In this document: piece after piece, positions 1-51,463 of the stretch
Layout of the letters: every line of letters starts with the position of its first letter
Position numbering within the stretch: the first letter of the stretch is position 1
Program-made: the position numbers and the translations under genes
Origin: Folioceros fuciformis
Lineage: Eukaryota
Direction: 5' to 3'
NCBI GenBank assembly: GCA_049999805.1
Contig: JBNGIO010006342.1
Coordinates: 227,778-279,240, forward strand
DNA length: 51,463 nt
The notes under the pieces: model-generated
The model's database searches: none
Told to the model about the DNA's origin: nothing
What the model saw: the letters and a program-made list of their open reading frames with translations, nothing else

Positions 1-19
1 TTTAGGCTGTACCTACACC

Positions 20-1400
20 CTACTCATTTGAAGCTATGTGTCGAGTCCAAAGATGGCTTGCCAAGGTCCTACACAGGTTTTCACTTTCTGCATTCCTATT
101 ATTGATTGGAATCGTGTTGTATCCCTCATAACATTGTATGCTATCATCTACACGAGTTCCTGCAATGTCTTTTATCTCTATCAAAATGTTGTGCATATAG
201 CAACAACGCATAAGAAGAGCCACTAAATTGTGCATATCAGGCCTCCATATCGTTCTAGACAAAATTCTCCATGTGTTCTTTAGCCTTCCAAATTCACTTT
301 CGACCAATATGCGAGTTGATGAGTGTTTGAAGTTAAAGTAGCTCTTTTAGCTACTTATGCCTCTCCCGGGAAATGGTGTGACAAGCTATGGGAAGACCGG
401 ATACCCTGCATCCCCGACAATGTACATTGTCACATGCGGACCACAATAAGCTAATACACTCACTCCTTGAAGAACCTGGCCAGCCTTAGCTTTCTTATAG
501 AATCCAGAGTTTGAAAGGATCCTCACATCATTCACTGACCCAAGAAATCTAGCAAAGATGTCAGGAAACTTCATATCCATATCAACAATGGCTTGAATAT
601 AAACACTATAGTTATGATTTATGTGAAAATAATCTGGAGCCAAAGTTCTAGAGGAAGCTCAATAGAAACATGGGTAACATTAATAGCCCGGCTATAGTTA
701 AGTAGCTCTTGATGGCCTTTGACCTGTTCCATTGCTGGTGCTTGAGGCCAATAGGTATAGTGTTTTGCTGTTCGGTTGAGAGCTTTCACAAATTGCCATG
801 TCATTTTAGATGCCATGGATTGAGCCAAGCCAAATAACTCACCTATGGACTTGAAAGTATCTTCCGTTGCTAGCCTCCTCATTGCTAATGCCACTTGAGT
901 TTCAACCTGTAATTTCCTGTTGGGAATGCTTTGCAACGCTGTAGGTGTTTTCCCTTCCATGTTAGTACAGAGTAAGTCACATATGTGCATGAAAGTATTA
1001 GGAGACATTCAAAGGAATGCAGCAAAAAGTCCAGCATCACCAGTCATAGTGGCCAAAAAGTCCAAAAAGTCCAGCATCACCAGTCATAGTGGCCAAAAAG
1101 TCCAGCATCACCAGTCATAGTGGCCTCACTGTACAAATTGTACAGTGAGGCCATCTTTGTTTAATGTACCATTGTCGAGTAAGTCTCCTCCTTCGCGTCA
1201 AGCAAGAACCTTGTACAGCGGTCAACAAGAACATCATAAGCATATTGTCTACATTGTCCTCCTCCACTTGATATGCCTGTGACAGCGTTGAAGGCTTCGC
1301 CTTTTTTGCTCATGGTCTCTATTAGCACGTGGAAATTTGATGCAAGTATGACTACTAATGGAGTGGCCATAACTGAGCAAAATGCAGCAATTCGCATGTG
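20..1400 (-). mobile_element. Degenerate PIF/Harbinger transposase (HARBI1-like DDE nuclease) remnant
   Basis: Three broken ORFs (619-1008, 386-643, 20-307) carry Harbinger motifs in order: 'F.*MSPNTF..IC', 'QVALAMRRLAT..TF.SIGELFG', 'QAIVD....F.DIFARFLGSVNDVRIL', 'IVGDAGYP', 'VESEFGRLKNTWRIL', 'CCYMHN'. Stops and frameshifts separate them. The upstream limit is approximate. Confidence 0.85.
1023..1153. repeat. Three copies of a 31-bp tandem unit followed by a 33-bp near-perfect palindrome
   Basis: caaaaagtccagcatcaccagtcatagtggc at 1023, 1063 and 1094, with a 9-bp partial copy at 1054; then tggcctcactgtacaa-a-ttgtacagtgaggcca at 1121-1153. Confidence 0.9.
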
Positions 1401-2274
1401 CTTCTCTATGATGATGATTCAAGAAACCAGCAAACCTCAATGTCGGTTCTCTCACACTTGTGCTATCGGTGATGATATCAGGGTTGGCTCTCTCACGCTT
1501 GTCAAGCATGATCGTGTGTTGTCACTTAGATGCATACAAATAGTAATTAACTAATAATTAAGTGATGCTAATAAATAGCATTCGTGGTAATTAATAACTA
1601 TTTAGTTAAGATGATTAAAAAATAAAATATAAAGTCAATTAGATGGATACACAACTAGATGTGTGGATAGGGCGATAGCAAGTTTCAAGTAGCAAGCATA
1701 AAAGCCTAGCTCAGCGGGTGTTCGCACTAGCTATAAGCTAGTATTCGCTTGATTTCTGTTGAATAGGCTTTCTCTTGAGGGAGCATTCTCTTGAGTGCAT
1801 TCTCTTGGAAGTGCATTCTCTTGTTAGAAATCCGATTGAGGTGTGTGTGTGCAGTGTACAAGATCATGTGACTTGATCGAGGATTTGAGAAACAAAGTTC
1901 CAGCTCTGAGAAGTGTGGATGTAGGTCTAGGAGATTTTGTGGTGTTTGAAGGAAGCAAACGCTTCACTCTTTTAGAACTGTAGCACCCTCATGCGATGTT
2001 TAATGTGCGTGTAATGTGACTTGGTGTGAGTATTGTTAACTAAATGAACCATGGATGAGTGCAATGTTTAGTAGCACAACACGACACACTCGTGCTACTT
2101 AGACCTCTCAAGTTACTAGCTAGAACCCTCAAGCCAAGTCGAACCATGACCTACACCATGTTGGTCATTTTCAATGATGACTAGAACGTACAAGTCCAAA
2201 AAGCTTGTGTGAACGGAGGCTATTACTCATGGAAAGTCATTCATATGTTCATGTAAAATATGCCTCGTGGAAAG

Positions 2275-2498
2275 TGCCTCTAAGCAATGTTATTTGCCCT
2301 CACTTAGATTACATCATGGATATTAGCATCTTTGTCAATCATTGCATTTCCATGCCTTTAAGCAATGTTATTTGCTCTCACTTAGATTACATCATGGATA
2401 CTAGCATCTTTGTCAATCATTGCATTTCCATGCCTTTAAGCAATGTTATTGGCTCTCACTTAGATTACATCATTGATACTACCATCTCTGTCAATCAT
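2275..2498. repeat. 78-bp tandem repeat, about 2.9 copies, truncated by an assembly gap
   Basis: Unit tgcctYtaagcaatgttatt...gtcaatcattgcatttcca starts at 2275, 2353 and 2431; an N run follows at 2499-2508. Confidence 0.9.
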
Positions 2499-4460
2499 NN
2501 NNNNNNNNAATTTGTCAATTCTGCAAGGAATGTTGGTAGTTACTAGTAAAACTTTACTTAACGTTGTTCCTAAGCCCGAGTGCTCTCTTTGCTCTTTATT
2601 CCCCCATGACCAACCCCTTGCCCCTTCTATGCTCCCAAGTGCACCAACCCAAACCTAGGTCCCTGCCCTTCTCTTGATGATATTAGTTTTTTTTAGCATG
2701 AACTTGACACAAATACTATCTTCCTCTCAAAATTTGTNNNNNNNNNNTTTTAGCATGAACTTGACACAAATACTATCTTCCTCTCAAAATTTGTAATATA
2801 TGGTTTTGAGAAAAATGAAGTTTTTTCTTCACAAAAAAACGTGTTAAAAGCCTACACCATGCAGCAAGTTAAAGTTTTTGGTTGGTATAAGTCCCATATG
2901 AAGAAGGTAAATGTTTGCTTGATATAAGATATTTTTTTTAATGATTTAGAAGAATATGATACTTTGTTCATTTTAAAGTCCATGGTGCCACATTTATGGT
3001 TGTATATAATCATACAATACAAACTAGAAGATGAATCCCACTCAATACAAACAACGAAAAGATCCCAATCAGAAGAAAAAGCAAAAAGATCCCTGTCAAG
3101 TCCCATGTCTAACAAAGTCAAGTTATAACATACTAAAATTATCTATAGAGGATATGAGTCAAGTCCTATGTTCAACAAAGTCAAGTTATCACATAAAAAA
3201 GTTATCTATAAAGGATACGACACTTTGTTCGTTTCAAGAGTCCATAGTGTCATGTTTATGATTTATATAATAGTATAATACTAGCATCAAAAAGATCAAG
3301 ACACATTCCAATTCTATTTACAACATAGTCTCCTCTAGCGTATATCAGGTTCATTAAATGCTATCACCATACTTATGCGATACTAAGATAATGCATTATA
3401 ACCTAATAAATAAAAAATACCGAAATTTTCTGATTTAATGGTGTGACCGTACATGTGCATTATAATCTAATAAATGAAATACATCGAGTTTTTCTGATTC
3501 GGTTTTCCATTCCAATACCCCTGCCCTTTCAGAGAGGAGGAACGGCGACAACCTGCCGCCCCGAGGTTGTAGTGGTGGAATCTGTGGCCCCAATAGGTCT
3601 ACTACCCAGGAAGTAGGGCTTCAGAGCATTGACCGATACTGAGCTGTTTGGTGCCCGACAGTCATGCATGGTGAACTGACAAGTTACAATGATTCTTGTT
3701 CATCCTCGTAGAAAGCTTGAGAGGAAACTCAACGCGCACCGGCAGAGTAGAAAGCCCAAGGTATAGTGATGCTGGCAGGCATTGATGTCAGACTCTTCTC
3801 CCCAATGAAGACTATAGTCAACCAGTGTTGAGTGCGCAAACTCCACTCCTGGACGACGAGTAGTCCAGCTTGTCGGTTATTGGTGATGTCAGTACCAGGA
3901 TTGAAGGATTCTGGTGAAACACCTCTCAAAAATCGGTTGCATTTGGGAATCTTGAGCTGAGAAAATGCATCTTCCACAGGGGTGTAGGGCTGCCTAGCTA
4001 CGTGGTTACCTTGTAAACAGACTCCGATTTGCAGAACTCTCTGCGTGAGAAATGCTGGGTGTCAAGCTGCAGGCTGACGCTTGGGACAACATCAAGGTCC
4101 GTGGACGACCCCGGGTGTTTTGCAGGCTGAGTTTGGTGTCACAGGAAGCTGTGGTTAATTCATTTCAGGAAGCTAGAGCAGAATGTATGTCCGTTTTGCA
4201 GCCCCCCGAGTCTACGGCAGCGGTCCAAAAAATTCGTCCACATAGGGTTGAACTTTCGCATCACCGGCAGTGTGTGGCTAGATATGGCCAGGGAGCCACC
4301 ACTAGCTGGGAACACCTAATGATCACCTGTGCAAGCTTTGCAGTTTGCGACGGGTGATGGTTGGAGGCCGTCCGAGGAAACTTGCAGGGTCACCTGCAGA
4401 GGACACAGTGGGGTGAGGAATGCATGTACATGTGCTGGCATTCACTTCGCCGGCGACAGA

Positions 4461-6588
4461 TCAAAGGTCTGTACAAAGGAAATCTCTGTTCCTGACCGGC
4501 AATCTCGTTGTCGCTGAGCCGTACAACCGCGCTTTCGCATTCTTCGCCTGTTGGACGAGACAAGAACCCGACTCCAAGGTGAGAACCTGTTTAGTCGTGC
4601 ACTTTTGAACTCCAATAAAAGACTATGTTGTGGGCGGGAAAGAAGAAGAGACCTGCTCGTCCCAGTTGGTGCAGATAGTGATGAGAAGCAGGGAAATCAT
4701 CTGCGTGGCGACCCCGCCGAGCATCCCCATCCACAGCCCCTGCCCCAACATGAGGTTAGCATGAAGGGATCGACCAGTACAAGGGTAGATACAAGATAGG
4801 ACTGCACATGGCAGTGGAATCGAAAAGTGGTGCAGGATGTCTCACCCTTCCGTTGAGGTGGTACACAAACGCCAAAGTGATGGCAGCAGGCAGGCCCACA
4901 ACGTAGTACGCTCCCAGATTTGCAAAGGCCCCGATAGCCTGCAACCCGCTTCCCCTAGTCACCCCTGTAGGCCCACGGCATATCAAGTCTAGAGCGAGTT
5001 CCAGCACCAAATGAAAAGCACAAGTTTGAAGGTCTGAGAGCAGGGCAGCACCTGCACAGACAGCCTGGATGCCATCCATGATTGTCAAGGCTGCTAGAAA
5101 CGGCATCATGGTCGCTACATAGGCAACCACCTCCTCCTCGTTGCTGAACACCCAGCCCAAGACATTGCGGACCGAGAAGAGGGTAGCGGAAATCGTTATC
5201 GCAGATGCGCCTGCCAGCATCAAGGATATGACTACTGCAAACTTGGCTGCACTCGGACGTCCCGCTCCCAATTCATTTGAAATTCGCGTGCTGCAAAAGG
5301 TGGGGGACGGGTGGGGCCGGGTCGGCAGTGTCAAGTAACAGTCTGCCAGACTCAGAATGTAATCCGCGCAGCAACTCCTCTCACCTGGCGGATGTGCTGA
5401 GCCCACATGGAATCATATATACGAGGGTGACAGTGTTCATGCTATCATTGAGAGAAGCCGACGTTAATCACATTTGGTGTCATCAACACTGGAATGAACC
5501 ATCGACAAGCAGAGGACGATGTGAGGAGGACGAACCAAATAGAGAGAGCAGATAGCTCGAGCTGGGGGTTTGGCAACAGCCCTGATAGAATGACCAATAG
5601 CTCGAAAGACCACCATGACAAGCTGCCACAAACCACACCAAAATGGGCAAGCAAATTATTTTTAGCGCACAGTTACGAAGTTATGAATGCCGCACGTTTC
5701 CCACCTACCAGACCATCACAACAGATGGCACAGCCAGCTTGAAGAATCCACCAAAATCGTGTAGGGCATCTCTGGAAAATCCAGTCCAAGTCCTAGTGCA
5801 AGCGGGTGCAAATTTGATGTAGAGAGCGATGAGGAGGGCATTGATCCAGGTTGAAACGCAGGAAGCCACTGCTGCCCCCCGGTAGCCCACACCCAGTTTG
5901 AAAATCAAGAGCCAACAGAGAAGGACGTGCAGGGCCGTGGTGATAGCAGACGAAACCAGCATGGGAGTAACTATGCTCTGTGTCTGAAGGAATCTCTGCA
6001 TCGGCTGAATTCCTGCCCAGGCGTACAGAATAGGCACGAGCCATCGGGCGTACTCCCCAGCCTTGGCAGAGATTTCAGCATCCTGCCCCACCAGCCTCAG
6101 CAGCGAGCCCATGTTGATCCAAAGCAGAGTGACCACCAGGGCCGTGGCGAACAGCAACACCATCCCCCTTTGCATGAACACCCCAAGCATGCGGTACTGC
6201 TTGGCACCGTACGCCTGCCCGCACAGAGTCTCCAACGCGCTTGCCAGGCCGATCTGCAATGCCAGCGCCAATTTCAGGTTACCAGGCAGCCAGCAATCGA
6301 GCCGAAGAAAAAACGCAGCACCAGCACCCGTACCATGACGCTCAATCCTGAGACTGTCGCGAAGGACGTCGCAATGGAAGCGCTTGCAAGCGAGAGCTCG
6401 TCCAAGTGACCCACGAACATGACGGAAATGGTGGCAGGGGAGAACTGGCAAAAGTTGACGCCGATCATGGGAGCCGCCATGGCGAGCTGCCTCTTCACCT
6501 CCACCCACACAGGCGATGCAGCCTGGACCTCCACCTCCGTTCCTGAGCCCTCGGGCCGGAACAGCGGCGCTGCGAGCTCGTCCGCCAT
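4461..6588 (-). CDS. MATE/DTX-family efflux transporter
   Basis: GT-AG exons 6588-6334, 6253-5709, 5622-5536, 5441-5385, 5290-5052, 4964-4846, 4739-4653 and 4547-4461, including the 87/57/239/119/87-bp series familiar from plant MATEs. Motifs: 'SVMFVGHL', '[14 protein letters not shown]', 'RFLQTQS', 'CLSWWSFE', '[11 protein letters not shown]', '[12 protein letters not shown]', 'GLWMG'. An alternative last exon ending near 4316 is possible. Confidence 0.93.
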
Positions 6589-7387
6589 AGCCCGATTCGA
6601 ATCTCAGCTGGATGGAAGCTGCAGAAGCAGCAATGCTAGAGGCTTCGAGGAAGCATTTCCAGCTGCGCTACTAGAAATGCTTCGCGAGCCGCCTCTGGGA
6701 GGGAATACGATCGTCGCGTCGATGTCACTCGACCTTCGAAGTTTTTGCGACGCAAGGAGCCAAACAGACGCGACATAACACTAGGATACTCTTCGTTCTT
6801 TATGTCGCTTCACGCTACAGCGTCCTTGGCAGATAGACCCACTCCTGATTCTACGAGACCCTTGAAGACATTTTCTGGGCTAAATCTGTACTTTACAACT
6901 GTCCGCCGTTTTATTGTGCTATGCTTACATCGGTGGGAAGTTCTGTGCAGGCCACGGCATCAACATTTTTCAGCCACCAGTCCACTCTTGCTTGTTCGAT
7001 AAGTTATCACGGTGGGATTTGTCTGGTGACTTGGTAACGAGTGACAAAATGCTATCCTGTTATTTCACCATTTCTTTTGATGGGCAGGTTCTATCAAGAC
7101 CTGTGTCAGTGCTTTGGTACTCGTCACCTCGTTGCCTCACTCCAGCTTCTGTGGCCCTTCAGCTCCTCACAGCTCCAGTTCTCCTGCACTTGTTACAATC
7201 CCTGCCTTCACTGCCAATCAGGGCTGCCGACAAGCAGTCGTTCCCTCTACAGACTGCCTCAAATGTACTTCAACTTCGCGGCATTCACTTCTGTTTTCAT
7301 CGGGCATATGCAGATTTGGCAGTCTTGCTTGGCTTCATAGCCACATTTCGCTCGAATCACTCAAAGAAACATGCATCATCGGGGCCC

Positions 7388-9571
7388 TCAACATGCCCAG
7401 AAGGTGTGCACCCGTCCCTCCAAGTCAGCCCAACAGCTATGGCCCGGCGGCTTCCATGCCCCATTTCTCTTCCGCTCCACATGCATCTCCTGCGCCTCCT
7501 CCCACATCTGGGAGGCAGCATATATATTGGACATCAACACGTATGATGTCGAGTCTTTGCTATTGAGTTTGGTTGCGTCATCGAAAGCAAGCCGTCCCAC
7601 CTGCTTGTCTCTCCACTTTTGACAAGCACCCAAGAGGGTGGACCAGACTGCAGCATCAGGCTGTACATGCATTGTCCTGGCCACTTCCAGAGCCTCGTCC
7701 ACTTGTCCTGCCCGACCCAGGAGGTCCACCATGCATGTGTAGTGCTCTACAGTGGGAGTCAGGCCATAGTTCTTGCTCATAGCATTGAAGTACTCCCGCC
7801 CCCTGTCTACTAGACCCACATGGCTGCATGCCGTTAACAAACTGAGGAACACAACGCTGTCTGGCTGCGTACCGGTCTCTTTCATTCTGTCAAACAAGCC
7901 ACAGACTGCTTCATTGTCTCCTTGGCGGGCGTATCCTGCAATCAGTGCATTCCATGTGAAAACATCTGGTTTAGGCAAGGCATCGAACACCTGCTGTGCG
8001 TCCACCATGCTCCCCGATTTGGCGTACATGTCTATCAAACTGGTTCCTACAGTCACATCTGTTTCAAGCCCCTGGTTTTTTATTTGTTCATGAAGCTGCC
8101 GTCCCACATTCAGAGCTGCCACACTTCCACATGCCTGCAGGAGGCACAAGAATGTGACAGAGTCGGGTGCCGCAATGCCTTCTTGTTGCATACTTCTGTA
8201 TAGGTGAAGGGCTTCCCGACCCATGTTCTGCTGGGAGTATCCTGCTATCAGAGAGGTCCATGCCACCGCATCCTTCCGAGGCCCCAGTCGTTCAAACACT
8301 CTGCGAGCATCCTCTAGGCTGCCACACTTTACATACATGTTTATCAAGCTGTTGACTACAGAGTCAAGAGCTTGAAGCCCTTGTTCTACAATCTGCGCGT
8401 GAAACTGCTTCCCCTTCTCAAGGGCCGGGGTGCCAACACTTGCACACGCCTGCAGGAGGCACACAAATGTCACAGAATCTGGTGCAATGATTCTTTCCTG
8501 CTGCATACGGCTGTAAGAACAAAAAGCTTCCTCAGCCATGCCCTGCTGAGAATATCCAGCTATCATGGAGTTCCATGTCACCACATTTTTATGCCCAAGG
8601 GCATCAAACACTCTCTTGGCATCCTCCAAGCTGCCACACTTGGCATACATGTCCACCAGGCTAGTACAAACGAAGGAATCAAGCCCAACTCCACTGGCCA
8701 ACACATAGGCATGCACCTCCTGTCCAGTTTCCAGGTCTGCTTCCCTTGCGCAGGCCTGCAGAGTTGCGACAAACACATGCCCACTTGGCTTCACACCAGA
8801 CCTGCACATCTGCCGATACAGCTCTATTGCCTGCTTGGGTTGACCGTGCCTAACATGTGCCGAAATGATAGCAGACCAGGTGAAGACATCCGGTTGTGCA
8901 ACCACGCTGAACACATCCATCGCTTCTTGCAACCTGGCATGAGAAGCATACATCCGCAGGAGGTGGTTGCACAAGCATGCATCTGACTCGTACCCCCTCT
9001 CCAAGGCAAGTGCATGAACTCGGCGGCCCAGAACAAGCTCCTCGTCACCCACACATCGCTTCAGCACAGCACAAAAGAGAGAAATGGAAACTCGATAGCC
9101 TGTGCGCAGCCGACCTTCCAGAACCTCAACAGCCTCAGCGACCCGTCCCTGCTCACATAGTTCCATTCCCATTTCGGCCATCAAGCCCGACCGCCTGCCA
9201 CAGCCATCATCAATCGGCGACCTCGACGGACGACGACCCATCTCCATCTCCATCTCCATATCCAGAGCAGCCAGCTGCTCATCCACCCAAGCTGGCTTGT
9301 GCAAGCTGTTTAACCAGAGGACCTCGTGGGAATTCTTGCGCCGGAAGTCAGGCGAGCGGGAACTCTTTTTGAGCTCCCTGTTATCCCACCACAGAGTATG
9401 TTCCATGAAGAACTGCCGCCACAAGAGCTCCTGCCTACGACCCTCGACGGAACCACCTCCCAAAACCAAACATTTTCCTCCACCTCCTGCCTCGCTTGCA
9501 AAAATGCGGCACCTCGCATCTCTACCCGCCGGGCCACGGGAGGGCAGTCCTGCCCCCACCATCATCTCCAT
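7388..9571 (-). CDS. Intronless PLS-class PPR protein (about 15 motifs + E1/E2 + PG box, no DYW deaminase) with an N-terminal OSB-type PDF motif
   Basis: Repeated P ('VTWNSMIAGY'), L ('TFVCLLQAC') and S ('SLVDMYAKCGSLEDA') motifs; L2 'LLTACSHVGLVD'; S2 'EHYTCMVDLLGRAG'; E1 'VWSTLLGAC'; E2 'YVLMSNIY'; ends 'KPPGHSCWADLEGRVHTFWAC*'. Residues about 48-104 read 'ELLWRQFF..HTLWWDNR..K..RSPDFRRK...EVLWL....PAWV..QL'. Confidence 0.95.
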   Translation of the reverse strand: MEMMVGAGLPSRGPAGRDARCRIFASEAGGGGKCLVLGGGSVEGRRQELLWRQFFMEHTLWWDNRELKKSSRSPDFRRKNSHEVLWLNSLHKPAWVDEQLAALDMEMEMEMGRRPSRSPIDDGCGRRSGLMAEMGMELCEQGRVAEAVEVLEGRLRTGYRVSISLFCAVLKRCVGDEELVLGRRVHALALERGYESDACLCNHLLRMYASHARLQEAMDVFSVVAQPDVFTWSAIISAHVRHGQPKQAIELYRQMCRSGVKPSGHVFVATLQACAREADLETGQEVHAYVLASGVGLDSFVCTSLVDMYAKCGSLEDAKRVFDALGHKNVVTWNSMIAGYSQQGMAEEAFCSYSRMQQERIIAPDSVTFVCLLQACASVGTPALEKGKQFHAQIVEQGLQALDSVVNSLINMYVKCGSLEDARRVFERLGPRKDAVAWTSLIAGYSQQNMGREALHLYRSMQQEGIAAPDSVTFLCLLQACGSVAALNVGRQLHEQIKNQGLETDVTVGTSLIDMYAKSGSMVDAQQVFDALPKPDVFTWNALIAGYARQGDNEAVCGLFDRMKETGTQPDSVVFLSLLTACSHVGLVDRGREYFNAMSKNYGLTPTVEHYTCMVDLLGRAGQVDEALEVARTMHVQPDAAVWSTLLGACQKWRDKQVGRLAFDDATKLNSKDSTSYVLMSNIYAASQMWEEAQEMHVERKRNGAWKPPGHSCWADLEGRVHTFWAC

Positions 9572-10071
9572 CCCTTCCTGTCGGGCATCCCGAATCTCTG
9601 ATGAATCCGAGTACCATCGATTTCCACCATGAGGGGAGGGGAGTGGAAACCCACCACGAGAAAACCAATACTGTTACTACGTTCAACCAGATGCCATGGT
9701 GAGGTAGAGGCTGAAGAAGGCAGTCTGCGTGGTGCTCATCTCCATTTCTCCACAAGACAGTCCGCGCCAGAGGCGCTTCCTGACGAAGCAAAAACTCTAC
9801 ACTTCTCGATAGGACAGACTGTGTAAGGCAATCCGGTTGCTTCGAGAGATGGATAAAACTAGGCTTCAGTTTCGTTGCATCCAGTTTACACACTTCACAG
9901 GACGGCAGATGCCGACAAGCACACATCATAAGGTATAAGAACGGCTGTCGCTCATCGTGAAATGAAGTTCCGCGAGTCCTCGGCCGTAAGGTAGTTACGT
10001 TCTACAAAATAAGCTGGGAAGCGATGTACAGATTTGCAGGCAGAAGAGGCTACCGCGGGGGGAGAGCGTTC

Positions 10072-12069
10072 TCAAAGGACACTCTCGATGATGAGTATAA
10101 GCACAGCGCCGAATGTGAGGGCTGTTACCAGCAGGATAGAGAGGAAGGGCGCAGAAGTAAAGAGGCGGTCAGAGAGGGAAGCCAGCTTCTGCACGTCCGC
10201 TGACGAGTAGTCTGCCAGATAAGTGTTGTAGTCGATGAGGAGGGGGATAAAAATGAAGGGAACGAGTAGAAGGAGGCCGAACACAGTGGAGGCCACCATG
10301 GTTCTCTGAGTATCTGCAGGAAGGTTACCGAAACCAGCAGCAATGAACGCTGCGATGACAAACGCGGATGAGATCATGAGACTGAAAGACGTCACACCCA
10401 CCTTAAGCCGCAGCCGGAAAACCTCGTCCTCAACAAAACGGTGACTCTTGGGAAGCACACTCTGGATGCCTGAGACAAGGGTGTAGATGGCGAAGAAGAA
10501 CGAGACGCTGTTGAAGGCCCAGAAGATCTTGACAGCTGCAGCCAGCTGCGTATCACTGCCGCTCAGGGGAGGCTTCAGGAATCCAGCGAACGTGACCGCT
10601 GCCACGATAGCTGCCCCCACCAGAAACGCATTGGTAGAGTTGAGAAACAGCTGCCTATCCTTAGACAATCCGTCCAAATATCTCTGCACGTCTCCCCGAC
10701 TCGACAGCAGCTCCTTCACGTCCTCATAGAAATCTCCCTTCAGCTCCTCCCCCTTGTCCCACAGGTAGTGCAGCATGGTTTTCTTCTCCCAGTTCTTGGT
10801 GTTGGCCCTCAGCCTGGACTGTCCCAGCAGGTCCTTGACCATTCCCTTCCTGTCCAGCTTGAACGCCAGCGTAAGAGCCGTCTCCTGGTTGCTCTCCAGA
10901 TTCAAGTTCACCCTCGGCTCCCCTACCAGAGCCCCAAACTCCCGCTCCTGCCCTAACTCCACGGCATACAGCAACGGCGTCTTTCCGCTCCTGTCCAGGC
11001 AATTCACATCAACCCTCGGATGTGCTGCCAGCTTTCCAGTGATGAGCGAAAACCCCCGCTCCACCACATAATGCAAGGCTGTCTTCCCATCCACATCCAC
11101 AGCGTTCACATCCGTCTTCCCCGACGCCAGCAGCTCGTTCACCACCCCGAGATGATTTTCCTGCGCAGCCAGATGCAACGCCGTCCCTCCCTTGGGCAAC
11201 TTCGGCCAGTCGTCCCCCTCCCTGTCCGCCAGCCGCGGCCGCGGCAGCAGCTTCCACGAAACCTCTCCCGTCTTCTGCACGTTCGGCACTGGCACGTAGT
11301 CGTGCCGCCCGATCTCCGCATTGGCCTGCACCCCGTCGTGCGCGAGCAGGATCCGCACAACCTCCGCATGATTCCCCAGCCAAGCCGCCAGATGCAGCGG
11401 CATCAGCTTGTACACCGAATCCACAGCTCCCACCGCAATCCCCGGCACAGCCAGGAGCTCCTTCACCACCGCAACATGCCCCTTCCTGCACCCGTAATGC
11501 AGCGGCGTTCGCTTGAAGCAATCCTCCGCATTCACGAATCCCGGCACTCCCCCGGGCCCCCTCTCCTTATACGCGGCCAGCAGCATCCTCACCACATCTC
11601 CGTGCCCGGCATCCGCCGCGGCATGCAGAGCGGTGAAATTCTCCGCCGTGCAGGCCTCCAGATCCACCTCCTCCTTCCACGACAAGAGCTGATCCACCAC
11701 AGCACCGTGCCCTCCGAACGCCGCCAGATGCAAAGCCGTGATGCTCCCCTTGGCCTTGGCGTTCACGTTCACCCGCTCCTGTTCCCGGAGCGCTCTCACC
11801 ACCTCCGTCTTCCCCGCCTGCGCCGCCACATGGAGCACTGTCCGGCTCCAGTCGTCCTCGTCGAAGAGGAGCACGCTGGGGCAGTAGTGCAGAATGGTCC
11901 TCACCACCTCCACTCGATTCCTCTCCGCCGCCCGGTGCAGAGCGACGACTCGGAAATCCGAGGTGCGCTTGAACTCCACCTCCGCGCTGTTCTTGGGATT
12001 CTTCAGGAACTCCTTCACCTTGGAGACGTCTCCATCCTCCGCCGCAGCTACGAAACCCGCATTGTCCAT
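10072..12069 (-). CDS. Intronless ankyrin-repeat protein with a C-terminal PGG-like transmembrane domain (ACD6/ITN1-like architecture)
   Basis: ATG at 12069 (MDNAGF). More than 10 ankyrin repeats ('TALHLAA', 'TPLHYG', 'GKTPLLYAV'), then 'NAFLVGAAIVAAVTFAGFLKPPLSG', 'FWAFNSVSFFFA' and further hydrophobic helices. Confidence 0.92.
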   Translation of the reverse strand: MDNAGFVAAAEDGDVSKVKEFLKNPKNSAEVEFKRTSDFRVVALHRAAERNRVEVVRTILHYCPSVLLFDEDDWSRTVLHVAAQAGKTEVVRALREQERVNVNAKAKGSITALHLAAFGGHGAVVDQLLSWKEEVDLEACTAENFTALHAAADAGHGDVVRMLLAAYKERGPGGVPGFVNAEDCFKRTPLHYGCRKGHVAVVKELLAVPGIAVGAVDSVYKLMPLHLAAWLGNHAEVVRILLAHDGVQANAEIGRHDYVPVPNVQKTGEVSWKLLPRPRLADREGDDWPKLPKGGTALHLAAQENHLGVVNELLASGKTDVNAVDVDGKTALHYVVERGFSLITGKLAAHPRVDVNCLDRSGKTPLLYAVELGQEREFGALVGEPRVNLNLESNQETALTLAFKLDRKGMVKDLLGQSRLRANTKNWEKKTMLHYLWDKGEELKGDFYEDVKELLSSRGDVQRYLDGLSKDRQLFLNSTNAFLVGAAIVAAVTFAGFLKPPLSGSDTQLAAAVKIFWAFNSVSFFFAIYTLVSGIQSVLPKSHRFVEDEVFRLRLKVGVTSFSLMISSAFVIAAFIAAGFGNLPADTQRTMVASTVFGLLLLVPFIFIPLLIDYNTYLADYSSADVQKLASLSDRLFTSAPFLSILLVTALTFGAVLILIIESVL

Positions 12070-13030
12070 GGCTCCTGCTCCTCCTTCACCCTGGATTGCC
12101 CGCTTTCGGAGTCGGATCTTACGTTCCCGCACGCTTCCCGAGCGTCCTTGCGACGCAAGCAAACTCCGTGGGTCGTGAATTCATGCGAGCTCACGCGCCC
12201 ATCCAAGGACGGGACGATTTGTCCATTGCAAATGTGGCAGCCAAGTCACCGGGAATCGTGAACCGTGCAGGGGCCCGGGGCTTGTCTCGACTGCTGAGTG
12301 CGGGGAAGAGAGCGCAGATCATCGTCATCTGCAATTGAAAAATCTCATCTGCAAGCGCAACCAGGCCGTGCGTTCGGGCACCCTGTACGTCACAGGAGCG
12401 TTGTGTTGGCGTTTTGCACAGCTGTTGCTCCTTGCATCCACGGTTTCTGAACAGAGACGTCTCACCTACACCCTGAACCGTCTGCCCTTGGCAAGGAGAA
12501 ACGTACATATCAAGGAAAATGTTTGGCGCTCCCACACCTTACTGACCACGATCTCTAGGAGAAGAGAGGTTCGAACCCGGGAACGCATGGTTTATGTAAA
12601 GGCATGTTTCTCCACACTTATGCTGGAACGTGAAACAGGAGCACAAATGTAATGAAAATGTAATGCTGTTAACAGCGATGACTTCGCAAGCCGCCAGGCG
12701 CCAGAATCATCAACAAGAAGAAGAAGTCTCCAATCGGACCAAGGCTGTCTCTGCCTCGCTCATGTGAAGAGGCGCGAGGGCACAGGCAGCATCTACAAGT
12801 GCGCACCGCGTTCACCTCTCTGGGAAGAGACGTTTGCCTGTCGCCAGCGGCCTGTTGTTGGAAACGCAAAGGGAGAGGAGAAAACAAAGTAAGGTCCGGG
12901 AAAAACCAGTTTGCAACAAGCTCGGCAAGGCAGGGACCTGGGCCACCCTCAGGAGCGCATGCACAATGTCGAAAGCACAGCAATTGGCGGGGAAATTTGT
13001 GGGAAGGGTGGTTTCTCGTGCAGTGGACAC

Positions 13031-13856
13031 TTACTTGAGCTTGTAGTTCCTCATTCTGATCTGCGGACGCCGACTCAGCTCCACGCCCCAACTACCAGGC
13101 TCCACGGAGGCTACGTCCAACAGCCATGCCATAATGAGGATCTCTTGTTCCTGAACATGCCAGCAACGTCATTCCAGCTGGTGGAGAGAAAGACGAGCCT
13201 TGCGAGCATTAGCAGCAGCGCAGAGACGACCGGGGCGGGGAGGGGCAAAAGCGAGCCAGCTGGACCTACCTGGAAGATCATGAGATCGTGCGTGACGTTC
13301 TTCTCCAAGATGTTCTCGGCCAGGATACTGATGAACCTGGCGGGGGTGATGACCATGGCCCGGATGGTCTCCTTTTCGGTCATCTCCGCCCAGTACGCCT
13401 CGATGCTCTGCTTCTTCACAATCTTATCGTCATTGAAGAAGACCAAGAGCTGGACCCGTTGGCGCCACAAACAAGAAACACAAAACGGTGGTGAGTCGAA
13501 GCTAGCTAGCGCTGCAGCCTCCCAGGCCCTGTCCTGCACCAGCAGTAGTGGGAGTCCCCAGGGCGGTACGGGCAGCGGGCGCGCGGGAGAGCCCGTGGCC
13601 CCAAGCAAGTCCTTGCAAGCTCAAGCAAGCGGCTCCCACACTAACCGCTCTTCACCTTGTCAGCTGGGTCCGTCGCCTGGTGGGTGAATATCTTGAGGTC
13701 CTGAGAGCAAGGCTGGGCCCCAAACCGCTCCAGGAAGGCGTCGAGCGTCAAGAGAATTTCACTCGGGTCCACAACGTAATTCAAGTCCTGCAGGGCACGG
13801 AGCATTGTGGTGCGCAGGGAGAGCTTGCGAGCGGCATCTCCTTCCGCTGTGGCCAT
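13031..13856 (-). CDS. Divergent RNA polymerase subunit-5 (RPB5)-like gene; N-terminal jaw domain recognisable, C-terminal assembly domain not found (gene or pseudogene)
   Basis: Exons 13856-13656, 13449-13270 and 13150-13031 join in phase 0. 'LRTTMLRALQDLNYVVDPSEILLTLDAFLERFG...DLKI...DPADK|LLVFFND.K.V....I..Y...M......RAMVI...L.IFQ|EQEILI' parallels RPB5 'RRTVMQMLRDRGY.V...EI..S..EF..KFG...DL......D..DQ|IYVFF....KVG......Y...M......RAILV...LEVFQ|EAELLV' (consensus recalled, not aligned). Confidence 0.75.
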
Positions 13857-14429
13857 TGCGCTACCTTCCCAAAGTTCCTCCTCGAATCTTCCCCTCCCGC
13901 TCCGCTGCCCAAATGCGCTAGCAACTGCGCCGCATCCTCCCCTTAAGCACACCCAGGTTTTAAACGTCGCCATCAAGCCCGCTGGCCTGGATCCGAGCCT
14001 CGGCCCTCCGAGCCACCCTCCGGGCCGCTCCCTGCACAACGTACATATCAACATGCAACTGCCTATCTCCGTCTATCGCACCCACATATTCATACCATCA
14101 ATAACCGATTCTCCTTCACCCTATTCTTCCTTTCCTACTTGCTTGTATATACATACCATCAATCAGCTCGTCCCTCCTTGTCCATCCTGCCTTCCCTCCA
14201 TACCCAACTCTTGACATCAAAAAAAGCTTATCACATCGTATCGTATCACAATCTGCTCTCCTAATCCTACTTCTTCTTTGTTCTTCTTCTATGCTTAAAC
14301 AACTTATCCCAAACCCTCAAGCTATGCAACTTCGACTTTGGCATTGGCTGTAGGTTCGGTCCAACGGTCCGACTAACTGACCATGTGACCGGTATCATGT
14401 TGGATTCCGATTTAGGTTCGGTTCAACGG

Positions 14430-14950
14430 TACAACCAACCTACGGACTTCCTGATTGACCGATATCACGCTGGATTTCCCAGTCTTGTCAACGGGGGTAC
14501 TTGTAAGTTATTTTATTTACGAGTCTTGTCAACAAGGGTACTTGTACGTTCTTTTTGGTCGTTACAAACCGTTTAGGTCCATTTCCCATGACAAGGATAT
14601 CTTAGTTATTGTAAACCGCTTAGATCCTTTGAACTTCCAATTCCCATGACAAAGAGTGTCGTCGTGGTCGTTCTACAACCAACCTACGGACTGCCTAATT
14701 AACCGATATCACACTGGATTTCTCAATCTTGTCAACGAGGGTACTTTTACGTTCTTTTTGGTCGTTACAAACCATTTAGGTCCATTTCCCATGACAAGGA
14801 TATCATAGTTGTTGTAAACCACCTGGGTCCATATGTACTTCCAATTCTCATGACAAAGAGACAAAGAGTGTCGTGGTCGTTAAAGACCGTTTGGGTTCCT
14901 CCATGTTTCCAATTCCCATGACAAAGAACGTCTTGGTAATTGTAAACCTT
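14430..14950. repeat. Imperfect tandem duplication (copies start 244 bp apart) with nested shorter 'ttcccatgacaa' subrepeats
   Basis: 'tacaaccaacctacggac' at 14430 and 14674; 'cgttctttttggtcgttacaaacc' and 'ccatttcccatgacaaggatatc' occur in both copies; ttcYcatgacaa recurs five times. Confidence 0.8.
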
Positions 14951-17515
14951 TTGGGTTCTTTCCTATTTTGAATTTCATGGGAACCAAATTTTGAGTTTGT
15001 ACAAAGAGTGTTATTACTTTTGTATAAGTTATTTAACAAATATTTAAGTGCTGATAGGTGAGGTATGGGTTATCTACGGATTCCTCGACGATGTGCGGTT
15101 TTGAGTCGGGATAATCATGGGCTATGGGACAGCAAGCTGTAAGGCACGGGCAGGTGGAGCTACTCCCACTGGAATTTTGAAGCAGATAGGTAGCTTATGT
15201 TGTAAGGCACGCAGAGTTGCAGAGATTCGGTTTGGTACATCTGTATTTTGAGTTTGAGGGCAGGCCAGGGCGGGGAGGCACGGCGCGGCAGAAGCCTGGT
15301 TGGTCGATCAGAGGAGCGGGAGACTGGGAGTGCGCAGTCTCCATTCGCATTGACTTACCAGTAAATGTTCTGTCCGAGATGCCTGAGAGCGGACCCACCT
15401 AGCTGGCACCAAGCGGACGTTTGTCTCGAGCTGGGCCGACATCTTGGGCAATTGAGACGTCCGACGCGTGCATGCGCGCTTGACAGCCACAGACGTCTTT
15501 ATATTGTACATACATGCACTGTTGATGAAGCTGACAACGCTGGGTAGTGGAGGTGTCCCAGGCCCAGTGAGCGGATGACTACGGGCCCGGGACGGGGCCG
15601 GGGCCGGGGCCGAGACGAGTCTAGAATAGGGGTCAGATCAATCAGGCTCACGAAGAGGTGAACTTTGGCCCTTCCCAGTGCCCATCTTGCGCATACACAC
15701 GTCGGAAGTTTCAGGACCCGAAGAGTCATGCGCACTGCTTGTCTTTCGCGTACACAGCAAACCCCGAACACGATTCTACCATTGGCTGGCGTTACAGGAA
15801 GGCGACGTCATTACCGGTCAGCAAAGGGAAGGGACGGACGGCTGGACTCGCATGCGAGACTAGACCCTCCGGAACGTCTCTTTGTATGCGCTCCGACCTT
15901 TGCCCTAATCGGGTACCGCCCATCAACTTTATACATTGCGGTTGCGGGTTTTCACTTGCTGGAAGGTATGTCGGAGAGACCAGTACTGTGCTACAAGCTT
16001 TGCTGAATTATTTGAACTGCGCCTCACAGTATCGATGTGTGCAAGCTCATCGACGGAGGACAAAGTGTGGAAATGAAACACGCGGAAGCTGATTCTTTCA
16101 GGGATTATAGCTCGGCTGCTGATGACGCTGCGAGTGCCAGTTTAGGCTGTCTTAGGCTGATGCCCTCCTTCCCATGGCCATGGAATTGGCTAGCAGAACT
16201 TATACTCCAGTCGATACATACGTACCTTGGGAGAGACCCACAGGCACAGGGAGACAGGCCCATGTCTAGCGTATCATGGAATCCTTGCCGGCACCCATCG
16301 ACGCTAATTGTTGACAGCCTGGGAGGATACCGGTGACACGTCTGGCTTGGCTTGTAGACGTGTGTGCCGTGCAGGACTGCAGGTCTGTGACCATCCCTTT
16401 GGCACCTGGGCATCAACCAGCGGGCAGTCCAGAACTGCGTACATGCATGTACACTGTACAACGCACATTGTACATCGCTGTGCGTATGCAGTAATGACTC
16501 GCGAGCGTAGAACGAATTGAATCAAGGCCTGACATCCTTGGAACTGTACAGGGTAGAGAGATTATTCCCCCTTCTCGGGCTGATTGTGATTGTGCGTGAG
16601 GCTGCCAGACAGTTCTGGAACCAATCAACCATCACACAAGATGGGCGATTGCTGAAGAATTCCTTCTTATCGCCTCAAGTATTTTGTTGTGATTTTTGGT
16701 TGCGTCGGTTGTACCAAGTTGCCACGCCGAATCAGCTTTCAGAATTCGACACCACTTCTACTTAGGCATAGCTTACAAGTGACCAGGCACCTCCTTAAAA
16801 AAGTTTAAGAGGTTGGAGGGGCCTCGGCTGGGGTGGGTTCTTTCTTTGTGTGAATCACTTGGCTGGTGAAGCTGGCGCAACATGTTTCTCAATTGTGATC
16901 TAAGTAAATCCCGCTCCCTCTAGATTCTGGTAGAGCTAGAGAATGGAATATGTGATTCTTTTTACCAGAAAACGCACGGATTGGATTGCGGGCCAGCGTG
17001 CCTTGTGAAGGGACCATATACAAAAAAACGTACCCAGAAAAAAAAAGCTGTCCTTATGGTGGAGATGTGAAGGACATTTCATACAAGAGGAAGGAAGCCA
17101 AAATCACTTGACTTCGGAAGTGAGTTCTTGAAAGTGGCCTTCCATGTTATGAACTGGATGCGGAACCTCGTTAGGCCCAACTGTCCAAAATCCTCTCCTT
17201 AAAGTACAAGGGGTGTTGTCTCACATTTGCATGTTTTAATCTTCGAGCATGGACACGAGGACCCAGATACAGATTCTCTGATGCAGTTTTCGTCCCTACG
17301 GGTAGAGGGTCTCCAAAGACCATACTCAGCCAGCTGGCAATTCATCTCGTTTATTCAGAGAGCCCACACGACTGTTTAAGCACACTTCCTCCAAGAAGTG
17401 CTCACCCATGGTGCTTTACAATACTTGACAAGAAACAGCAGCAAGCCGACTTGAAAGGAAAAGATTCGTTAAAGGCCTCTACTTGCATGGGCAGTGTGAC
17501 TTTCATCAAGTCCAG

Positions 17516-18363
17516 TCACTCTGCAGCATGACCTCTCCACTTGAAGTTGTCTGCGTAAGCTTTGGGCTGCGCAACAGTGCAATAAACAACCGGATCAATC
17601 GTTTGCGTCAAAAGGCCCATTCAAGTTCACCATTTGGTCCAGGGTGTACCTTCCTCGCGTGTTGATGGGGTTCCCTGACCTGCTCAGCAAGCCATAGAGA
17701 AATGTGAGAAGACTAGCTTGCCACAAAACAAACCACGACGTGCAGCACATACCTCGTACTCCCACCCATGCTTGCTGGCAAATTCGACAGCAGATTCTTT
17801 GGAGTCAAAATTAAGAGCAGCCTCACCAACTGCTGCATAGGGATCCCCCGTGGATGTCCATCCCATCAACGGATTCTCCCACCTACAAAGCGCATGAGAA
17901 ACCCTAAGCCTCCACATCACCACATCATAAGCATCCTACTCACGAGCTGCCAAACCAGCTCCCATACTTCTCGTTCGACTGAAAGCTGATCTTCCAGTGG
18001 CCAGTTCTGCCCATCCCTTGTTGGGAAGCCACTCGTGCTGGAGAAAATATCACAACCTGCCAATCGCCGACACAAAGGAAAATTGACAATAATTCCACCG
18101 CCCTATCAGCAAAGGGAATCCTGTGCTCCCATCCCTCGACCACGCGATTTTCCCCCGCAACAGAAACAATTGGAAACAAGATGAAGACGGTGTAAAAGCA
18201 ATCTCACCTTCCTGTGCAGATGCTTCTCTGGAATGCCTGCAACTTCGCCCACCTCGCCTGGATTCACCTTCGATGGACCAGAGGCCATACAGCGGTGGCC
18301 ACCGCCAGACAGCACATTGCGTAGTGAACGTAAAGAGGTGAGCGCCTGCTTCGCCATCGCCAT
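17516..18363 (-). CDS. NDUFS4: NADH dehydrogenase (complex I) Fe-S protein 4, mitochondrial
   Basis: Exons 18363-18208, 18056-17968, 17882-17753, 17679-17650 and 17566-17516. Motifs '[13 protein letters not shown]', '[15 protein letters not shown]', '[12 protein letters not shown]', '[11 protein letters not shown]'. Confidence 0.96.
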
Positions 18364-18582
18364 GGAAGCCCACTCGCAACCAGCAAATCTCCTACCCCTT
18401 TCCTTCCCTCAAAGCCCCATTACCACAACACACCTACGCCTTCCCTCTTTACGTCAGAGGAAAAAGGCGATTTAAAAGGTAAGAGAGCCAGTGTAATAGG
18501 TAAAACAACAGATTACTCTTTTTTTTTGTTTTTTTTAAGCCCGGATGGCTCAACAGATCATAGCTCTGTTCCACCAACCTTA

Positions 18583-19489
18583 TTATTCCATCGTCCGTTC
18601 CAGGACAAGAGTTACTGGCCCGTCTGCTACGAAGCTTGCATTCAGAGCAGCCATGGTGTCTCGCCACGGCCTTCCGTCTGCCTGGAAGACCTCCACCACG
18701 CGGCGGGGAGCACGCAATCCAAACAGATCCACCGTGACGACGACCTGCAGTGAACAGGCATCGAGCTGAGAGCATGCAATCCCAGCCGAAAGCAATTCTA
18801 ACCGAATCACACTGAGATGGCTAGCTTTCACGATTTCCAACGCATGCTATGCTATTCTACGCTCGAGCATCGGCTCACTGTGGTGGAAGCCCGCAGCACG
18901 TCTCCGGGCCTGATGTCTCCCACTATCACGCCTCCCCTGCGCTGCCTGACGTTGCTCCGAAACATCTGTGCTGTCCGGAAGCAGCGATCTGCGTTCGATC
19001 TGGGAACCAAGCCTTCCACAACCACCAGCCCCCCTTGACTTCCTTCCATGCTTCGGAAGATGATTCCTAGCGGCTTCGCCAGTGTCACCTGCCATGCCAG
19101 CCAGTTGAGTCACAGTCCCATCGATGGCATCCCAATCCCCCAGTTACGACACAACGGAGGATCCTTACCACCACAAGCACACTGGAAGGTCCAAACATCC
19201 TCCTGAATGAAAACAACTGCTCAATGCAACTCCCTGAGGGACCAACGGCAATCTTCACATGCTCCATTTCTGCCATACCCTCCCCTTCTGCCTTGCCTGA
19301 AGCGCTGGTGGTGGCTGCTCCACACCTCCTAATGCACACATTTCCGCAGCATTTCCTTGTCCACAATCGGGACACCGACCTTCCAAAAAACCCTACACTT
19401 GACTGCGATGGAGCTGGCCAGGCCCGAGGATTGATTCTGCGCTGATTGTAGTGAACTACGTTTGAGATGTGCGAATTCGCCAGTGCCAT
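18583..19489 (-). CDS. Small PDZ-like domain protein with a probable plastid transit peptide
   Basis: Phase-0 exons 19489-19169, 19088-18879 and 18744-18583. 'VTLAKPLGIIF', 'VVEGLVPRSNA', 'DIRPGDVLRA' and 'GPVTLVLER' are PDZ hallmarks. The N-terminus is Ser/Arg-rich. Confidence 0.8.
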
Positions 19490-19775
19490 GGACTCCCGCC
19501 TTGGGATGTTCATGATCAACCAGTACATTCATCCAACACTGCTGTCCTTACTTGAAATCATTTCTTCCTAAGATGTATCGTGAAGCAGAAGCAGCATAAG
19601 CTCTGGAGATGGTTGAAAATCGATTGTTGCAAACGGGGTCGGATTGCTGGCTTCGGAATCGAGCCAGTTCTATCACCTAAAGGTAGGAATTTTGAAACGC
19701 TGAGTCGTCTTTTTTTTCCCAAGGTGTGAATTGTACACGACTGGACCGTGCTGAAGGGAAGCAGCTATTGCTGCA

Positions 19776-23220
<3,445 letters not shown>

Positions 23221-24258
23221 TCACCAGAATTTTCCCTTTTCCTACTTCTATCTTCCGCCACTGCGTGGCACCGCTGCAGGTGATGCCTCTTTACCTCATA
23301 TCTATGGAAGGGGCAATGGAGGGTACGTCTCTCCAAAGTGGAGTCATTCTGAAAGTGGGAGTAGATGGAGCTATCTAGAAGGGAATGAAGTCGTGCGCTG
23401 AAAGCTGAGTACTGGGGAAAGCTACTATCATGTATAGAGTAGTCGCCGATTCTTGGAGCATCTGTATGCGTTGGAGGCGGATGATGCAACATCATAAATC
23501 TTTGCTGATGAGTAACGCCTATTGCAATTACGGCGGCAGGTGGGATAACGTAGATTTGAAGACAGGTTGAGAACGTCAAGCTTTTCCACCAAGAGTTTTG
23601 CAGAATCTGGAATCAGCCGCGGATTCAATCCAATTTTTATTACGCTTAGAAGGCATGTAAGTTTTGGCTCCATGTATGGTGGGAGACCTCCTCCTCTGTG
23701 GACTTCATCCAGAGCGTATGCATGTCGGGAGTGTGCACAGTGCTACTGAATTTAGAGCCCCGATTAGATGTTTCGCTTGCAATAATGCAAATGCTGCTGT
23801 TTGGAACAAGGTAATGCAAATGCTTGTTTGAAACAGCAAGAAAACCACATGAATCTATTGAGGGGCCAGACTAAGAATTTTGGCCAAAAGTTTGTTGGTA
23901 GGCAAAATGAGTAGACGAGATATAAGACCATTGCTTCCTTTTACTCTCCATTCGTAACCGTTGCTTCCTTTTACGCTGCATTCGAAAGGGGGCGTTACTC
24001 CTACTAAAAGGAAACAAAATTGTTAAGCTCCTTCATGGATACGAAGTATATCAAGTAAGGGTGAAGGCCAGGGGTCAAACCCTGTCGAATGCATTGGGGG
24101 TTTAGGATTCGGCTCTAGCAAAACTTGACCGAGTATTCTTCTAGATCCTGCTGTAGATATGTACATACACAGCACAGTGGTCAAGGTATAGCAGTGCGTA
24201 GAGGGCAGGGTTAATCAAGGTTTGTACAAAGATTGACAACGTGAACTTGAGAAAGCCG

Positions 24259-27200
24259 TCAAGAGGAGAACACAAGATCTCGTCCCCTTGTTCGCCTTCG
24301 GTCTCGTGGGGCAGGAGTATAAACTTCTGGAGACGAGGTCTCACTATCCACAGGTGAAACAGTTCGTTTCTTCCTTCCTGCACCAGAATGTGGGTGCTTA
24401 AGCGATCTCTGCGTTTTGCAAAAGCAATCAAACACTCTAAGCCAAAGCAGCAAAAGAGAACCCACGTTTTACAGTTTTCCTCTTGGTCGCGGGTGTAGGT
24501 ACGGATGCGGAGAACGCCTCGTCACCACCGTTTGGCTCGACAGTCAGATGTAAATTTTCTGCACAAACATTACGCACGCAAAATCAGACCGCCCATATGA
24601 TCAAGGACCAAAAATGCGTAGCGATTGTGAACAAGGTGGCACCTAACAAAATCCCAAGCTCCTCATCAGTGAGGCCACAGTCAGGAGTCGTGTCTAACGC
24701 CTTGAGGCGACCGGCATAAATCTGCAACTCGCGAAGCAAAGTCTTGGTCACAAGCTTGTCGTCCGACAAGTTCTCAAGCGCGCTGCACACAGAGTCTTGT
24801 CAGCATGTGACGCTGCTGCATGGTCAGTTTCAGACAGGCTTCAGAGAGAGAAGGACCTCTGCACCAGCGAGTGCATGAGCTTGATGAGCTTCTGCTGGCT
24901 TGGTCGAAATTGAAGGTCAAACGTCACTCGATAAAGCAAGGCTACATAGAGCCTGACGGAAGGGAATTTTGGCTGTTGCAGGACGACTTTCACCTGGACA
25001 GTCGCAGGCGGAAAGATTTTCGTGACTGAGTTGATAACAAAGAGTTCAGGATAGCTGGAGACGCAACAGGCAACAAAAGAGAATCCCACCCACAAACCTC
25101 ATTAGCTATTCGCAAAGCCAGATCCTCATGGCCCTCGTCAGGAGGACCATTGTCAACGGCCTCACTGTGCTCCGTGAAGTCATCTGTAGGCTTCTCAGCT
25201 GGCTTCTTAATTTCTTGAAGCATCATCTGTAGCATGAACCGTGACACGGTCGTCGCTCGTTGTCTCGAGAGAAGGGAGTGACCTCCCACCCACACACAAC
25301 GAACAACCGGGATGAAAGCTCTGGCCACACAAAGCTGTAAAACAGAAATTTCGTCAGTTGGTACGCGAATGTGGATAATCAACCCGCTGTGCAGTAGAGT
25401 TTTGAGAAGTCACCTTATGATCAGCAGAAACTACTGTATAATTCTGGAAGAACACAGAGAGACACTGATTCAACCTGCAAAGCACTTTCCTGTCATTTAA
25501 TAGAAAAGAATCTGCTGAAGAGAGGACGAGAACAGACCAGGTACATGGGCAAACCTGCGTGTCTCGTTGTTGAAGTAAATTAGCAATAACTTTCTGAGGA
25601 TGGCGGCCTCATCGACGAGGCTATCGCCTACTGTTTTGCTTCTGATTAAAAGCTTGGCGAATCCTTCAGCTACTAGTCCTCTTGGGCTCTCGGCATCGGC
25701 AATAGGAGATAGTCTGTCTTCGGCGAAGTCTTCAAAGTGTGCATCTCCATCCAGCCAAGACGCCAGTATATCCATCACAGGCTTGCCGACGTGGCCACTT
25801 CCCTCCAATTCCGATGCCTGAACCTCAACACCTTCCATACATTTCGGTCCATGGCAGATGATCAGATCAAATGCTGCCTTTGTCGCCATGTTGCAGACTG
25901 GTTGATGTGCACTGTGAAGAGCTGACCGCAATGCCTGAACAAGCTTCACGCTGGGCACCATTTCTAGTGGACAGAACAGTCCCAAGCACCTAAGGCCGGC
26001 CCTTTGCACCTCAGGGTGGATGTGCTTCGCCTGCATTGGAGATCGGCAGTGAGTCGGGACATGTAACAGCAGAAATGATGCAAGACAAGATACGCAAAGA
26101 TGTATACTGTCGATCTTACTGCGGAACTAAGCAGAGCATCTGAGAGCTCTGAAGGCTCAATTGCTGATCCGATAAGTTGTTTTGTCGACGTGATGCTCGT
26201 AAGAAGGAGGCCAGTTAATGCCAGACAATGAAGCCATTGCATAACATTTGCATCACCTTCACGACATGGCCTTCCGTGATCTGCCACAGCCTCAATAAGC
26301 ACCTTGACCCACTCTCCAGGAGAAGCATGAACACTTCTGCCGAATCCCGCAATTGCATCCTGCCAATCCTTTTCTCCTCCAACGCTCAAACCATCCCCAA
26401 GGATATCCACAACGTCAGGACTATCGGGTTTCTCAAGCAGACTACGCAGGAACAAAGCTGCTACCTGACGGCTTACAGCATCGGTAAAATCGAGCAGCTT
26501 CCCAATCTTCAAGAGCTGTTGAGAGGCAAAGCGATAGTGCTGCCCTGCATCATAGACATGGAACAGTTGTCAAGGTGTAAATAGCTAGCCCAAGAGCGGC
26601 TCTCATGAAGAGCTAGCTTGATACAAAATGGTGAACATCTTCAAAGTCCTTCCTACAGATACCGGCAAGTATATGTCTCTCGACCACCGACACATAGTCA
26701 GCTACGGTTGGCGGTAAAATTTTCTCCAGAGCCTCTTGTTTGAGAGCAGCATTCTCAGCATCCACGACAGCCTTTACACATCCTGAAGCTGCTGCCTCAG
26801 AGCTTCTAGTCTGCATGGACAAGGGTCAGAAGTAGTGTGCGGGATGGAGGCGGCTATGCAATCCACAAAAAGCAACCCTTAACGAAGTACCTGTTCTGCA
26901 TCATGGACGAAAAAACACCACATCCTCCAATACAGGGCTTCTTCTGCTTCCAGAAGATGGACTCGGCCACCGTCTTTTCCATCTGCCACGTACGCATGTT
27001 ACAACGACAAACCTACTAGAACCCCCCGTGCAGCTATCCTTCAATAGAAAGAAAGGTTGTATAGATTGAGAAAGCAAGTATCACCTGGTCCGAACACCTT
27101 CATGGGACCTTCATGGGATCCTAGCTGGACGACCTCAGCTTGGAGAAGCTCTGCCATGATGGTCTCTCCAACCCTGGCATGAGTCTCCACGTCCATGAGC

Positions 27201-28311
27201 TTCAACAAGCTCAACACATCTCCCTGGCAGTCCCTCTGCAGCCAGGTCTTGAGCATTTTCAGGGACTCAGCTTTCACAGCAGGCACTCTATCTGCAAGGC
27301 CTCGTTCAAGAACCAAGGTCCTCTGTGAAATGCTGCAAGCGCAGCATGCGGGTGGTTATGCTCTCTCTCTAATGTCCCCTTGAGAGAACCTGCCTAGCTT
27401 CCAACCGTGAACCAACCTGAGGCTGTTGATGGGGAAATCCTGCCCAAGCTTGAAGAAGGCAGCTTTCCTGACAGAATCATGGACATCGGCCGTCCTCTCA
27501 ACAACTTGGGGGATGGTACAGCTAATTGGCGGAATGGACAAGACAACCCATCTTCTCACGTCCTGGTGAAAACCGAAATCGTATATCAGCTTTGCAACCT
27601 TATACCCCCTTTTTACAAACCACCAGACAAGAGCCATGACATGGTCCACACCACTAACCACATTCTCGTCCAAATCCAGAGTTCGTCTATACTGTTCCAA
27701 AATCCCCCAATTCTCCACCATCTCCAAATCTGTGGCCACAGCAAGCCTCGCCAGCGATCGAGCTGCAAAAGCTCGCACAGCCGCCACCCTGTCCTGCATA
27801 CGACGGAGCATACCCGCCACCACCCGATCCAAGGTATCGTCGCTTAGCATCGCGTCGTCCTGTATCCTCTGCATTATCTGCCACCACATTTTCCCGGCTT
27901 AAGACTCCAAATCAAATTAGGCAACTGGAACACCCAAGCCTCCCGCCATCTCACCTCATGCACCATTTGACATGCCCTGAAGCGGACAGTCTTGTCAACG
28001 GCCTCGGCCCACTCTAACAGCAAGCCCAGAAAATCCTCCGCAAACGCATCGCATTCCGACGCGTCCGCATCCCGGTACACCGCAAAATGCGCGCAGAATC
28101 GCACAGCCTGCTCCACCGCAGGCTTCCTTGCCGCCACCAGAAAGAGCGGCTGCAAACATCGGGCCCAGTCCTCCAGAAACCCGTCATTCTGTCTTCTGCA
28201 CTGCACCAGCTCCTTCACCAGCCTGGTATGCTGCGACACTGACGAAATCTGAGCCTCGCCCAGAACCCTAGCGATAGCGAAGGCAGCGCCAGCAGCCTCC
28301 CCGCCCACCAT
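24259..28311 (-). CDS. NCAPG: Condensin I subunit CAP-G (HEAT-repeat)
   Basis: Multi-exon gene. Motifs 'AVDKTVRFRACQ', 'RMQDRVAAVR', 'ERTADVHDSVRKAAF', 'LERGLADR', 'LDFTDAVSR', 'HPEVQRAGLRCLGLF', 'AEGFAKLL'. The last exon ends 'RGRDLVFSS*' at 24259 (terminal exon less certain). Confidence 0.92.
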
Positions 28312-28469
28312 CGCTGCTGCTGATCCTGGTGTTGCTCGTGATGATGCTCGCGCGTTCGCGCTCGCAGCGTCGCGCCAAATCGAAATTGAATGACAAGAAC
28401 CTGAGATCGTACAGTCAAACCCCTCTAATTGGGAGCGTCAAACCCTTCTAATTGGGACCCCTGCAAATG

Positions 28470-28535
28470 GAACCCCTTTACATGGACGCCCGAACCCCTT
28501 TACATGGACGCCCGAACCCCTTTACATGGACGCCC
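28470..28535 (+). repeat. Three 22-bp subterminal tandem repeats of the pogo-like element
   Basis: gaacccctttacatggacgccc at 28470, 28492 and 28514. The unit resembles the TIR core (aacccctctaattggga). Confidence 0.92.
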
Positions 28536-28930
28536 AGGCTTGTTCCAGTGAGTGTGCTACATGCTAAGTGAAATCCCTGTGATTTGTAAATGGGAATGTG
28601 CAAGTACACCTATGTAAAAAGGAGAATATATTTTTTTAAATAAATTGAAGAAATCATCTTATCAAGATTAAATCATGAATTATTGAGATTATGTCAAGGC
28701 TATCAAGATTATATCATAAAACATAGACATTCATCGAGATTGGGCCTATATATGTAGTAGTTTTGTACACTATGCTTTGTGATCAGAAGCATTGTTCCTA
28801 GAACATAAGTTGTTTCATTATACAAGTTGTCTTATGGTGTAGTAAGTTGTGTTATGGTGTTGTAAGTTGTTGTCTTGCTCTGAGATATTTGTATATGTTC
28901 CTTATCCATTCTCTTTAACGTGTAGGAACA

Positions 28931-29910
28931 ATGCCGCCCAAACTCCCGCGCAAGCATGCTACCCTAACAAAGCAACAAAAGAAAGAGGTTTGCGAATATT
29001 ATGTGCAACATTCTTGCACACTTAAGGAGTTCACTAGATGGACAACATAGAAGTTTTCAATAGCAGCTTCTAAAAGTGCATTGTCTAGGATTGTGAATGA
29101 CAAAGACAAATGATTGGACCCTACCATTGGTTCAACAACTAATATGGCAGGGAATGAGGGATAGACCAATCGTATGCCCACAGGTTTACCACGAAGTACA
29201 CGTTTGGGCTCTTGCAATCCAAGCTCAAGGTGTCACAATTTCAGATGACTTGCTTTGTGAGTGCATCAAGTTGTATCGTGACTATCAAGCAGTGGTTATG
29301 CTGGTAAAAGCTTGGACTTCATTTGTGAGTCCTCATACCATACGCAATTGTTGGAGGCATAGCACTTTGAATGCAGATTTGCGTGCACAAGATGCTCAGT
29401 TCTTTGAGTCTTTGGATCTAAACAGTGCACCATATAATCCAGAGGATCCATTATCGGATCCTCAAAATCACTCTAATTCGTTGGAAACGCAGGTAGAAGA
29501 GCTACAACAGTCTATGTGAAGCTTAGCATTATTAACATCTGAGGATATGATAGGAATTGCTGATGTTGGATATCCAACGATGACAGCTGAAGAGTATTTG
29601 AACTTTGAGGAGGATGAAGGAGTGGAAACTACGTATATTCCTACAAAGGACGAAATATGGCAAGCATTAATCCGTCCACATGTCAATGAGAAGGGTGAGG
29701 AGAATGATTCAACGTCAGTGGAGACCATAGTGCCAAGACCACATACGACAAAGGATGCTGTAGATAATACTATGAGGATAGCGAAGATATTTTTGGAAGA
29801 GATGCTACATAACACTCTTATGCTTTAAAGTTGCATTCTCAGTTAGAAAAACATATTGCTAGTAATTGGATGAAAGCAACTCAGCAAGATTATTTTTACC
29901 CAGCAAACTA
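28931..29910 (+). pseudogene. Disrupted CENP-B/pogo transposase
   Basis: 'MPPKLPRKHATLTKQQKKEVCEY...SKSALSRIV' (HTH) and 'VHVWALAIQAQGVTISDDLL' (second HTH) run straight into 'AVVMLVKAW..VSPHTIRNCW'. The DDE core is absent and there are several in-frame stops. Confidence 0.8.
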
Positions 29911-30342
29911 GAATTAAGTTGGCAGCTATGTGAGGGAGCATTTTGGATTTTTTTGGAAGCTTTTAAGCTCTTTCAAATTTTTGATTTAAAGGATTTTTTT
30001 ATTTTTTAAATATTTTTATTAAAAAAGAAAAGAAAATGCCTAAACGGAACCCTCTAAATGGGACGATTTTTCTACTCCCAATTGTTCCCAATTAGAGGGG
30101 TCTGACTGTAGTTTTAAATATCCACATTCACACGACACTGGACTCGACCTGTGCAACCCCTGTAACCGACGGTGTGAAGGGGCCTAGGGTGCCATTCCGT
30201 TTCGATCGTGATTTGTGATTGGCGAGCCTCATCAGCGTCCCCGTCAAGCTTGTCAGGACTTGCGCTCATCTCTCCGTCCACTGGGTCCGATTTATGCGCG
30301 GCCAGTCTGTGAGAAGTACTCGCCCGGGTTGGAGTTTCTGCC

Positions 30343-32173
30343 ATGGGGTCACAGGCGCTGATGCACGTTGCGGTCGCAGGGAGCCTGGCTGCGTCGTGCT
30401 CCTCCCACCGGTCGAGCGTCAGCTTCGGTACCTGGTTGTCTGCTTTTCGCGGTAAGCAGAGTGTTGCTCGTACCATGGACGCCTTCAAACGGTCTCTGGC
30501 TCTAGTGTGGGGCTGCCTGTGTGTCGCAGTTTGACGACTTCTCACCTTCTGGATACTAACTTTGATTGTGAAGGAGGTGAGGGGAATTCGGTGAATGCAG
30601 CGTTGGAAAAGTTTGTTGTCTAGCTGAAAGGGCGTGGTTGGCTGAGGTGACAGAATGAATTTTCATTCTGTTGTCATCGACCGTGGTTGTGATAACAGTG
30701 CCTTACTCTGAGGGCGTGCATGCATCCTGCATTCCTTACCGATTTCGCTGCTTCTGAAAGATAAGAAAGATGAGGGGCATCATTTGTGGCAACGCATTCT
30801 TGTCTCTGAAACGAGCTGACAGACCGTGTGTGGCTTTGTAGAAGCAAGGACGCGGCGCTTGGTGGTTACCGCGGAAACGGGAGGTCCTTTTGCATTTGGC
30901 CCCAAGTATGATGCAGGAGACTCAAGTTTCGTCCGAAGAGCAGTTGCTGTAAGCGTGTGCTTGTTTAGCGCATGAGTTGAAGCTGCAAGGTGTGTCTGAG
31001 GGGGCGAGTGACCTCTTTTGCTTGTGCGGGTTTTAGGTGAAAGGGGAAGCTGCCAGTTCTACATCAGTAAAGGCAGGGTAGGTTTTATTCCGAGAAAGAA
31101 ATTTGAGGTGACCTGTTTGCTTGTGTGGTCGCTTGCTTTGGAGAATTGTGGGTGGTAGACAACAGCGCTGTTCACTGAAAGGGTTGCATGGTTCGAACAG
31201 TCATGAACTACTTATGTTTGAGGCTCTGCGCGAGGGTCTGGAGGAGGAGATGGAGAGGGATCCTACCGTGTGCGTTATGGGAGAGGATGTCGGCCACTAC
31301 GGAGGCTCGTACAAGGTGACAAAGGGATTTGCTGAAAAGTTTGGAGACTGGCGTGTGTTGGACACTCCCATTGCTGAAAACTCCTTCACTGGCATGGCTA
31401 TCGGGGCAGCAATGACCGGGTTGCGGCCGGTTATCGAGGGCATGAACATGGGCTTTTTGTTGCTGGCTTACAACCAAATAGCCAACAACTGTGGCATGCT
31501 GCACTACACATCGGGAGGACAGTTCAGAATCCCTGTGGTTATAAGGGGCCCCGGGGGTGTGGGCAGACAGCTTGGAGCGGAGCACTCACAGCGGTTGGAG
31601 TCCTACTTTCAATCGGTTCCTGGATTACAGATGGTGGCCTGCTCCACGCCCTACAATGCCAAGGGTCTCATGAAGGCGGCCATCCGCAGTGAGAACCCGG
31701 TTATTCTCTTCGAGCATGTGCTGCTGTACAACCTGAAGGAGAGGATCCCTGATGAGGAATACGTCTGTTGTTTGGAGGAAGCAGAGCTGGTGCGTCCTGG
31801 TGAGGATATCACCATCCTGACCTACTCTCGGATGCGGCACCATGTGTTACAGGCAGCCAAGACTCTGGTGAACAAGGGCTACGATCCGGAGATCATAGAT
31901 ATCCGGTCGCTGAAGCCCTTCGATCTGCACACCATTGGGAACTCAGTGAAGAAGACACACAAAGTCCTAATAGTGGAGGAGTGCATGAGAACCGGTGGTA
32001 TCGGTGCGAGTCTCCGGGCTGCCATCATGGAAAACTTCTTCGACTATCTGGATGGACCTATTGGTTGTCTATCATCGCAGGATGTGCCCACACCTTACTC
32101 CGGTCCGTTGGAAGAGCTGACTGTCGTGCAGCCACATCAGATTGTGACTGCGGTGGAAAGCTTATGCCAATGA
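30343..32173 (+). CDS. pdhB: Pyruvate dehydrogenase E1 beta subunit, plastid type
   Basis: Three short exons encode a transit-peptide-like leader; a long exon from 31201 gives '[17 protein letters not shown]', '[14 protein letters not shown]', '[11 protein letters not shown]', '[13 protein letters not shown]', 'SSQDVPTPY'. Confidence 0.96.
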
Positions 32174-33604
32174 CATGATTGCCTGTCAATTTTCCCTCCG
32201 AATTTTTCGTATCGAGTTTTGGTAACTACGTGAAAATTAGGAATGAGCTCTCATCAGATACAGTACGTGAGGTCCCAGGGTACATTTTGCTTCGTTCTTG
32301 TTTTGACTCTTGTGCCAAAACTTGGAGAGATGCCACCTTCCCTCGCTCGTAGCAGTCTGAACGAAAAGTACGCATGAAGTACCTTCGTCGTTGAAACCCA
32401 TTGAAGGGTTGGAAGTCTCCACCGTTGGTTGCTCAGAAGTTTTGGTGCCTGCTATGGCATACCACAGAGGACAGAGGGGAGGTTTCTGAAGACACCAACT
32501 TTCTGAAGACACCAATCATGGCCGCTGTGGCGCATAAGATGAAAAGATTGTTGTTCAAAGCAAAATCCCATAACAGACATCCTCCATCGTCCAAGAGAAA
32601 AAAGGCTCTGAACCCTTCACGCCTCCCTTTCACCCGACTTTTCACCCTCATCCCCAGCACGGGCACGTTTTTCAAACTGTCCGCGCGATGGCCTCGACCT
32701 CTGACAAGTTCCAACGGAACAGCCATTTTTTTTGGTCTTCATTTAAAGCTCAAGTTCACACGGAAACAGAGGGCATTGGGCCAAGAAGGGCCTGAAGATC
32801 TTCACGGGGACAGAATTCCATAGCATGGGATTGGAAGATGATTTTCGACAGTGCCTGCAGGCTCCCTGGTTGCCGTTGCTTCCTCAAAGATCTCCCAATG
32901 GATCAGAATCTCACAAGCGATACTTCGTTACTTGCCGAAGTTGCTGTCCGTTGGAACAAAATCCCATATCGATAGGTCACTGCTTGGCAATGCGGTGTTG
33001 TTGTCTAAATTCTAACATGCGCAGTCCGTGGTCGTCTTCCATTTTTCTTAGGATGCGCAGCCCATGGTGGACGACGGGCTGCATCGGCATTGGTCATCAT
33101 GGGAACACTTTCGCGTACTGCTTTCGTCATTCACGCGATCTTGCTTCCTTTGTGCGGTCTGTCGTGCTCGGCAAGGTGGTCAACACATAGATGTATGCAT
33201 GTATTTCTAAGGCGGGGTCTAGGTGTGTACACCGTCAGGACGGAACACAGTCAATCCCCCGTGCACAAATTGCACGAAATGTGCAACTGACCCAAAGTTT
33301 GCGCTCGAGCGCGCGGGCTACGGATCTACACTCAGTCTGGCTAGGGGAACTTGACAAGACAAAGCGACCATAATACAGCAGATGATGTCTATGTAGCGGC
33401 CTCAGCAGCAATTGCAGGCAGTGCAAAATGCTAGCCCAGCATGGCGCAGCCATCGCCCCATGCGCGCACTAGTACTAGTGCCAGAAGTAGTCTGCATGAT
33501 TATAGCTTATTCCTAGACAGGTAGCTGGTTGCTACACACAAGTATAGCAGCTCTTATTGCGTCTGACGTCCGGCGCCCGGCGTCCAACGATGTCACTCGA
33601 CCTC

Positions 33605-33898
33605 CTAACATTTGGCAGCGCCAAACTTGCAGCTCTTGATGTAGTTCTGCTGAACGGTCGGCGACACTTGGGCCCGCTTCAACAGGCTGCACACGCAGGG
33701 GACGCCCGCCGCTCGCAGTGCGCTGCAGCATCCCGGCTTCGGGTAGTTGGGAATGCCGGCTCCCGAGGCGCAGCTGGCCAGCAGCGCGGGGGCACTGCAG
33801 ACCGCCTCCGCCTGCTCCATTGCCACCTCCATCGCCAGAAGCAGCATGAACGCTGCCGCGGCCCACTTCACGAGCATCGCGCTGCTGGACTTGGCCAT
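33605..33898 (-). CDS. Non-specific lipid transfer protein (8-cysteine motif), secreted, intronless
   Basis: Hydrophobic signal peptide followed by C-x8-C-x13-CC-x9-CxC-x19-C-x6-C. Confidence 0.88.
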   Translation of the reverse strand: MAKSSSAMLVKWAAAAFMLLLAMEVAMEQAEAVCSAPALLASCASGAGIPNYPKPGCCSALRAAGVPCVCSLLKRAQVSPTVQQNYIKSCKFGAAKC

Positions 33899-34027
33899 GG
33901 TTGATGTGACCACCGTCTCCCACTCGCTTCCGCTTGCACACCTGGAGATGCTGCCCGAGAAGACGACGAGACGATGGATTGCAACGCAGTGATCTGCGCC
34001 GAGGCCATAGCTGCAGGGCGAGCGTCC

Positions 34028-34034
34028 TTATATA
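34028..34034 (-). promoter_or_regulatory. TATA box of the nsLTP gene
   Basis: CTATATAAG on the minus strand about 130 bp upstream of the nsLTP ATG. Confidence 0.6.
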
Positions 34035-34627
34035 GATAGAGGTAGTCACGCTAGCAAGCGGCATTCATGAATCCGCGTGTCCCTGACGCCTTAGCGACAT
34101 ACCCGTAGCAGTAGGGCTGGTGAGACGTCCATCATGCTGCACGCACCAGTACTGCACCAACTCTATGCCCGTGACTGGCTTTGGCCTTGGCGCGCCGGAC
34201 CTTTGCTCTCCCACCAGCTTTGTATACCGGCCGGCCACCGGCCTTGTACGCCTCACTTTTGAACTTAACTTGCGTGGAGTAGAGGACGTGCAACGACGCA
34301 GACATTTAGCTGCCGTTCGGGATCGACTTCTTGTGCGACACCGGACACGTCTTGTGTACTATGGGTCCAAAATTATCATTGCATTGAAAACCAGCTCTTC
34401 CACCAATTACGACCTACCACTGCCTCTAGTCTACATTTCAGAATCGGCGGATTCAGACAAGAAAATAACCAAGCCAGCTTCGGATGCGAGGGCCCACCGA
34501 CAACGACATAATACATATCACCAGCCACCTGTCCATCCGTTCACCTCCTGCTGCATTCGACAACGACATCACGCATCAGATGAAATTCGCCGACATCACG
34601 GATCAGATGAAATTCGGGCAAAATGAT

Positions 34628-37600
34628 TCAACTGCGCAAAAACAAGGCGAGATCAAGCCAGAAGGCGCTCAGTACCTGAGGAGGGTAACCTTGCCCATAG
34701 CCACCATAGGCAGCTTGCTGCTGAGGGGGAGCCTGCTGCTGGGGAGGACCATATCCTGCATACCCAGCATACGCGTTGTATCCCTGCGCAGACAGATACA
34801 ATTTAGACTCCGCGTACACAACGCCAACCGACAACATTAACCAGTGTAAGGAAAGAGTCTGTTCCACACATCCGTACCTGCTGCCCATATCCAGGGTTCC
34901 ACTGTTGTGGAGGAGGTGCCTGCTGAGGAGGAGGTTGCTGCCAGCCTTGAGGCTGGCTGGCGTAGGCCTGAGGGGCATAAGCTGATCCCCATTGGGCCTG
35001 TCCGTTTCCATAAGCAGGGACGACACTAGGAACTGGGGATGCCACTGTTTGACCGCCAGAGTAAGGTTTATGAAGCTTGCCCCTATCTGTGACACCGGAG
35101 TCTGGGGAGCTCCTTTTCTTTGACTCGTTCAGAGACTTCCGAGGAGGGAACAACTGCTTGTGTCTCAACTCAGCCTTCCTTATCAGCTCCGTATCACCAT
35201 ACAAGTCAACAAACTGCACGACATCGAACGAAAATGAATACAGGCTAACCAATACCGTGGCAGCGAAGGCATCATAGCTACGATAAAACTCCTCACCTCC
35301 AGAAATACACTTGAGAGTTCTTCTCGTTCGATGGCCGCCAGCCCGGGAGATCCGTCAGGTCTGGCAGACGCTGTTGCTCTTTCCACCAATGCATCTACCC
35401 GCTGGAGTTGCGTATCTCCACCCCTGAAAGACTCAAAGTGAATAGCAGCCTACACCATACGACAGTTTAAAATCGGATTAGAACAAACGTAGTAGATATT
35501 GCAAGTCTGGACTGACGACGAGAAGACAGTGACAAAGTTCGTCCTATAACCTTCAAATCAGAGCGAACATACTCTACCCCAACCGATGGCAATAATAGCA
35601 GCCAACAAACACGGGCAGTTCACTGGATTTGGAAGCAACTGACCTCCCACAAGACCTTAGATGTAGGAGAATGTTCCAGGGCAGACGCGAGAACTTCCCT
35701 GGCCTTGTCGGTTTGACCAGCAACCTGCACCATATATATAACCATTCGACATACAAGATACTGCTTAGCTAGTTCACGCAAGTTACTACATTAACTCCCA
35801 CAGAAAGCGACCGAACCTGATCCAGGAATCGAGCATATTGAATGAAGAGGAGGGGTAAGGACCGGGATTCCTCCTTCGCCTTCTCAACATCAAGAGCAGA
35901 CTGATAGATATGGCAAGCACCTTCAAGGTTGCCCTGGTGTCCAGTAAAACAGGCTAGAGTGAGGTAGGGTAATAGACAACACATATTGAGCAGCAACGGA
36001 AGGCCCCTTGAAACCGTACACACCTGGCGATGCTCTAGATTCGCATACTTAACAATTGCCTCCAAAAGGCCTGGAGACAGCTCAGTGTTAAGTAACTCAA
36101 ATTCTGCCCGAGCACCAGCAATATCCCCTTGCTGCTCCTTGAATCTTGCTGAAAACAAATGAATCTCAGGACGGCGCTGCTCAGGCACAGACACATGGGC
36201 CCATGTTATCTCCAAGACTTTATTCATCGACTGGCAAACACGTCACGAAATATGGATGGCACAAACCTTGACAAATATATCAGTTGCTCTGGTGAGAGCA
36301 TGCACAGCTCTATCCAGGTAGCCGTCGAGTTCCATTCGCTGAACGTATCTGATCCAGTATTCAGGATAGTTTGCACAAGCAATCAGGCACCTCTCATAAA
36401 GCTTTACCACCTGCACCGTCAAACAAACTCATTATTTACACGTCATCTATTGCTTCAAGATAGGACAGGGAAGAGAGTCAAACGGAAGGACTTTTCATGC
36501 ATATAGTCTTGAACAGAAACAATCCAGAAAAAGAATTCACCTTATCTAGGTCTCCCTCTTTCTCTATGAAGTCCAGATACCGATGCCAGTTAGCAAGCTG
36601 AATCTCGTCGAGAGCTTTCACATGGAAGTATGGGCGACGAATTGCAGTTTCATAGTCACGAATTTTCGCATCACTTTCTTTGGCCCTCTTGTAAAGAGCC
36701 TCCCGGATGGCTATAAATCTTGCCACATCTTCAGCTTCAGCAACTCCCGGGGCCTTTTCAGCCTTGCTGCCTTCCTCATCCCCAGGAGGACCGTCCATGA
36801 CTTTTTCCTCCACCAAAGCAGGTTCCAAGGTCGCAGCAACAGCAGCAACTGCAGCTGCTGACTCTGCATTCTCCTCTGCAGTCCGCAGCTCTGAAAGGGG
36901 CCTACTCATCGCAATCTGTTTAAAACTGGACAAAAGGAAAAGGTGTCAGTGCACTGATGAACAAGAACTAGGCAGAGCATCACTGCACTGTGCAACTAAG
37001 GGACCCAACAATTCTACAGGCTCACCTCGCAAAGTACCGGTCAAGTTGTTGAAGGGGAATCTGCAGAATGCGTGTGTAAAGCTGCGTGAGACGACTCCAC
37101 TCCTCTTGTCCGTACTCAAAGTCAATATACTTGTCCCAGAGAAGATGTGACAGATAATCAGTCCCAACATACTCAAGCCCCCTCTCAAAAAGCCTGCAAC
37201 AAGGGGAAAAACTTTGGAAGGTTAAGGACTGCTACAGTGAACCCCAGCATCCCCGTGGACTTGGACTCGACTATTAGATTGGACGGGATTAGAGAGCAGG
37301 AAAAGCTTTGAGCAGGAAAAACTTTCAGTGGAACTTGCTTTTCAGACTTCCAAATAGAAGCACAAATGCTCTGCATTTACCTTCCCGCCAAACCACACTA
37401 TGTCCGCGACATGGAGCGGCGCTCAAGAGGCCCTCTCTCTGCCCTCAATGGGACCCGATCTTCCACAGCAGCATTTGGATGCAAGGCTCAGTTGTACCCT
37501 CATTGTGTCAAATGGCATCTCACAAGCAAGACCGCCTAGCCTATGACATTGCTAAGACATGGGAGTGATTGACTGGGAAAGGGAGAAAACTAGGGTGCGT

Positions 37601-39106
37601 TTGTGTTTGAACGAAAAAAAGACCTCAGCAGAATGACCAGGAAAACCAAAATCAAATGCTTCATTCACTTCCTTGACCATTCGTATGGTTAGTTCTTTTA
37701 TTAATCTAAGACTGAGACTTTGATCAAACCGTTCCGCCAACAAGTGCCCTTCTCTAGGAAGAGAAGAATTATTTTCATGATGAAAACTGCAGCAAGGCCA
37801 AAACATGGTCAGAAGAAAACACAGCGAGCAAAGCTCCAGCTCGGCACGTGAGATGTGTAGACAACACGTTCCGGCTGTAGTCCCAGGAATTTGACACTCA
37901 AAACATCCCAGTCTAAAAGAAACCTCGTATCCTACCTGCGAGTGTCTTCTGGATCAAATTTCTCCATGGCGTGCACGCAATAATGCATCCAAATGTCCAC
38001 CGAATACGTGACTGCTGAGACAGCCCTTTCATACACTTCGATGATCTTTTCAGGAGTTCCAAGTTGAGCCTCATGGTCAGCATACTTCTTCCAGTATCCA
38101 TAGCACAAGGGAAACTCGGCCAGAAATGCGTCGTACACCTTCTGAATTTTGGCCAAATTAACCTGACAAGTGGGCACACGAAGGAAAAAACATCAGCACA
38201 ATGTCAACAGTGGCGAATATCTAGAAGTAAGGAAAGGTAAAGCCCTGAAGAAAACCGTCTTGGACATTGAATCCCAAGTGAAACACAGAAAAGAGCGGGG
38301 GCTAAGAGGCACAGCACAGACCTGCACTTATTACAGGTTTCCTTTCTACCACGTGGGCAACTGCTACATCCATAGGCACAGACTCACTAGAATACAGTTG
38401 GTACAAACAAATGCCAACCTTAGTACTGGATGAACATCCTACAACTTCATGCACAGAGCCAAACCCCAGCAATGGACCTATGCTTACACAGCTGAGCTGC
38501 AACGAACAAAAAGCACCAAAATAGGCAGTAAAACAGCTCACCAGCTTCTCTGTTTCCTGAATCAGGGCTATCCAAGCATTGAAGTCTGCGGAATTCGCCT
38601 TCACCACACTCCAAAGGCGGTCTTCCTCAGATGAAGGGGCTGCAGTGCACACCGGCCGGTTAGTGACAGCGGATGGCGGTCCATTTGACTCACAACAACC
38701 TATTTCACGAGAAGTACCAACCGACAGCCAGAAAAAGGTGGCACTTTCCAATACAAAACACGAACTAGTTTACAACCTGTTCCTTCCCAATGACGCCCGG
38801 AGGCGAAACTAGCCCGGACTACGGCCGCCGAAAGAAGGAAAAAAAACAACTTACAGAATCAGAGAAACAGGAACACACTCAGGAGAATCCCGTCTTACAT
38901 TCTGGCATGACAAGGTGAGTACCAGGTGGTTCTTCGGAGAGCGGCTGCTGTCCGTCGGCCCCAACTTCGTGGCCCTCAGTGAGGGTTCCATTTCCATTCC
39001 CCGGGTGCTCGCCTAACAACTCCTCTTTATGCTCCGTAGCACCCGCTTCCTCCATAGTTTGATCTAAAACAGGGGCGTGCAATACACCGTATTCTTGATC
39101 GCCCAT
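34628..39106 (-). CDS. PRP39: Pre-mRNA-processing factor 39 (U1 snRNP HAT-repeat protein) with a Gln/Pro/Tyr/Gly-rich tail
   Basis: Motifs '[14 protein letters not shown]', '[22 protein letters not shown]', '[13 protein letters not shown]', '[13 protein letters not shown]', '[10 protein letters not shown]', '[15 protein letters not shown]'. The last exon is uncertain because a donor exists at 34675. Confidence 0.94.
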
Positions 39107-40183
39107 CCTTCCAGAAGGAAATAAATAGTCACCGAATTTTACACCAAAATCATAAGCTGAAGGGCCTCTGCAGGACCGGAGCGCACAGAATTATCCCGTG
39201 TAGTTCCAAGTTCCAAACAACTGCGTCACGACTTCAAAAATTCAGCCTGAAGGACCGACACGTCTGACACAATTGCAGCTTCAAAACCGGTATCCACAGA
39301 CGGACATTCCAGCAGCAGTCGGTCAAATAAGCAAACCAAAAACAAAAAAACGGGCAGACCAGCCAGAAGAGTCCCAGGCGACAAGCAGACCAAGACCATA
39401 ACTCATGACGAAGGAGGGGGGCCGCAGGCAAGTCACTTAACGGCCACACAACTGACCAGAACAAGCCTTCTAGCGAGTCAAAACGGGCCACCCCTGAATT
39501 GCTGCCGCAACGCCGCACGAAAACCCGTTCAAAGACGCCAATCCGGAGCAATGGACCCGGGGAGCGTAGCACGCACCTCACACCCCAAACAAGGCAGTCG
39601 CAGGAGGCAGCACAAAGGAGGATGCGAGGGCAAGAGGCGGCGAAGGCGCGCGCGAACAGTAAAAAGGGCTGCACGCAGCAGATTCAAGAAAGGGCAATCG
39701 TTTTGGTGGTGGCTGTTATGACTAAAGAAATAAGTTCTAGGTTAGGGTAGTGGCGGGACCAGGCTGCAGGCTTGGAAACTTTCCTTGTGGCTCCGAGCCT
39801 GGCCCACAGGCTCGGTACACGACGGGGCCACGCCCGCCACCAGTGACATGTGCCTGGGTTGCACGGGGGAGGACGTTGCACCTTTACCACGATCTTGTTG
39901 CGTCTGGCACATGTTTGAAGGAAGACGTTTGGACACCACTGTGGCCAATGCGGTGTCGCATTTTGAAGCTGAAGATGGCTGGATTTATTTTTTTGGCTTT
40001 TCCAAAATTTTGTTATTCCGGGCTACCATACTTGCAGTTGGGACATTTGGCATTTGCTTGGAAGCTGGCAACTTGCTTGCCCATGCATTGTCTGTCTCTT
40101 CTGAGCTACAGGACACCAACATGAATGGCCCGAGAGCCTTTGACCTGTGTTTGAGGGGCGATTCTTCGGAAGAGGAGTGAAGC

Positions 40184-41876
40184 ATGAGGTCCAGGAACTG
40201 CATCCTCTCCAAGTTCAGTCTCTGCTTGTGGGCAGTGTTGGTGATTTGCGTGAGCTCTTGGCAGGCACGGTCTTCCTTTCCCAGTCAGTGATTTTGGGGA
40301 GATGGGATTAGGTTCAGGCTGTAAGTGGGTGGTGGGGTATGGTGCAGGTCTTCCTGCTCTGCCAAGCTGAGCATGATGTTCCCCTTGTTATTAGCACTTG
40401 GCCGTTCCTGGAAGCCGTGCGTGTGGCATGGAAGGTGATCGAGGCAGGAGAGTCGGCTGTGGACGCTGTTGTGGAGGGGTGCTCGACTTGCGAGGACCTT
40501 AGATGTGATGGCTCAGGTGCTGAGATGGTGTGTCCCCGTTCATCGAGACAGTGATTCGGAGGAAAAGGGTGATGGCTCACATGCCTCGGTTTGCATTTGC
40601 ATGCGCAGTCGGATATGGCGGAAGTCCTGATGAGAATGGGGAGACAACGTTGGATGCCATGGTCCTGGATGGGGTAATGGAGAAGATTTCTGATGAGCTT
40701 TGAGTTGAGATGAGATCTGGAGTTGCTATCGTGAGGTTGCTTGATTTGCTGACCGAGTGCCAGATCTTGTGGAAAGGGTGGTTTCAGACTACGATGGATG
40801 CCGGAGCAGTTGCAGCGCTCCGCTATGTGAAGACTGCAGCCAGGGCGGCTAAGCTCGTGCTGGAACATACAGAGCATACTCTTCTGGTTGGTGACCAGGC
40901 GTCCGCTTTCGCCCTGTCCATGGGATTGCAAGGCCCTGACAACCTGAGCACTTCAGAGTCGCTCCTCAAGTGGTCTGCTTGGTCTGCGGCTTCCTGCCAG
41001 CCGAATTTCTGGCGCAATGTGTTCCCTGATAGCCGCAAGTCCTGCGGGCCATACAGCCTGCTCAACCTCGATGTCCAAGCAGGCATGTCACCCAATTGCA
41101 ATGTCGGAGACCGGAGGGAATGCGGAATTGATCGCCAAAATCATGATACCATCTCCATGGCAGCCATCGATGCAGTATGAATCTCAACCACACCGCCCTA
41201 TCACCAGTAAATCAGCTGCGTCCAGGACTGTGATGTCACCTGCTGCTGCTGCTGTGACAGTATGGAAAGATCGCGGTTGCAACATCGACCAACGGCGCCA
41301 CGTTCAAGATACCTGGGAGGTGGGACCAGTTGGAACTGAGAAAACATTGGTACAGAAGCCTTTGATCCTGAGCAGCCATCTCCCATCATCAGCATGAGTG
41401 ACACTGGCTCGTGTTTTGCAGGGTTGGCGATGGTCCCATAGTAGGAGCAGGGGCCTACGCTGATAGCGACGTGGGTGCATGTGGTGCTACTGGAGACGGG
41501 GACATAATGATGCGGTTCCTGGCCTGGTAAGCCTCGCTGCCTTTGCAAGCATGAATCTGGACATTTGAGCCCCGACGTCAGAGAGGAGCAAAGACTCACG
41601 ACTTTTCCCATCCGTTGCAGTTACCAAGTTGTGGAAAGCATGAGGCAGGGCATGAGTCCCAAGGCTGCCGCCAAAGACGCCATTGCCAGAATCAAAACCA
41701 AGGTCCCTGCTTTCACTGGTGCTGTGTTTGCCGTTAACCGCACAGGAAGCCATGCGGGTGCTTGCAATAATTGGACATTCCAGTATGCCGTCCGAAGCCG
41801 GAACATGTATGACGTCCAGGTCTTCACTGTGACACCAGAGGACCCAATCTTGGTGCTAGATGTAGACAGACTGTGA
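40184..41876 (+). CDS. AGA: N4-(beta-N-acetylglucosaminyl)-L-asparaginase (glycosylasparaginase), secretory
   Basis: Signal peptide, then 'PLVISTWPF', '[12 protein letters not shown]', '[16 protein letters not shown]', 'CQPNFW', the autocleavage site 'HDTISM', 'TSTNG', 'GRVGDGP' and '[11 protein letters not shown]'. Confidence 0.94.
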
Positions 41877-42497
41877 AAATAGTCTTATATGTTTTGATCG
41901 GAAAGTGGCGTTGTTTGATGGAGATGCTAAAGCGATAGATAATATGTACATAAATTTGCCAGATGAGAAGAAGCACCCTGCTTGCAATCGGAAAGGTTCC
42001 CGCCGTGCTGTCAGCTGGCCGTTCGTAGTGCTAATATGATGTGTCTTCCACCCTGGGGCTCGGGGGGCCCAGCTACTGGGGGCCGGAATGTCGGCAGCTG
42101 GCTCTCCCTGCGATACGCAACACAGATTCTCCAGGCCTTGCAGCTGGCGCCGTACAATCCTAGTGCCCGTGAAATCGAGATCGTGAATTCTGAAGCTTGA
42201 AAGCGGGTCGTAAAGTGGGAAGTGGTTGATTCAGAAGGATGTGGGATCGTTGCATGGCAAGTGGGCAGTTGGAGGAAACTTCGATCAGCCAGATCTGGAA
42301 AGTTGGAAAGTCGGGTGATTGGTGTAATTGGAAGAATTCAGAGGGGCTCTAAGCTGGTGGGCTTGGATCCCGGGGCGAATGTGAGCGGAGGGCTGATTTA
42401 GGCGCAACAGGGCGAAGGATGGTCTGAGAGAGCGGGGTGTGTGTAATCTCCAGCGTACGATGCTTCTACCACCGGGGAGTTTGCCCGGGGAAGAATC

Positions 42498-45400
42498 ATG
42501 GAGCGGGAGTCGCTGAAGGCCATTTTCTCGGAGGCAGCAGCATCGGAGTGGACCCTGCAGTCTGATATTCAGGTGCTATGATGGGCGGTAGCGGAAGTTG
42601 CTAGGGTTGTTGGGATCTATGGGTCTGGTTCGCATTGTTTGATTGTTTCGGAAATGTGGGGGTCTCGATGCTGACGGGGGCCGTTGCACTTGTGGGTTGC
42701 AGCTGCTGGAGTGGCTCCAAGGCTTCTCTCAAGGGTTAGAACGGAAGACCGACACTGTTTCTGCTCGACTCCACGAGCTGGTGGAGGAAACTACGTCTGT
42801 AGAGCAGGATCTGCACAACACGCTTAATTTCCTGCGAGGACTTTCCAACTCCCAATTCATTGAGAACGTGAGTACCAGAGAGTCCTAGCTCGGGGATTCC
42901 GGGGCATGGAAAGCAGTGGTTTCTGACTGTGGAGGCTTTTTTGCAGCGTGTGTACGAGGAGGATGAGACCTCAGAACAAGTGCCGGCACCAGCAGCCCGG
43001 AAAGAAGCCGAAACAGTAGCAGACGGCTATGAAGATGGCATCGTGCCTCGTTACAAGGAAGCAGTCTTGACTGCTTGGGGGGTTTTCAAGGATCGGAAGC
43101 TGGACAGCAAGCATTCATTTTCGACGGAATTTGACACAGTCATTGCTGGAAAGGTCGTTTTTGTATGTTAATGTCATTGTACCGGTTGTCGCATCCGAAG
43201 TGTTTATGCTTACTGCATGCTCAAGCACAAAGCCTATTCTTCCGAACGCCTGAAATCTGTGTTTTACGATGCTGTTCAGACGCAGCGTCCTCTTCCTTTT
43301 ATCATTGGAACAGACGAGTTCTTGAAGGATGTGAACTGTGGCCTAGCAGGTGTTTTTCATCCGAACTAGCATGTTTTAGTGGTGGAGCTTGCAATGCAGT
43401 TGTTTCCTTGGTTAGTTGCAGAACAGCCGTGCAAACCCCTAGTTGCAGTGTCGAGGTTCTAACTGTGCATTCTGAATCCAGAACTGCTGAAGCATAATCC
43501 CTTTGAACCCATTTCCGCCGCGGAAAGTGACACGGAGATCGATGAATCAGATTTAGCCGGAGGCATCCCTGCAGACATGCCCGATGGAGAGTGGTCAGAT
43601 TTCTCCGAGGTGCAGGTATGCTGTCGGTGTAATCTGAAATTCGACAACGACACATGAGTGTTAACAAGTCATGTTGCTATAGAAAACAGTGGATGTGAAT
43701 GCAGACAGAAGGGTTGGAACCAGCTGTATCAGCTGCCCTTGACTTCAAGGCTATGCTTGAGGCTGCTCTCCGCGGTCCTTCTCTGTTCTGTAAGTTCTGT
43801 CTTCGGCAGAGATAATGTGGTCCTGCATGGTGAGATGGGCAGCACTCTTCATGCATTCCTGGTGGTGTGTTGTACCATATATGCCCTTCTGCTCGCAGAT
43901 GGAGACGGATCTGTCCCAGAAGCTGGTGGGTCTCACAATTTTGTTGGCGAGGTCGGCAATGTGTCCTCAGATTCTTCCAAGATATCTCAGGATTCTGATA
44001 GGTGTGTGTTTTATCTGCTTTGCCTGGGTTTGTCTGCATGTACCTTGAGAATTCGCAGGTCCATTGGTCGTTTCCAACGTTCTGTGAGAGTTTATTTGCT
44101 TGCAAGTACCACTTTCTTGGAAGGTAGTTGTTCAAGTTTTGTCAGTCGTTCGGTACCTTTCCGTGGGTGCCTGTTGTAAAGGCGTCTTGAAACTGTCTTG
44201 AATGAAGATTGTTGGCAGGAACATGTTTGAGAACAGGGAGCACAAGATTGAGGAAGATGACCAAGCAGATGCTGCAACTAGGGAAGAGGATACGCACACC
44301 TCTCTAGTAGACTTCCGACCATTGCAAGAAGAAGGAGCACAGTCTTGGGACCAACATCAAGTGCATGAGGTTAAGCGCCATGTAGACCATGTGTGTTTTC
44401 TTGTGCTCTTGTTTCTCAAGTCTCATTGTCGACCCTCCTCGTGAAGCTACAGATCTTCCTGTAGCAGGAAGATATTGTATATAGCTGCAGTATCGTTGAA
44501 TGAATCTCGATCGTCAATCTGCTTTAGATTCTCGTTGTTTAGTGGCTAGGGGCCTTGGGACTGTGCCGCCTAACAGAGGAGCCTGTACGATACTACGATG
44601 TTTGGTGACTGGGTAATTGCTTCCGGGGATTGGACTCTGAAACATAGCACCTTTTCTTGCAGACACCACAAGATGCTGAAGGTGCGAGGAGTGATTCAGA
44701 ATTTGAGTTCTCTGCTAGTGGCATGACAGAGAACGCCACTTGGGACGACGAAAAAGAGCCTATTCCAATTCCTCATTCTGGTAGGAACGCGGAGGCTCAA
44801 TCCAATGATCCATCTAAGGTAGCGGATCCTCCTCCAAGATCCTTGCCAGGAGTTTCTCCAGGTTCTTTACTCGATTCTTCAGAGTCAGTGGAGCAGACAG
44901 AAGTGCGTGGGAGTAGCACAGGACCTACAGTACCAGACGAGCTCTTCGGGCATGGCCACCAGTCACAGAAACCTGGAAGCTTGTCTGGCAAATTCTCATA
45001 CACAAAGGGATCGCTACATGACTCCTTACCAAGGAGAGAGGTCTCAGCCCAGGTGCCACCGATTGCCTTGACAAACGACAACCCACCCCCTGCCATCTCT
45101 TACATTGCTGGGAGATTCAAAAAGACAGCATCTGTGTTGCCTAAGCCCGCCGTGAAGCACGAGCTTCGCGTGGGCCTGTTTGATGAAGACGAAGATGAAG
45201 ATGAAGACGACAGCTATATCTCTCAGCTCATCAAACAGAGGTCCACCATCACCAAGGGGAACAAGAGTTTTAGGTCTTGGAGCACAATTGGTGCAGGCAG
45301 GGGACTGTTTGATGAAAATGATGAGACAACGACTGCTCAAAAGGACCAGGATGAACCAAGTGTATCCGAAGGACTGGGTTCAGCGGGTGATTTGGGGGAC

Positions 45401-46656
45401 ACTAGGGTATTGGCAACACAAGGACCAGTGGTATTGGAGCGTGATGAACTGCCTTCCGTGCAAGTCAATTCAGCAGATCTTCTGACTGTCAAGGAAAAGG
45501 AGCAGGGTGTTGATTCTGAGGACGAATCACTCTCATGGTCAAGCAGGGAAAAGGAGAAGCAGAGTCTACATCAACATACACCCTCACCTGATCAGCTGGA
45601 AGTTAGGGAAACTGCTTCCCCAAATGCGTCGAGGTAAGTCTGTGCATTGTGAGTTGGTGTCCAGGATTGCAGGTATATTGTCGCATATCAGGTGACGCAC
45701 ATTTTCTTTTGCAGGGCAAAGGAGGCTAATGCTCATAGGCCAGGCCATCTTGAAACATCACCTCGAAGGGAATTGGACAGGAATGATTGCAGCAAGGAAG
45801 CGGATTTCAAAACCCAAGGTCTGTACTTGCAATCAAATGGATCTCGTAGTGTTTCCGATTCCTTTTCCCAGAGTGTTTGTAACGCTACATCGATGTCTAT
45901 TCAGGTACAACACTCCATGCAAGAGCGGCATCTGTGAGCCCATCTCTATCTTCAGATGACAGTACGACTTTGAGACATGTCACATCAAGCGACCAGCGAG
46001 CAGCTCAGGGGATGCTATCTCAGGAGGTCAACGAACTTGGACCCCCGTCATCAAGAGGCTCAGTTCAGAGCTTGAACGGACTCGCAAAGGGACCTGCCAG
46101 CAAAGCGCCCCTACACTTTGGAGATGATGAGGACGAGGATGAGGACGTGGATGAGGATGACTTGCTGGTAGGGAAGGCTGACAGCAGCGCAGGACCAGCA
46201 AACAGGGCTCCGCACCTGGATTTCAGGAGGACGATGTCCTTTTCCCAACCTCTCCTCAGGTCTCTCCCTGTGAGCCATGTGGATGAGGAGATGGACAGGT
46301 CTGCGGGGCTGCCAGCAACAACAACCTCAGAGGAGGGGCCAAGGCAACGAGCACTGATGCCTGTAGGATCATCGCAGATAGGCTCCGCTTACCTATCGTC
46401 CCTTCTCTTCGGCGATGATGATGATGAAGACAACGAAGATGAGCTGTTCGGGAAGTTCCAGAAAGGTCCTGCGAGGACGCGCGCTTCATTATTTGGAAGC
46501 CAGATTCAAACCCCCGTTGTGGACAGGGCCAGTAGTGCAGATAGTGGAAGAGGTGATGTGGAAGCCGACGGCATCCCACTCTTAAGACCGTCCCCATCGC
46601 CGCATGACAACAAGGCAAGGCCAGGGCAGCCACAGAGCTCCTTGTTCGATGACTAG
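42498..46656 (+). CDS. WASHC2: WASH complex subunit 2 (FAM21) with LFa-type motifs
   Basis: N-terminal 'WTLQSDIQ|LLEWLQGFSQ...LHNTLN..RGLSNSQFIEN|RVYEED' and 'RPLPFIIGT'. The acidic tail carries 'GLFDEDEDE', 'GLFDENDE', 'LLFGDDDDE', 'ELFG', 'SLFG' and a terminal 'SSLFDD*'. Confidence 0.88.
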
Positions 46657-47382
46657 AGGGTTGAGCTGTGAGGCCCATGCCATCTGTACTTCTACATTGG
46701 TTTCTCTATTATGTCTGCAGACCTGTCTATTGTACTGGCTCGCTCTTCTCACCCGGCAAACTCTGCAAGCTCATAGCTGCACTGTCCTCATCGACCTTTA
46801 ATCCACTATGCTACCGCCACACTTGTCCCAATCTCAAGGTCTAAGGTGTTGTGCCGCCCCACCTTGCAGGAATGCAGACACAGTCACCATTGTAGTCTCA
46901 GACGATCCTATATGGTTTGCTCTCATGAATCCTTTTGAGACATTCAACAACCCTTAGTTGCGACTTCGTGCCAGCTCCTTAGCCTCTCCATCACACACAA
47001 GGCGCTCCATGTCTTCCCCATGTCGTTTACCTTCTCCAATGCCGCATCCTCTCCATCTACAGCCTCCTTGAGTTCCACTTATCGTGGAAGCACCTTTGGT
47101 GCTAACTCCTCCCTAGCATGAGCATCTAGAACCACCCTCCCTCCCCTGCTCTACCCTCTACAGCTTTCGAAATTGGCTGTCCTCCAAGGAATAGGAGCAA
47201 GAGCGGCATGCTCCTCCCGTTTTGTTCTTCACTTTAGCAGTGAAGAACAAAAAACCGCCAAGGGACATCCATCACTTGTTTATGTTCTATACCAAATTCT
47301 ACAAATAATCCGTGATTGATTTGAGTTACATTTAATCCAATTCACATATTATTACAAACAATATCACTGCGCATCTCATTAT

Positions 47383-47465
47383 CCGACTTTAGCTCAATGG
47401 TTAGAGTGGAGGCTTACGAGTCCTAAGACATAGCTAATCGCTGGATCAAACCCCCGGAAATCAGA
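47383..47465 (+). pseudogene. Degenerate tRNA-like sequence (tRNA-Tyr-like acceptor and D-arm); pseudo-tRNA or SINE head
   Basis: CCGACTT-TA-GCTC-AATGGTTA-GAGT-G-GAGG... resembles the plant tRNA-Tyr 5' half (CCGACCTTAGCTCAGTTGGTAGAGCGGAGG). A-box TAGCTCAATGG, degenerate B-box GGATCAAACCC, 3' acceptor strand AAATCAG-A. The anticodon cannot be read. Confidence 0.65.
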
Positions 47466-47475
47466 TTCACCATAA

Positions 47476-48304
47476 TGTTGTGCAGCATTTTAGTTGTGTA
47501 GGGTTAAGTGGGGGTTTGGCTCTCAGTCATTGCTACCGCCGAGAGGACTCTCATTCATTGCTACCACCGAGAGGACTTGCTTGGTGGAGATAGGACCCCG
47601 CTGTCTTTCTTTGTGATTGTATGTACATGTGTTTGGGACTGGCCAAGAATTTGTGATCGTATGTACAGGTGTTTGGGTTTGGCCAAGAAATAGGCGTCCT
47701 GCCCAACAACTAGGGTTGTTGCGCCATTAGAAGTTTGTTAGAATTAGTTATTCCTAAATAAAATGCTTAATGTTTGTTTCGGAGCTAGACTCTCAGTCAT
47801 TGCTACCACCGAGAGGACTCTCAGTCATTGCTACCACCGAGAGGACTCTCAGTCATTGCTACCACCGAGAAGACTTGCTACCACCGAGAGGACTCTCAGT
47901 CATTGCTACCACCGAGAAGACTTGCTTGGTGGAGATAGGACCCCGCTGTCTTTCTTTGTGATTGTATGTACATGTGTTTGGGGCTGGCCAAGAAATAGGC
48001 GTCCCTGCCCAACAACTAGGGTTGTTGGGCCATTAGAAGTTTGTTAGAATTAGTTATTCCTAAATAAAATGCTTAATGTTTGTTTCGGAGCTAGTTTATC
48101 TAGGGTTAATTATTGATTCGATTTAAAGGTTACACAAAGTCACGTTAGTCTAAACTTGTCTTCAACCTGGTTATATGTCCCATTTAGGAGAGTCTCGTTA
48201 GGCACCTTCTGGGTTGGTTCCTACTGCCCCGTCCGGCTATGGCTGGAGGCGGCTTCGTTCCCGTTAGCTACACACGCAGATTGGCCATGGCGGTGCTTGT
48301 GTCA
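47476..48304 (-). repeat. Probable 3' LTR of the gypsy element, with internal duplications
   Basis: On the minus strand it begins TGACAC at 48304, directly after the PPT, and ends ...CAACA at 47476 (this end is inferred from TG..CA only). It contains a ~270-300 bp block twice (47520-47788, 47789-48094) and 28-bp repeats actctcagtcattgctaccaccgagagg. Confidence 0.65.
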
Positions 48305-48313
48305 TTCTCCCCG
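48305..48313 (-). other. Polypurine tract of the gypsy element
   Basis: The minus strand reads CTTAAGTCGGGGAGAA|TGACAC, shortly downstream of the chromodomain stop. Confidence 0.7.
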
Positions 48314-51300
48314 ACTTAAGCTGACCAGGTCCTCCTGGCCGATCTATCTCTGAGCTTGGGAAGCTTGCATCTAAGCCCGCAAGTGAGGGAAGTGATGGCA
48401 AAAGGCTGCGGGTTCCCTAGTCGTAGCACTGTCGGGTTCACCTGTCCAGGACACGAGGAAGTCTGTCACACAACGAGAACGGAGCTGGCGATCGCGGCGC
48501 TGGAGGATACAGTGGGGCTGGTGAGGGCCAAAACTTGGCAGCTGGGCTAGGGTTTTTGAACCAGAGCAGTCTGGAACGGCAGGAGTTGCCAGGGGGNNNN
48601 NNNNNNNNNNNNNNNNNNNNNNNNNNNNNNNNNNNNNNNNNNNNNNNNNNNNNNNNNNNNNNNNNNNNNNNNNNNNNNNNNNNNNNNNNNNNNNNNTGGC
48701 AGCGGGTGGTGGGCGGGAGATCACCGGTTTGAGCATGGAGACGTGAAACGTCCTGCAGAGACACCAATCAGCGGGAAGGTCGAGTTGATCTGCCTGGACA
48801 CTGTGAAGGGTCCAGCGTACTGGTAGGATAGCTTATCCCGTGACTGGATCAGAGCTGGGTAGCGGTGAGGCTTCACACGAAGCCACACTTGTTGGCCGAC
48901 GCTGTAGCAGACTGCCCGGCGATGCTTGTTGGCTGTTTTACAGTATCTGTCCCGGGTAGCGAGGAGTTTCTCCTTCGCCAACTTGACCTCATGCTAGATA
49001 TCCTCTGCAACCTCACCTGGTGATGGTAGAGTTTCTCCATAGAGTAGCTTGAACGGGGCCACTCCTGTAGCAACGTGCTTCGACGAGTTGTAGACATACT
49101 CCAGCACATGGAGGAGTTCTTCCCACCTTGTTTGTTTCTCATGGGGAGGTGACGAAGCATATCTTCCAGGACCTGGTTCTGTTTCTCTATTTGGCCGTTT
49201 GTCTCTGGGTAATACGCTGACGACAAGTTTTGCTTGATGCCTAGGGTTTCCATGAAGGTTTTCATGAACCCTGAAGTGAACTTAGGATCCCGGTCAGAGA
49301 CGATGTCTTCTGGGGCTCCATGCAACATGAAGATTTCCCGGACAAAGACTCCAACCAGCTTGGATGCTGTGATGGTGGAGGTCACAGGAACAAAGTGGCA
49401 GACCTTGGAGAACTTGTCAGTGACCACCTAGATACTATCTTTTCCAGATCGGGTACGTGGCAGGTGAGTGATGAAATCCATAGCAATTGACTTGAACCGT
49501 CCACTTGGAATTTGTAGGGGTAACAGCAGGCCCGGCGTCTTCTGATGGCTGGGCTTGGCTTGCTGACAGGACTACTAGGAGCGCACCCATTCGATGCACT
49601 CAGCGCGTATCGCTTCCCAATGGAAGTGTTCCTTGACCTTGGCATATGTCTTGTCAATGCCCAAGTGGCCCGAAATTGGTGAATCATGCATGTTATGTAG
49701 GATGGCCTATTTCAACTCCGTGAGTTGTGAAGGGATGACCAGTCTCCCCTTTTGATACACACAAGCATCCATGAGTAAATACAACTGGGTAAGTGCTGTA
49801 GGGACCCCTGTCTGTGCATCTGTCAATAGCTGTCTGTATAGTTTCGACAAGACTGGGTCATGGGGAATTCCATCCCAGACTAACTGGATTGTTTGGGTCT
49901 GGGGTTCTCATGAGGGTGCAGGCACGCCGACTCAAGGCATCTGCAACCACATTAGTTGAGCCTGCTACATACTGGATTTCCAGATGGTAGTCTGCTAGAG
50001 CTTTAGCCCATCGTCACTGCCGAGCATTCAGGTTGGGTTGAGAGAAGAAATGCTGCAAGGAGTGGTGGTCGGTATGACACACCACTTTCTGCCCCAGGAG
50101 GTAATGTCGCCATACCTTCAGGCATGTGTAATGGCCAACATCTCCTTATCATGCACTGGGTAGTTTAGCTATGCTCCTTGCAACTTCCTGCTTTCGTAGG
50201 CGATTGCCCTTCCTTGCTGGGACAGAACTGCCCCTATGGCATAATCTGATGCGTATGTGTAAATGGTGTATGGCATGTGAGGATATGCCACTCCCAGTAT
50301 TGGCGCCGAGCCAAGGGCCTGCTTCAGCTGCTCAAAAGCTACGACAGCCTCGGCTCCCAACTGGATGGGCTTGTTGGTGGAGTGCCGAAGGGCATCCGTC
50401 AGGGGAACAGCGATCCTGCTGAATCCCTTGATAAAGCGTTTGTAGAAGCCGGCCATACCTAGGTACCCTCTGAGTTGGGTCATGTCTTGTGGTAAGGGCC
50501 AGTTCATCACTGCGCTGACCTTACGTGTGTCAACCTGGATGCCCTTTGCATTGATCACATATCCCATGTATTCACACTTTTCTCTCATGAAGACACACTT
50601 GCTTCTCTTGCCGAACAGTGTGTTGACCGGTAGCAAGTCCAGCACCTTCCTAACCAGCTGGAGATGGGTTTCAGGGTCAGGGGTTTAGATGAGAATGTCA
50701 TCCAGGAAGACTTCAACGCCATGTCCCAGCAAGGATCGCAGCACTTCCTGCATGAGACATTGGAAGGTGGCAGGGGCATTGGTAAGACCAAACGGCATTA
50801 CCCTGAATTTGAAATGGTCATGTCGAGTTCGAAAGGCCGTTTTGTGTTCATCTTCTGACCTGATCCGGATCTGGTGGAAGCCAGATATGAGATCAATCTT
50901 GGTGAACAGCTTGGCTCCATGCAACTGGTCGAGGATCTCGTCGATCCTTGGCATCTGGTAGACGTTTCTCACTGTGGCTCGATTGAGCCTTCGATAGCCT
51001 ATGCACAGCCACCATCCTCCATCTGGTTTGGCAACTAAGAGGACTGGAGCACCAAAGGGTGACACAGAAGGTTGTACAAAACCCTTCTGTAAGAACTCAT
51101 CAACTTGTTTTTTGATCTCTTCGTTTTCCATTGCAGATGTCCTATAGGGTTGAACACTAACCAATTTGTGGCCTGGCAGCAGCTCAATGGCATGTTCTAC
51201 GGTTCGTCGAGGAGGGAGCTCCGTGGGTTCAGCAAACACATCTTGATACTCCTGGAGCAGGTCCTTCATGGGCTGTGGGAGCTGGTCCTCGTGAACCTTG

Positions 51301-51463
51301 GCTTCTGCGGCCCTTGACTTCGCAGTGCCTTCTAAGGGAAGCACCTTCTTGATCTTTGCTATGGACAGGAATCTGTCCATGGCAGTTGCTTTATTGAGAG
51401 CAGAGACAACAAACAATTGCTTGTCAGGGAGGTACTGTTCCCCCTGCATGACGTATGTCTGAT

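What the first reader, a model, noticed from the sequence alone, without database searches (positions are those of the whole stretch)
9260..9430. OSB-type PDF ssDNA-binding motif fused to an RNA-editing-type PLS PPR protein
Seen: in one intronless ORF, 'ELLWRQFFMEHTLWWDNRELKKSSRSPDFRRKNSHEVLWLNSLHKPAWVDEQL' precedes the PPR array. Established: this matches the PDF motif of plant organellar single-stranded DNA-binding (OSB) proteins, which carries their ssDNA binding, while PLS-E PPRs are organellar RNA-editing specificity factors. Inference: a hybrid that could tether a sequence-specific RNA reader to nucleoid ssDNA or R-loops for co-transcriptional editing, or recruit partners through the PDF motif. 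I do not know a characterised example of this architecture, but cannot rule out that it is annotated elsewhere.
Basis: partly seen in the sequence, partly recalled or inferred. Interest (0 to 1): 0.78.

Follow-up and report, generated by a model that had tools for sequence, protein, structure and literature searches.

The report
OSB-type PDF motif on a PPR protein
A plant gene for an RNA-reading PPR protein really does carry, at its front end, the small nucleic-acid-binding "PDF" module otherwise known from organellar ssDNA-binding proteins, and the same unreported combination turns up in dozens of genes of ferns, clubmosses, mosses and liverworts.

Summary
One intronless minus-strand ORF (7388-9571, 727 aa) encodes a disordered N-terminus, one PDF motif (aa 48-100 = 9272-9430), a short linker, 15 PPR motifs and E1/E2 motifs, with no DYW deaminase. 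A profile built only from proteins that their sources name OSB1/2/3 hits this ORF at 60.8 bits, E 5.8e-18. It hits nothing else among the window's 1134 six-frame ORFs.

The gene is not a one-off. I found 61 other proteins with one to three PDF motifs in front of a PLS PPR array. Every named one comes from a non-seed land plant: Diphasiastrum, Adiantum, Pteridium, Sphagnum or Calypogeia. PPR-linked PDF motifs cluster together in a tree, which fits a single old domain fusion.

No paper in eight full-text searches links PDF motifs with PPR proteins. The databases call these proteins "hypothetical" or plain PPR proteins.

The mechanism is inferred. The PDF module most likely acts as a sequence-independent single-strand nucleic-acid grip on the 5' side of the PPR-bound RNA. 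I rate this a new variant of a known kind, of moderate to high interest.

The parts
7388..9571 (-). Whole coding sequence (727 codons plus stop) of the PDF-PPR gene, with no intron
   Evidence: ORF list. Pfam finds PPR families and the E motif. AF2 full-length model has mean pLDDT 89.0. Contigs of run X1 match 6889-7747, 7727-8249 and 9270-12315 with 0 differences and no joint.
9446..9571 (-). N-terminal presequence, aa 1-42: Gly/Arg/Ala-rich and predicted disordered. Presumed organelle-targeting peptide (inferred).
   Evidence: pLDDT is below 50 for aa 1-40. Composition: R+K 0.12, D+E 0.07, G 0.26. No targeting predictor was available.
9245..9445 (-). PDF motif domain, aa 43-109 as aligned to the profile.
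   Evidence: 78.6 bits, E 1.5e-23. 60.8 bits, E 5.8e-18 against the profile from named OSB proteins only. Predicted as a confident helix-strand-strand-helix mini-domain, with 10-residue pLDDT blocks of 85-94.
9197..9244 (-). Low-complexity, disordered linker (aa 110-125) between the PDF domain and the PPR solenoid
   Evidence: pLDDT is below 50 for aa 113-127.
7655..9196 (-). PPR array, aa 126-639: 15 helix-pair motifs of 31-37 aa in a P-L-S rhythm (five triplets)
   Evidence: Pfam PPR_2 2.6e-76 and PPR 9.3e-63. Helix pairs in the AF2 model. Segmentation gives motif lengths of 37, 35, 31, 35, 35, 31, 36, 37, 32, 36, 35, 31, 35, 36, 32.
7391..7654 (-). E1 and E2 motifs, then a 17-residue stub that ends where a DYW domain would begin. 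No DYW deaminase.
   Evidence: Pfam E_motif PF20431, residues 655-712, model positions 3-60 of 63, 44 bits. No DYW hit. No DYW-like frame downstream of the stop.

Best explanation
Shown. The locus is an intact, intronless nuclear gene for a PLS-class, E-subgroup PPR protein. Between a short disordered presequence and the PPR solenoid, its N-terminus carries one true PDF motif of the kind that defines plant OSB proteins. It belongs to a conserved and so far undescribed 'PDF-PPR' subfamily with one to three PDF motifs always N-terminal to the PPR array. I saw this subfamily in liverwort, Sphagnum mosses, a lycophyte (dozens of paralogues) and ferns. The PDF motifs of these proteins cluster together beside the OSB PDF motifs.

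Inferred. One old domain-shuffling event placed an OSB PDF module in front of an RNA-editing-type PPR gene, and the combination then spread by gene duplication. The PPR tract reads about 15 nucleotides of an organellar transcript. The N-terminus of the protein faces the 5' end of the RNA, and the E1/E2 end faces the target C, which sits 4 nt downstream of the base read by the last PPR motif. That geometry is established PPR knowledge, recalled here. The PDF module hangs on a roughly 15-residue flexible linker, so it would sit just 5' of the recognised element.

Most likely mechanism (about 0.45 of my belief). The PDF module binds single-stranded nucleic acid without sequence preference through its conserved Trp/Phe and Lys/Arg residues. 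That adds affinity and keeps the RNA unfolded for the PPR tract. It would be an in-cis helper comparable to the extra RNA-binding domains of other PPR fusions.

Because the protein lacks a DYW deaminase, any editing would need a deaminase supplied in trans.
For: Identity of the motif: (E 5.8e-18 against a profile from named OSB1/2/3 proteins; many hits named OSB1/2/3).

One ORF, no intron. Contigs of run X1 lack the six short introns of the neighbouring MatE gene, so they look RNA-derived. They cover 9270-12315 and 6889-8249 collinearly with 0 differences.

Recurrence of the architecture:
- 13 of the 150 best motif hits carry PPRs.
- 23 of the 120 best full-length PPR homologues carry the motif.
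- 25 of 87 further profile hits carry both.
- Motif positions always precede the first PPR alignment, with one exception: P0301 has a second, internal motif.

Taxa by source names: Diphasiastrum complanatum, Adiantum capillus-veneris, A. nelumboides, Pteridium aquilinum (transcript ORFs), Sphagnum compactum, S. fallax, S. jensenii and Calypogeia fissa.

Single cluster: all 44 PPR-linked motif rows fall in one 46-row group. The label needs 3 changes against a mean of 37.2 in shuffles, and 0 of 500 shuffles were as low.

A folded, retained domain: pLDDT 85-94 over aa 41-111, flanked by disordered segments. Ten columns are invariant across 15 PPR-linked motifs. Many homologues have 40-139 Ser/Thr/Arg-rich residues upstream of the motif, as expected if a transit peptide precedes it.

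Nucleic-acid binding of PDF motifs: passages of PMC6963530, PMC4166229 and PMC13393729, all citing Zaegel 2006.
Against: - No biochemical datum exists for any PPR-linked PDF motif.
- The reviews say AtOSB1/2 prefer ssDNA to RNA (PMC4166229 passage). That favours the DNA-tether rival over an RNA helper role.
- The presequence is short and Gly-rich with three acidic residues. That is not a textbook transit peptide, and organelle targeting is unproven.
- The only contig that covers the motif also contains the upstream ankyrin gene, so it does not prove which transcript the motif belongs to. The kind of that run is not on record.
- The cluster of PPR-linked motifs has SH-aLRT 88, which is unstarred. 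It rests on 63 columns and contains two rows from short proteins without a detected PPR part.
- The motif-only AF2 model was mediocre, with pLDDT 71.9.
- The absence from seed plants rests on small, biased lists.
Confidence: 0.55

Rival explanations
1. ssDNA or nucleoid tether. The PDF module keeps its OSB-like preference for ssDNA and anchors the PPR protein to single-stranded stretches of organellar DNA, such as the transcription bubble, R-loops or replication and recombination intermediates. Editing or other RNA processing would then happen co-transcriptionally at the nucleoid.
For: Reviews report that the AtOSB1 PDF motif is sufficient for ssDNA binding and that OSB1/2 prefer ssDNA over dsDNA and RNA (passages of PMC6963530 and PMC4166229). 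The aromatic and basic signature residues are retained in the PPR-linked motifs. Having 1-3 copies parallels the copy-number variation of OSBs (PMC13393729 passages).
Against: There are no data on localisation or DNA binding for any PDF-PPR. The PPR-linked motifs form their own cluster, so their specificity may have shifted. A flexible 15-residue linker places the module next to the bound RNA, where RNA is the nearest ligand (inference).
Confidence: 0.25
2. Protein-protein adaptor. In the PPR context the PDF module recruits a partner, for example a trans-acting DYW deaminase, an OSB/SSB/Whirly protein or another editosome component, and does not bind nucleic acid.
For: This protein and several relatives lack a DYW domain and would need a partner. 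The small helix-strand-strand-helix fold has no structural analogue that would point to a nucleic-acid-binding mode.
Against: DYW-containing members carry the motif too (P0059 and P0141; PF14432 in the precomputed lists of P0180, P0212, P0246, P0251, P0271, P0277, P0284, P0286). The only reported activity of PDF motifs is ssDNA binding (reviews).
Confidence: 0.12
3. The motif is not part of the functional mature protein. It would be either removed with the targeting peptide, or lie in the 5' UTR or the read-through 3' UTR of the upstream ankyrin gene, or the gene would be a decaying pseudogene.
For: The only contig over the motif also spans the upstream ankyrin gene. The presequence is atypical. 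The protein ends abruptly after E2 without a DYW domain.
Against: The frame is open for 727 codons, and every signature residue of a 50-residue motif is kept, at 60-79 bits. The same position and order recur in 61 other proteins of four plant lineages, including fern transcript ORFs. The segment is a confident folded domain between two disordered segments. The only in-frame ATG downstream of the first three Met codons lies inside the motif. E-type ends without DYW are common among relatives.
Confidence: 0.06
4. Chance resemblance or compositional artefact.
For: None beyond the absence of a Pfam model for the motif and the blank results of the word-index and Atlas look-ups.
Against: E 1.5e-23 and 5.8e-18 against two profiles, with every other ORF of the window at E>1. 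507 database hits.
Confidence: 0.01

Closest known systems
[quoted passage not shown] 2006; known here only through reviews PMC6963530 and PMC4166229 and through PMC13393729)
   Same: Shares the ~50-residue PDF motif with all signature residues. The variable copy number of 1-3 in the PDF-PPR subfamily resembles that of OSBs. A presumed organellar presequence lies upstream.
   Different: The OSB order is transit peptide, then an SSB-like OB fold, then C-terminal PDF motifs. Here there is no OB fold (no Pfam SSB hit), the PDF motif is N-terminal, and a PPR-E array follows it. PPR-linked motifs cluster apart from OSB motifs.
PLS-class E-subgroup PPR proteins (organellar C-to-U RNA-editing site-recognition factors)
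   Same: Five P-L-S triplets followed by E1 and E2. Intronless gene. 37-54% identity to PLS PPR proteins of lycophytes, ferns and bryophytes.
   Different: Canonical members have only a targeting peptide before the first PPR motif. This one has a folded PDF domain there. E-only proteins without DYW are (from recall) unusual outside seed plants, where most editing factors carry their own DYW domain.
PPR proteins fused to other nucleic-acid domains (PPR-SMR, PPR4 with an RRM, PRORP with a NYN nuclease) and trans-acting editing helpers (MORF/RIP, ORRM). Named from recall, not from a call.
   Same: The design principle is the same: a sequence-specific PPR tract combined with a second, generic nucleic-acid-binding or catalytic module.
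   Different: The accessory module is different (PDF), sits at the N-terminus, and has not been described in combination with PPRs in any paper my searches reached.

Membership tests
OSB family (organellar ssDNA-binding proteins) | One or more PDF motifs (~50 aa with conserved Pro-Asp-Phe) | tested here: met
   60.8 bits, E 5.8e-18 against a profile of 80 motifs from 23 proteins named OSB1/2/3. 78.6 bits against the wider profile.
OSB family (organellar ssDNA-binding proteins) | Central SSB-like OB-fold domain N-terminal to the PDF motifs | tested here: not met
   No PF00436 or other OB-fold hit at E<=1 in the 727-aa protein. In the AF2 model only 40 disordered residues precede the motif. The protein is therefore not an OSB; it only shares the PDF module.
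OSB family (organellar ssDNA-binding proteins) | Preferential high-affinity ssDNA binding; mitochondrial or plastid location | not testable with these tools
   Needs EMSA and localisation experiments. No targeting predictor was on hand.
PLS-class PPR proteins, E subgroup | Tandem P, L and S type PPR motifs | tested here: met
   PPR_2 2.6e-76, PPR 9.3e-63, PPR_1 8.7e-46. 15 helix pairs with a 35/35/31-type length rhythm.
PLS-class PPR proteins, E subgroup | C-terminal E (E1/E2) motifs | tested here: met
   PF20431 E_motif, 44 bits (cut-off 27.3), model positions 3-60 of 63.
PLS-class PPR proteins, DYW subgroup | C-terminal DYW cytidine-deaminase domain (PF14432) | tested here: not met
   No PF14432 hit. 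The ORF stops 17 residues after E2, and no DYW-like frame lies downstream. Relatives P0059 and P0141 do have it.
PLS-class PPR proteins, E subgroup | Site-specific organellar C-to-U editing function | not testable with these tools
   No organelle genome or transcriptome of this organism is held. The function is inferred from the family.
PDF-PPR subfamily (grouping proposed here) | One to three PDF motifs N-terminal to a PLS PPR array in one polypeptide | tested here: met
   The window protein has its motif at aa 43-109 and PPRs from aa 126. 61 other proteins share the layout. The window motif pairs with that of P0059 at SH-aLRT 96.

The most novel reading that the evidence does not exclude
PDF-PPR proteins are an ancient, land-plant-wide class of organellar RNA-processing or editing factors that carry their own generic single-strand grip. 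In non-seed plants this in-cis module would do what seed plants achieve with trans-acting helpers such as MORF/RIP or ORRM proteins, or it would physically couple RNA editing to the ssDNA of the transcribing nucleoid. Its apparent restriction to bryophytes, lycophytes and ferns would then mark a change in how editosomes are built at the origin of seed plants. That non-seed plants lack MORF/RIP proteins is recalled, not checked here.
Probability: 0.2. Interest if true: 0.8.

Novelty: new variant of a known kind. Interest (0 to 1): 0.6.

Why it matters
PPR editing factors are among the largest gene families in land plants, and they are being engineered as programmable RNA binders and editors. 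An unrecognised, conserved N-terminal nucleic-acid-binding module in dozens of them would matter in three ways.

1. It would change how target affinity and editosome assembly are modelled in bryophytes, lycophytes and ferns. These are the lineages with the heaviest editing.
2. It would give the poorly understood PDF motif a second, independent context in which to study its ligand preference. No solved structure exists.
3. It would offer a small natural add-on domain for designer PPR proteins.

It also shows that OSB censuses based on the PDF motif need to separate out PPR-linked copies. A 2026 survey of 182 OSB genes does not mention PPRs in its main text, and I could not see its supplementary tables.

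Tried and rejected
- Word-index search with residues 40-110 among proteins of 399-1273 aa: 26 candidates, none scored. This was a sensitivity limit, not absence, as one search showed.
- ESM Atlas look-up of residues 40-110: no usable hit.
- Own-genome search: no genome is held for this window. Paralogues in the same organism and its organelle targets could not be examined.
- Earlier findings of this scan: nothing by place, sequence or words.
- Zaegel et al. 2006 (PMC1785405) is not held. All statements about PDF biochemistry come from review passages.
- Sequencing runs: no RNA holder is listed. The kinds of runs X1-X8 are guesses.
- Parts of the PPR array (about 8250-9270) are crowded by contigs of paralogous repeats. 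I could not see a single X1 contig joining the motif to the 3' part of the gene, because table 8 was cut.
- Joints inside 7748-8634 and 9331-9411 have sides of 21-33 letters. I set them aside as repeat or paralogue artefacts, not introns.
- PDB sequence search with the motif profile: best E 0.98, an unrelated CP29 chain.
- Foldseek of the motif-only model against PDB: best E 5.8. That model was only pLDDT 71.9.
- PF26713, which recurs in the precomputed Pfam lists, was considered as a possible PDF model. I rejected it because it is present in hits without the motif (P0171, P0172) and absent from hits with it (P0180, P0251).
- I did not predict a complex: no defined protein partner was in question.
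Full report
**Observation**

The minus strand carries one ATG-to-stop ORF, 7388..9571, of 727 codons. An in-frame stop lies 34 codons upstream of the first ATG. It lies in the same frame as a PPR array, and no intron is needed.

Pfam finds PPR_2 (2.6e-76), PPR (9.3e-63), PPR_1, PPR_3 and the E motif (PF20431, 44 bits, cut-off 27.3, residues 655-712). It finds no DYW deaminase and no family over residues 1-125. The ORF ends 17 residues after E2, and no DYW-like frame follows.

**Is the N-terminal segment a PDF motif?**

phmmer with residues 40-110 against 1.84 billion cluster representatives gave 507 hits at E<=1e-3, 94 at <=1e-10 and 13 at <=1e-30. The best 150 were listed. Many hits have several copies of the motif, up to 13.

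Hit P0033 (E 5.3e-20) represents a 102-member cluster named 'protein OSB1, mitochondrial(-like)' in Populus.

Of 10 non-PPR hits scanned with Pfam, 5 showed the SSB family at E<=0.01, and 2 of these were above its cut-off. One more of a further 10 did as well.

A profile search with 15 PPR-linked motifs found 895 proteins at E<=1e-5. The 120 listed include many named OSB1, OSB2 or OSB3 from angiosperms and Cryptomeria.

I built two profiles.
- The first used 283 motif copies from 136 non-PPR hits, selected with the window motif as query and therefore not independent of it. It scores the window ORF at 78.6 bits, E 1.5e-23. The next best of 1134 six-frame ORFs of the window has E 2.3.
- The second was seeded with the C-terminus of the Populus OSB1-like protein and iterated only over 23 proteins that their sources name OSB1/2/3 (80 copies). 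It scores the ORF at 60.8 bits, domain E 5.8e-18, with the next best at E 1.9.

The alignments show every signature position conserved. The one exception is the Pro before the WW pair, which is His here.

**Anatomy**

AlphaFold2 on a 28-sequence alignment gave mean pLDDT 89.0 and pTM 0.72. The model shows:
- residues 1-40 disordered (pLDDT below 50);
- residues 41-111 as a confident small domain (10-residue blocks 85-94), made of helix 42-56, strands 61-63 and 76-78, and helix 95-111;
- residues 113-127 disordered;
- then 15 helix pairs (PPR motifs), two more pairs (E1, E2) and a terminal hairpin.

Motif lengths follow the P-L-S rhythm. A motif-only model from 15 sequences was weaker, at pLDDT 71.9.

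Neither the motif profile nor that model matched anything solved. The PDB sequence search gave a best E of 0.98, and Foldseek gave a best E of 5.8.

**The architecture recurs**

- Of the 150 best motif hits, 13 also align to the PPR part of the window protein at E<=1e-5. Pfam confirmed PPR families in all 9 of the 13 that I scanned, with DYW domains in 2 of them.
- Of the 120 best full-length homologues of the window protein (2654 at E<=1e-50 among 7999 scored candidates), 23 carry one to three motifs. Three of these have only a truncated motif at the very start.
- Of 87 further proteins returned by the profile search, 25 carry two or three motifs followed by PPRs.

Together that is 61 proteins besides the window's, one of them an isoform of another. 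In all of them the motifs precede the first PPR alignment. One protein (P0301) has a second motif at 678-736 and may be two merged gene models.

Source names place them as follows:
- Diphasiastrum complanatum, the large majority;
- Adiantum capillus-veneris and A. nelumboides;
- Pteridium aquilinum, where the transcriptome ORFs P0065 and P0085 show the fusion in assembled cDNA of another species;
- Sphagnum compactum, S. fallax and S. jensenii;
- the liverwort Calypogeia fissa.

Several others are unnamed.

None of the 13 PPR hits that appear to be seed-plant proteins has the motif. These are 8 with 'Gb_' names, which I take to be Ginkgo, 3 from Cryptomeria, 1 from Saponaria and 1 from Arachis. 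All named seed-plant hits lack PPR families in their precomputed Pfam lists. These lists are small and chosen by similarity, so absence from seed plants is only a lead.

**Origin**

I built a quick maximum-likelihood tree (LG+G4, 63 columns, 134 rows). The rows were all 44 PPR-linked motif copies that span the core, plus a random 90 of 345 non-PPR copies. I dropped copies not spanning profile positions 26-72, and cluster members beyond P0151.

The tree puts all 44 PPR-linked copies in one group of 46 rows (SH-aLRT 88, not starred). The label needs 3 changes against 37.2 on average in shuffles, and 0 of 500 shuffles were as low.

The two intruding rows come from short proteins, a 155-aa Pteridium transcript fragment and a 307-aa protein from a 1024-nt contig. 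These may be truncated PDF-PPRs.

The window motif pairs with that of P0059, an unnamed 753-aa PDF-PPR-DYW protein, at SH-aLRT 96 and 60% identity. One origin is therefore compatible with the data but not proven. The alignment is short, and near-copies inflate the clustering.

**Transcription**

No run is on record as RNA. Run X1 holds 98% of the sampled words. One of its contigs skips six 80-106-nt segments with CT..AC ends, which are GT..AG on the minus strand, in the neighbouring MatE gene. Its contigs therefore look RNA-derived.

X1 contigs match 6889-7747, 7727-8249 and 9270-12315 with 0 differences and without joints. The last of these covers the motif, the start codon and the whole upstream ankyrin gene. 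It therefore shows collinearity and no intron, but it does not show which transcript the motif belongs to.

In a relative (X2), a contig likewise joins 9341-9591 to 9939-11905, with a different spacer between them.

**Is the motif kept in the mature protein?**

This is not directly testable here. Three points argue that it is kept:
- it folds as a domain between two disordered segments;
- it is conserved at 60-79 bits, and the only downstream in-frame ATG lies inside it;
- many homologues have 40-139 residues that are Ser/Thr/Arg-rich and poor in acidic residues ahead of the first motif, as expected for a transit peptide that precedes it.

The window's own 42-residue presequence is Gly-rich with three acidic residues. 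That is atypical.

**Mechanism (inferred)**

PPR tracts bind RNA in parallel, with the N-terminal motifs on the 5' nucleotides. In editing factors the E/DYW end lies over a C that sits 4 nt 3' of the base read by the last S motif. This is established PPR knowledge, recalled here.

A PDF domain on a ~15-residue linker ahead of motif 1 would therefore sit just 5' of a ~15-nt recognition element. Reviews state that the AtOSB1 PDF motif suffices for ssDNA binding and that OSB1/2 prefer ssDNA to dsDNA or RNA (passages of PMC6963530 and PMC4166229). A 2026 survey calls the PDF domain the main ssDNA-binding part (passages of PMC13393729).

I judge the candidate roles as follows:
- a sequence-independent single-strand grip that adds affinity and keeps the RNA open: about 0.45;
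- an ssDNA or nucleoid tether: about 0.25;
- a protein adaptor: about 0.12;
- the remainder goes to 'not in the mature protein', chance, and unforeseen functions.

Reading positions 5 and last of the P and S motifs with the recalled PPR code gives roughly U, A(weak), A, U, U, G, G, U, G for motifs 3, 4, 6, 7, 9, 10, 12, 13 and 15. This is a low-confidence target pattern. Without a DYW domain, the protein would need a deaminase in trans.

**Comparison and membership**

The protein is not an OSB, because the defining OB fold is absent. It shares only the PDF module. It is a PLS-E PPR protein, because the P-L-S motifs and the E motif are met and DYW is not met. It fits a subfamily that I define here by layout, PDF-PPR.

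**Novelty**

Eight full-text searches were run. They found no paper that links PDF motifs or domains with PPR proteins. The one paper holding both terms, PMC6963530, mentions PPRs only for mitochondrial RNA polymerases.

Subscription papers, including the large PPR surveys and Zaegel 2006, are outside the library. A prior mention therefore cannot be excluded.

Database names for these proteins are 'hypothetical protein', 'uncharacterized protein' or 'pentatricopeptide repeat-containing protein'.

**Verdict**

The locus is one member of a conserved but apparently undescribed domain architecture, which I rate as a new variant of a known kind. Interest is 0.6.

Noticed in passing
window 10072-12069 (-): A 665-aa ankyrin-repeat protein (Ank_2 8.2e-53) with a hydrophobic C-terminal part lies only about 500 bp upstream of the PPR start, on the same strand. 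One X1 contig (9270-12315) and one contig of a related organism span both genes. This suggests overlapping or read-through transcripts.
   Followed up: partly
window 4000-6706 (-): A spliced MatE-family transporter gene. One X1 contig skips six introns of 80-106 nt with GT..AG ends on the minus strand. Short introns and short intergenic spacers point to a compact plant genome.
   Followed up: partly
window 31214-32173 (+): A 319-aa ORF with the transketolase pyrimidine-binding and C-terminal domains (1.9e-43, 6e-38). It looks like the beta subunit of a 2-oxoacid dehydrogenase E1.
   Followed up: no
window 50685-51449 (-) and 25497-27889 (-): A reverse-transcriptase fragment (RVT_1, 2.3e-21) sits at the window's end. 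ORF pieces with condensin Cnd3 and HEAT-repeat matches are probably exons of one gene.
   Followed up: no
window 2499, 2738 and 48597: Runs of N begin at these three places. The window holds 120 N in all.
   Followed up: no
proteins P0009, P0013, P0018, P0340: PDF-motif proteins are named from green algae: Sanguina aurantia, Astrephomene gubernaculifera, and records 'PRCOL' and 'Ulvmu1'. The motif therefore reaches into chlorophytes, although the 2026 OSB survey states that Chlamydomonas lacks OSB genes.
   Followed up: no
proteins P0089 and P0301: A Coptis chinensis model joins PDF motifs to a kinesin motor. A 1362-aa Diphasiastrum PPR protein has a second PDF motif at 678-736. Both look like merged neighbouring gene models and not true architectures.
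   Followed up: no
protein P0002: A 1160-aa Kingdonia uniflora protein holds 13 PDF-motif copies and a weak SSB match. This is far more than the up-to-five copies mentioned for OSBs in PMC13393729.
   Followed up: no
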